NCBI GenBank assembly: GCA_010909165.1
Contig: MU008155.1
Location: forward strand, 496,001 to 560,000
Length of the DNA stretch: 64,000 bases
Direction: 5' to 3'
Source of the DNA: Anthoceros angustus
Lineage: Eukaryota > Plantae > Anthocerotophyta
How positions within the stretch are numbered: position 1 is the stretch's first letter; each line of letters starts with the position of its first letter. This document shows positions 1 through 64,000 of the stretch, piece by piece. The position numbers were made by a program, and so were the translations under genes. The notes beneath the pieces are model-generated. The model saw nothing but the letters and a program-made list of their open reading frames with translations. It was not told the origin of the DNA and did no database searches.

Positions 1-138
1 ACTAGAGTCCAAAAAGCCTAGGAATGTGAAAAGAGAAAAATCTGCGCAGGAAAAACTAGCGCACTCGAAAACAAGAGTGTAACGGGCCCAAAAAGAAGAT
101 TGTAAGGAGCCCGAAAAGAAGAGTGGATCGAGCATAGG

Positions 139-180
139 TATGGCATACCAAAGAGGACAGAGGGGACGGACATTTTTTTT
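139..180 (+). repeat. Left terminal inverted repeat (~42 bp)
   Basis: Near-identical to the reverse complement of 36689-36733; preceded by CATAGG (133-138). Confidence 0.85.
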
Positions 181-469
181 CTTCTGCAAAACTTTTGGTG
201 TCCGGTTTGGTAACCCGACCGAAATGGGGTAGCCCAAAGGGGACGCACCAAAGCGGCCACTTCGCGGTCACCGGAAGAAAGAAAGGGAACTTTAGGGTTT
301 TTCCCCGCACTCACTCTGTTTTTTTCTCCCGCACGCATCAAGAAATTTTTTACGCCTGCACTGCGTAGGGAGCGGACGGGTCATAGCCACCCCGCCTGCT
401 TTAGGGTTCATATCCTAAGAGGGGGAGGGTGGTTTAGGTGGCGAGGAACATCACCTTGGCGGGGTTGCT

Positions 470-1020
470 TTCACCGACTCACGGGCGGGCAGGCGGGCGA
501 GGCGGCGAGGCAGGCGGGAGGCGGCGAGCAGGCGGGCAGCGAGGCGAGGGCGGGGCAGGCGGGCAGGCGGGCAGGCGGGCAGGCGGCGGGCGGCGAGGCA
601 GGCGGCGGTGCAGGCGGGCAGGCGGGGCAAGGCGGGCGGTGCGGCGGCGCGGGCGAGCCCGGCCACCAGGCCAGGCGGGCCGCGGCGTGCCGGGCGAGGG
701 TTTCTGCGCGGACGCGGGCGGGCGGGCGGCTGCAGTGCCACGAGGCGGGCAGTGAGCTGCGGTCGCGGCGGCGAGGCAGGCGGGGCAAGCGAGCGAGGCG
801 AGGGCGGGGGCAAGCGGGCTGCGGTGGCCGGGCGGGCCGCGGCGGCGGGCCTTGATGCAGGTGAGGGCAGGCGGTGAAGGAAGGAGGCGGGGCAAGCGGG
901 CGAGGCGGCGGTGCGGGAGCAGGGGCCCAGCAGGGAGGCGGTGCGGCGGCGCGGCAGGCGGTGCGGGCAGGCGGGGCGTGGAGGCGGGCGGGCGGGGCGC
1001 GGCTGCGAGGGGGGGAGGCA
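470..1020 (+). repeat. G-rich low-complexity subterminal tract (GGCGGGCA/GGCGAG-like units)
   Basis: Directly visible; the overlapping Ala/Arg/Pro/Gly ORFs in several frames are a compositional effect. Confidence 0.8.
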
Positions 1021-1399
1021 CCCACGGTAACAGTCCTGCCCATCCCTACACCAAGCACCAACTAACCTCGTCCGCATTTCTTCGTGCCCATGGTGATGCC
1101 GAATTGTTTGATGCTCGTTTTCTTGCAAACGGCTGACACGCAGATGGTTGCCTGGTGCCACTGTAGGTATTGTTCCAGGCTTACTGCGATTGTGGGCGGG
1201 ATGGCAGGCACCGGCCCACCCTCTCCTCCTCACATGCATGCAGCCGCGCCTGCACCATCGTGAGGCGGGCAGCAGGAGGAGGGTTCCACGATCTCCTCCG
1301 AGCTCACCCGATCCTAATATGTGGAGTGAGTTGTTTCTGGTCTTATGACCCCAAGACATCCTGCATGCGAGGGCTTGATGCTGTTGCGACATCACGGAG

Positions 1400-4300
1400 G
1401 ACCACAACGACCTCATCGCCACATAGAGAACTACCCCTTGGACTTGAAGTTCTTTTCGGTGAGGGCGTGGTCGCGGTATTTGGGTGGACTGGACTTCCTC
1501 TGCGAGTGCCTTCCAGTGGGCGCACTATTTCATGCATACCCATTTTGATGGGTGGCCATTGAGTCCTAACGATCAACATGAGGCCTCGCGGTCCAAGCAC
1601 CAGTCAGAGGACTTCAAGGTGGATGGCCAAGTTTCACTCCGACGGCTTGACTCACGGGCTCCACAGGTGGCCTCGGCCTCGCCCCCTCACGGATTTCATC
1701 TCAACGTCTTCTCTGAATTGGGCCTTGCCGCCAACCATGTCTTGTGGGAGGAGATGAGCGACCTCTACATCATCGAGGGGCGGTGATCATGGGGTTAGGG
1801 CTGGTCATGTGCTTTAGGCACCGTGGGCGAGGGTTTTGATAGGACTTGATGTCACGAGGCCTTTACGGTTTAGATTTGTAGGTGTCTTGGATCCACTTCC
1901 CACAGTTTGACTTGACCGAATTTTGGCGCTTTTCGTCATTCGTTTATTCTCACCACTCGGCGGATATACGTGCCTCGTTTTCAACTTGGCCTCGGTTCAT
2001 GCTTGCCGCGCGTCGTGTTCCCTCTTGCATTTTGGCCGCTTTTCCATTCTCCCTTCGCCTTGTAACCCCCCCGGCTTTTGCCCCAGCTTTCCATGTCGTC
2101 ACACTTGCTTATTATGAACCCTACCCCATGCCTTGTTTGATGTGTCTTGGGTCGCGGAACTCACTCCCTCGCCTTTCCTATCCATGTCCACCTCTCTACC
2201 GCTTGCGGTACACAACCCGTGCGTTGCCAACCGCCTCTGCGGCGCACCTCGGATGACAAGTGTTACGAAGAGGTTAAGGGCTCTCCATGTCCACAGTGCC
2301 TTGGTCTTCCTCCACTCCCACACCATATCTTTGCAGTGGGATCCCCGTCGCCTGTCTGGTATCGCTTCGTCACGAGGCGGTACATGTCGGGAGGTAATTT
2401 GTACATTGCAAGCACCTCGTCGCCATGTCCCTCGCCACTTGCATGTCCTCGCACATCCTTTGTCGTCACACTTGTAAGTGAGAACCCATACAGGCTGCCT
2501 TGTTTGATGTGTCTTGGGTCCATGGAACTCACTCCCTCGCCTTTCCTATCCATGTCCACCTCTCTACCGCTTGCGGTACACAACCGTCGTGCCAACCGCC
2601 TCTGCGGCGCACCTCGGATGACAAGTGTTACGAAGAGGTTAAGGGCTCTCCATGTCCACAGTGCTGGTCTTCATTCCACTCCCACACCATATCTTTGCGG
2701 TGGGATCCCCGTCGCCTGTCTACCACCTGGCTGTCACCGCTCGTCACGATACATGTCCGGAGGTAATTTGTACATTGCAAGCACGCCTCGCCATGTCCCT
2801 CGCCACTTGCACCACACATCCTTTGTCGTCAGCGACAGCTGGTGCTCACATTCACGACGGTCTTGGCAGCGTTCACTTATCGGCAATGCAATTGGAGGAA
2901 GCGGTGCCACCTCGGTGCAACGTTGCGGGCGTCTTGTGGTCGGGGACATAGTAGTCGTTGTCGTCCTCCCGTCTACCCCATAGCGGGCGGCCCTACCGGG
3001 CCGGCCCGGCGCTCCTCCTCTGGAAGGCCTCCGGGGCGTGGCTGCTATGTCATCGTCTCCGACCTCATTTTCCTCACCTGCAAGTTCCACACCCGAACGA
3101 AAGTCGCCACCTGTCCTCATGGTGGGCATGAATCTGCGTGCAAGGAATGTATGTGCCAAGGGTTCGTGGTATCCAACTCACAGGCGTCACGGGCTCAACA
3201 TGTACCTCTTGCAGAAGCCCCACTTCTCCTTGACGCCCTCGAGTGCTCGATCCGGCCCACACCCACATCCCACCCCGCCGCATATGTACGCCCACGGGCT
3301 CCGTCCAAATTCTTGACCGCAATCGGCAAGCACAATGCATCCAAATCCCTTCACATGACAGATACCTTACCTTACGATTGTGCACGGATGGCCCCGTGTG
3401 AAGTTCCTACCGTTCTCTCACGGTGCGCGTTGAGTCCTCCTCCACTAGGTTGTGCTCCGCGTCGGACCCGAATCCGCTGCGGGTGACCAAACTCTCTGCA
3501 CCGCCTCACGTGCATACCAGATTGTTCACGCCCGCTTGTTGTCCTCGAGCACCGCCCACGTTATGTAGTCGTGGCCCCATCTATGGCAGCGTGCACCACG
3601 AAGTGGAACATGTACATCTTGTAAATGCGGCTGTGACACTACGCCCGTTAGCTCCCTCTGCGTTCTCCTGCGGCATTTGGACTCATTGACCACCATGGGG
3701 ACCAAGTTCCACACCAACGAAAGTCGCCACTGTCTCATGGTGGGCATGAATGTCAAGGCAAGGAATGTATGTGCCAAGGGTTCGTGGTATCCAACTCACG
3801 GTCCCGGAGCTCCAACATGTACCTCTTGTAGAGAAGCCCCACTTCTCCTTCGCCGCCTCCGAGTGCTCGATCCGCCCACACCCACATCCCACCCCACCAC
3901 CCCACGCCTGCTATGTTCGCACGGCTCCGGAAATTGCGCAGCCGCAATCGCAAGCACAATGCATCCAAATCCCTTCACATGACAACCAAGATGCACCTTA
4001 CCCGACAGCAGATGGCCCCGTATGAAGTTCCTACTTCTCCGCCTGGTTCAGTCCTCCTCCACTAGGTTGTGCAAATCGGACCGAATCCGCTGCGGGTGAC
4101 CAAACCTCCGCACCGCCTCCGCACGCCTGTAGATTGTTCCCGCCCCGCTTGTTGTCCTCGAGCACCGCCCACGCATGGTGTGGCCCCATCTATGGCCGGC
4201 ACCTCAAGTGGAACATGTACATCTTGTCAGACCGCAGAAAGCACTCGCACCCGTTAGCTCCCTCTGCGTTCTCCTGCGGCATTTGGACTCGTGACCACCA

Positions 4301-4600
4301 TGGGGACCAAGTTCCTCAACACTCACGATCCATGTGCCACATGTACATCGTGTTACATTCGTGTCTGCACCGCGAATCTGAGCTGCGCGCATTCCATAGC
4401 CTCCTGCATGGCTGCCAATCTTGCCGTCACCGCACCGCCCGGCCGGCACGCGGTCTTTACCGCACAATCCCAATTCACACCGCGTGATGGTCACATTTTG
4501 TAGGATGAGGTTGCGGGCGTCTTCTAGTGTTCTCGGCGGACCGTAGCATCCTCTCCATCACAGGCGCGTGCACCTCCCCTCTCCGGTGCACATCCCGGCT
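1400..4600 (-). pseudogene. Degenerate MULE-family transposase homologue B (frameshifted, internally duplicated; N-terminal part repeated at ~5660-6350)
   Basis: Minus-strand fragments in the expected order: RGCYGPPRTLED; GCEC..IYKMYMFH; GRTICG; RKVRYLSCEGI; GHG..MAT....TN / YKLP..YRLV....GDGDPTAKIW; VDMDRKGEG; NKAWGRV; MK*CAHWK. They resemble plant MULE/SWIM proteins (GH...D.TFGTN.YKYPL.TL.VFD...G.PVAW; D..E; H..KAW; YF...W). Recognised by eye, no HMM run. Confidence 0.45.
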
Positions 4601-6999
4601 CGCTGCGAGCCCTTCAATGTCCGTCCCGCCTCCTCCGCGATGTTCCTCAAAGTCTCCACTTGAAAGGCGGCCTCCCAGGCCGTTCCTTTCCACACCCTCC
4701 TCGCCGCCCCTTTGAGCTCGGGTGCAGCTGCTCGTCTCCACCTCCGACGCCGCTTTCCTCCCGTCGTCCTCCCCATCCCCCTCCCGTCGTTTCCAGCCCC
4801 GGCCCCATCTCCCCCTCCCCTTCAGTAGCCATCTCCCTCCGCCCGCCACCCCGCCATCGCTCGGCGCCCTCGCGGCCCCCGTCCCTCCTTGCCACCCTCG
4901 CGTTGCCCCTGCCCCGGCCCCTGCCGTCCTCGCACCCAGTTCCTGAGCGGCCCCGGCCCCTGCCTTCCTCCCACCGCGCCCGTGGCACCCTCACTCGTCC
5001 CTCGGACCCGGCCCGCGCCTCCGCCCCGCTCCCTCCGCCCCTTCCTCCCACCCCGCCCGCCCGCCCTCGCCCGCCCTCGCCCGCCCGCCCGCCCGCCTCC
5101 TCCGCCTCCTCGCACCGCCCCGCGCCTCCACCCCGCCTCCGCCCATCCCATCCCTCCAACCCCTTCCGCCACCCCGTTCACTTTGCCCTCCACTCCAGCA
5201 CTCGTCATGACCATCGTCTCCCCCTCCTTGCCGATGCACACCGTCTTGGCCTTCATCGCCGCCCGCCTCCACCCCGCGCCCGTCGCTCGTCCGCCCCTCA
5301 AGGCAATGGAACCCGTCCGTTCTCTGCCGGCGTCCCCATGCTTCTGCGGTGTTCGCGTGCTCGGTGCTATCCTCCCCACGGCTGTCGTCTTAGTTCGCGG
5401 TCCCCAGCGCCGATTCACTACTTGGGCGGCGGGTTCGGAGGCGATCCACTTGTTGTGGCTTTCAACGCCGTGGTTTGCGAATCGACATCCGTATGTCACA
5501 TTATTCCGCCTTCACGGCAAGCAATTGTTTTCGAGATGAATGGCATGTGCCTTATTCACTTGGGCATCGATTCGGGATGATAGGCAGGCCCCATCAGAAG
5601 GACATTGATGCACCTTCGTCCTTTCCACAAATCCACGACACAATGTTCTCTCAAATGTCCCCACCACCCCGTTATGTACGCCAGGCTCGGCGTCCATAGG
5701 TGTGACGCAATCGGCAAACTGATGCATCCAAATCCCTTCACATGACAACCGTATGCACCTTACGATTGTGCAGATGGCCCCGTATGAAGTTCCCGTTCTC
5801 TCATGGCGCTGGTTGATCCTCCTCCACTAGGTTGTGCTCCATCGGACGAATCGCTGCGGGTGACCAAACTCTCTGCACCGCCTCGCGTCGCCACAGATTG
5901 TTCTGCCCGCTTGTTGTCCTCGAGCACACGTTATGTAGTCGTGGCCCCATCTATGCGTGCACCACGAAGTGGAACATGTACATCTTGTAAATGCCTGCGC
6001 ACTCGCACCCGTTAGCTCCCTCTGCGTTCTCCTGCGGCATTTGGACTCGTGACCACCATGGGGACCAAGTTCCCTCAACACTCACGATCCATGTGCCACA
6101 TGTACATCGTGTTACATTACGTGTCTTGCCGAATCTTGCGGCGCATTCCATAGCCTCCATGCAGCTGCTCCAATCGCCTTCTCGGCACACGCCCGGCCCC
6201 GGCCGCGCACAACTGCCTGATCCCAATTCACACCGCGTGATGGTCACATTTTGTAGGATGAGGTTGCGGGCGTCTTCTAGTGTTCTCGGCGGACCGTAGC
6301 ATCCTCTCCATCACAGGCACCGTGCGACCTCCTCAACGTCCGCGGTGCACATCCCGGCTCGCTGCGAGCCCTTCAATGTCCGCCCTCCTCGCCCCTCTGC
6401 GATGTTCCTCAAAGTCTCCACTTGAAAGGCCTCCCGTTCCTTTCCACACCCTCCGCCCCTTTGAGCTCGGGTGCCTGCTAAATCTCCACCTCCGACACTT
6501 GCTTTCCTCCCCTTAGTCCTCCCCATCCCCCCTCCCGTCGTTTGCGCCTCATCTCCCCCTCCCTTCCGGTAGCCATCTCCCCCTCACCGCCACCCCGCCA
6601 TCGCTCGGCGCCCTCGCCCGGACCCCCGTCCCTCCTTGCCCTCGCGTTGCCCTCGCCCGCCCCTCTGGCCCCGTCCCTCGCACGGTTCGCGGTGGCCCCG
6701 GCCCTGCACCTTCCTCCCACCGCGCCGTAGCACCCACGCCCCCTCACTCGTCCCTCGGACCCGGCCCGCTCCCTCCGCCCTCCCTCGCCCGCCCGGCCTC
6801 GTCCCGCCCCTCCCCCTCCCTCCCACCCCGCCCCTCAGCCCGCCCGCCCATCCCATCCCTCCAACCCCTTCCGCCACCCCGTTCCTTTGCCCTCCACTCA
6901 GCGCACTCGTCGACCATCTCCCCTCCTTGCCGATGCACACCGTCTTGGCCTTCATCGCTGCGCCTCCACCCCGCGTCGCTCGTCCATCGCCCTCAAGGC

Positions 7000-7900
7000 A
7001 ATGGAACCCGTCCGTTCTCTGCCGGCGTCCCCATGCTTCTGCGGGTGTTCGCGTGCTCGGTGCTATCCTCCCCACGGCTGTCGTCTTGTTCGCGGTCCCG
7101 GCGCAGCGATTCACTACTTGGGCGGCGGGTTCGACCGGGCGATCCACTTGTTGTGGCTTTCAACGCCGTGGTTTGCGAATCGACATCGTATGTCACATTA
7201 TTCCGCCTTCACGGCCGCTTTCACGAGATGAATGGCATGCCTTATTCACTTGGGCGGTCGATTCGGGATGATAGGCACCCCCATGCGAAGGACATTGATG
7301 CCTTGCCGTCCTTTCCACAAATCCACGACACAATGTTCTCTCAAATGTCCCCCCACCATTTTCCCTCGCTTTCCACCCCACAACTCTCGGTGATAGGAGC
7401 GATGGTGTGTGCACGTTGAAAACGAAACGAGACTCTTTGTACCAGCCCCCGAACACTAGGAATTTCGGGCTCCCATATCTTTGCAGTGCTCGAGGATGGC
7501 GTGGCGACTGCGCCTCCTCTTGACAAAGCTCAGCCTTCTCCGGTACAACACATATGCCTCCCGTTGTCAAGTAGAAAAGGCAACCGACATTGCGGATCGG
7601 CGGCACCCGTCCTCGCCTCGGCGGGCAATTACCATCCGGCCTGCCGTCGGCTGCGAGCCATCCATAGCCATCTCGTCCATTGCCGGTCCACACATCTATC
7701 GGAACCCGTCATGGGCGGTCCGTCTGTATCGTTGCATCCCCACTCCACCGGCGGCCGGCCCGCGCTGCGATTCTGCGCGCATGCTCCCCCATTGCCATGC
7801 ATGGCACTCCGCGATTGCGGTCGAGCGCCGTCACCGTCGTACACTGCGTGGCTGCCGACATCGAACCGACCACGTACACACAGTGCGACCATCGTCACCA
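7000..7900 (-). pseudogene. Possible further MULE transposase core fragment
   Basis: STAKIW at ~7470 uses the same DNA motif (ccatatctttgcagtg) as at ~2325; NHGVESHNKWI at ~7140-7175 resembles the TNN.VES.N..LK catalytic-E motif. Confidence 0.3.
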
Positions 7901-8049
7901 AGCACACCATGACTGGTGGCATCGGCCTCACCACACCACCATTCTTTGGAGATATTACGAGCGGCGGCCGGCTCCATCGCCTTCGCATCCCCTTCTCCTT
8001 TCGCGTTGGACCGCACCAACCCACCAATCCGCCGTTGGCGAGGCTCCTG

Positions 8050-10517
8050 TTCCTCGCAGCCCTCCGCAATTGAAACGCCTCCATGTGCTGGAATTGGTAT
8101 CCTCGGTGCATGTGCTCCAACCTCGGTCGTCCACAATGCATTGCCCACCTCTCATCCGGGTCATCCTCCACTGCATGGTTCCATCCGCGCGCACCAAAAC
8201 CACCCACGCCTCAATCCCGCAGCCCTTGGCTCCTCCAATCCCTCAAGATGTCTGGTGCATGTCCCAGTCCATCCCCTTGCCGTCCCGTATGTCGTCCGTG
8301 GCGTTCCGCCAACCTGCGCGCAACGCCCAATTACATCGCCTTCTTGTTGGCGGTCATCCACGCAGCGCTATGCCGCCACCCGCCTTGCCCTCCTCCTCCA
8401 CGCCCCATGTACCTCCTGCGTTCGCGTCACGCATCGTCGCGCTCACGTGCGCCCGACTGCAAAACCAACGCGCGCCGAGCCGCCGCCGCCCCTGAGGCTT
8501 CATTCCCAGCGTGAATACTATCCTCCACCCCCTGCCGACACTTTGCCCTCTCCCCGTCCGCCCCTGTCAGGACTCTCACACGCACTTCACCCGCCCCGGT
8601 CGGTGCACGGGCCTCTACCCACGAGATTCCTCGACTTCGATGTAGCCGCCTCATGCGTCGTTGCGAGCAGCGCCCCTTCTCTCGGATGGCCAGCCATGGT
8701 TCCACGATTTACAAAACTTGCGCCCGTGCTTGAGTCTTCCTGCAGCGGCGCGGCATATCTGGAACTTCCCTCCTTGCGCCGCCTCCGAAAGACTCCCCCT
8801 CCCCTTCCCCCAACCTCCGCGCCCGCTCACCCGCCCGCCCCGCCCGCCACCCGCCCCGCTCACCCGCCCCGCCGCCCGCCCCGCCCGCCCCGCCCGCCCG
8901 CCCCGGCCGCCCCGGACCACGCTTCCGCCCGCCCCGGCGCCCGCTCCGCACCGGCCCCGCTCCCGCTCCCAGGCCCCCTCCCGGGCGTCCGTCCCATGAC
9001 CCGCCATGACCGCCGACCCGCCCGCCCGCCCCGCGACGCCCGCCCCGCCCCGCCCCGCCGCCGCCGCCCCCCGCCCCGCCCGCCCCGCCCCGCCGTGGCG
9101 CCCGCTCCCGCCCCGGCTTGAGCATCGGCGGCAGTGGCGCCCGCTCTGGTGTGTTCGCTCCTCCTGCGGCCAAAACCGCGGCGGTGGTCGGAGATGCCAT
9201 ATCTTCCTTACATTGTCTTGGTGGGCGGATAGGAGGAAATAATTTGCCTCACGTGGACAATACACTGGCCATGATGCGAAGCCATGCATGCCCAAGGCGA
9301 CATTGCTTGACAGCGAGGCGTGGCACATTTCAAGGGCGTGGGACACCCATCACCCATACCGCACCGACCTCGCCAATTCCTACAATCGTTCGGCCAAGTA
9401 GGCTACGGCATGCCATACAGCATGTTGTGAGAAATGGCGGTGACCACCCTCGCACATAGTGTCCTCGAGTCATACAAATGTAATGTCGGCTGCGTCATGG
9501 CCGTGGGAAGCTGGCTGCCGTCTTCAATGGCACTTGGAACACCATAATTGGCGCCCGTCGCCAAAATACTGTGATCCGTTATGAAGGTGAAAAGTTTAGC
9601 TCTCTGCAAAAAGCCTCGCACCGTCGCCACGAACATGGTCTTCAACTCCTCACGGCATGCCTCAAAAGTAATGGCGTTGATGAAGTCATCCATACCATCC
9701 TTAATGGCCGGAAAAAAAACCGCCCGAGAAGCGTGTTCACAATCGCCGAGGCGCCCTCGCGTCCAAGCTATGGACCACTAACTTTGAACCCATCCCCAAC
9801 AAGCCCTCCAACATGCAAGCACTTTTAAATAACGGCTCCTCCGTCGACCTTTCTGCACTAAGCTCACCTTAACATTTTATTTTGCCCCGTCGTGCAAAAT
9901 GTCAAAAACTCGGATCCCTGCGGTGATGAGGGCAACAGCCTCCTTGATGGCCGCATGTTGTGTTTTTGCACTTCCGACACCCCGACATCGATATCACACC
10001 CATCAAATGAGGGTAACAAGCTTTCATGTCCGCCTTGAAGGCTTTTTCATGAAACCCCGGCGCATCTTGCCACACCTTGTGAACACCGCCCACTGGCTCC
10101 CAAGCGTGCGCGGTGTGGCCCGGTGTCCGTGCACTCGCATGCCCGATCGCAAGCACCATGTACACGAGGTAGCCAAAGCGGGCCTTCGAGGCATGTCGTT
10201 AGAATGAAAGGATGGCATGTCTTGGAAAGAGGAAGGGTTGATGGTTACCATGAACATTACACACAAGCGCCTTACCGCAGTTCGCTCATACGCGACATGG
10301 ACTTCCCTTCTTGATGTGGTCTGCGTCTCGAGCCGGGATGGTCCCTTGCCTCGAACACGCGGTTCATGAACATGGGATTACGCAGTGCCGCCATGCCTCC
10401 CGTCACGGCGTCGGGTCAGGGCCACCCGGCGTCCACCGTCTCGCCTCGGGCAAAGAACCCCCCATGCCTCGCGAATGCACTGCCTTGTGTAGCCAGGGAG
10501 GCAGGCGTTTCCGATAG
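8050..10517 (-). pseudogene. MULE/Mutator DDE transposase A with SWIM zinc finger, 3' part (frameshifted; interrupted by the LTR element)
   Basis: HGNHQPFLF..D..FHSN...FGYLVYMVLAIG; KTQHAAIKEAV....IRVF..LH; MDDFINAITFEACREELKTMF; HYVRGW; SWIM-like CIVDDRGWSTCT..RGYQ.QHMEAFQL (~8080-8150). Confidence 0.55.
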
Positions 10518-10522
10518 CCATG

Positions 10523-13500
10523 TGTGGAATGGTTTTGCATGAAGGCATGAGGCCACATTTACCTCTATGTCGTTATAGTCCTAGGATTCGATCCCAAGGG
10601 AATGGTGTTGTGTCAAGGTGTGCTAAATCTATGGATTCTAGACACCGTGCCCGCTACCCACCTTCTCCATACCTTGCCCAAACCCACCACGTGGTAGACT
10701 CGGCCACCGCGGTGGCAGTTCGATATGGCGGGCCCCTGAGCCGCCTTCGCGAGTCTATTAATCGGCTTCTAACACGGACCTAGGCTATCGGACACCTATA
10801 TCGCCTCACCTTACTTGGAATTTCTGCGATCCTACCACGCTTCCACTCCCCTCGCGTTTCCGATTTTTTTCACGCTCTCACAATCCCTCGGTAGCGCACA
10901 CACTACCTCAGGAACCTTTCCCTTCCCAATGAACTCTCCTCGTCTCACGGGCCACACAGACCCCTCCTTGGCCACACGGACCCCTCCTTGGCCACAGACC
11001 CCTCTCTCATGGAATGAACACACAGTGGCAGCGGTTGGAAAGAGGATCGGGAAGAAAACCCGGTCGGTGCTTGGGCGATTCGCCTTCCGGCGGTTCCGCC
11101 TCAGCCGTCCGCGGCACTCCTACCTCTTTTCGGCCGCGCTACCTTCCGTTACCCAGGCGTGGAGCTTGGCCACTCCGCTCTCGACCATCCGAGATCTTCC
11201 GGCCTTCTTGTGACGGAAGGCGGTCGCGAACCCGTTTGATCTTGACGGGCGTCTCCAATCAACCCCACTCGGCGGTTCGATACGGAAGTTCACACAATAA
11301 ATGCCTTGAGAGACACCCAAAGGGTCTCTTATACATCGGTGTGGTCCAACACGGCTCACTTCTCTTTAGTGTCTAAAATTGTAGCTCCTACCACGGCGCC
11401 TTACCAATCTAAGCAACATGACTCTGGTGATGGAACTCCCTATCCTCTCTGAAAAACCCGGTCCTAGGCTATCGCGACTCCCCTAAAATCAGCGCTGCCG
11501 CCTCGCGATTCTTTGCCTCGCCCTCGGCCCATGGGGACCCCTCTCGCTCTTGACCTCGCCTGATCCGGCGATTTTCCCCCCAACCTCCACCTCGCTCTCC
11601 TGCTGAATTTCCCTCGCGCCTTCCCGCGGACGTTGCCTTTGACCTCTATGTCCATTGTCCGCTCCTCCTCATTTGGACAACCATACGTGTGCTCCTCCCT
11701 CCATGCTCGCTGCGCCTCGCTCATCTCTTCCGGCACCACTTGCGGAGGATAGGCGCCGCTCCTACTCGAAGGAACCAGCGTAGCACTGTGGCGTCAAGAT
11801 GTCTGACCCGTGGTTTACGCCCCTCTGTCCCAACAACCACATACGTTTAGAGTGAGCACCGCTCACCATGCGGCGGCCGAGGGGCATCCTCATCCGGACG
11901 CCGTAGCACTGTCGCCCTTCGTCTGAGGTCCTTACCCTCTCCTCCGTGGACAATCACAGGCGGTGCTGATTCTCGGGGATCATCCCTCCATCTGCGACAC
12001 TCCCGTCGGTGACTTCCCCACCTCGGTTCCCGTTCCACGGCGGTGGCTGGTTTAGCCACCGTGGTGGTTCTTCCACGGTGGTTGTTTGGCTCTGCGGTGG
12101 CATTGCTCGGCCTTTCTTGGTTTGGCCACCTCTCTCTTGACTGGCTAAGCCGTCTCTTTCCGCTTGTACCTCTCCTTCTTGAATTTCTCCAAGGCGCCAT
12201 CGCTTCCACTGCTCTGGACTCGCGAGACCTCATCCACAAGCTCTTCAATTGTAGCATCGCCCCTTGACTGATTTACTAAAGCTTCTGCGAGTGGACATGC
12301 CTTGCTCATGCCTTGCATAAGGCCGCCGCACTCCGTCTGCGCTCCTCGGCCGCCTTGCTCTCGCCTTCGGGCTCTCCAACTTCTCCTTGAGCAACTTCTC
12401 CTGTGGCCTTGCACACTCGGCCAAGTGAGAGCCATGGGCTTGATCAAGGAGATCCGCTGCGTCTGCCATGGCGAAGTCAAACCCAAATCCCAAATTGGGC
12501 TGTCCCTTGCCCATCCGCCTCCACAACAATTCTCGTGTCTGACGGTGTCTCCTATCCCCACCTCGGTAGGACGGTTCGGTGAAATGTCGCCAAAAATGTC
12601 CGGAGCTCGTTGCGGTCTCGGCTGAAGTTAACCCCTCCTCTCCTAGGGGTTGATGCCTTGCCTCTTCCCGCTTCATTCTCCCCTAGCGGCGATTCATCAC
12701 TGGGAGGAGCAACTTGCCATTTCCCTTTACTTTTCCTCCTTTACCCGTTCTGCTGCCGTCTTGACTGGTGACCACAGGTGTGGCTGGGTTCCTCCTCTCT
12801 GCCCTCCCTTCTTCGCCGATCCCGTTCGGCCGTTCGCCCTTCGCTTCTTACCCTTGGAAACTTCCCCACCCTCTTGAACCTTCCGAGCGCACTCCCAAGC
12901 TGGAATCCTTGCGAATCCTCCTTCAATTCCTCCTCTTCTACCTTGAGTTCACGAGGCTTCCAACCATGCGGGCGGACCACGACTTCCAACTCGTTAAACA
13001 CGGAATGCAAATACATGAATCGAAAAGGCGAAATCAAGGAGGGCCGAGGGAAGAAGAGTAAATTCGCCTTCTCCTCCACAGGCTCTTTCGAAAATCATCC
13101 TCCCCAATCAATTTGTGTACCCTTGACCACCTCGTGAAGAAAAACCAAGAAGTGATCCGCCATATGATCCGACTTCCGGTTACATGGAACACAAAATCCA
13201 TTTGGCCAATCCCACCATGCAGACACGAGTTGGCGAGTCACCCACCATTGTTCCTCTCACTTCCCGGGCTTCATGGCGGCGCTGCGGCTTTCAAGGTCTT
13301 CTTTATTTGGGGTCAATCACCAAGCTCCCATCCTCGATGCTTCGCCCCTTTGCTCGAAGAGGCCAAATCCGATTCTGCGGCCTTTTCCTCGCGTCACCCT
13401 CTTGCGACTTGGTCCTTAATTGCGGGCGCACTCTTGCACCAATGCGGTGTCGTAGCACCATTTCTTCTCCATGAACTTGAGACCCGGCTCACACCAGCGC

Positions 13501-14201
13501 TCTCACTTTCCGATGGTCCATGTTGGGCCCGCTGCGTGAGTGAGATTTGACGCTCGGGCGCCATCTCCTTCTCGTTGTCTCCCAAAACAAAACCTCGACT
13601 ACCTGCGGATCACGGTCGGAAGAAAAAAAATCGAGCCGCCCTCGCGCTCCTTCCACGCCTCCTCGCGAACTTGCGGCCCGATTTCTCTCCTCCGCGCCCG
13701 CCCGCGATCGTCGCGCCTTCCTCCTGCCGAGGCGGTGATTTGGCTGGCGTGGTATGCGCGCCCCTCTTCTTCTGACTCGCTCCGGCCCCTCACGGAAAGT
13801 CGCGACCTGTCTTGGGTGTGCCCTTCTCCCGATTGCGCTCCGGTGGTAGTCCCGCTCCGCCACTAGGGTTGTAAATTCCCACAGTGCATGCGTCCGTTTC
13901 TCGGCCACCGTGGTGGAACTAGCCACCACCCACTTGACTACACAAGCGTGGCATATTGTGAGCATCCCTAGCATATATAGACACCTTTTATTCTAAAATT
14001 CCCAATACCCAAGGACTCTATTTCTACCCCACCTCGGGTCAAACCTAAGGTCGAAAAATTATTATCTCCAAGGGCCAAGGACCATTCCGTATAAAAGACG
14101 ACTCGGGCGATTCTCAAAGCACTGCTATTCTAACACACCCAAAACAAAAAAATCGTTCACCGACACTTGAGGCGGGGTTAGTTCACATGTGGTCTTCCAC
14201 A
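10523..14201 (-). repeat. 3' LTR (~3.68 kb)
   Basis: On the minus strand it starts TGTGGAAGACC right after the PPT and ends CCATTCCACA; homologous over its full length to 20614-27637. Confidence 0.92.
11800..13900 (-). pseudogene. Extra ORF inside the LTR (plant-transposon-protein-like domain plus coiled coil); also at ~23150-25300 and ~25500-27350
   Basis: WVTRQLV....WPNGFC.....HMADHFLVFLHEVVKGTQIDWG..IF....EEKANLLFFP..LISP, then a helical charged region (QEKLLKEKLE; ATIEELQDEVSRVQ..ALEKFKK) in all LTR copies. Confidence 0.5.
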
Positions 14202-14217
14202 TACTCCCTTCTCATTT
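14202..14217 (-). promoter_or_regulatory. Polypurine tract
   Basis: Minus strand AAATGAGAAGGGAGTA directly before the TG of the 3' LTR. Confidence 0.85.
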
Positions 14218-14319
14218 GTTGGCGTCCTCGCCAACTTATTGGTAATATTTCTTGACCCGCCAACCGTTGTGCGTTGGCAAGGGTGAGCCACTAAAATCTT
14301 GAGTTGAATTGATCCGTTG

Positions 14320-15200
14320 TCGAAAACTTCGAAAACTACGAAGGGCCCCATCCATCGAGATGTAATTTACAGGAAATGCATGTATCGGTTATCGTATAGT
14401 AAAGCGGATCCCGGGAACAACGTATTCTTGACGCTTCAATCTCTTGTCGTGCCACTCCTTCCTCCTGTCTTTGGACATCGCATAACTTGGAGGCTTGTTC
14501 TCTCCTCCGTGTGTCGTCAAAACCCACCAACCTTTCCAAGCGACTTTCCTCCACGGCATTCGACTTGGTTCCTGTATTCTCGAGTGGGAACTTGAATTCT
14601 AGCAGCATGAATGCCGTAAAGATACGGGTTTCTTTGCGTTGTCACCTTTTCCATGATCCGTGCATACGATCTTGAATGCGATTTCATATCGATCATACGC
14701 GTGATGAGTTTGGTTAGGATCTTGCACAACAAGCCATTTGCCTTTTCCGTGACCCATTGGCTTTTGGGTTATAAAGGCGTGGACTTCACATGGGCGGCGT
14801 TGAAGTGGTTGGTCATGTTGGAGATTACGATTGAGAAATGTGTTCCTCATCACCAGCTCCGGTGAGCAGCCATATCGGTGATGATTTGCTCGAGCAGAAT
14901 CGCTCGGCGTCGCCGAATCTACGGCGGTGCACGTGCTTCTACCATCCGCGTGCGATGTCTGGCCACGGGATGTATTGGTTTTGGCGAGCCTTGGTTTTGG
15001 GGTGGATAGGATGACAAAATCGATTCCCCATTTCTCGAATGGTGCGGTGCAAGTATGGGGACAAGGGGCCATTGGGTTGTTCTTTGTTGCCGACCCTTTG
15101 GCAAGCGTCCGCGGCGCTTCACGAACTCCTTGGCATCCTTGTACATTGTAGGCCACCAATAGCCCTCCTCAAAATTTTCCGCATGTGACATGCGGCGGCA
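14320..15200 (-). pseudogene. pol: Integrase (pol)
   Basis: GYWWPTMYKDAKEFVKR, PFEKWGIDFV, HVKSTP..PKS; downstream of RNase H as expected for gypsy. Confidence 0.9.
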
Positions 15201-15549
15201 TAATGACCTCCGCCTCTTCTTCGTGTAAAGAGCTCGGGACTCCTCACAGCTTGATGCGTACCCATAACCGCTCCCTGCCGTCCGGATGACTCGGTATAAA
15301 TTCATATTGTGCCGTGTAATGGTGCGGAGTAGTGGACGCTTTGAATCATGTCTTGGATAGGATGTGGAGGAATTTGGCCGTGCCAAGATAATCGTATATC
15401 TCGATATGTTGGTCTTGAAGCCACCCTCCCTTCTCAATCGATCTGGCTCCCTCCTTCCGAGGCCCAGGCTTCAGGTTGGTTTGCAACTCCTATGACAGTG
15501 TCTCATCGGAAAGTCGTCTTCTGGTCGTTTCCACCTTTCCTGTTTTCAA

Positions 15550-15960
15550 TCGAGATATGAAGTCGGCATTGATATGCTTCCTACCCTCTCTCGTTTCCCT
15601 TTGTGAAGGTAAACTCACAGCGGCAAGATCCAGTGCTATGCGTCCGAAAGGTCGGTTTATTCACAAGGTGTTTCAAGGCAAAGTGGTCAACATGGAACAC
15701 AAATTCATACGAGAGGAGGTAGTGTCTTTCGACCGAGTAAACCATTCCCGATTGCTTGGCGCTCCGTGGTGGTATACTTTCGCTCGCGTCCGTTAGTTGT
15801 CTCCGGCATAGTAGATCGGAAAATCCTTCTTCTTCTCATCCGGCTAAGGGGCCCAATTGCAAATCTTTGAAACATCAGCAGCGTGGAACTTCTTACTCGA
15901 TCCGGTCCTTTTAGCGTGGGGCTGTAGCGATGTGGTGCGTAAGTCACGAAATGCTTCCTC
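15550..15960 (-). pseudogene. pol: RNase H (pol)
   Basis: KYTTTER, FVFHVDHFALKHLVNKP. Confidence 0.8.
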
Positions 15961-16099
15961 CCGTTCGTCGTCCACTCCCTCGATCCTTCCTTAACAAGCT
16001 CGTTAGTGGGGCGGCCGCTTGGCGAAATTTGGAGCAAGCGTCTATAATCGACCATCCCGGGAACCCGCGGAGTTCCTTTTAGCGTTGTTGGTGCTCTAA

Positions 16100-17400
16100 G
16101 GGTGGCGATGACCTTTACCTTGTCCGGATCTACTTCTATACCTCGGCTTGAAAATTGATGCTAGCGAATTCCTCGACATGCGTAGCACTTTTACGGATGC
16201 GAGCATAATTGCGTTGCTCGGCGGCGCTCCGAGGCCGGAGGTGCGGCGGATGGTCCTTGTGACCCGAATCACGTCGTCGGAAAACTTCCATAAAGTCGCG
16301 AAGTCCTTGAAAATTTTGTGATGGCTCGCATGAAGGACCGGTGCTCCGTCAACCGTCGCTGCTTGTAAGCATATGTCCCCGATCGGTTGTAAAAGCGGTC
16401 GAGGCCAATCGCTCTCCCTAAGGTGCGGTGATTATACCCAGTACCCTAGGAATGAATCGCCATTACACTGCGACGGATCCGAGGATATTATCGATGAAGG
16501 GTAGCGGAAAGTGATCCTTCTTGGTGACCTTATTCAACCTTCTCCGGTCGACAAACTCGGATTTTGCAGGCGCCTCTTAGGTACTACCACTATTGGAGCC
16601 ACCCATTCGGTATTGACTATAGGATAGATCACGTCCGCCTTGAGGTACATCTCCAAGCGATCCTTTACCTTGAGGAGTACTTGGATTTAACTTGTCTTGT
16701 GGAATCCTTCGGATTGCTCACGGTTCCAGTCAATCCTATGCTCGCCCCATTCTTTGGGGATCCCTTCATGTCTTACCTCGAGGCGAAAACATCGATAAAT
16801 TACGCAGCGGTTGCTTCATTCCTTCCTCCAACGCCGCATCCATTGTTCGGAGAATTTGAGCACCTTCCGGAAGAACCTCAACGTCCTTGACTTCATCGGC
16901 ACTCGCGCTCTCGGTGCGGTGATTATACCCAGTACCGTCTAGGAATGAATCGCCATTCACTGCGACGGATCCGAGGATATTATCGATGAAGGGTAGGAAA
17001 GTGATCCTTCTTGGTGACCTTATTCAACCTTCTCCGATCGACAAACTCGGATTTTGCACAGGCGCCTCTTAGTACCACTATTGGAGCCACCCATTCGGTA
17101 TTGACTATAGGATAGATCACGTCCGCCTTGAGGTACATCTCCAAGCGATCCTTTACCTTGAGGAGTACTTGGTTAACTTGTCTTGTGGAATCCTTCTTTG
17201 CTCCACGGTTCCAATCCTATGCTCGCCCCATTCTTTGGGGATCCCTTCATGTCTGTTACCTCGAGGCGATAATTACAGCGGTTGCTTCATTCCTTCCTCC
17301 AACGCCGCATCCATTGTTACGGAGAATTTGAGCACCTTCCGGAAGAACCTCAACGCGTCCTTGACTTCATCTGTACCACTCGCGCTCTCGGTGCGGTGCT
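16100..17400 (-). pseudogene. pol: Reverse transcriptase (pol) with a ~490-bp internal tandem duplication
   Basis: EWVAPIVVVPK, RRLNKVTKKDHFPLPFIDNIL, FLDGTGYN, FMEVF.DD. Segment 16422-16912 is repeated at 16913-17398. Confidence 0.9.
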
Positions 17401-17779
17401 AACCCGAATCCTTCTTACGGCTCCCGCGGTTCCTCTTCTCTCATGCCCCATTCCCTAAACAAATCCTCCGGCGTGAAGCTGCGTGGCGCCTCCTCCGGCT
17501 TTCTCCACTGCTGTTGAATCGCCGGACCCCTTCCGTGAGCATTCGGCGGTTACCCGTAATACCTCTTGGGTTAATTGTATATGGATATCTCTGCGGTAGT
17601 CCCGCTCCTCATCGAGACCATGAGATGTGTGCGACGGAACCTATCTTCCTCTTGCATCTCCCCCGTGTCCTCTGCCGAGTGTACCCTCTTTTGATTGGAG
17701 TTTCACACGCATACATGTCCTTACTCACGATAGGCACATCCTTCCCTCCTTGGTCTTGGGATCCCATTCCAGCGGTTTA

Positions 17780-18150
17780 AAACCGACTTCCTTTCACTTG
17801 GCGTGCATTGCGATCGTACATCCATGTTCGGCCAATTAGGGCGTCGTACCACAGCGATTTTCTTTGGATGACTACATAATCCATCAAGTAGGGATGGTTC
17901 CAATGGTCGTTAGCACCCTGTCGGTTCCCCACGGCACCATTACGGACATGTCGGCTAGCCTCAAAACCTTGGTAGTATGTTCAATATCCAAGCCCAATTT
18001 CCTAGCCGTGTCTTGTCATAATATTTACACGCCGTGTCAGAGGCACTCCTTTGATGACACATCCGAAATTTCCACACAGGTTTGGGCCTTGATCCACCAT
18101 GGATACCAAGTTCACATGCTGAGGCTGGTATAGGAACATTGCGCCTCTTT
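17780..18150 (-). pseudogene. pol: Retroviral-type aspartic protease (pol)
   Basis: GCVIKGVPL...VNIMT; MDYVVIQ.K..RRP. Confidence 0.7.
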
Positions 18151-18989
18151 TGGGTTGCGCCTCTTTTAACGCCCTCACGATGCCTATACGCGGATTGTCT
18201 CGGAGGAGTTGTCCGAATGTGATCATGAAATGTTGGTCCATGATGGCCTCGGCGAGATTGAAAAGCGGTGGCCCTGACCTCGCCATCCGAGTTTGGTTGG
18301 TGGGTTCCCGTTCGTCATGACTTGGGATGCGGTGGCCCTTCCGGTGGGGTGGTGGACTCCCACAGGGTGGTGGAAATCGACACCCCGCCTTTTCCCGTAG
18401 CCTCCCTTGCCAATTCTTCTTGTATCATATCCATGACTTCGTCGTCCGGTGGAAACCCTAACTCGGTTCGGTAACTTTCTCGAAATCGGTGGGTTCCACC
18501 CCCTTGCCAGTGACCCTTCATTCACCTTTCCGCATTGGAACACTCAGTCTCATTGCATCACTCTTTTGCACATATGGTCCATCCGCCAAGTCACTGCGGG
18601 ACTTGTTTTTCGTCTTTGGCCAACGTTCCGCTGGTGTTGGTATTTCCGCCCCCGAGCTGGTGGCGACACTCTCTCCCTCATCGATCCCGTGGTCGTATCC
18701 GCCTCCTTTCTTCTTTTTTTCCCCCCACGTCGCCTCTCTTTTGCTTTTGTGCTCCTTGTTCTACGACCATGGCGGAGGCTTCCCCATAATAATCGCTTCC
18801 TCTCGTCTAATCCCTCCAAGCTCCTCGGGGTTCCAATCTCGGCATCCTCCCATACCGCCATAAGTCGTCCTCAACATGCATGGCGGACAGGACTTGGGTT
18901 TGGCGGAGAACTCCCGTTCTGGTGGTCGCGATCCTCACCGTCTTTCGGGGCTTTGGCGAGCACACTTCACGCCAAATGCCCTGCTTGCT

Positions 18990-20450
18990 AATCTTGACAT
19001 AGTTTATCAAAATCTCCATTGCCTTGAGTTGGATAAGGGCATGTGCGCATAGTGTCAAGGTTGCGACAATTATAGCACAAGGCGGTGCCCATTGGATTGT
19101 TACCCTTGTGATTCTGACGCCTACCCCGTGGAATTACGTAGGTTGGCGGGTACATGGTCTTTGGGTACACTTGGGTTGTTGAACCTCCACGGATCGTATG
19201 TATCTTCCACGGACCCTCTTCCTCCTCTTCCTCATATCCCAGTGGTGTACCCTTGTCGTCGGACAATTAGCTTTGGAGTGTCCCTGCCCGTTGAGCAGAA
19301 GAGGTTGGCTCGTGGGTTCGTGACGACTCCGCCTCTCATGTTCCTTGACCGCATTAAGATGGAATTTCTCGAATTTTGCCATCATCTCCTCCATCTTGTT
19401 CCCTGTTGTTCTACTTTCTTGGCTGCTCGGCCTCCCTCCTCCTTGTTCGCGTCCTTCTTTGCGTACATCGCCTCTGTTTTGCCCTTGCCGACTCCTTGTT
19501 GTCCGTGCACGACCCTTCATTTTCTTTTTCCATTTGGCGCTCCTCGATGGCCTTCCTCCATCACTCGTTTCCTCCTCAGGAACTTTCATGGAATCTTCGT
19601 GGAGCTTTCTTCACGATGAACTTCCTTAGGAGGATGAGGAATCCTTCTTTTTCCCGGCTGGGCTTCTTCTTCTCCTTCTTAGCCTTCCTCCTCCCTTGCG
19701 GGTTGGATTCCTCATAGTTTAGCGCCGCCTTGATAGCCTTGCCCAAATTCTTCTCCGCTTGTAACCTTCGTGTCTCCCCATCTTAGAACCCGGGCCTTTA
19801 GCGAACCACCGTGTGCACGCAACTCAGTGAGGGCCACTTGATCGCGTGGTGAAACCTCTCCACATACGCTGCAAGGTTTCCTTCTTTCCTCTCTGCGGTT
19901 TTCAAGCTTGGACAACACGTATCCCTCGTCAAGCCCCAGACCTTTCACAGGCGGTTTTAATTCTTCATAGGTTCTTTGGAGGTGTGGGTGACTTGAGGTA
20001 TTCGCCTATACCACTTTTGGACCCCGAAGAACTCCAGAGAACAATGAATCTGGTGCATCTCCGCTTCTGGTTTGCAAATGTCAGCTCAAAAGCTCAACAA
20101 ATTCATCGGTCTTCATACCCTTCCCTCTCCATCTGACGGATAAGGTTGCTTGGTGGTGACCACCACCGGTGTGGTGGTGGTCATGACTATCGTTCTTGAT
20201 TCGGTGGTTGGTCCAACAACGGTTCTGCGAGTCGATTGATCTCCAACGATGCACACTTTTGGAAGAGGTCGTGGATGGAATTGGTCCGAGGTTCCTTGGC
20301 GGTGGTACCTCGTCCAAGTCCGAGGTTGGGGATCTTGCTCCAACAAGATCGGACCCCCCCAGTTGCTTCCTTACCTCCTTCTCCTTCCAGCAGGTCGTCT
20401 TGGACCCTCCTCAACTCGCGGTTTGCAACCCTTTTTAACCTTTCCGATTG
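18990..20450 (-). pseudogene. gag: gag (frameshifted in this sequence) with two zinc-knuckle-like motifs
   Basis: Charged region EEMMAKFEKFHLNAVKEHERR; ..NGQGHSKANCP; ALCYNCRNL...TCPYP; located between the PBS and the protease. Confidence 0.7.
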
Positions 20451-20595
20451 CTTGGCGTTGTCGCTTCTCGTGTGGCCTTCCGTCCGACTTGACTCGAACC
20501 CTCGACTCAACCGTGGCATCCATCTACCTAACTAGATACACTCCAAAACTAGACACCTAAGCTATGGTTAGTCCCCTATAACCTTGACAGTTTCA

Positions 20596-20610
20596 TTCCC
20601 GGCAGCGCCA
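20596..20610 (-). promoter_or_regulatory. Primer binding site, tRNA-Asp-like
   Basis: Minus strand LTR-CA-ttt-TGGCGCTGCCGGGAA; matches the Athila-type TGGCGCCGTTGCCGGGGA except for a 3-bp gap. Confidence 0.7.
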
Positions 20611-20613
20611 AAA

Positions 20614-23600
20614 TGTGGAATGGGTTTTGCATCCGAAGGCGCAAAGAGGCCACATTTACCCTCTATGTCGTTATAGTCCTAGGATTCGATCCCAAGGGAA
20701 TGGTGTTGTGTCAAGGTGTGCTAAATCTATGGATTCTAGACCCCCGTCGCTACCCCACCTTCTCCAGCTACCCCAAACCCACCAAGTGGTAGACTCGGCC
20801 ACCGCGTGGCGGTTGGTGTGGCGTCCCACCAGTGCCGCCTTCGCGAGTCTATTCGTCACGACTTCTCTAACACGGACCTAGGGGCTATCGGACACCTATA
20901 TCGCCTCACCTTACTTGGAATTTGCGATCCTACCACCTTCCACTCCCCCTACGCGTTTCGATTTTCCCTCACACGCTCTCACAATCCCTCCCGGTAGCAC
21001 AACTACCCCTCAGGAACCTTTCCCTTCCCAATGAACTCTCTCGTCTCACGGGCCACAGACCCCTTTCCCTTGGGCCACAGACCCCTCCTTGGGCCACAGA
21101 CCCCTCTCTCATGGAATGAACACACAGTGGTGCAGCGGTTGGAAAGAGGATCGGAAAACCCGGTCGGTGCTTGGGCGATTCGCCTTCCAGCGATTCCGCC
21201 TCGGCCGTCCGCGGCATCCTACCTCTTTTGCGGCGCCACCTTCCGTTACCCAGGCGTGGAGCTTGGCCACTCGCTCTCGACCATCCAGATCTTCCGGCCT
21301 TCTTGTGACGAGGCGGTCGCGAACCCGTTTGATCTTGACGGCGTCTCCAATCAACCCCACGAGTTCGATACGGAAGTTCACACGAAATGCGCCTTGAGAG
21401 ACACCCAAAGGGTCTCTTATACATCGGTGGTCCAACACTCACTTCTCTTTAGTGTCTAAAATTGTAGCTCCTACCACGGCGCCTTACCAATCTAAGCAAC
21501 ATGACTCTCGGTGATGGAACTCCCTATCCTCTACGAAAAACCCGGTCCTAGGCTATCGCGACTCCCCTAAAATCAGCTGCCGCCTCGCGATTCTTTGCCT
21601 CGCCCTCGGCCCATGGGGACCCCTCTCGCTCTTGACCTCGCCTCGATCCGGCGATTTTCCCCACAACCTCCACCTCGCTCTCGCTGAATTTCCCTCGCGC
21701 CTTCCCGCGGGGCGTTGCGCCTGTGACCTCTATGTCCATTGTCCGCTCCTCCTCATTTGGACAACCATACTGTGCTCCTCCCTCCATGCTCGCTGCGCCT
21801 CGCTCATCTCTTCCGGCACCACTTGCGGAGGATAGGCGCCGCTCCTACTCGAAGGAACCCAGTAGCGCTGTGGCGGTCAAGATGTCTGACCGGTGGTTTA
21901 CGCCCCTCTGTCCCAACAACCACATACGTTTAGAGTGAGCACCGCTCACCATGCGAGCCGGGGGACATGAGCATCCTCATCCGGACGCCGTAACTGTCGC
22001 CGATCTGAGGTCCTTACCCTCTCCTCCGTGGACAATCCACGGCGGCTGCTGATTCTCGAGGATGTCCCTCCATCTGCGACACTCCTGTGACTTCCCCACC
22101 TCGGTTCCCGTTCCACGGCGGTGGCTGGTTTAGCCACCGTGGTGGTTTACTTCACGGTGGTTGTTTGGCTCTCCTGGGTGGTCGGCCTTTCTTGGTTTGG
22201 CCACCTCTCTCTTGACTCGGCCCTAACCGTCTCTTTCCGCTTGTACCTCTCCGCTTCTTGAATTTCTCCAAGGCGCCATCGCTTCCACCACTCTGGACTC
22301 GCGAGACCTCATCTTGAAGCTCTTCAATTGTAGCATCGCCCCTTGACTGATTTACTAAAGCTTCTGAGTGGACATGTGCCTTAAGCGCTCCTGTGCCTTG
22401 CATAAGGCCGCCCGCACTCCGTCTGCGCTCCTCGGCCGCCTTGCTCTCGCCTTCCGGCATTCCGCCTCGGCCGTCGCTCCTCCTCTAGCGCGCTACCTTA
22501 CCCAGGCGTGGAGCTTGGCCACTCCGCTCTCGACCATCCGAGATCTTCCGGCCTTCTTGTGACGAAGGCGGTCGCGAACCCGTTTGATCTTGATGCGACG
22601 TCTCCAATCAACCCCACTCGGCGGTTCGATACGGAAGTTCACACGAAATCGCCTTGAGAGACACCCGGGGTCTCTTATACATCCGGCGTGGTCCAACACT
22701 CACTTCTCTTTAGTGTCTAAAATTGTAGCTCTCCTACCACGGCGCCTTACCAATCTAAGCAACAAGACTCTACGGTGATGGAACTCCCTATCCTCGCTGA
22801 AAAACCCGGTCCTAGGCTATCGCGACTCCCCTAAAATCAGCGCCTCCGATTCTTTGCCTCGCCCCATGGGGACCCCTCTCGCTCTTGACCTCGCCTCGAT
22901 CCGGCGATTTTCCCCACAACCTCCACCTCGCTCTCCTTTCTTCCCTCGCGCCTTCCCCACTGTGTCCTATGTCCATTGTCCGCTCCTCCTCATTTGGACA
23001 ACCATCTGTGCTCCTCCCTCCATGCTCGCTGCGCCTCGCTCATCTCTTCCGGCACCACTTGCGGAGGATAGGCGCCGCTCCTACTCGAAGGAACCAGCAG
23101 TAGCGCTGTGGCGGTCAAGATGTCTGACCGGTGGTTTACGCCCCTCCTGTCCCAACAACCACATACACGTTTAGAGTGAGCACCGCTCACCATGCGAGCC
23201 GAGGACATGAGCATCCTCATCCGGGCCAGTACTGTCGCCGATCGAGGTCCTTACCCTCTCCTCCGTGGACAATCCACAGGCGGCTGCTGATTCTCGGGGA
23301 TGTCCCTCCATCTGCGACACTCCGTCGGTGACTTCCCCACCTCGGTTCCCGTTCCACGGCGGTGGCTGGTTTAGCCACCGTGGTGGTTCTTCCACGGTGG
23401 TTGTTTGGCTCTGCGGTGCTGTTGCTCGGCCTTTCTTGGTTTGGCCACCTCTCTCTTGACTCGGCCCTAACCGTCTCTTTCCGCTTGTACCTCTCCGCTT
23501 CTTGAATTTCTCCAAGGCGCCATCGCTTCCACTGCTCCGGACTCGCGAGACCTCATCTTGAAGCTCTTCAATTGTAGCATCGCCCCTTGACTGATTTACT

Positions 23601-26600
23601 AAAGCTTCTGCGAGTGGACATGTGCCTTAAGCGCTCCTGTGCCTTGCATAAGGCCCGCACTCCGTCTGCGCTCCTCGGCCGCCTTGCTCTCGCCTTCGGG
23701 CTCTCCAACTTCTCCTTGAGCAACTTCTCCTGTTGGCCTTGTCGAGTGAGAGCCATGGGCTTGATCGAGGAGATCCGCTGCGTCGTGCCATGGCAGTCAA
23801 ACCACCAAATCCCCAAATTGGGCTGTCCCTTGCCCATCCGCCTCCACAACAATTCTCGTGTCTGACGGTGTCTCCTATCCCCACCTCGGTAGGACGGTTC
23901 GGTGAAATGTCGCCAAAAATGTCCGGAGCTCCGTTGCGGTCTCTCGGCGAAGTTAACCCCTCCTCTCCTAGGGGTTGGTGCCTTGCCTCTTCCCGCTTCA
24001 TTCTCCCTAGCGGCATTCATCCCCACACAGGAGGAGCAACTTGCCATTTCCCTTTACTTTTCCTCCTTTACCCGCGTTCTGCTGCCGTCTTGACTGGTGA
24101 CCACAGGTGTGGCTGGGTTCCTCCTCTGCTCTTGTGCCCTCCCTTCTTCGCCGATCCCGTTCGACCGTTGCCCTTCTTCTTTGGAAACTTCCCCACCCTC
24201 TTAGAACCTTCCGAGCGCACTCCCAAGCTACTGGAATCCTTGCCGAATCCTCCTTCAATTCCTCCTCTTCTACCTTGAGTTCCACGGCTTCCAACCATGC
24301 AGGACCACTTCAACTCCGTTAAACACCGGAATGCGCAAATACATGAATCGAAAAGGCGAAATCAAGGAGGGCCGAGGGAAGAAGAGTAAATTCGCCTTCT
24401 CCTCACAGGCTCTTTCGAAAATCATCCTCCCCAATCAATTTGTGTACCCTTGACCACCTCGTGAAGAAAAACCAAGAAGTGATCCGCCATATGATCCGAC
24501 TTCCGGTTACAGGAAACACAAAATCCATTTGGCCAATCCCACATTCTGCAGACACGAGTTGGCGAGTCACCCGACCATTGTTCACTCTCACTTCCCAGGC
24601 TTCATGGCGCGGCGGCTGCGGCTTTCAAGGTCTTCTTTGGGGTCAATCACCAAGCTCCCATCCTCGATGCTTCTCGCCCCTTTGCTCGAAGAGGCCAAAT
24701 CCAGATTCTGCGGCCTTTTCCTCGCGTCACCCTCTTGCGACTTGGTCCTTAATTGCGGGCGCACTCTTGCACCAATGCGGTATCGTAGCACCATTTCTTC
24801 TCCATGAACTTGAGACCCGGCTCACGCACGGTACCCGGCTCTCACTTTCCAGTGGTCCATGTTGGGCCGCTGCGTGAGTAAGATTTGGCCGCGGCTCGGG
24901 CGCCATCTCCTTCTCGTTGTCTCCCAAAACAAAACCTCGACTACCTGCGGATCACGGTCGAGAAGAAAAAAATCGAGCCCTGCGCGCTCCTTCCACGCCT
25001 CCTCGCGAACTTGCGGCGCCGATTTCTCTCCTCCGCGCGCCGCTGACGATCGTCGCGCCTTTCCTCCTGCAGTGAGGCGGTGATTTGGCTTTGGCGTGCA
25101 GCGCGCGCCCCTCTTCTGCGGCTCGCTTGCCCCTCACGGAAAGTCGCGACCTCGCAGTCTTGGGTGTGCCCTTCTCCCGATTCGCTCCGGTGGTAGTCCG
25201 CTCCGCCACTAGGGTTGTAAATTCCCACAGTGCATGCGTCCGTTTCTCGGCCACCGTGGTGGAACTAGCCACCACCCCTTGACTACACAAGCGTGGCATA
25301 TTGTGAGCATCCCTAGCATATATAGACACCTTTTATTCTAAAATTCCCAATACCCAAGGACTCTATTTCTACCCCACCTCGGGGTCAAACCTAAGGGTCG
25401 AAAAATTATTATTATCTCCAAGGGCCAAGGACCATTCCGTATAAAAGACACTCCGTGGTGACTTCCCCACCTCGGTTCCCGTTCCACGGCGGTGGCTGGT
25501 TTAGCCACCGTGGTGGTTCTTCACGGTGGTTGTTTGCTCCTGCGGTGGCATTGCTCGGCCTTTCTTGGTTTGGCCACCTCTCTCTTGACTCGGCCCTAAC
25601 CGTCTCTTTCCGCTTGTACCTCTCCGCTTCTTGAATTTCTCCAAGGCGCCATCGCTTCCACTCTGGACTCGCGAGACCTCATCGAAGCTCTTCAATTGTA
25701 GCATCGCCCCTTGACTGATTTACTAAAGCTTCTGCGAGTGGACATGTGCCTTCACTCCTGTGCCTTGCATAAGGCCGCCCGCACTCCGTCTGCGCTCCTC
25801 GGCCGCCTTGCTCTCGCCTTCGGGCTCTCCAACTTCTCCTTGAGCAACTTCTCCTGTTGGCCTTGCACTCGGTGAGAGCCATGGGCTTGATCGAGGAGAT
25901 CCGCTGCATGCCATGGCAAGTCAAACCACCAAATCCCCAAATTGGGCTGTCCCTTGCCCATCCGCCTCCACAACAATTCTCGTGTCTGACGGTGTCTCCT
26001 ATCCCCACCTCGGGGACGGTTCGGTGAAATGTCGCCAAAAATGTCCGGAGCTCGTTGCGGTCTCTCGGCGTTAACCCCTCCTCTCCTAGGGGTTGGTGCC
26101 TTGCCTCTTCCCGCTTCATTCTCCCTAGCGGCGTTCATCCCCTGGGAGGGCAACTTACCATTTCCCTTTACTTTCTCCTCCTTTACCGTTCTGCTGCCGT
26201 CTTGACTGGTGACCACAGGTGTGTGGGTTCCTCCTCTCTGCGTGCCCTCCCTTCTTCGCCGATCCCGTTCGACCGTTGCCGCCCTTCGCTTCTTACCCTT
26301 GGAAACTTCCCCACCCTCTTAGAACCTTCCGAGCGCACTCCCCCGGAATCCTTGCCGAATCCTCCTTCAATTCCTCCTCTTCTACCTTGAGTTCACGGCT
26401 TCCAACCATGCAGGCGGACCACTTCAACTCGTTAAACACGGAATGCGCAAATACATGAATCGGAAAAGGCGAAATCAAGGAGGAGGGAAGAGAGTAAATT
26501 CGCCTTCTCCTCACAGGCTCTTTGAAAATCATCCTCCCCAATCAATTTGTGTACCCTTGACCACCTCGTGAAGAAAAACCAAGAAGTGATCCGCCATATG

Positions 26601-27637
26601 ATCCGACTTCCGGTTACAGGAAACACAAAATCCATTTGGCCAATCCCACCTGCGAACCACGAGTTGGCGAGTCACCCGACCATTGTTCACTCTCACTTCC
26701 CAGGCTTCATGGTATGGCGCTGCGGCTTTCAAGGTCTTCTTTGGGGTCAATCACCAAGCTCCCATCCTCGATGCTTCGCCCCTGCTTTGCTCGAAGAGGC
26801 CAAATCCATTCTGCGGCCTTTTCCTCGCGTCACCCTCTTGCGACTTGGTCCTTAATTGCGGGCGCACTCTTGCACCAATGCGGGTCGTAGCACCATTTCT
26901 TCTCCATGAACTTGAGACCCGGCTCACGCAGCTCTACTCACTTTCCGATGGTCCATGTTGGGCCGCTGCGTGAGTAAATTTCGGCCGCGGCTCGGGCGCC
27001 ATCTCCTTCTCGTTGTCTCCCAAAACAAAACCTCGACTACCCTGCGGATCACGGTGAGAGAAAAAAATCGAGCCGCCCTGCGCGCTCCTTCCACGCCTCC
27101 TCGCGGGCGCGATTTCTCTCCTCCGCCTTTGTCACGATCGTCGCGCCTTCCTCCTGCAGTGAGGCGGTGATTTGGCTGGCGTGGTATGGCGCCCCTCTTC
27201 TTCTGACTCCGCTCGCCCCTCACGGAAAGTCGCGACCTCATGGTCTTGGGTGTGCCCTTCTCCCGATTCTCCGTGTGGTAGTCCCGCTCCGCCACTAGGG
27301 TTGTAAATTCCCACAGTGCATGCGTCCGTTTCTCGGCCACCGTGGTGGAACTAGCCACCACCCCTTGACTACCTGGCGTGGCATATTGTGAGCATCCCTA
27401 GCATATATAGACACCTTTTATTCTAAAATTCCCAATACCCAAGGACTCTATTTCTACCCCACCCCGGGGTCAAACCTAAGGGTCGAAAAATTATTATTAT
27501 CTCCAAGGGCCAAGGACCATTCCGTATAAAAGACGACTCGACGATTCTCAAAGCACTCTGCTATTCTAACACACCAAAACAAAAAAATCGTTCACCACGA
27601 CACTTGAGGCGGGGTTAGTTCACATGTGGTCTTCCAC
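20614..27637 (-). repeat. 5' LTR expanded to ~7.0 kb by two internal tandem duplications
   Basis: Same termini as the 3' LTR; the sequence jumps back at ~22447 and ~25447. Confidence 0.88.
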
Positions 27638-27640
27638 CAT

Positions 27641-29600
27641 GCTCTCTGAGCAGTTCATCTGATCGCCGCACTCACTTCCACCTCCACTGCGACCTCAGGC
27701 GATCAATGGCTGCTTGGCGAACACTTGAGGCATGGCATATCTTGAGCAGGAAATGCAGCGCGGCTCTTACCTTCAACCTGATGCGCCTCTTACAAAGCGT
27801 CTGTTTGTGGATGGGTTGGGCGTCTCTTGGCCTTTGACGCGCATAAGCGGAGTTATTGCATCGTGGGCCTCTTGCCACTTCGGTGAGGGCTTCAAACTCT
27901 TGCTCACATGCTTGGCGCTCCTTTCGGCCTGGCGGACTCTCGACAATCGCGGTGGTATCGTGTAGGCGTAGCAACTCCTCTTCGTCAAAGGGGTGGCGGA
28001 GGTTGGTAGAGGCCAAGTCTCCGGCAAGTCTTGAGGCTCCTATGGCAGGGTCGAGGCCGGGTCTATGTCTTCGGCGGCCGGGGCCTCGCGTGATATCCGT
28101 CGGCTATGGCTCTCTATTGTCCGAAACATCGTAAAGCTCCAACCCGGCTGGCAAAGGCTGCCGCACCAATCCCCTTTCATTGTCTGCTCCCATGTGCATG
28201 GCTTTCTCCATAATGTCAGCGTGGGCGCGTCAACAACTGCGTGGTCCGGATTCCCACCTTGGCGGCACTCGATCTTTACGCCTCCGCAAGATGGCGAAGA
28301 ACATTTTCGCCTCGCGCTCGAGCATTCCGTTTCACGCGCGCGGAAGATGGTGGCGACTTTCTTCGCATCCTCGGGATAGCAAGCGGTGCGCCATGCCGCC
28401 TACGCGCTTCGTCGTCGGGCAATGGGCCGCGGCGGAAAGGCCGCTCACGTTCACTTGCTCGGGGTGTTGGGGTGACGCTCACCCGCACCCGGAGAAGGCG
28501 TCGCCGTCCTTTCTTCCCGAGCGCTCATTTCCGTACCTGCCCTCCGCAATGCATTGAGAGCCCCGGCGATGATGGCCCTTGATGCCACACAGTGGCGGTA
28601 CCAGCGTCCGACGCATCCCGAACCATGTCGTCGCTCCACCGTGACTCCGTCGTCCGCATCCTCTTCCGGAGCGCACCCTCTTACGTCTTCCAACCGCTGA
28701 CTTTTGGTAGTTACGGAGCATGCGGCGTCATCGGGATCTGGGATCCCACACACATATAACGCCGCAAAGCGTTAAGCGCTCTCGGATGCGGTCTTTGGAG
28801 AGGAAAGGTGGCTGTGAGGGGCGGCGTCGGTGCTGCGGGCTTGCACCTTCGATTCGCTCGATGGGCGGCCGGGGCCCAAAATTTGCGGGCAAAGGCGGAA
28901 AGCGCCACAGTCGGCGCGGCGGCGGTGCAGGCTCGAACGAACCATCATACCCGCCCCACGGGCATGGCGGGGCGTGCAACTCGGCAGTGCAATCCGCAAC
29001 TCAATCCGCGACAAACCGCCTCTCCCCATCGGCGCTTGCCCTCGATGCCCATATATCGATTCTGCGGAACCGTGATCTTCAACTTCTTCATGTGCATCGC
29101 GCGACCATGCGCGCTTGAGCGCCATCCCCTTTCCCGTCTCCCCGCTGAGACCATTATCGGGTGATTGAAGCGTTGTGTCGGGGAATGTTTCAATCGCGGC
29201 GACCGTTGCCTCTTAGGCGCGCGAAGTGCGTTCCGCTTCCCTGAGAGGTTCCTACCCGCCCGATGCGCCACCTTGGGAAGTAGGCCTTGTGGCTACTTAC
29301 GGCCGCAGAGGACCGCGCCCGGCAGTGTCACAGCACACCCGCGGGCCCTGCTGCGTTCACGTCTAGCGCAAGTCTGCGGAGGCCGTCGAAGAAGCACAGG
29401 CACGAAGGTGGGCGTCCTTCCGATGGGGGTTACATTGGAAAACATTGTCATCTTCATCGTCGTCGTGTACCCAATCCTCCAAGATATCGTCACACGCAAT
29501 GCGACTCATTCAACTGCGGCGCTCGGGCCTTTCGTCGGTGGCCATGCCTACGGTCAGATTGCGGATCGCGGTGAAATTGAGATGTCCGCTGTGAACGGCT
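27641..29600 (-). pseudogene. MULE transposase A, 5' part
   Basis: Acidic N-terminus (DDILEDWVHDDDEDD), Cys-rich ECSSARRKCSSPSCGG..CRQG, ETPNPSTNRRFVRG. One frame is open across the reconstituted empty site (SDELLREHGYRKRLPPW). The true start is not defined. Confidence 0.45.
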
Positions 29601-31079
29601 CCGTTAGGAGTGATGTCTGAGACATCGGCGCGAGAGAAAGAAAGCCGGTGATCTCGGATGTCACATATCAATTGCAATAACCCTCCGGGCTGATGCGATC
29701 GCGTTCCCGCCCTCAACACTCCTCCTGCATGCCGAGAGAGGTCCGGGCCATTACTATGTGCAATCGCGCCCCCAAATCTTATCATCCCGCTCTTTGCGGA
29801 GACATAATTGGATGCTGTATCTTTGCATGGGAACATGTGCCCGTTATTAAAGCGGTGACGGGAGGCGGGCGCGCGCTTGCCCTCTCCAAGCAAGCGGCTG
29901 GCGGGATGTCGCCATTAAGTGCGATAAGGCGTGAAGGCGGCATGCGATTGAAGATAAACGCTATGAACCCGCGTGGGGCGCCCCTCCGCGCATGCGGGCG
30001 CGCGGTAAGGAAGGGTTGATGGGCACGCACGGGCCGAGACATTACGCAATGGGCGGAGGCTCCATATCGCGCTCCGTGGTTCGCAAAAGGTTCCGGATGT
30101 CTTGTACATTTTGCACGCAATGCACAGGAACAAGGCCACCCATGGAAGTGACCAGCCGCATGATGTGGCGCGAAGTGAAGGCCTGCCATTTCGTCAACTC
30201 CGAATGCAGGAAATGCCATTTGTCCTGTGCAATACATTGCATACACCTGATCGCATGCATTTATAGCGATATAGTCCCTGGCCTTCGGCTTACAAATGCC
30301 GGCTTTCAATTTTGTAACTCATTAAAACCAGCGGACATGGCAAATTTGTCAGTATTTTCATGTTCGCCTGGCCTTCGACACATAGGAGGCGGGTGAAGCG
30401 GTGGCCAGTATTTCTGTACCACCATCCTTGGGTTTTGGTGTACCATGAAAATGGACTTTGTATGCGATGCGGACAATGAAAACAAAGCCACCACTCAAAA
30501 CTAGCTCGAAATGAACTAACAACTCACGGAGAAAGAAGAACAAGTGTTTCATGCGAGTATAGAGGAAGCATAGCGAGAGAAAGAAGGATGGGAAGAACAT
30601 TCAATTCTTTGCGATTACAGTGGAAGGAGAAAGTTTGGATGCGAGCAAGAAAAATATGGGCCATGCGTCGCATCCTGGACATGTAGCGGAGAACAAGTTA
30701 CTCCGCTTGGCGAAGGAGTTTCACGTGCTAGAACACAATGTTAGAGGAGGGAACTATTGGAAAACACATTGTGCAGCATAATGATGGGATTTCACCTATC
30801 GGCTACATATATAGACATGTAGTTTGATTATGCCTATATGTCTATTTATGTCTCCATTCTGCCGATATAGACATGTATGACATATAAGTTAATATCCTTG
30901 GCATATGGCGAAGAAACATTATGGGATGATGCGAAGAAAACCATGGGAGAAGGAAAGAGGAGGGGAGAAAACAACCTCCTGTGACATGTTTGTTTCTCCC
31001 GTACTCCATATATAGCCATATGTTTCATATACATTATTACATGTATATTGCATATATGTGTACATATATTTTTTTCTTG

Positions 31080-32270
31080 ACTTATTCAAATAGCTCCTTG
31101 GCCTTTGGTGGAAGGGACATTGCATGCATTGGTTTTGGAAGGGAGGTGAAGAATGAATGTCTATATATGCGAGAGGAAGTAAAATTCGAACATGGTGGTC
31201 CACAAGTTTGGGTCCATTTTTTCTCTCCTCTATCCTTGGCACATTTCAAATTGTTCCATGCACCATAGGCAAAGTTCCTTGGCCCATGGCGAAGGAACTT
31301 TTTCCAGGGTGCATGTACAAGATTGCCTCCTTTTATTCCCCACTCCGTCGTTCCGCTATGACAATTTTTTTCCCATGAATTATTCAAATAGCTCCTTGGC
31401 CTTTGGTGGAAGGGACATTGCATGCCATGGTTTTTGGAAGTGAGGTGAAGAATGAATGTCTATATATGCAGGAGGAGAGTAAAATTCCAACATGGGGGTC
31501 CACAAGTTTGGGTCCATTATTTCCCTCCTCTACCGTAGGCACATTGCAAATTGTTCCATGCACCATGGACAAAGTTCCTTGGCCCATGGCGAAGGAACTT
31601 TTTCCAGGGTGCATGGAGAAGATTGCCTCCTTTTATTCCCATCTCCGTCGTTCCGATATGACAATTTTTTTCACATGAATTATTCAAAAACCTCCTTGGC
31701 CTTTGGTACAAGGGACACTGCATGCCATGGTTTTTGGAAGTGAGGTGAAGAATGAATGTCTATATATGCAGGAGGAAAGTAAAATTCCAACATGGTGGTC
31801 CACAAGTTTGGGTCCATTATTTCCCTCCTCTACCGTAGGCACATTGCAAATTGTTCCATGCACCATGGACAAAGTTCCTTGGCCCATGGCGAAGGAACTT
31901 TTTCCAGGGTGCATGGAAAAGCTTGCCTCCTTTTATTCCCCTCTCCGGCGTTCTAATATGACAATTTTTTTTGCCATGGTTTTTGAAAGAGGTGAAGAAT
32001 GAATGTCTGTATATGCCGGATGATCGTGAAATTCCAGTATGCTGGTGGTCATGTTGGGTTCCTGTTGTTCCCTCCGCTGTCATTGGCACATGGCACGTTG
32101 TTCCATGCAGCTTGGACAAATGTTATTGGCCTATGGCGAAGGAACCTTGGCCAGGATGCATGGAACAACTTGCCACCCTTTTTTCCCTTCTCTTTCACAT
32201 ATGACTTTTTTCCATGAACCATTGAAAAAGCTCCGGCCTTTGGTAGAAGTGACACCTGCATGCCTTAGGC
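31080..32270 (+). repeat. 300-bp tandem repeat, ~4 units, each with a 61-bp hairpin
   Basis: Units start at ~31081, 31380, 31680 and ~31975 (diverged); each has CCATGCACCATGGACAAAGTTCCTT-N11-AAGGAACTTTTTCCAGGGTGCATGG. Confidence 0.9.
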
Positions 32271-33899
32271 TTTCAAAGCGAGGGGATGCATGCATTAGTC
32301 TTTGAAAGAGAGGGGGTGGCGTATAAAGCACGTAGAATAGCAGATTGTATGCGGAACAGTAACCTAGCGCCCAAAGTCGTTGGCCACGTACATGGCGATT
32401 TGTTGTCATGGTTGTGCAGAACCACTGACAAGCGGCATGGAGCGTCGGCGGGACACCGTCCGTCGGCGGTTCCACTCGATAGAGGCGGTGAAGCGTTGGG
32501 ATGCCGATCCGATCTTTGAGATGGGAAGAACGGACGACATACCAAGGGCAAGGCGGGGAGGAAGCGGCCGGAAGAATGGCGGAAGGCGGAGACATCGGCG
32601 ACCGACGGCAGTGCATAAACGGGTGGTTGCCGCGGTGCGCGGTGTTGAGCGAATGGTGTGGAGGTGATTATCGTGCGATGGACACCTCGATTTCTCCTCT
32701 ACAGGGTGTAATGCGGAACATGTGGATGACGCGAACTCTGCCGGAAGTGTGAAGGATGGAGAGGGAAGGAGGCGAGTGCAGTGCGCGTGCTCTGGCTGGC
32801 CGGCGACAATGGGCAAGCGCTTTTCAGCAGTGCGCACATCCTTGGAATGGCGGAGGAGTTTGCCTTGGTGGCTAGTGGAAAAGCGAGGAGGTGGTGCGGA
32901 AGGTCAAGGGAGGACTTACAGTGCAACAGATCACAACACCAGTAGCCAGCGAAGGACGGTTGTAAATGCGTGGCAGTGCCGTCAGGAGGTGAAGCTCCGG
33001 TGGGACAAAGGGAAAGGAATCGGGAGGAGACGCGCCCAAGCGGGGATGGCCGTTAAGGGAAGGCGGAGGAGGAGGCGGGGAGTGGCATGGATGATGGGGA
33101 GGAGGACGCCTATGGTGTCGAGGTGCGGCGAGGAAGGTCTAGCAGACCATTTTGTTTGCTGTTGCTATTTTTGCTTGCTATGCGATCACAGTTATGAGCT
33201 TGCCATGTGTGCATGGTAATAGTAATATCTTGGCGGTGGCACGCGGTTTGTTTAATGTGGAAGACAGGTGACCCGGTCGGCGTCATTATATGCAATTGGT
33301 AGGAAACCCCGTAAAATGATTCGAATAGTGATGTGTTAGGCGGTCCAAGATACGCTCTGCGAGTGTCATGTGAAGAGGAAAGGGGTTGGCGGTTAAGGAC
33401 ACGAACACAAGGAGGGCCAAAAGGGTTGACAAATCGCTAGTGCACCTAAATGTCATGGTTGCCATGCGGGTTAGTCGAGCGGGGTGGCGACAATTGAGTT
33501 CATGACAGTGGCGAGCCGCGGCACGAAGCTAGATGCCAATTGCGGTCTTGGCATGCGAGAAAATTGCGTCCCGTCAAGGCGGCCCGATCAGCCGCCCCAT
33601 GCGAATATGGCAACCGGAGGCGGCCGCCACGGAGGGCGCCATCCCGCAAGGCCGGCGCAATTGGAAACAACGAACTGCAAAGGCGCGGTGGCGGGCGGGG
33701 GCGGGGTAAAGGCGAGGTCGGCAAGGAGGGGAGTGATGGAGAAGGAGACAAGCGAGCGTGGCGGGAAGCGGCGGAGCGGAGGCCCGGGACGGCGGCATGG
33801 TGCCGTCTTGTCGGCAGCAATAACCACTCTTCCTTGGCGGCGGCGGGGCGAAGGCGGCGGCGCGGGGAGAAGGGGAAGCGAGGGGAGAGCGTCCCTCCC

Positions 33900-35050
33900 C
33901 TTAGCCCATGGCGGCGGAGAGAGCGGCGAGCAGGGCCACAGGCGGGGAGGGCATCGTGCCCTCCCCATGGAGAAGGAGGCGGGCGGGGGGCGAGGCGCTC
34001 CCGGCGATGGGCGGCGGCAGGCGTGAGGCCCAGGCGGCGGGCGGGGCGGGAGGCACCGCCTCCCCATGTCCATGGAGGCGGGAGGCGGGGGGCGAGTCGC
34101 CCTCGGAGGGGGCAGCTGTGGCCTCCCCAGCGATGGAGGCTGCAGTGCAGGCGGCGCGGCGCGGGGGCAGCTGCCCTCCCCATGGAGAAGGAGTCGGGGC
34201 AGGGCGCCTCCCGGCGATGGAGGCGGCAGGGAGCCAGCGGCGCGCGGGGAGGCGATGCCTCCCCCAGGCCATGGAGAGAGGCGGGGAGGCGAGTCGCCCC
34301 GCCCTCGAAGAAAGGGGCAGCTGGCCTCCCGGCGATGGAGGGCTGCGGCGCAGCGGGGTGCCCAGGCGCAGCGGGCGGGGGCACGCCTCCCCATGGAGAA
34401 GGAGTCGGGCGGGCAGGCGGGCGCCTCCCGAGCGATGGGCGGCGGCAGAGTGCGGGGAGACCCTCCCCATGGATGGGCGGGGGCGGGAGGCAAAGGCGCC
34501 TCCGCCTCCAAGGAACGGGGGCCACTGGCCTCCCCATGGAGGCGGCGAGGCGGGGGCGGCAGGCGGAGCGGGCGGGGAGACATGCCCTCCCCATGGAGAA
34601 GGGGGGCGGGGGCAGAGGCGCCTCCCACAGATGGGCGGCGGGCAGGTGGGCCCAGGCGGCGGCGCAGCGGGGAGGCACATGCCCTCCCCATGTCCATGGC
34701 GGCGGGCGGGGAGGCGAGTCGCCCCGCCCTCGGAAAGGGGCAGCCTGGCCTCCCGGCGATGGGCTGCTGCCGCAGGGGTGCCGGCAGCCAGGCGCGGGGA
34801 GGGCGCCTCCCCATGGAGAAGGAGTCGGGCGGCAGAGGCGCCTCCCCGATGGAGGCGGCAGTGCATGGGGCCCAGCGGCGCGCGGGGAGGCGACGCCTCC
34901 CCATGGCCATGGAGGCGGGCGTGGAGGCGGAGCCGCCTCCGCCCTCGAAAGGGGCAGCTGGCCTCCCCGGCGATAGGCGGCGGTGGCGCGGGGAACCCGG
35001 CGTGAGGCGCAGCGGGGAGGCGGCTGCCCTCCCCATGGTGATGGACGTGG
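33900..35050 (+). repeat. GC-rich higher-order repeat (~210-bp period, built of ~35-45-bp CCTCCCC..ATGGAG sub-units)
   Basis: CCTCCCCATGGAGAAGG recurs at ~33960, 34176, 34387, 34587 and 34807. Confidence 0.85.
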
Positions 35051-35617
35051 AGGTGGGGCTGGGCGGAGGGAGCCCGTGGAGGCGTGGGGAGGCGGTTGCC
35101 CTCCGCGATGGCGGGGCGATCGCCCCGGCAGTGGCGAGAGGGAGAGGGAGCATTGCGCATTGGAGGAGGAAGGCAACCCGCCTTTGGGGACGGCAGGCGG
35201 AGGCGATTGCCGCCGAGGCCGAGGAGGAGGATGGAGGCTGCCTCACGGCGGCCCGGCCGAGGCCGAGCTCGGGCATGGCGGTGGCGATGCCATGTCACCG
35301 CCATGCCCGACCGAGGTCGGCCATGGTGGCGGGAGGGCGATAGCCGCCGAGACCGAGGCCGAGGGCTGGCGATGGCGGGATCGGCGGGGATGCGGAAGGC
35401 GGAGGCGGCCGCGTCGGGGCAGACGGCGAGCGCGGATCAGCGATCTCGGCAGTGGGGAGGCGCCCGGTCCGGTTGAGAAGGCGTATGGGAGGAATAACCA
35501 GTTCCATCGGTGGCCATCTCGGCGTGGAGGCGGTAAGCGAGGCTCGGGCGCCCGGGCGGAGGAGGCGGGAGGCTGCTGCGCGAGCTCCGCAGCGGTGGAG
35601 GACATCCGGCGTGCACA

Positions 35618-35645
35618 GAGGAGGAGGAGGAGGAGGAGGAGGAGG
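35618..35645 (+). repeat. (GGA)n microsatellite (also ~43997-44022)
   Basis: Directly visible. Confidence 0.9.
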
Positions 35646-36688
35646 TGGGAGCAACTCCGGTGGCGGTGGCGAGCGGAGGCCATGTCGGAAGAAGATGGAG
35701 GCGGTGCGGCTCAACCCCAACTCGGGCGAGCACAAGAGGAGGCGCGACTACGAGGAGTCGGACACGGTGTCCAGTGGCAGCGCCCGGCCGGTGCCTCAGC
35801 CCAATGCGGGCCGCTGCTGGGCGGGGGCCAACCCGGGAGGAGGCGATGAGCAGCGGAATGCTCGGCCGTCGAGGCCATGGAGGGCACAATTAAGGTTCCT
35901 CCCAGATGATCAAGCGCATGGAGGACGAGAGTAGGCGTCGTCATCCCTTGTCTTTGAGAGATGCATCGGTTTTGGTTTTGCATAGGGGCGAGCATGCGCC
36001 GTAGGAAGGCCGATGGGAGATAGGGTTTGATGCTAGCTGTGCAATTTTGCGATGTGTGCGGTGGACATCCTTTTTGATCAATGGCACCTTTGAAATTTGG
36101 CTCTTTGCACGCATAAACATTCTTGGCGAGGTTGTTGGGTGAGCAGGCGGTGGTGGTGGGTCGCCATCCCCTCTTCTGTTCGAGCCGCATCGTGCTTCTT
36201 CTTGTTTGAAAGAGGATCGTGGCTCTCATTGTTTCCAGCGCGGGTTCCTTAAGGAATACGGTCCCAAAGTCCATAGGCTGCGAGGAAGCGGCCGTGGGCT
36301 GTGCATGGTTCGCAAACCATGGCGTGCCATGGCCGCGGCCGTCATTACTGCGATACCCATGCGGCGGTAGTAGGGTTGTGAATCAAAGCGGCGCGGCGGC
36401 CGCGTTAGGGTTTGGTGGCCATTGGATTCCTCGAAGAAAACTTAATGGCACAAGGTAGTGCGGAAACATTCGAAAACATAGTGTCCGTCTCTTTGTTTTC
36501 AAAGGTGAAAGCACTGAAAATTTTCAAGGACACCCGTTTCGAGGACATTGTGTGTGTCCCCTTTGGTGCTTGGCCGCTCTTGGTTAGGGCGCCAAAGCGG
36601 CCATGTGGCCATGTGCTGTGAAAAAAGAAACCGTACTGGAATGTAGGGTATATTCCTCAACATCCCCACGCCTTGCATGGGTTTCGCG

Positions 36689-36733
36689 AAAAAAAAAATG
36701 TCCCATCCCCTCTGTCCCCTTTGGTATGCCATA
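36689..36733 (-). repeat. Right terminal inverted repeat, copy 1
   Basis: AAAAAAAATGTCCCATCCCCTCTGTCCCCTTTGGTATGCCATA followed by CATAGG. Confidence 0.85.
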
Positions 36734-39529
36734 CATAGGCGCGACAATAAAAAGAAAACTTAAACGACTTATATCGTTTGGCATGACAAATTCAAATTGA
36801 ACTCAAATTGTTTGCGCTATCTTCCAATCCCGCTACTTTTCCTACTCCTTTCCACTTACAACTTGCTTATGTACGTCTCCTTGTTTGGCATCACGGTCCT
36901 GATGCACCCGGATCAATTGCTCATCAGACAACCCATCTACCCGTGCCAGCAGATCGCTCGAGTTAGGGTGTTGCCAAAGGATCAGGCCCTCCTATCCGAT
37001 CTTGGTCCCTGGTCTGTTAAAACGGAAACGCATTTGCAAAGGAAGCTGGTGTTGGCCTCAGCCTTGGCTGCTGACGGCCCCGATGCCGAGCATTTTGGAG
37101 GTCATCAGCTAACAAGCCCGAGCCTGCATTGCTGATTTTTTGGGGGAGGTTGTGAGTCCAGGAGCAATGCGCGCGTAGAGCAGGGCACAGCCTGAAGGCG
37201 GGAGTGACCATGGAGACGGGGCAGATGGTGGAGGATGATGAGGATTTCCTGTCCGAGTACGAGACCTGCGTGGGTCGTCTTTGCTTCACCCAGCCCTACT
37301 CTCGATACGTGCCTCCGCGGTACTACCGCAGGTTTCCGGGGCGGGTCTGTGCTATTCTTCTTGGTCTTTCATCAAAGAGCTGGTTGTGGTGGTTTGGGTG
37401 GGAGCTGGGGATTTAGCAATGCTGCCGTTGCCGTTGTTGGCCTGATTGGAGTCGGTCGTTTGCAGGAATATCGGTATAAGGTGGGTGCCAAGCTGACGAC
37501 TGGGCAAGGATTGCGGCTGAAGTTTCAGCGGGCCATGCGGCGCTGCCCAATTGCCTAGGACTAGGTTGGTCGTCAGCATGTCGGGTGGTAGCGTGAGCTC
37601 GGTCCCCGTCTCCTCTGCACCACTGAGACCATTATCGGGTGATTGAAGCGTTGTGTCGGGGAATGTTTCAATCGCGGCGACCGTTGCCTCTTAGGCGCGC
37701 GAAGTGCGTTCGCGCTTCCCAGAGGTTCCTACCCGCCCGATGCGCCACCTTGGGAAGTAGGCCTTGTGGCTACTTACGGCCGCAGAGGACCGCGCCCGGC
37801 AGTGTCACAGCACACCCGCGGGCCCTGCTGCGTTCACGTCTAGCGCAAGTCTGCGGAGGCCGTCGAAGAAGCACAGGCACGAAGGTGGGCGTCCTTCCGA
37901 TGGGGGTTACATTGGAAAACATTGTCATCTTCATCGTCGTCGTGTACCCCAATCCTCCAAGATATCGTCACACGCAATGCGACTCATTCAACTGCGGCGC
38001 TCGGGCCTTTCGTCGGTGGCCATGCCTACGGTCAGATTGCGGATCGCGGTGAAATTCGAGATGTCCGCTGTGAACGGCTCCGTTAGGAGTGATGTCTGAG
38101 ACATCGGCGCGAGAAAGAAAGCCGGTGATCTCGGATGTCACATATCAATTGCAATAACCCTCGGGCTGATGCGATCGCGTTCCCGCCTCAACACTCCTCC
38201 CATGAGAGAGGTCAGGGCCATTACTATGTGCAATCGCGCCCCAAAACTTATCATCCGCTCTTTGCGGAGACATAATTGGATGCACATATCTTTGCATGGG
38301 AACATGTGCCCGTTATTAAAGCGGTGACGGGAGGCGGCAGCGCCGCGCTTGCCCTCTCCAAGCAAGCGGCTGGCGGGATGTCGCCATTAAGTGCGATAAG
38401 GCGTGAAGGCGGCATGCGATTGAAGATAAACGCTATGAACCGCGTGGGGCGCCCCTCCGCGCATGCGGGCGCGCGGTAAGGAAGGGTTGATGGGCACGCA
38501 CGGGCCGAGACATTACGCAATGGGCGGAGGCTCCATATCGCGCTCCGTGGTTCGCAAAAGGTTCCGGATGTCTTGTACATTTTGCACGCAATGCAAAGAA
38601 AGAAGGCCGCCCATGGAAGTGACCAGCCGCACGATGTGGCGGTCAAGGCACTGCCATTTCGTCAACTCCGTGCGAAATGCCATTTGTCAATACATTGCAT
38701 ACACTGGCGCATGCATTTATACCGATTTAGTCCACGGCCTTGACTTCCAAATGCCGGCTTCCAATTTTGTAACTCATTATCACCAGCGGACATGGCAAAT
38801 TTGTCGTATTTTCATGTTCGCTGGCCTTCGACACATAGGAGGCGGGTGAAGCGGTGGCCGGTATTTACATACCACCATCCTTGGGTTTTGGTGTACCATG
38901 AAAATGGACTTTGTATGCGATGCGGACAATGAAAACAAAGCCACCACTCAAAACTAGCTCGAAATGAACTAACAACTCACGGAGAAAGAAGAACAAGTGT
39001 TTTCATGCGAGTATAGAGGAAGCATAGCGAGAGAAAGAAGGATGGGAAGAACATTCAATTCTTTGCGATTACAGTGGAAGGAGAAAGTTTGGATGCGAGC
39101 AAGAAAAATATGGGCCATGCGTCGCATCCTGGACATGTAGCGGAGAACAAGTTACTCCGCTTGGCGAAGGAGTTTCACGTGCTAGAACACAATGTTAGAG
39201 GAGGGAACTATTGGAAAACACATTGTGCAGCATAATGATGGGATTTCACCTATCACATATATAGACATGTAGTTTGATTATGCCTATATGTCTATTTATG
39301 TCTCCATTCTGCCGATATAGACATGTATGACATATAAGTTAATATCCTTGGCATATGGCGAAGAAACATTGATGGGATGATGCGAGAAAACCATGGAGAA
39401 GGAAGAGGAGGGGAGAAAACAACCTCCTGTGACATGTTTGTTTCTCCCGTACTCCATATATAGCCATATGTTTCATATACATTATTACATGTATATTGCA
39501 TATATATGTACATATATTTTTTTCTTGAC

Positions 39530-40650
39530 TTATTCAAATAGCTCCTTGGCCTTTGGTGGAAGGGACATTGCATGCATTGGTTTTGGAAGGAGGTGAAGAA
39601 TGAATGTCTATATATGCGAGAGGAAGTAAAATTCAACATGGTGGTCCACAAGTTTGGGTCCATTTTTCTCTCCTCATCCTTGGCACATTTCAAATTGTTC
39701 CATGCACCATGGGCAAAGTTCCTTGGCCCATGGCGAAGGAACTTTTCCGTGCATGTACAAGATTGCCTCCTTTTATTCCCCACTCCGTCGTTCCCACAAT
39801 TTTTTTCCATGAATTATTCAAAGCTCCTTGGCCTTTGGTGGAAGGGACATTGCATGCCATGGTTTTGGAAGTGAGGTGAAGAATGAATGTCTATATGCAG
39901 GAGGAGAGTAAAATTCAACATGGGGTCCACAAGTTTGGGTCCATTATTTCCTCCTCTCTGTAGGCACATTGCAAATTGTTCCATGCACCATGGACAAAGT
40001 TCCTTGGCCCATGGCGAAGGAACTTTTCGAGTGCATGGAGAAGATTGCCTCCTTTTATTCCCATCTCCGTCGTTCCGCTATGACAATTTTTTCACATGAA
40101 TTATTCAAAACCTCCTTGGCCTTTGGTACAAGGGACCTTTGCCATGGTTTTGGAAGTGAGGTGAAGAATGAATGTCTATATATGCTGGAGGAAGTAAAAT
40201 TCCACATGGTGGTCCACAAGTTTGGGTCCATTATTTCCTCCTCTACGTAGGCACATTGCAAATTGTTCCATGCACCATGGACAAAGTTCCTTGGCCCATG
40301 GCGAAGGAACTTTCCAGTGCATGGAAAAGCTTCTCCTTTTATTCCCTCACGTTCTAATGACAATTTTTTTGCCATGGTTTTTGAAAGAGGTGAAGAATGA
40401 ATGTCTATATGCGGATGATCGTGAAATTCCAGTATGCTGGTGGTCATGTTGGGTTCTGTTGTTCCCTCCGTCATTGGCACATGGCACGTTGTTCCATGCG
40501 GCTTGGACAAATGTTATTATATGGCGAAGGAACCTTGGCGGATGCATGAACAACTTGCTACCCCCTTCTCTTTCACATATGACTTTTTTCCATGAACCAT
40601 TGAAAAAGCTCCGGCCTTTGGTAGAAGTGACACCTGCATGCCTTAGGCTT
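39530..40650 (+). repeat. Second copy of the 300-bp repeat array
   Basis: Part of the 8.4-kb duplication. Confidence 0.85.
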
Positions 40651-42284
40651 TCAAAGCGAGGGGATGCGCATGCATTAGTCTTTGAAAGAGAGGGGGTGGC
40701 GTATAAAGCACGTAGAATAGCAGATTGTATGCGGAACGGTAACCTAGCGCCCAAAGTCGTTGGCCGCGTACATGGCGATTTGTTGTCATGGTTATGCGAG
40801 AACCAGCGACAAGCGGCATGGAGCGTCGGCGGGACACCGTCCGTCGGCGGTTCCACTCGATAGAGGCGGTGAAGCGTTGGGATGCCGATCCGATCTTTGA
40901 GATGGGAAGAACGGACGACATACCAAGGGCAAGGCGGGGAGGAAGCGGCCGGAAGAATGGCGGAAGGCGGAGACATCGGCGACCGACGGCAGTGCATAAA
41001 CGGGTGGTTGCCGCGGTGCGCGGTGTTGAGCGAATGGTGTGGAGGTGATTATCGTGCGATGGACACCTCGATTTCTCCTCTACAGGGTGTAATGCGGAAC
41101 ATGTGGATGACGCGAACTCTGCCGGAAGTGTGAAGGATGGAGAGGGAAGGAGGCGAGTGCAGTGCGCGTGCTCTGGCTGGCCGGCGACAATGGGCAAGCG
41201 CTTTTCAGCAGTGCGCACATCCTTGGAATGGGCGGAGGAGTTTGCCTTGGTGGCTAGTGGAAAGCGAGGAGGTGGTGCGGAAGGTCAAGGGAGGACTTAC
41301 AGTGCAACAGATCACAACACCAGTAGCCAGCGAAGGACGGTTGTAAATGCGTGGCAGTGCCGTCAGGAGGTGAAGCTCCGGTGGGACAAAGGGAAAGGAA
41401 TCGGGGAGGAGACGCGCCCAAGCGGGGATGGCCGTTAAGGGAAGGCGGAGGAGGAGGCGGGGAGTGGCATGGATGATGGGGAGGAGGACGCCTATGGTGT
41501 CGAGGTGCGGCGAGGAAGGTCTAGCAGACCATTTTGTTTGCTGTTGCTATTTTTGCTTGCTATGCGATCACAGTTATGAGCTTGCCATGTGTGCATGGTA
41601 ATAGTAATATCTTGGCGGTGGCACGCGGTTTTGTTTAATGTGGAAGACAGGTGACCCGGTCGGCGTCATTATATGCAATTGGTAGGAAACCCCGTAAAAT
41701 GATTCGAATAGTGATGTGTTAGGCGGTCCAAGATACGCTCTGCGAGTGTCATGTGAAGAGGAAAGGGGTTGGCGGTTAAGGACACGAACACAAGGAGGGC
41801 CAAAAGGGTTGACAAATCGCTAGTGCACCTAAATGTCATGGTTGCCATGCGGGTTAGTCGAGCGGGGTGGCGACAATTGAGTTCATGACAGTGGCGAGCC
41901 GCGGCACGAAGCTAGATGCCAATTGCGGTCTTGGCATGCGAGAAAATTGCGTCCCGTCAAGGCGGCCCGATCAGCCGCCCCATGCGAATATGGCAACCGG
42001 AGGCGGCCGCCACGGAGGGCGCCATCCCGCAAGGCCGGCGCAATTGGAAACAACGAACTGCAAAAGGCGCGGTGGCGGGCGGGGGCGGGGTAAAGGCGAG
42101 GTCGGCAAGGAGGGGAGTGATGGAGAAGGAGACAAGCGAGCGTGGCGGGAAGCGGCGGAGCGGAGGCCCGGGACGGCGGCATGGTGCCGTCTTGTCGGCA
42201 GCAATAACCACTCTTCCTTGGCGGCGGCGGGCGAAGGCGGCGGCGCGGGAGAAGGGGAAGCGAGGGGAGAGCGTCCCTCCCCTT

Positions 42285-43440
42285 AGCCCATGGCGGCGGA
42301 GAGAGCGGCGAGCAGGGCCACAGGCGGGGAGGGCATCGTGCCTCCCATGGAGAAGGAGGCGGGCGGGGGGCGAGGCGCTCCCGGCGATGGGCGGCGGCAG
42401 GCGTGAGGCCCAGGCGGCGGGCGGGGGCGGGGAGGCACCGCCTCCCCATGTCCATGGAGGCGGGGAGGCGGGGGGCGAGTCGCCCCTCGGAGGGGGCAGC
42501 TGTGGCCTCCCCAGCGATGGAGGCTGCAGTGCAGGCGGCGCGGCGCGGGGGCAGCTGCCCTCCCATGGAGAAGGAGTCGGGGCAGGGCGCCTCCCGGCGA
42601 TGGAGGCGGCAGGGAGCCAGCGGCGCGCGGGGGAGGCGATGCCTCCCCCAGGCCATGGAGAGAGGCGGGGAGGCGAGTCGCCCCGCCCTCGAAGAAAGGG
42701 GCAGCTGGCCTCCCGGCGATGGAGGCTGCGGCGCAGCGGGGTGCCCAGGCGCAGCGGGCGGGGGCACGCCTCCCATGGAGAAGGAGTCGGGCGGGCAGGC
42801 GGGCGCCTCCCGAGCGATGGGCGGCGGCAGAGTGCGGGGAGACCCTCCCATGGATGGGCGGGGGCGGGGAGGCAAAGGCGCCTCCGCCCTCCAAGGAACG
42901 GGGGCCACTGGCCTCCCATGGAGGCGGCGAGGCGGGGGCGGCAGGCGGAGCGGGCGGGGGAGACATGCCCTCCCATGGAGAAGGGGGGCGGGGGCAGAGG
43001 CGCCTCCCACAGATGGGCGGCGGGCAGGTGGGCCCAGGCGGCGGCGCAGCGGGGAGGCACATGCCCTCCCCATGTCCATGGCGGCGGGCGGGGAGGCGAG
43101 TCGCCCCGCCCTCGGAAAGGGGCAGCCTGGCCTCCCGGCGATGGGCTGCTGCCGCAGGGGTGCCGGCAGCCAGGCGCGGGGAGGGCGCCTCCCATGGAGA
43201 AGGAGTCGGGCGGCAGAGGCGCCTCCCCGATGGAGGCGGCAGTGCATGGGGCCCAGCGGCGCGCGGGGAGGCGACGCCTCCCATGGCCATGGAGGCGGGC
43301 GTGGAGGCGGAGCCGCCTCCGCCCTCGAAAGGGGCAGCTGGCCTCCCCCGGCGATAGGCGGCGGTGGCGCGGGGAACCCGGCGTGAGGCGCAGCGGGGAG
43401 GCGGCTGCCCTCCCATGGTGATGGACGTGGAGGTGGGGCT
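42285..43440 (+). repeat. Second copy of the GC-rich higher-order repeat
   Basis: Part of the 8.4-kb duplication. Confidence 0.8.
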
Positions 43441-45064
43441 GGGCGGAGGGAGCCCGTGGGAGGCGTGGGGAGGCGGTTGCCCTCCGCGATGGCGGGCGAT
43501 CGCCCCGGCAGTGGCGAGAGGGAGAGGGAGCATTGCGCATTGGAGGAGGAAGGCAACCCGCCTTTGGGGACGGCAGGCGGAGGCGATTGCCGCCGAGGCC
43601 GAGGAGGAGGATGGAGGCTGCCTCACGGCGGCCCGGCCGAGGCCGAGCTCGGGCATGGCGGTGGCGATGCCATGTCACCGCCATGCCCGACCGAGGTCGG
43701 CCATGGTGGCGGGAGGGCGATAGCCGCCGAGACCGAGGCCGAGGGCTGGCGATGGCGGGATCGGCGGGGATGCGGAAGGCGGAGGCGGCCGCGTCGGGGC
43801 AGACGGCGAGCGCGGATCAGCGATCTCGGCAGTGGGGAGGCGCCGGTCCGGTTGAGAAGGCGTATGGGAGGAATAACCAGTTCCATCGGTGGCCATCTCG
43901 GCGTGGAGGCGGTAAGCGAGGCTCGGGCGCCCGGGCGGAGGAGGCGGGAGGCTGCTGCGCGAGCTCCGCAGCGGTGGAGGACATCCGGCGTGCACAGAGG
44001 AGGAGGAGGAGGAGGAGGAGGAGGGGTGGGAGCAACTCCGGTGGCGGTGGCGAGCGGAGGCCATGTCGGAAGAAGATGGAGGCGGTGCGGCTCAACCCCA
44101 ACTCGGGCGAGCACAAGAGGAGGCGCGACTACGAGGAGTCGGACACGGTGTCCAGTGGCAGCGCCCGGCCGGTGCCTCAGCCCAATGCGGGCCGCTGCTG
44201 GGCGGGGGCCAACCCGGGAGGAGGCGATGAGCAGCGGAATGCTCGGCCGTCGAGGCCATGGAGGGCACAATTAAGGTTCCTCCCAGATGATCAAGCGCAT
44301 GGAGGACGAGAGTAGGCGTCGTCATCCCTTGTCTTTGAGAGATGCATCGGTTTTGGTTTTTGCATAGGGGCGAGCATGCGCCGTAGGAAGGCCGATGGGA
44401 GATAGGGTTTGATGCTAGCTGTGCAATTTTGCGATGTGTGCGGTGGACATCCTTTTTGATCAATGGCACCTTTGAAATTTGGCTCTTTGCACGCATAAAC
44501 ATTCTTGGCGAGGTTGTTGGGTGAGCAGGCGGTGGTGGTGGTCGCCATCCCCTCTTCTGTTCGAGCCGCATCGTGCTTCTTCTTGTTTGAAAGAGGATCG
44601 TGGCTCTCATTGTTTCCAGCGCGGGTTCCTTAAGGAATACGGTCCCAAAGTCCATAGGCTGCGAGGAAGCGGCCGTGGGCTGTGCATGGTTCGCAAACCA
44701 TGGCGTGCCATGGCCGCGGCCGTCATTACTGCGATACCCATGCGGCGGTAGTAGGGTTGTGAATCAAAGCGGCGCGGCGGCCGCGTTAGGGTTTGGTGGC
44801 CATTGGATTCCTCGAAGAAAACTTAATGGCACAAGGTAGTGCGGAAACATTCAAACATAGTGTCCGTCTCTTTGTTTTCAAAGGTGAAAGCACTGAAAAT
44901 TTTCAAGGACACCCGTTTGAGGACATTGTGTGTGTCCCTTTGGTGCTTGGCCGCTCTTGGTTAGGGCGCCAAAGCGCCATGTGGCCATGTGCTGTGAAAA
45001 AGAAAACCGTACTGGAATGTAGGGTATATTCCTCAAGATCCCCACGCCTTGCATGGGTTTCGCG

Positions 45065-45104
45065 AAAAAATGTCCCATCCCCTCTGTCCCTTTGGTATGC
45101 CATA
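45065..45104 (-). repeat. Right terminal inverted repeat, copy 2 (inside the 8.4-kb duplication)
   Basis: Same sequence as 36689-36733, followed by CATAGG (45105-45110). Confidence 0.85.
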
Positions 45105-45149
45105 CATAGGCGCGACAATAAAAAGAAAACTTAAACGACTTATATCGTT

Positions 45150-48100
45150 TGGCATGACAAATTCAAATTGAACTCAAATTGTTTGCGCTATCTTCCAATC
45201 CCGCTACTTTTCCTACTCCTTTCCACTTACAACTTGCTTATGTACGTCTCCTTGTTTGGCATCACGGTCCTGATGCACCCGGATCAATTGCTCATCAGAC
45301 AACCCATCTACCCGTGCCAGCAGATCGCTCGAGTTAGGGTGTTGCCAAGGATCAGGCCCTCCTATCCGATCTTGGTCCCTGGTCTGTTAAAACGGAAACG
45401 CATTTGCAAAGGAAGCTGGTGTTGGCCTCAGCCTTGGCTGCTGACGGCCCCGATGCCGAGCATTTTGGAGGTCATCAGCTAACAAGCCCGAGCCTGCATT
45501 GCTGATTTTTTGGGGGAGGTTGTGAGTCCAGGAGCAATGCGCGCGTAGAGCAGGGCACAGCCTGAAGGCGGGAGTGACCATGGAGACGGGGCAGATGGTG
45601 GAGGATGATGAGGATTTCCTGTCCGAGTACGAGACCTGCGTGGGTCGTCTTTGCTTCACCCAGCCCTACTCTCGATACGTGCCTCCGCGGTACTACCGCA
45701 GGTTTCCGGGGCGGGTCTGTGCTATTCTTCTTGGTCTTTCATCAAAGAGCTGGTTGTGGTGGTTTGGGTGGGAGCTGGGGATTTAGCAATGCTGCCGTTG
45801 CCGTTGTTGGCCTGATTGGAGTCGGTCGTTTGCAGGAATATCGGTATAAGGTGGGTGCCAAGCTGACGACTGGGCAAGGATTGCGGCTGAAGTTTCAGCG
45901 GGCCATGGCGCTGCCCAATTGCCTAGGACTAGGTTGGTCGTCAGCATGTCGGGTGGTAGCGTGAGCTCGGTCCCCGTCTCCTCTGCACCACTGACGGTGG
46001 ACCGATGCAGGTGATAATGGGAGGTGGCGGTGGCAATGGGTGCCCATGGGGTTGAACGTGGGCTTGACGGTGGATGCTGCACAGAATAGGCCCTCGGCCG
46101 CGGAGCATGATGACTGCAAGCCAGGAGACAATGGCGGCAGTCTGCAGGCATTGCCGTATGCACGGCTTAGAGTTCTTACACCTGTGTTTGGGAAGCTGGG
46201 TGAGTCATTTGCTGCTCCAGGTTCTGTTGCTGCTGCTGCATGACATTGAGCTTGGTCTTGGCTGCATTCTTCTTGGACTGTTTGATGATGTTCATAGTAG
46301 AGGTGTTTCACTTTCGCAGTCCTGGGTGGGCGTCAAGAGAGGTGGGAGGAAATTGGTAGCATGTGAGAATGTGGAGATAGGCTACAGGGTGGGGCTGGGG
46401 AGTTATACTTGCACACCTCTCAGACTAGCTGGGTGTTGGCAGGTGTAAGGAGCAGTGCATGTACTGGGTTCATCTGAAGGGAGCGTGGTCGGCTGTGCAG
46501 CCCTGCAGCCGATGCTGGATGTCCTACCTGTGCCATCGCTGACCGTGAAGAAAGCGTTCCGAGTTGGAAATTTAAAGCTGGTGGTCGGAGCCACTGTCAA
46601 GGTGGTGATGATGCTTCACTCTTCCCTCACTGCAGTGCGTCAGCCTTGATGTTTGGACAAGTTGCTGACCCTGTCCTTGGGCCATGCAGGCAGGGTCATG
46701 CAAGGTCGGTTCCGCTGGGCCACGATGGAGTTTGCAGCTGAATTGGCATCCTTCAGACTCTGTATGTCGTATGTTGCTCACCGTGGAAAGTTTGAAGTCC
46801 TGTTTGCTGGGGGATGTGTTGCTTTCTCACAACATTCTTCCTGGCTGTTTTAGGTGAAGGTTACGACGCAACCTGTTAATGATATTATCATGATGCGATA
46901 TTCAAGAGGCTTCAATGTGACACCAGACTGTAAAGCTGTAAGCTAACGTGAAGTGGCCCTTTTCACTGTTCAAAGTTTGGTCTGTATCCAAGGATTGATG
47001 ACAAGGTCCCCGTGAATTTCAGGTAGCTGCAGCCCTTGTGGAAGTTCCTTCTCAAGTAGTGCTTGATGGGATTTCGAGGCATATCAGTAGCATCCCTGTG
47101 AAAGTTAAAGTGGATTATATGAAGGTTTCACATACCATCGGCTCTCGGGTATTACAGGCCCCCTGCACGCCCATTCCAATCTTCTTAAAGTACAGCACCA
47201 TCGGTGAATGCCCTCTCATTTGTTGCTGCATCGTGGGCATTTTTGGCAGGCCAAAAGAGATGAGCCTTATGCAGTCACCAAGTACCTTAAAGCATCTAAG
47301 GACATCGGGCGGCGTGACATCATCAGTGTGCTTCCAGGGCATTGGATTGATCCCGGGTTTGAGCCTGGCGCCCCTGGAGAACGGGATTTCAATCTGGAGG
47401 TATCCTCCACGTCATGGCTCATTGTGAACTCCGGTCTCCCACAAACTGTACTCCGTTTCAGATGCATTGACTTGGATTCTTGTGCACAGGTTGCAAATGT
47501 AGTGGAGAAGCAGCTGCGTGGCAACGGCTGGGAGGTTTTACGGCCTGACCGAGATGCGCCCTACCTGGCCTGGGAGGAGTACCTGAACTGGGTTTCCTGT
47601 CAGGTGTCTTCAGTAAACTTGAACCTGACTGACCCGTCGCTCAGTGAGGCTCTTACGTCTCCTTGCTGACAAGGGTAGGTTTCACTAACCTCTACCCTTG
47701 TTGATGAACATTGCAGACACTGAAAGGTCATCCTGTGCTGGAGATCCACGGCCAGGTTTGTCCAACTGCACTAAGAGAGGCTACCACTGGCAAAATATCT
47801 CACATGATCTCAAACTGATGCACCGTTCTGTCTCCACCCTGCAGGGAACTCTTGCAGATTGCAGGGGCCACGTACTGGGTGTGATCGGGGATGCCAACGC
47901 ACCCCTCAACAAGGTATCTGCAAATCATCCCCTCCCCTGCCTCCGTTTCCCGGTCCTGCATTCTGAAAGCATAGAAATGCCTGTGTTTTCATCAACAGGA
48001 GCTGGCCAGAGACTTCGGGTTCTTCCAAATGGACTGGAGGGACCTTGCTGTTCCTCGACGAGGTGGTGTTATTGTTGAGAGTTTCAACTCAGATGAGGTT

Positions 48101-48500
48101 AGCCATCGCGTGTCATCTCCTCTGTGTGGAACAACCTGTCTGCAGATGTGCCGGCATTATCATCTCTTACAGTCTTTCTCCACTCTCCAAGTAGGTACTC
48201 CAAATGGCTCCATGGCATCGAACGTGGGCAGTGCGGCGACTTGCTAACCGCATTGTGCAATGCGTGGAGAAAGCTAGCTCTCCTAATCGGGCTGCCAGGG
48301 GCATCTTGGTGGACTCGGACTTTGAAAAGGATTTGCTTCCCTCAGGCGATTATGACTAAGCCCATTATGATACCATCGAGCTTAACTTACCTTCCCCTTG
48401 TGCCGGAGATGGGCTTCTCAGTCTCACGCACCTGATCACTGGGGAGGGGTCGACGCGCTCTTGTCAACCCGGTGTGCCTTTGCAGCCCAGACTCCATGAC
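45150..48500 (-). pseudogene. Degenerate coding-like region of unknown identity
   Basis: Protein-like frames continue through in-frame stops (e.g. ANAFPF*QTRD...SDLLARVDGLSDEQLIRVHQDRD; RQGRG*FADTLLRG); possible first exon MESGLQRH...TRG|GTAAG from ~48497. No family recognised. Confidence 0.25.
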
Positions 48501-48877
48501 TATTAAAGACACCAACGATGCAGATTTGTGTTCTAAAAGTCCAAACATCAATTCGAGAGTTCACACATATATGTTCGTTATAATCTTCTACATAGTGGAC
48601 TTTTCATCGTGCATACAAGATACAAAAGGCGGTTGGAGAATCACTTTGGAGTAGTTTGTGACCAAAGATGGTGAAAGCTCAATAGCACATTCTATTGTAC
48701 AACAATGTTAAGATTTCTCTCTGTGCACTTGTGACTATTGTCTGGCAATCACATGAGAATCTACCGGGTATTCTACAAAATTTTATGAAGGTTGATATGT
48801 ACTAACAATCGGCATCTCACCTGTAACCTCAGTGTCTTTTGGAACCTGTGGTTGGTAAGCATGCTTGACTTCTCAAA

Positions 48878-49096
48878 CTACTCTTCCTCGGACAGCACTA
48901 TAAAGACATCACAAACTGACCACTTTAAAGGGGTAGCCTTGTTTGGAGGATTGATGACAGCTCTTTCTGCCAAGGCCTGGCGGTACCCGATCACAATCTC
49001 ATGCCGTTGTCGAGCGCGAATCATGACCTCAAAAAAGCTCAACTCCTCCTGGTCATAGAGGTACATTTCTGCAGCACGTATATACATCTCATTCCC
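48878..49096 (-). CDS. DMI1: Exon 12
   Basis: GNEMYIR...DVFIVLSEEE*. Confidence 0.95.
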   Translation of the reverse strand, partial: GNEMYIRAAEMYLYDQEELSFFEVMIRARQRHEIVIGYRQALAERAVINPPNKATPLKWSVCDVFIVLSEEE

Positions 49097-52000
49097 CTGT
49101 ACAAACAAACATCATGAGCTAACCACGTGGAAGTAGCAACGTCGCTAAATTGTTGAATCGTAAGAATGCCAACTTCTCCTGTTGAGGCAGCAAACTTGAA
49201 AGCAAAGCAAAACGCTATGTGCTCTTACCTCCTCTGCAAAAAGTTCTTCAAGAACCCTATTGATCTGCTTGTCCTCAGACACCATAGCTAATGCCATACT
49301 CACAAGCTCATTCGACAGTACATAATCACTGATCTTCGACACAGAAACAAGGTTCTTTGTTCGAGAATCCAGGATTTCACTTATGATAATTGAGCTGTCA
49401 GATGCCTGCTGCATTTCATTGATCCAAGAGCTCTGCATGATACCAGATTCTGCTTGACGAGACACCTGGCTGGCTTTGCCCCTGTACGGCATTCGCTTTG
49501 ACTGTAGGAAGCAATCAAACACAGAAGGGCTGTGTTAACGTACACTTGCAGCAATATCCACAATATACAGATAGGCAGAATGGGTGTCAGCATAAGACTT
49601 CAATCGGATCTGTAGTGTGCTGGTCTATCACCTGAATGTCTCGAATGAGAAGAAGAGTAGCTAGAGAACGTGAATCAGCATTCACAACTGTATCCTCTAG
49701 AGCCTCGTCCGCTAGAATCAATATCTGCAAACATATTCATCTAAAACTTCAAGAGCTTGGGATAATACATGATGAATCACTCAGGAAAGACTGTGTACAC
49801 TATCGTGACTAACCGCACAGACATCTTACAGAGTCAAAGGTCTCAAGCGGGAGACTCTCAAGATGCCGCCGTATTACAGCATTCCCCTCGCGGTGAACTA
49901 GCACTGTGTTGACCAGCTGCTCGGAATTAAGGCCGCCATCTTGAAGTTTCCTTTCTCTGTCTGCTAAGGGAACCTCGCTGAAGAGCCATAATTCTGAACC
50001 ACTGGCTAAAAATGCCTCCAGAACCTGTTTACATGGTTCGGATAATCATTAGAAAGTACAGTACTGTGAGAAGACAAGTGACTAGAGCGTCCAAGCTACA
50101 TCCACCACTTGCATCCGAGACCCCCGACCATAACTGGGGACAGAAGGCCAGGACAGGAGGTAAGTAAGGATGCTGTTCGAAGTAGTGTTCCAATATGGAG
50201 CCAACAGCAGCCCATTGACGTTATCCCCAGACTGATACTTGAATATCCGAAAGTGCTGCGAGTCGCACTATGGCCCAGGTGCCTTACCGTTATCATATCA
50301 TCAATATCCCGACGCCAACCGCAAAAGAGAATCCTCTCTGGAAGCTTTGGAGCACTTACAATTTGGGGCAAGGGCCCTCTCCGCACCTGCAGCAGCGGTG
50401 GTTTGGAATGAGCAAAGCAAGGTAGAGGATCCTGGAAATATCAGTGCTTACCACTATCATATCATCAATATCTCGCCGCCATCCACAAAGCAGGATCTTC
50501 TGTGGCCGTCTTTTTCGCTTGACGGCCCCTGGTGGAAGGGCTTGCATCATCACCTGGAGCACCAAACCCATCTCTATGAGCACCTCCCATGGGTTCTCCA
50601 GTTCAGCTGATCTGAAAGGAGAGTTGCCACAAGAGTGGTGCTGCTCGTATTCCACTTTTAAGCGAATCGATCATATACCAAGCATATGCTGCCCACCATC
50701 ATATGCAACCACATGCTTAAGAGCTCCTGGATCTGGGGTGCAGTTCATTCAACTGAAATATCTGTTTCTCAGCTACAGCATTTGTAGCGAAAGCCAAACC
50801 AACCCTGATGGATCCTCCAATTCAACACTCTTTCTCAACCTCCTCCCCTCCCCGTCCCACACTAAAGCCTTCTAGGACATAATAAAACCCACTGCTGTTT
50901 TTTATGCACAAAGCTAGTGTAATGAATTCCACTTCCACTCAAAGGTGGATTTTGAAGAAATTACCTCAGGCAGAGGTCCAGGCGCATATGTGTCATCATC
51001 TTCAGCCACCACAAGTAATTCATCCCCTTCTGAAAGGACATAGTCGTCCTCTGGATTCAAAACTATTTGTCCACCTCTGGAAGACACTTTCACCCCACAG
51101 GGTATGGCATCTGGAAAGCTGATCAGCACATCTTCAAACTTCATGCCATCGAGCTGGGGCCACCTTTTGATGTAGAACTCAGCATTATCAAATCCAAGAA
51201 TGTCCTCCCAGATCTGCGAACAAAAAAACTTGAGGGTTGGCCGCATCTCATGTGGAAGGTGCATGCAGATTCAACAACTGAGACTACCAGAAATAACATG
51301 GAGCCAATAAACCTGCGCAAGGCCTGGTTGTCGGGCACACTGTATCATTAGACGGCCGATCACATCATGGGCAACTACAGTTTCAACAAGGTCTCCCCCT
51401 ACGAGTTTGACGAGCTGTTCATTGTCAAGATCACTCAACTCCACAACTATGTGTCCTCTCAAGCCTTCCTTCACGCCTGTTAAGTTCAAAACCACCCTCA
51501 GTGCACGAGCGTCACTCTGCAATCATGAGCAGGAAGCTACGGAATTATTAGTGAACGTGTAGTGTTCCTTCAGGGAAATCTTAGTCTGAAAGTCGCCAGA
51601 CTGCTGGTCATCTTGAGACTATGGATGACACACAACATAGGGAAGGGAAGAGAAACTGCATCGTACCTGGTCGGCATTCTCAACTTCAGCTAGGACAATT
51701 ATTGACCTAGCTTTAGAGACAGATACCTGCTTAGTAACAAGGACACAAAGATATTAAGCACTGTAGGGTTGTCGCCAACCTAGTTTTGGACAACCTGGTC
51801 AACAGCCCAAGAGGCACAAATAAATGAGCTAAGATGCTGTCAGATGTACGCTAGCCAACCCTTCCTAGTCCAGGGCATCATCATGAAACAAAGAGGCGCT
51901 TCTTGGAAAGCCCTGGAACATTAAACACAAACCTTCTTCAAATCTGCCATAATAAGCGGACTACCACTTCGGCAAATAACACTGGTTCCCATGAAGTCAA

Positions 52001-54238
52001 ACTCCAGCCTCGCAATGTCTATCTCCATCTCCTCCTTGTCTCGCTCAGCCAGCACAACCACTACACCTCCCCCTAGGCTCTGATTTGCTATGGCTAACTG
52101 CTTCAAAAGTGATCCCTGGATTTCAGTCAAAGTTGTGAGAAGCAGCGACAGGAGCTTTCAGTTACATTCCAGATTAAAACACGCATCTGACCGCAATACA
52201 TTAGCAGGATAAACGAACAGTGTGACGAACTGTGTAAGAAAATGCCTCACCAGTTTATCACTCCAGCCCAGAATCAAAGTATGGTTGCTTTCGATAACCT
52301 CACTCTTTCCTTTCCTTAGTGAGTCGACCTTCTCAGAAATAGCATCGGACACGAGCCCCACCATCAGTGCAAAGATAAGCATGCCCCCAAAACTTATGCA
52401 CACAGACACCACTCTAGGACCCAACCCAACACTGTCTGCATGATTTCCCGCATCAGCTACATAGGTCCATGCAAGCCATAACGTGTCCCACAAGCTCTCG
52501 CTGCTCACGCTGAAGAGAGCGACCCCGCCAACTCCTATTAGCAAAATAGTAGCCAGCAATAGAGCAAGTGGCTTCACAAAAGAGTGAGTAGAGAAGAGGA
52601 CATCCACCCGGTAAGCCAGCTGCTTACTAAGAGGTAATTCCTCTTCTGCAGTCCTATCTGGAGATCCCATCAACCTGGGAAAGTCATCAACGTATTTGAA
52701 GAACAAAAAGGGAGCCAAAAGCACCAATGAAGAGATGACAAGGGCAAATCGCCGAGCCCCAACTGACTCTTGTTCACTTCCATCCATGTCAAGCAAGCCC
52801 TGATCGCCGTGGGTTGGAGTGAGGCATGGAGTGCAAGAACTAACTCTGCTTTGTAGGCGCAGAAGTTCACCCTGAGGAGGCAACACACGTTAAATTTGGC
52901 AGCTACTGAGGCGACAAGGAAAGGCAATATGAAGAAGGTAGTGCTTTGTGCGTACCCTCAGATGTTGGGCCTCTGAGTGCATCGCTACAGCATACATCAT
53001 CGACAACACACATGCAGTCAGAATCTGCACATGTGCAACAGAGACATGAGGGCGATGAGATTAAACGACCACAACGGCAAAAAATTCAAACTTTGAGACA
53101 ATGCACGGAAGCCATGACTAAGAAAACCCAAGCATACCAGCAGAAAATGAACAGAAGAATAAATTGGTCCTCCTAAGGCTCTGAAAGGCCACTGAATAAC
53201 TGAACGCAGATAAGATAACTGCTGGTGAGCTGCAACAGAGGTGCTTGGTGCTGGCCTGGACCCCCCTCCTGATGCCTGCCGTTTAGCTACATCATTGGCA
53301 TAAGATTCCAGGAGTCTTCGCCCCTCAAAGGCTTCCTCGGGGAGGTCCAACAAGCCAACACCAGCATTGACCCTTCTCCTTCTGAGACCAGCTGGGACAG
53401 CATCCTGACTGTTGGAATCCTCCTCCTTGTTCAGGGCCTTGAAGGGAGCACCCGAAGCTCCTCGTAACCCGGGAAAAGTTTCCCAAGTGCTGGTCCCGGT
53501 GCCAGTGCCAGTGCTGGCAGACACTCCATTGGCTTGCAAAGGTGGTTGGGGTTGGGAGTTCGGTGCAGCCTGCGAGCCTGCAGCATCCGCTTCCATCCTA
53601 GGAGCCTTGTTAGGGCGTACCAGCAAGTGCTCATTTCTGTCGCTGTCCGCCCGGGGCCGAGGCTTCCAAGCATTCTTCCGCAACAGACCTCCATCCCGGG
53701 AGAGCAGGGAGGCTGTGGCGCCCTCCTTGCCGCCCTTCCCCTTGTCGAATTTATCAAATCTAACTCGGAGGAGATCCTCAGAGAACTCCTTGGCTGTCCT
53801 CCTTTCCTTAGGAGAAAGTGGGCTGCTTCCATAGCTTCCAAAAACGAACCCATCAGGCGCAGCAGCCGCTTCCACCTGACCCCTGCTCAGATCTCTGCTC
53901 GCCGAGTCTCCGTTCACCGATCCTGCATTGTCCGCAGCCCCTAGCGCGGCACGAGCTTCTCTGACAGGCTCCTTCTGCGCTCCAATGGACTTGGGCGAGC
54001 TGTTCAAGCGCCTCACCGTCGGCAGCAGGGGCCCAGGAAACACGGCGGTGACGCCGTCTTGGACCTCGCCCGACGGGATGGAGCGGGACCTGGTGAGGCG
54101 CTTAGTCTCGGATCCTGCCCCTCGGTCCGGCGATCCAATCATAGAATTGACGAGGGAGGAGATGGGATCCTGCGCTCCCTTGGGATCATGCACTCCTTTC
54201 TCTGGAAGCTGGTCATCTAGGCCGCTCCTTTTCAGCAT
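48878..54238 (-). CDS. DMI1: CASTOR/POLLUX/DMI1 nuclear-envelope cation channel with RCK domains, 12 exons, ~1121 aa by exon arithmetic
   Basis: Exons, all GT-AG and phase 0: 54238-53138, 53024-52956, 52871-52251, 52115-51933, 51726-51667, 51516-51313, 51213-50965, [50553-50452 or 50386-50288], 50024-49830, 49724-49632, 49501-49229, 49096-48878. Motifs: VADAGNHAD, GLVSDAISEKVDSLRKGKSEVIE, GTSVICRSGSPL, HDVIGRLMIQCARQPGLAQ, CGWRRDIDDM, SDYVLSNELVSMALAMV. CASTOR versus POLLUX orthology cannot be assigned here. Confidence 0.96.
49229..49501 (-). CDS. DMI1: Exon 11
   Basis: SKRMPY...INRVLEELFAEE. Confidence 0.95.
49632..49724 (-). CDS. DMI1: Exon 10
   Basis: ILILADE...DSRSLATLLLIRDIQ. Confidence 0.95.
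49830..50024 (-). CDS. DMI1: Exon 9
   Basis: VLEAFLASGSELWLF...LPLETFDS. Confidence 0.95.
50288..50386 (-). CDS. DMI1: Exon 8b (canonical-like): VRRGPLPQIVSAPKLPERILFCGWRRDIDDMIT
   Basis: CTGCAG acceptor, GTAAGG donor, 99 bp, phase 0. Confidence 0.9.
50452..50553 (-). CDS. DMI1: Exon 8a (variant duplicate): VMMQALPPGAVKRKRRPQKILLCGWRRDIDDMIV
   Basis: CTCCAG acceptor, GTAAGC donor, 102 bp, phase 0. Confidence 0.8.
50965..51213 (-). CDS. DMI1: Exon 7
   Basis: IWEDILGFDNAEFYIKRWP...YAPGPLPE. Confidence 0.95.
51313..51516 (-). CDS. DMI1: Exon 6
   Basis: SDARALRVVL...QPGLAQ. Confidence 0.95.
51667..51726 (-). CDS. DMI1: Exon 5
   Basis: VSVSKARSIIVLAEVENADQ. Confidence 0.95.
51933..52115 (-). 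CDS. DMI1: Exon 4
   Basis: GSLLKQLAIAN...ADLKK. Confidence 0.95.
52251..52871 (-). CDS. DMI1: Exon 3 (TM segments, pore and filter ADAGNHA, start of RCK1)
   Basis: LAYRVDVLFS...WTYVADAGNHAD...GWSDKL. Confidence 0.95.
52956..53024 (-). CDS. DMI1: Exon 2 (ILTACVLSMMYAVAMHSEAQHLR)
   Basis: GTGCAG acceptor, GTACGC donor, in frame. Confidence 0.8.
53138..54238 (-). CDS. DMI1: DMI1-family exon 1 (long low-complexity N-terminus to the start of TM1)
   Basis: ATG at 54238, 367 codons, donor GTATGC. Confidence 0.8.
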
Positions 54239-55918
54239 CCTGTGCACAGCTCAAATCCCCGGCAGCTGCAGGCACCAGCGGCGTCACCAAATCCGAATCC
54301 GGGCTCCGCAGCCTGGGAATTGCAACACAGTGTGGCATGCCTGGCGCTGGCAGGCCCGAGGTGAGTGTCAGGGTCAGCTGGCGGGGCTTCTTCATGTGCA
54401 TAACAAACAAGGAGCTGTTGCGGCAGAAGCAGCCCACCATGGCCACTCCAAATGCGCGACCATAGCATGCATGGGTCCCAGCCACAGAGCCACCCCGTGG
54501 TGCTCTGCGCACAACAGCGCAGCAAAGCCAGACATCAGCAGCTGTACCTGCACCTGTTGCCTTAATACACTATAGTCTGGGTGCGCTGCCATCAACCGGG
54601 GCCACGGGTCGCTTGGCTTTTCAGAGGTCGCCGAATATCAACCACTCTGGTTGGAAGCCGCCACCGGAACATGTACCCCCATTTGCTGGATGGCCACAGT
54701 GGCGTGTACATACTTATGTTCCGCAGCGGATCTGCCACCTTCCTACGCATCGTCTGTGCTAGGCAGAGATACGGGATCACAAGCTTCAAATGCTGCCGTT
54801 GGGACAGACGAGGCAAAGACTCCCAGCATGTGCAAACTTTGTCGTTTGCTGCCGTATCTCGAAAACATTTTGCGGCTCGCGGCATTCATCAACATCCGAT
54901 TCCCTCGGGCCTTGCTTTGTCAGTTCCCAAGGTTCTCTTTGCTTTCCTGTGAGGTGCTGTGACCAAAGCTCTTCCCATTCCACAGACTCCTTTCCTTTCT
55001 TTGTGCTTCCTTCTATTCTCCGGCATGGTTCAAACATTGACAGGGAGGACATACCTGGGGCAATTGTCTTGCCCTGACGGACCATACGCAGCATGGACAG
55101 TAGTGTGATGATCACTCTACGGGCTTCCTTACGTTTTGAGAAGGGCAAGGGCAAATTCGCCATCGGATCATGCCACCTAGTCCCGCAAATATGAGGGCCT
55201 TGTTGAACTAGGCATGATGGCTCCGATGGTCCGGATGACAGATTCTTCAAATGCCGGGATGAAAGCCCCAGACATCAATTCCACGTTGCGCGCTACTTGC
55301 GCTTCAAAGCATGGCAACTTCTAGAAGGGAGAGCACTTGCGAGACGAGGCTTCTGGCGGAAGGCAAGAGGGAGTTGGCGTTAATGAACGCATCATTGACA
55401 TCATCCTCAGTTAACTCAGTTTACTCTGTTGTCTCATTTTATTCTTTCTTTATTCTTTTTATCTTATTTTCTTCTTTCCTTATTCCTTTTGTCCATAACG
55501 TCTTCCCGCCCGTTCCGTCGTCCCGTTCTGGGCCTAAGGTCAACTATGGTCTCGCCATTCGACCATCAGTGCAAATGGGTTGCAATTGCAGCTACATACA
55601 TGGTCCACTCTGGGCACGAGACAACTTGTTACCACCATCTTTAATTTCATCTGCACCTAATATCTCGAGAGTTTAGGAAAAAAAATGATAGTATAATCTA
55701 ACAGAAAAACACCACGTTCGCATCTCTCACAATGATTTCCAATAAAATTTATATCATAGTCCAGACCTTCTCCCTGGAATGTTCCGACGATAAAGAAGTC
55801 GAAAGGCCAAACAATAGAGTGCGAAGACTAAGCACTGCACAACTCGCAACCCGTAACCCACAACCTGCAAACGATATGTGATTAGGTATAGGTATGTATT
55901 GATTTTCAGACTCGCGGT

Positions 55919-56042
55919 TGCTGTGACGTATAATATAGTTTAGTTTGTCCAATTGCTTATCCACCTAGGCTCAACGGGCATGCTGTGACGTATAATATAG
56001 TTTAGTTTGTCCAATTGCTTATCCACCTAGGCTCAACGGGCA
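55919..56042 (+). repeat. 62-bp direct tandem duplication
   Basis: TGCTGTGACGTATAATATAG...CTCAACGGGCA occurs twice. Confidence 0.9.
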
Positions 56043-59000
56043 GTTTGCAGTTCCAATTAGTTTTGCCAAGTGGGGTTCATCTAGTGAACTATCACCCCGA
56101 ACTAGAAACCTAAAGAGTGCTGAACCAAACTGAACCACATACTTTTTATTTCCTATCACCCATCCCCTAAAGCACTCATAAATCGATTTGTTAAAATAAC
56201 AAATCACCCTCAAGTAATGATATCGTTAAATAATGATAAATGATAGTTCAGTTCGAGGTTTACAATCATAAATTAAAAATGTTGTCATTTCACCTGAGTT
56301 CGGTCTCAACTATGTAGAAGAACGTATGATTCAATTGTGTTCATAGTTCGATTTTGAACTGAACCATGCATGCCACCTCAACCAACTACGTGCAACGTAT
56401 AATTGTGTTCGTGCCATAGCTGGTGGAGTTTAGTAGTGTCCTTAAAAGTGTAACATTATCTTACATATTAGTCATCAGCTGCTAGTCATGACCCTAAATT
56501 AGAACCCAAATTGGACCGAGGTCGAGAAGGGGCCTGTAGGATGCATAGTGTGGGAGACAATAATTTGAGACAACAACCTAATCATCACTCAGAAAAAGGA
56601 GGGCACCACACCTGGACGATATTGCCAACACCAGGATGACGTGTAAGGAAGAAAATCAGGAGATGACAACTAGCTGGGCGTAAAACATTTTTGCACAAAA
56701 AAAATGGCGGTTAGTTGTCAAAGTCGTGCAGAGGAGACAGCTTGTGTTACACACTATTGTGTATCTCTTTTAAAATGCAACTCATTGTAAGCTCGAATAT
56801 CATAGGATCTATCTTTGTATGTATATGTGCGCCAACACCGGCATGACTTACCTAGCTCACGGTTCCCCACCACACATAAGCTTATTTGCCATGAATCGGA
56901 AGTGGCCGCAACACACGTAAGCGACACATGTCGTAGGAGTTTACCATTTTTTTCTTCTAGCTGCTTAACACATGGAACTTGATTTCTGCAACTGAAAGTT
57001 GTCAGGACTGACGAAGAATGTGCTAAATGGTGTCAGGAGTAGGAGTCTAACTTCTAATTAGCATGACGTTTGTTTACTAAGACCGGTGGCATGATGTCCA
57101 CCGCGCATGTTGTAACAGCGTTGTAAAACTTAATGTAAATGATCCTCTCTTCTCATAAATGGTGGACTTGTAGAAGGATCTACTTCCCTGCTTGAGGTTC
57201 ACGATTTGGTCACTTATATGTACAGGTTTGCAACACAAAGGTGAAAAAGCAACTTAGTACTGCATGTTTGCTCCAAAACTATGTGCCACGTGATAAGATT
57301 ATCTACATTCATTGTACATCTCTTCGTTGAATTTTGTATTCAAAACTAGGAAGCGCAAGCCTAAAAGGAAGATTATTTCCTGGTTCCCATAGTCAAAGGA
57401 AATGGAATAATTGGCTCCATTTTAGGTGAAGGGACCATTAAATCTATGACTTTTAAAATACCTCATACCTAATAAAGACTGAAAACCTGAATAAATAATG
57501 ATGATATTTTGAAAGAGCCGTTTTTTAAGGCGGAAGAAAGTAGAGCTATATTCATGGTTGGTGTCCTTCATAACTAAATCAGAGGAACTTGACTTGACGC
57601 TGCAAACGTCTAAAGTGTTAATGGATGTCCTTATTATGAGCGCTGTATATTTTGCGTACAATTGCGAGCAATCAAATGCTATGATCCAAGCTAACCTGCA
57701 CAACCAAGCTCTTGGCGTAAAAAACTTATACATCAACAAAAAGTTGAATATCGTACGCCCTTCACGCCAAAACCAAGTCTTTCTTGCTCGGCACCAAAAT
57801 CATGTTCCTTATCCTATAGGTTATGGAACCTATGTCCCTCACTCGTAAGTTATCCAATTGTAGAGAACTTAACCACATTGTTATTTAATAGGTATTTGCA
57901 ATCACAGCATAGGCTCATTTTGGCTGCAAATATGACGAGAGGGCAATGAAAATATTTTTTGATGATGCAAAATTAAAATATGGGTTCGCCAGATACGGGC
58001 ATGCTGTTCCTGGGAGACACTACTGGTCACTACACATTTATTGCGACCAAGTGACCCGTTGAAATGCTTACATGCATTTGAGTAAGCAAATCAATACCAA
58101 AAAAAAATGTTCACACCCAGAGGTTAAACCAGTGGCAAGGAATTCAGATTGTGCTTACTTGCTTTTATACATACATAGAACGGGGACCAATGTAGGGATA
58201 AATGATGAGTTCTTACCATAGATTTCAACAAAATCAATGAAATCAATTATAGAGAGAGGCCAAATTCTCATTCTAGCATGACCTCTCATTGAGATATGGA
58301 GAAAGAGGAAAGAGAAGGACATAAGTTGCCCAAATTATTTTACCAAAGTGATATAAAGGTATGGCCTTTTTTGTGAGCAACGGCCAGTAGCAGCAAACAA
58401 GACTATGGACTCCCCCCGTTTACGCAGTGACCAATTTGATTATGAAAAGATACAAATAAACGTCATATTTGTAGATGTTTCTAGAAACAGCAAAGACTCA
58501 ATGCCAAAATCTCTATTGAAATCATGGAACTCGAACGTCAAAATTGACACTCCACACTAGTACTGAAGGACGAACTGATTCACTTTGAATCGTTTTGGGT
58601 GCATTCTGCGCTATTCAGATTTCTTTGTAACAGTTGAAGAGTTGGGACATTTGAACAAAGATGTCGGGTACTCTGAGGAACATGCAAATGTTTTAAACAA
58701 AAAATGTCAATACCATCTTCATGGCTTATGATGAGCAATAAGCTTAGATTCCTCAAAGATTCCTTGAAATTAGGCGAGTCCACATGCCAAACCAAGTTTA
58801 TCATGGATTTTCGCAATGAAAATTTTGACCAACACGTTCCAGGCCTCAGATCATGCTGATTTAGGGTGTCCATGATAGTGACATGGAGCCTTGATAAAGT
58901 TTGCTTTATGAACTTTGCTCTTGTTCTTCGAAGAGGCGGGAAGATGCTCGTATGCATCGCCGTGGCCATCGAGGCTCCTCGCAATCGAGTCAAAATTACT

Positions 59001-59299
59001 AGGTTAGGCATCAAAGCCCCTCTTTTGTTTTCTAACTGAAGAGGGGGTGGAACTGACCATGCTCGTAATTGTGCAGGAGAAAATAGGGCAACCCGATTTT
59101 CATTTATTTGGGGTTGGTAAAATACTATTCACCCGAATAGATCGAAAAAAGGGCCTCCTCCTTCTTGGGTCAAAAGGCTAGATGCTTCTATTATTAAAGC
59201 AGTGCGTTTATGAAACGGGCAAACTTACTAGTACTAGTGAACTAATATTTCATAATTCGATATTTGTTATTTCATTCTAATGCCTCGACCATATAAGTT

Positions 59300-60000
59300 T
59301 GGTAAGGCATGAGCGTTCCACAAATGTTGCATCAATAGGCCATGTACCTACCCCTTTTGGGGTTGCTTGAAAGTAGACCTCGCCGAGCTTGTTCATTATA
59401 AGACCCCAATTCTTGGTCATGTGTTGCTATCAAATGTGGGTTTAGTTCATTGTCATTGCTAGTTTGTATGTTATGTAAAATTATATATTGACGTACAAAG
59501 ACTCAATGAAATATTTAATAAAGCTGTGAATAGCATCAATAATACCAATAAGGTCCTTGTGAGTCGCATCAACAACACCAATTGAGTCCTTACTTCCGTT
59601 GAAATCTTGTCTTAACCATCTACCTGCTCATTCCAGAAGGCCATTGTATATAATGTAACTCTCGTTGAATAATTACTACGTTAACTCTATGAAAAACTTC
59701 ACAAGCTGTCCAATTGTTCTTTGCTAGAACAATATGAATTTCTTGTAGCATTATTGTGTAGGGCAATAGCAACTTGTTTATCTACATCCAAAACTATATC
59801 ATGAATTCATGAAAAACCTGGTACTAGTTTAGCCTGTAAGTCCTCGTACATCATATCATACAAGTAGTTGAATGTCGTTCATCATAAACCATGTGAACCT
59901 TCTTTGGCCTGCAAGTCCTCATGCACCATGTCACACAAGTAGTTGAATGTTGTTCATCATAAACCATGTGAACCTTCTTTCATCATCTTCCAAAACTTAT
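59300..60000 (-). pseudogene. Possible PIF/Harbinger transposase remnant
   Basis: NGSKDSIGVVDATH (~59558-59600) resembles the F.dCIGAIDGTH motif; CEVFHRV upstream; many stops. Confidence 0.3.
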
Positions 60001-60259
60001 GTCTGCAGTGCTACCAAAAGATATGCTGTCTAAGATATTAATTTATCTACTCATAAAATATTATTTAAAATAAACAAAAGACCATAATCGAATCGCCATG
60101 CAGAACCTACCTTCACTCCCGCTTTGCTTCGACCACATGAAGTTCAATTGCAGAGGACATTGCTTTGGCGGCTGCCACTGGCTCTTTCTGGACAGCTTGT
60201 GTCAGGTAATTCAACACACATCTCTAGCTAGGTGGGGAGTTTGAAGAGCAGACGAAGAA

Positions 60260-61640
60260 ATTATGTCTCATCCGTCCACACATCCAGGATACCTTTGGTT
60301 CACGGGCCACACGATGGTGTTCTGCTCGATTTTCTGCGAAATGCTATGGCTAGCAAGAAGTGGCAGTTCGCCAAACCCGATGACTTGCGAGTTTCAATTC
60401 TGTCTGTCCGTAATCTTGCGGTGGGCCTCCGCCTCACTGCTGTCAAAGGCCGCTCTAGGCAAGCTTACCACTTCCAAGACAGTGAGTCCCTGCCATCTTT
60501 GTGGTTGCCACACAATGAAAGCTTATGACGGTCCCGGGGTTGATATCGTGTTCTTCGTAACGATGCCCAAGGCTCGGCTTGTCCAAATCTGTTGACGGCA
60601 CGTGGGAAACCTATACGAGGCGGTGAGCTTGGAAGCCAACCGACATGGTGGCAGTCACTCTTTTTAACGTGCCAGGGCATAGCAAGGGAATGTGACTCCT
60701 TGCTAGGAAGCCATCAGCGTGCTGTCCTCGATCTCCAATTTGTGCATCATCTCCTTCCTCTTTTCAAAGCCAGTACTCCAACAGTCGCATATGCCTGCAG
60801 GAGGCATACGAAATGTCACAGAATTGGAGGATTGGGTATAGCCATGCCTTCTTCTCGCATAGCACTGTAGGATGGAGAGCTTTCTGGCCCATGCCCAGCT
60901 GAGCATAACCTGTAATGAGTCCAGTCCAGGTCACAACGTCTTTCTTACCAAGTCTGTCCAACGAACTCTTAGCATCTCTAAGCTGCCGCACTTTGCCAAA
61001 TGGTTGGCTACAAACACATCAGCTTGGTGTCCTAGCTCCCTGACTTGCGCATGAAGCTGGTTCCCATTATCCAAGGCTGGGGTGCCATGTAATTGCACAC
61101 GCCTGCAGAGGCACACAAACTGCACGGAATCGGGGACAGCGATGCCTTACTCGTTCCATGGCCCAGTACAGATGAAGGCCTTCTCGCCCCATGCGCATCC
61201 TGTAAGTTGCCATACTTTGCATACAAGCCCTCCAAGCAGTTAACTACAAACCAAGACCCTTCTTCCATACACACTTCTTCAGTGAAGTAAAAGTGTGAGA
61301 CTGAGAAACAAACGAGTCTGTTTGCACTAAACGCCCAATGCCCCCACAGCCTCAGTGCGATGGCCGTCATCACACAGACTTGTCACGGTTTCACCTGTGA
61401 ACTTCAGGCATTTGCTGGGCTCCTGGCAGACGTGGTTGCAAGAGCTTCCGCCGAGCATATGGATGCAAGAGGCAACATGGCAGAAAGCCAACGAAGAACT
61501 TCATAGAAATCGAACGCAAAGCCTTAACACAACATGGGGCAGTGCAGCTGCTGATGAATTTCACAGAGCCAGGGAACCCACTGAGATCCTCTAGACTGCC
61601 ACACTTTGCATACATGTTCACCAGACTGTTGTCTGCGAAC
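60260..61640 (-). pseudogene. PLS-class pentatricopeptide repeat pseudogene, possibly with a decayed DYW domain
   Basis: FADNSLVNMYAKCGSLED, GLYAKYGNLQDA, GNQLHAQVRELGHQADVFVAN...KCGSL, KKDVVTWTGLITGYAQLGMGQKAL; weak GKLA..GL and ISQKIEQNTIV near 60280-60470; frameshifts and stops. Confidence 0.8.
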
Positions 61641-63662
61641 ACACCTGTAATCTATTAAATGCTGCAGCATCACAATGCACAGACGGAAGGCTTCGTAGCT
61701 CATTCTCTGCTGGGATATCCTGTTAATATGTCAGTTTAGGTCACCACCTCTCTTCTTACAGACAAACAAATCAGGCTCAAGCCCTCTGGGCAACCCATCA
61801 TCTGGTGCATATCTTGTAGCTGACCTGCAAGTTTTTCATTCACAGCGCTGAAGCAAGAGGATGCTAGCAGACCTGAACGGCCAAGGACCATTTCATTTTA
61901 CTGTGGACCATGCAGAAGGCCTTGCGTCTGCTAATTGACCACTTATTTGAGTGAAAGCTAATACGGAGAAAGAATGGGAGCAAGGACAGACCTTGTTCTG
62001 CCTCTCCCTATTTAGCTTACTTTAGCTTGCCTAGGAGCTTGCGTGGTTCTTGTAGGGTTTATATGCTAGGTAGGGAATCAGAGAATTTTAACCCCAGAAT
62101 GACAATGGATCTCGTTTCGAGACTTTGCCACCTTTTCCCATCTTCTTGGATAGAAAAAAATATATGACAACAAATCATGTTAATATATCTTTAGTGAAGG
62201 ATTCTGTTCTCCACATGAAGGATTCTGTTCTCCACATTATAGAAAAAAAATATAAAAGTTCTAAATCATTACCTCTAGTCCCAACGCGAAGAATGTTTAA
62301 AAAGCTCTTCAACCTTTCAAGAAACAGATGTCATTATTACGTGCATACTGATGGGATGCTCCATATTTTTGGTACGTTGGAAAGGTCTTGTCTTGGACTA
62401 TATGTCCTATTGTTTTCAGAAAAAATAGAATATTTTAACTATATATTTTTCAAAATATATTTTTTCAAAAACTAGGGACATAGTCAAAGAAAAGGCCTTT
62501 CTAACTCATTAAAAACTTGGACCGTCGGATGAGTAATAAGGAAATAATGGCTCCCATTTCATGAGGGGTTTGTGAGTTTTCTAAGAGATTCCTTTGCGTT
62601 TGGACAAGATATATATACGTAAAAAAATAATTATTTTTTGTAATTTAGAGGAAATAATTTCTCACAAAAAAAATATGAACATAAACTAACATCATACAAA
62701 AATTGTTCGCAATGTTAAAAAAACATTGTCAAAAGACTCGATTTGAGTGGTTTGGGTATCCTAGGGTAAATATAGTTTTGCTAAACAAGACCAAGTAAAG
62801 TCAATAGCCCGGATGGCCCGCCACCAATGCAGCTAGGTCCTAGGAGATTTTTTAATACTATTCAACCTAGGGTCTTGACAAACCTACCCAAAAGCTGATA
62901 CATGGTAAAGACTCCCGTTACTGTTCTATCCTTCAATATTTATACTCACTTCAGGTTTCACTTACCCCTCATATCGGCATACATATAGGCACATGGCAAG
63001 GGGGCATACGTACATTCACACACAGCAAGGGTCCTGGGCACAAACCATGGCAAAATCGCGATACAAGGGAGTGACAGTCTTGCACAAGATACTGGTAGTA
63101 GGTATTATTGGTCAGTCACAGAAGTAGATGCAATACTGGACAGTTGCTAGTGCGGTGAAGAGGTTGCTAGTGCGGTGAAGAGCCCCCTGCAAACGTCACG
63201 CTGTTAAACAATTTGGCATAGCAAGGAAGGCAAGGTAAGGATGCATCATTAGTGAGTTGTAGAAACTTGATGAAGCACAGAAAATCACACAAACACAACT
63301 TTGATGATGGAAGTGAGGTGATACATAGAGAAACCCGGCCTTAGTAATTGGCCGGGCTGCACTAGCTTTATACCTCCCGCCAGTCAAGCTAGCTACCTCC
63401 CTATCCTCTAACGTCTCTCTGTCATTGGCTACACATCCTTCTCCCTCCAAATATCTCGCCTCATCGGTGTCATGCCTAAACAAAATCCACGGGGACCAGC
63501 AATCTTGTAGACATTCGGTTTGAAATATGAACCCATGCGAGGGCTAGGCCATGTTAGGCTACATATCTTGGATTAATTAACAATAAATAATATAATAGTA
63601 ATAAATTTGGATAAAATAAGATAAAAATAAAAAGAGATAAATAAACTAAATAGTAGCTACCC

Positions 63663-64000
63663 TGTTAAGAAGCTGCTTGTAATTGGATGCTTTATGCAAT
63701 TTCCTTGTAGAGAGGAATTACTATAGCCACTTATGAAGTTCTGCCTAGAGAAGCCTCTCAATGATAATTGGTCTGCAAGAATTCACAAGGGTTAGCAACT
63801 ATAGCTGGGGCTAGCATATGGGATATTTAAGGGCTAGAGTAAGAGGGCTAAGAGGATAGTGCATTTGATTCTTTTCTATGCCTTGTGTTTTGAGATGTGG
63901 AGAGCTTAGCTAGGAGAGCTTGGTATTGAGTCAAGGGCAGGAGCGAGAAGGGCATATATAGCTAGATAGATTTATTGTGGATTATGTGAATAAAGAGTAG
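63663..64000 (+). mobile_element. Possible start of another LTR, cut by the window end
   Basis: Abrupt TGTTAAG start after an A-rich tract; TATATA at ~63955; AATAAA at ~63990. No second LTR is available to confirm. Confidence 0.3.

Follow-up and report, generated by a model that had tools for sequence, protein, structure and literature searches.

The question raised by this locus is whether one ion channel gene of the hornwort Anthoceros angustus encodes two forms of its gating ring through a tandem pair of exons, 8a and 8b, of which only one enters each mRNA. CASTOR, POLLUX and DMI1 produce the nuclear calcium spiking that is required for mycorrhizal and nodule symbioses. The window, i.e. 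the whole 64,000-nucleotide stretch of contig MU008155.1 that was analysed, contains the plant's single gene of this type (Table 1), and an earlier note, made from its sequence, had proposed such a pair. Exons 8a and 8b are a real mutually exclusive exon pair. The whole explanation developed below, comprising a mutually exclusive 8a/8b cluster, steric exclusion, a changed gating-ring linker and homology of the upstream (a-type) exon with seed plants, is considered probable.

The channel gene and its exon pair

The GT-AG gene model is free of internal stops. Each mRNA is built from 11 coding exons, with one further exon as an alternative, and the predicted protein has 1098 aa in the b form and 1099 aa in the a form. 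Exon numbers 7, 8a, 8b and 9 are nominal; the pair comes after the sixth coding exon of the model. The product was matched by PF06241 (Castor_Poll_mid) at E 3.6e-33, and a PDB search with one exon returned 7vm8 (DMI1), 6o7c (CASTOR) and 6o6j at E ~4e-45. Exons were supported by tblastn with CASTOR, POLLUX and Closterium proteins, covering the gene from the pore to the C-terminus, and the tandem RCK gating ring could be aligned to solved CASTOR/DMI1 structures. The selectivity filter fits the pattern A-D-[AS]-G-N-H-A, ADAGNHA being the DMI1 type. Judged by domain, gating-ring alignment and filter, the predicted product is a CASTOR/POLLUX/DMI1 ion channel. In the gene tree it groups with bryophytes, outside the seed-plant CASTOR/POLLUX duplication.

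Table 1. Features of the predicted channel gene, in positions of the window
Feature	Position	Strand	Evidence and remarks
Predicted CASTOR/POLLUX/DMI1-type ion channel gene	48878..54238	-	Pfam, PDB search, tblastn, GT-AG model
Selectivity filter ADAGNHA, pore exon	52437..52457	-	translation ...WTYVADAGNHADSVG...
Exon 7, constitutive, 5' of pair	50965..51213	-	ends ...DDDTYAPGPLPE, phase 0; RNA joint 51213/51313; joins 50553 or 50386
Intron 7-8a, 411 nt	50554..50964	-	joint 50553/50965 in RNA runs X1 (depth 35.2) and X26 (16.6)
Alternative exon 8a (a-type), 102 nt	50452..50553	-	sequence; joints 7-8a and 8a-9
Spacer intron 8a-8b, 65 nt, GT..AG	50387..50451	-	retained in part of RNA
Alternative exon 8b (b-type, canonical), 99 nt	50288..50386	-	full-length alignment to LjCASTOR and MtDMI1 chains; RNA joints
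Intron 8b-9, 263 nt	50025..50287	-	partly retained in RNA
Exon 9, constitutive, 3' of pair	49830..50024	-	starts VLEAFLASGSELW...; joints to 8a, 8b and next exon (49724/49830)

Exon 8a reads VMMQALPPGAVKRKRRPQKILLCGWRRDIDDMIV (acceptor ending in ctccag, donor starting with gtaagc) and exon 8b reads VRRGPLPQIVSAPKLPERILFCGWRRDIDDMIT (acceptor ending in ctgcag, donor starting with gtaagg). Both are in phase 0 with AG/GT sites. The 8a peptide contains a basic linker, KRKRRPQK, followed by ILLCGWRRDIDDMIV, and the two exons share 14 of their last 18 residues. Coordinates, lengths, translations and splice sites given in the earlier note were exact, and the RNA joints match these boundaries to the base. 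The six synonymous differences it had listed are all present: the last 18 codons differ by 6.0 synonymous and 5.0 non-synonymous changes (dN/dS 0.14, dS 0.89), with p = 0.008 (Fisher) when tested against both classes of site changing at the same rate, and p ~0.02 against neutral drift of one copy. Because of this low ratio and a dS of ~0.9, the duplication is regarded as old and both copies as constrained, in agreement with the purifying selection that had been claimed for them.

A DNA contig from a related organism (X25) shows the same exon order, as do RNA contigs of three organisms; an assembly artefact is ruled out, since independent DNA and RNA contigs of four organisms agree. The 8a frame is intact in the contigs of relatives, free of gaps and with at most 4 substitutions in a 197-nt contig (X26) spanning 8a, so that the exon is neither absent nor decayed there, either of which the earlier note would have held against its own proposal.

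Exon choice in RNA and a proposed mechanism of exclusion

Three RNA runs were used, one from the window's own organism (X1, all contigs ≥99% identical) and two from further organisms (X26 and X6). Joints were read from Logan contigs, in which rare variants are dropped and distant joints are unphased. In X1, the joint depths were 35.2 for 7-8a, 42.6 for 7-8b, 15.1 for 8a-9 and 44.3 for 8b-9. Joints 7-8a and 7-8b recur in X26; 7-8b and 8b-9 were seen in two or three organisms and 8a-9 in one contig of one run (X1). Neither a spliced 8a-8b joint nor a 7-9 joint that skips both exons occurred among the Logan contigs of the three runs, and no single contig reading 7-8a-9 was present among these contigs, which do not phase distant joints. 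Of the five joints that the earlier note had proposed to count, the first four (7-8a, 7-8b, 8a-9, 8b-9) are thus present and 8a-8b is absent, contradicting both that transcripts lack 8a and that the two exons are always included together.

Much of the 8a-containing RNA keeps the spacer. Unspliced contigs crossing it had a depth of 19.2 in X1 and 23.8 in X26. The depth balance in X1 is nearly closed, the 35.2 entering 8a being close to the 15.1 that leave for exon 9 plus the 19.2 that keep the spacer, which is thus retained in about half of the 8a-containing RNA. In X26 all 8a flux goes to the spacer-retaining form, and in X6 8a was seen in unspliced RNA only. Intron 8b-9 is also partly retained in X1 (joint 50288/50024 at depth 44.3 vs 28.3 for the unspliced contig). 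Intron 7-8a is without coverage (depth zero) in X1, so that the spacer sequence kept there stems from RNA rather than from carried-over DNA. Spacer-retaining RNAs hold both 8a and 8b, out of frame: the retained spacer shifts the frame to a stop inside 8b, the read-through reading frame ending in ...CGEGPCPKL*. The earlier claim of mutually exclusive splicing therefore held in part; the four joints and the lack of 8a-8b and 7-9 joints bear it out, but a large share of 8a usage is spacer-retaining and frame-broken, and the productive 8a-9 joint comes from one run only.

Very improbable, by contrast, is the reading of 8a as a decaying or non-functional pseudo-exon, or of the two exons as normally included together. 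The ab initio gene models of many plants do contain both exons, and the alignment of 8a to the chains of solved CASTOR and DMI1 structures is poorer than that of 8b; against this, RNA of two organisms joins 8a to exon 7 and that of one joins it to exon 9, the reading frame of 8a is unbroken in relatives and its dN/dS against 8b is low, and an 8a-8b joint is absent from all three RNA runs.

How the exclusion of one exon by the other might be enforced was considered from the splice sites and the spacer. Both donors are U2-type GTAAG and all sites are GT-AG, and the frame is kept with both exons (201 nt; 102 + 99) or with neither, so that U12 incompatibility and nonsense-mediated decay (NMD) cannot enforce exclusivity. 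The other introns of the gene (n = 10) measure 99–411 nt. A minimum intron length of ~70 nt for plants was reportedly described by Goodall and Filipowicz in 1990. We propose that the 65-nt spacer would be too short for removal as an intron, which would make joining of 8a to 8b impossible by steric hindrance. Exon 7 would then join either 8b, giving the canonical form, or 8a; if the 8a donor joins exon 9, an a-only mRNA would result, and if it is left unused, the spacer would stay, the frame would break and the RNA would be unproductive. Candidate branch sites in the spacer, proposed from its sequence, are CTGAT (A at +11) and CTCAT (A at +43). Folding of the cluster RNA was no better than that of shuffled sequence (z = +0.5), which is a weak test of competing RNA structures.

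The spacer-retaining RNAs would also fit a different role, in which 8a is mainly a switch for unproductive splicing: spacer retention would lead to a premature stop, NMD would lower channel output, and the a-only mRNA would be a minor by-product. In X26 the flux into 8a (16.6 + 7.3) matches the depth of the spacer-retaining contig (23.8), with no 8a-9 joint for that run, and in X1 a depth of 19.2 out of 35.2 for 8a keeps the spacer. Grass Logan transcripts of the composition a + 52-nt spacer + b, frame-broken, are common (P0010: 38 member sequences, 24 contigs), and the Ziziphus spacer contains an in-frame TGA. A poison exon, however, would need no conserved peptide, whereas the a exon is nearly invariant in protein at positions 14–33 across seed plants, and the dN/dS between 8a and 8b likewise speaks against a pure poison exon. 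The 8a-9 joint, at a depth of 15, and the in-frame a-only isoforms held by RefSeq for many species stand against an unproductive-only 8a, and the spacers of some species, at 54 or 66 nt, are divisible by 3 and are read through in-frame in gene models. As the main role of 8a, the switch is judged unlikely, though it could coexist with that of encoding a second protein. The a form is used and selected, as evidenced by its conserved protein sequence, the persistently short spacer and the RNA joints.

The a-type exon in seed plants and its origin

A pair of the same layout was found in the CASTOR genes of seed plants (angiosperms, Ginkgo, Cryptomeria), with the a-type exon upstream and b downstream; Ginkgo and Cryptomeria CASTOR carry both. 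As in the hornwort, the exons correspond to residues 565–597 of LjCASTOR, have 33–34 codons in phase 0 and are separated by a very short spacer of 52–66 nt (grass 52, Ziziphus 57, and 54, 54, 54, 54 and 66 inferred from read-through gene models); spacer-retaining transcripts occur in both. Two RefSeq isoforms of Ziziphus jujuba CASTOR, XP_015870051.3 (X1) and XP_015870059.3 (X2), both of 894 aa, differ only in this exon, and entries named CASTOR isoform X2 exist for rice, sorghum, grape, cacao and cucumber. The earlier note had assumed one such exon in angiosperm genes, which is wrong for CASTOR, where the pair is widespread and RefSeq annotates both isoforms, and true for POLLUX/DMI1 only. 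Nor does the pair mimic the CASTOR/POLLUX split within one locus, as had been suggested, since CASTOR keeps both exons and POLLUX only b; a comparison of CASTOR with POLLUX is thereby changed into one of two isoforms with one. Among the plant gene models sampled, 47 contain a only and 59 contain both exons, the latter thus carrying a false 33-residue duplication. A literature search found no paper on CASTOR/POLLUX splicing or on the a/b exon pair; the seed-plant pair is machine-annotated in databases.

Exon 8a and the seed-plant a exons have in common the signature R-[KR]-P-Q-K-I-L-L...M-I-V, or, written out, ...[RK][RK]PQKILLCGWRRDIDDMIV, as against ...PE[RK]ILFCGWRRD..DMI[MT] for b. Among 180 unique b exons, the signature-site Q occurs in 2, V in 6 and R in 9. 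On the basis of these residues and the exon tree given below, 8a is likely homologous to the seed-plant CASTOR a exon. If so, the pair would predate the CASTOR/POLLUX duplication, outside which the hornwort gene lies unlike seed-plant CASTOR, and would have been lost in POLLUX/DMI1, liverworts and lycophytes. Single origin requires at least three losses.

The alternative is a tandem exon duplication in the hornwort lineage, independent of the seed-plant pair, in which case the a-type residues and the short spacer would be shared with seed plants by convergence. Two gains are more parsimonious than one gain with at least three losses. By tblastn, only b was found in Closterium, another alga, Rubroshorea POLLUX, Marchantia paleacea, Calypogeia and Diphasiastrum, and the intron before b, in which no a-type exon was detectable, measures 214–391 nt in Rubroshorea POLLUX, Marchantia and Calypogeia and 4.7 kb in Diphasiastrum. 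Seed-plant POLLUX/DMI1/SYM8 and the single-copy genes of liverworts and a lycophyte are orthologs of the hornwort gene and match its exon structure around b, but POLLUX/DMI1, two liverworts, one lycophyte and two algae differ from it in having b only. A word-indexed search with the Cryptomeria a exon gave 13 candidates without ferns and is uninformative on ferns. In its N-terminal half (VMMQALPPGAVKRKRR), 8a departs from the seed-plant VKEAxFIxIxRPxRK, being more basic there and retaining a b-like L6-P7, and the a-type vs b-type score of the whole exon is intermediate (-11 bits).

The C-terminal half alone, however, scores ~10 bits toward a-type with the classification positions left out, and 8a shows four or five diagnostic a-type residues seldom present in b exons (R14, basic 15, Q17, L21, V33). 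The maximum-likelihood (ML) exon tree placed 8a inside the seed-plant a clade with a support of 100/97, on a long branch (0.74); a clade of 8a + 8b, as expected for independent origin, was not rejected by the AU test (p = 0.27). The identical order with a upstream, the very short spacer in hornwort and seed plants, and the dS between 8a and 8b, which implies an old duplication, also argue against convergence. An independent hornwort duplication is held to be rather doubtful.

A further-reaching proposal is put forward tentatively, as a real possibility that we would not yet call probable: the pair may be a single invention, already there >450 million years ago in the ancestor shared by hornworts and seed plants, coding two functionally distinct gating-ring states, e.g. 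in Ca2+ activation or partner binding via the linker, with a later lost in POLLUX/DMI1, liverworts and lycophytes. If true, structural and electrophysiological studies to date would have covered one of two conserved channel isoforms.

The gating ring and comparison with known systems

The alternative segment comprises the second half of the RCK1-RCK2 linker and strand betaA of RCK2, with R589/R590 at the Ca(I) site. Exon 8b aligns over its full length to residues 254–286 of the LjCASTOR/MtDMI1 chains, and the alignment to solved chains confirms the earlier placement of the exon at the RCK1-RCK2 linker plus the first RCK2 strand. In the Lotus structure, the arginines of CGWRRD, R589/R590, lock the Ca(I) site by stacking on H463 and bridging D442, and the RCK1-RCK2 linker is a 'rope' tying the C-lobes to the N-lobe of RCK2 (Kim et al. 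2019, PMC6697748). The invariant CGWRRD is kept in both 8a and 8b, and the a and b proteins differ only in the last ~18 linker residues and in three or four positions in or after betaA. The choice between a and b would likely alter gating-ring coupling or partner binding. As the a exon replaces the ring-tying linker in a hornwort and across seed-plant CASTOR, the two forms may differ in Ca2+ activation, complex formation or timing. For the soluble domains of Ziziphus a and b, AlphaFold2 models (36–40 aligned homologues each) had mean pLDDT values of only 43 and 48, too poor for a comparison of the linkers. A reading of KRKRR in 8a as a hornwort-specific nuclear localisation signal was set aside as a weak idea, since seed-plant a exons do not conserve this basic stretch and exceed b in basicity only a little (+3.1 vs +2.0).

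With the gating rings of Lotus japonicus CASTOR and Medicago DMI1 (PDB 6O7A, 6O7C, 6O6J, 7VM8; PMC6697748) both hornwort exons share the CGWRRD arginines. Unlike the hornwort gene with its two forms, the solved CASTOR/DMI1 structures and the electrophysiology are all of the b form. To our knowledge, an a-type linker has never been examined in structures or by electrophysiology.

As a splicing system, the pair joins a small number of plant examples in which mutual exclusion of exons has a plausible steric explanation. Exons 2 and 3 of alpha-tropomyosin are the textbook case of mutual exclusion by steric hindrance, as reportedly described by Smith and Nadal-Ginard in 1989; the intron between them falls below a length that can be spliced out, which prevents their joining. 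The present case differs in being a plant gene whose spacer is often simply retained, leading to frame-broken RNA; in common with alpha-tropomyosin, the alternative exons are split by a short intron, both are U2-type and double inclusion would be in frame.

The channel gene and its exon pair

Open reading frames around the pair match Pfam Castor_Poll_mid and the solved gating rings of DMI1 and CASTOR (E ~4e-45). The resulting gene model has eleven exons per mRNA, a product of 1098 or 1099 residues and the pore motif ADAGNHA; the names 8a and 8b are nominal, the pair coming after the sixth coding exon. In a whole-protein tree the gene was grouped with bryophytes, outside the seed-plant CASTOR/POLLUX split. 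The first coding exon, at 367 codons unusually long, shows little conservation, and its match to POLLUX N-termini is limited to the short motif RSRSIPS...FPGPLLPTVRR. Just downstream of the gene, one of two G+C-rich stretches looks like low-complexity or repeat DNA.

Features of the channel gene and its surroundings (window positions)
Feature	Positions	Strand	Remark
CASTOR/POLLUX/DMI1-type gene	54238 to 48878	minus	tblastn with CASTOR, POLLUX and algal proteins, plus GT-AG sites
First coding exon	54238-53138	minus	
Exon 7	51213-50965	minus	constitutive
Segment of intron before 8a	50815-50872		56-62 nt replacement or deletion in relatives, plus several small indels
8a (a-type)	50553-50452	minus	VMMQALPPGAVKRKRRPQKILLCGWRRDIDDMIV
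Spacer	50451-50387	minus	65 nt
8b (b-type)	50386-50288	minus	VRRGPLPQIVSAPKLPERILFCGWRRDIDDMIT
Intron after 8b	50025-50287	minus	263 nt
Exon 9	50024-49830	minus	constitutive
G+C-rich stretches	34001-36000; 42001-44300		74-76% G+C
Long overlapping Gly/Arg/Pro-rich ORFs	43456-44315	both	in 42001-44300

The earlier note had described two paralogous phase 0 exons with AG/GT sites, 65 nt apart, and coordinates, translations and sites were all found as claimed: each exon is preceded by AG, followed by GTAAG and holds a whole number of codons. The six synonymous differences it had listed are all present. Over the final 18 codons, 6.0 synonymous and 5.0 non-synonymous differences were counted (dN/dS 0.14, dS 0.89). 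Non-synonymous changes are significantly fewer than equal rates would give (Fisher p = 0.008), and their count lies below the expectation for one copy drifting freely since duplication (p about 0.02), which bears out purifying selection on both copies. Far from being absent or decayed in close relatives, 8a is in place in a DNA contig of organism B and in RNA contigs of organisms C and E. The 197-nt contig of organism E spanning 8a aligns to the window without gaps and differs by four substitutions, among them one synonymous in 8a and one Pro to Ser in the variable part of the linker. Introns are ~3-4% diverged between window and relatives, with 8a and 8b nearly unchanged.

RNA species from the exon cluster

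Three RNA contig sets (X1 from the window's own organism, X26 and X6 from relatives E and C) and one DNA set (X25, relative B) were aligned to window 49500-51600. All X1 contigs were at least 99% identical to the window, and the constitutive introns were spliced out (joints 49724/49830 and 51213/51313), so X1 is real RNA. After correction by +2 positions, RNA joints coincided exactly with the predicted exon ends.

Contig depth at the joints of the exon cluster
Joint	X1	X26	X6
Exon 7-8b	42.6	32.8	11.7
Exon 7-8a	35.2	16.6	not seen
8b-exon 9	44.3	22.2	not seen
8a-exon 9	15.1	not seen	not seen

All four joints expected from the proposed mutually exclusive use were present in X1, and in none of the three RNA sets was a joint found that excises the 65-nt spacer alone (8a-8b) or skips both alternatives (exon 7-exon 9). 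Thus 8a is neither unused nor always co-included, being joined to exon 7 in X1 and X26 and to exon 9 in X1; the 8a-exon 9 joint is one contig from one run, and RNA contigs leave distant joints unphased.

Short unspliced contigs linking 8a to 8b across the spacer had a depth of 19.2 in X1 and 23.8 in X26. Depth in the X1 intron between exon 7 and 8a was zero, which means that the contigs with the spacer derive from RNA rather than from DNA contamination. In X1, the depth of 35.2 into 8a is about balanced by 15.1 to exon 9 plus 19.2 with the spacer kept; in X26 the entire 8a flux enters the spacer-retaining form. Spacer retention shifts the frame and leads to a stop inside 8b. From these joints and contigs, the gene makes three RNA species: b-only mRNA, a-only mRNA and an unproductive a+spacer+b RNA. 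The last, frequent here and also common in grass transcriptomes, may additionally make 8a an unproductive-splicing valve; since the a exon is strictly conserved at protein level and in-frame a-only mRNAs exist, this cannot be its only role.

Much of the RNA also retains the intron after 8b (in X1, unspliced depth 28.3 vs 44.3 for the spliced joint), and the main contig of organism C (X6) keeps this intron with the next one spliced. This suggests slow or regulated splicing in the region of the cluster.

Distribution and origin of the pair

Protein representatives searched with exon 7 gave matches continuing ...VKEAVYIDIVHPERKPQKILLCGWRRDIDDMIA, and the corresponding grass transcript contig has, in order, the a-type exon, a 52-nt GT..AG spacer and the canonical exon VRRGYLPKDFVVPKSPERILFCGWRRDIEDMIM. 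A search with the grass a-type exon returned 252 proteins, of which 119, from monocots, magnoliids and eudicots, were classified: 59 are gene models with both exons, exactly 33 residues apart, and 47 have the a exon only, many being RefSeq 'CASTOR isoform X2'. The Ziziphus jujuba RefSeq isoforms X1 and X2 (894 residues each) differ solely in this segment, and the genomic spacer there (57 nt) has an in-frame stop. Both exons are also present in CASTOR-clade proteins of Cryptomeria and Ginkgo. The earlier note's expectation of a single such exon in angiosperm genes is therefore wrong for CASTOR, but it holds for POLLUX/DMI1, the Rubroshorea POLLUX locus having b alone after an intron of 215 nt. 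Only b, and no a exon, was found in Marchantia paleacea, Calypogeia, Diphasiastrum, Closterium and another alga.

The 59 plant CASTOR models with both exons (e.g. P0152-P0158, P0167, P0173) contain a spurious 33-residue tandem duplication of linker and strand betaA, and in a few models the spacer (54 or 66 nt) has been translated in frame. In pooid grasses (Alopecurus, Festuca, Lolium; proteins P0225, P0228, P0230, P0231, P0224) the CASTOR a exon is ILLCGMRRDIDDMIV; in the a form only, labelled isoform X2 in RefSeq, Met stands in place of the Trp of CGWRRD, which is invariant elsewhere. In the CASTOR/POLLUX locus of Closterium sp. Naga37s-1 (L005), many short stretches of coding sequence are locally duplicated in tandem; MVGGRMVETVVAHD is repeated, for example, and GWRRDIDDMIT recurs about 100 nt past the exon. 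Either the gene itself is unusual or its assembly is disordered, and the 1238-aa model looks inflated.

The window's 8a carries states that mark seed-plant a exons, namely R14 (9/180 unique b exons), Q17 (2/180), L21 (20/180) and V33 (6/180), and shares with them a basic residue at 15, rare in b exons. Its C-terminal half favours the a-type by about 10 bits with classification positions excluded; because the N-terminal half retains a Leu-Pro of b type, the exon as a whole has an intermediate score. In an ML tree of 59 exon peptides, 8a fell within the a clade (support 100/97) on a long branch, and an AU test did not reject 8a and 8b as sisters (p = 0.27). A single ancient origin of the window and seed-plant a exons is fairly probable and would require at least three losses; with two independent origins of the pair, sequence, exon order and spacer length would all have had to converge.

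No paper on CASTOR/POLLUX splicing or the a/b pair turned up in a literature search, and seed-plant a/b isoforms are already present in RefSeq; the kind is thus annotated but apparently undescribed, and the window pair is a new, early-diverging member.

Gating-ring context and exclusivity

By PDB alignment, the pair corresponds to LjCASTOR residues 565-597. The RCK1-RCK2 linker spans residues 553-580; the two arginines of CGWRRD, R589 and R590, both stack on H463, and R590 also bridges to D442 at the Ca(I) site (Kim et al., PMC6697748). CGWRRD is kept in both 8a and 8b; the a/b differences lie in the last ~18 linker residues, at F/L585 and at T or M vs V597, and in seed-plant CASTOR additionally at M592I and E593D. 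Charge also differs, the a linker being somewhat more basic (+6 vs +3 in the window gene; mean +3.1 vs +2.0 in 60 seed-plant pairs). The exon swap could plausibly change ring coupling or partner binding; AF2 models of the a and b forms were of too low quality for comparison.

All splice sites of the pair are U2-type GT-AG, and the frame survives inclusion of both exons (201 nt) or of neither. The choice therefore cannot be enforced by U12 incompatibility, nor by NMD of double inclusion or skipping. Folding of RNA in the cluster was no better than that of shuffled sequence. At 65 nt, the spacer lies within the seed-plant range of 52-66 nt but is shorter than the ten remaining introns of the window gene (99-411 nt); plant introns reportedly need about 70 nt for splicing. 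In alpha-tropomyosin, exclusivity of exons 2/3 arises by steric hindrance. Given the short spacer, this minimum and this parallel, steric hindrance appears to be the best-supported mechanism: the spacer would be too short for splicing, and 8a and 8b would never be joined, in likeness to the steric exclusion across a short intron of alpha-tropomyosin exons 2/3.
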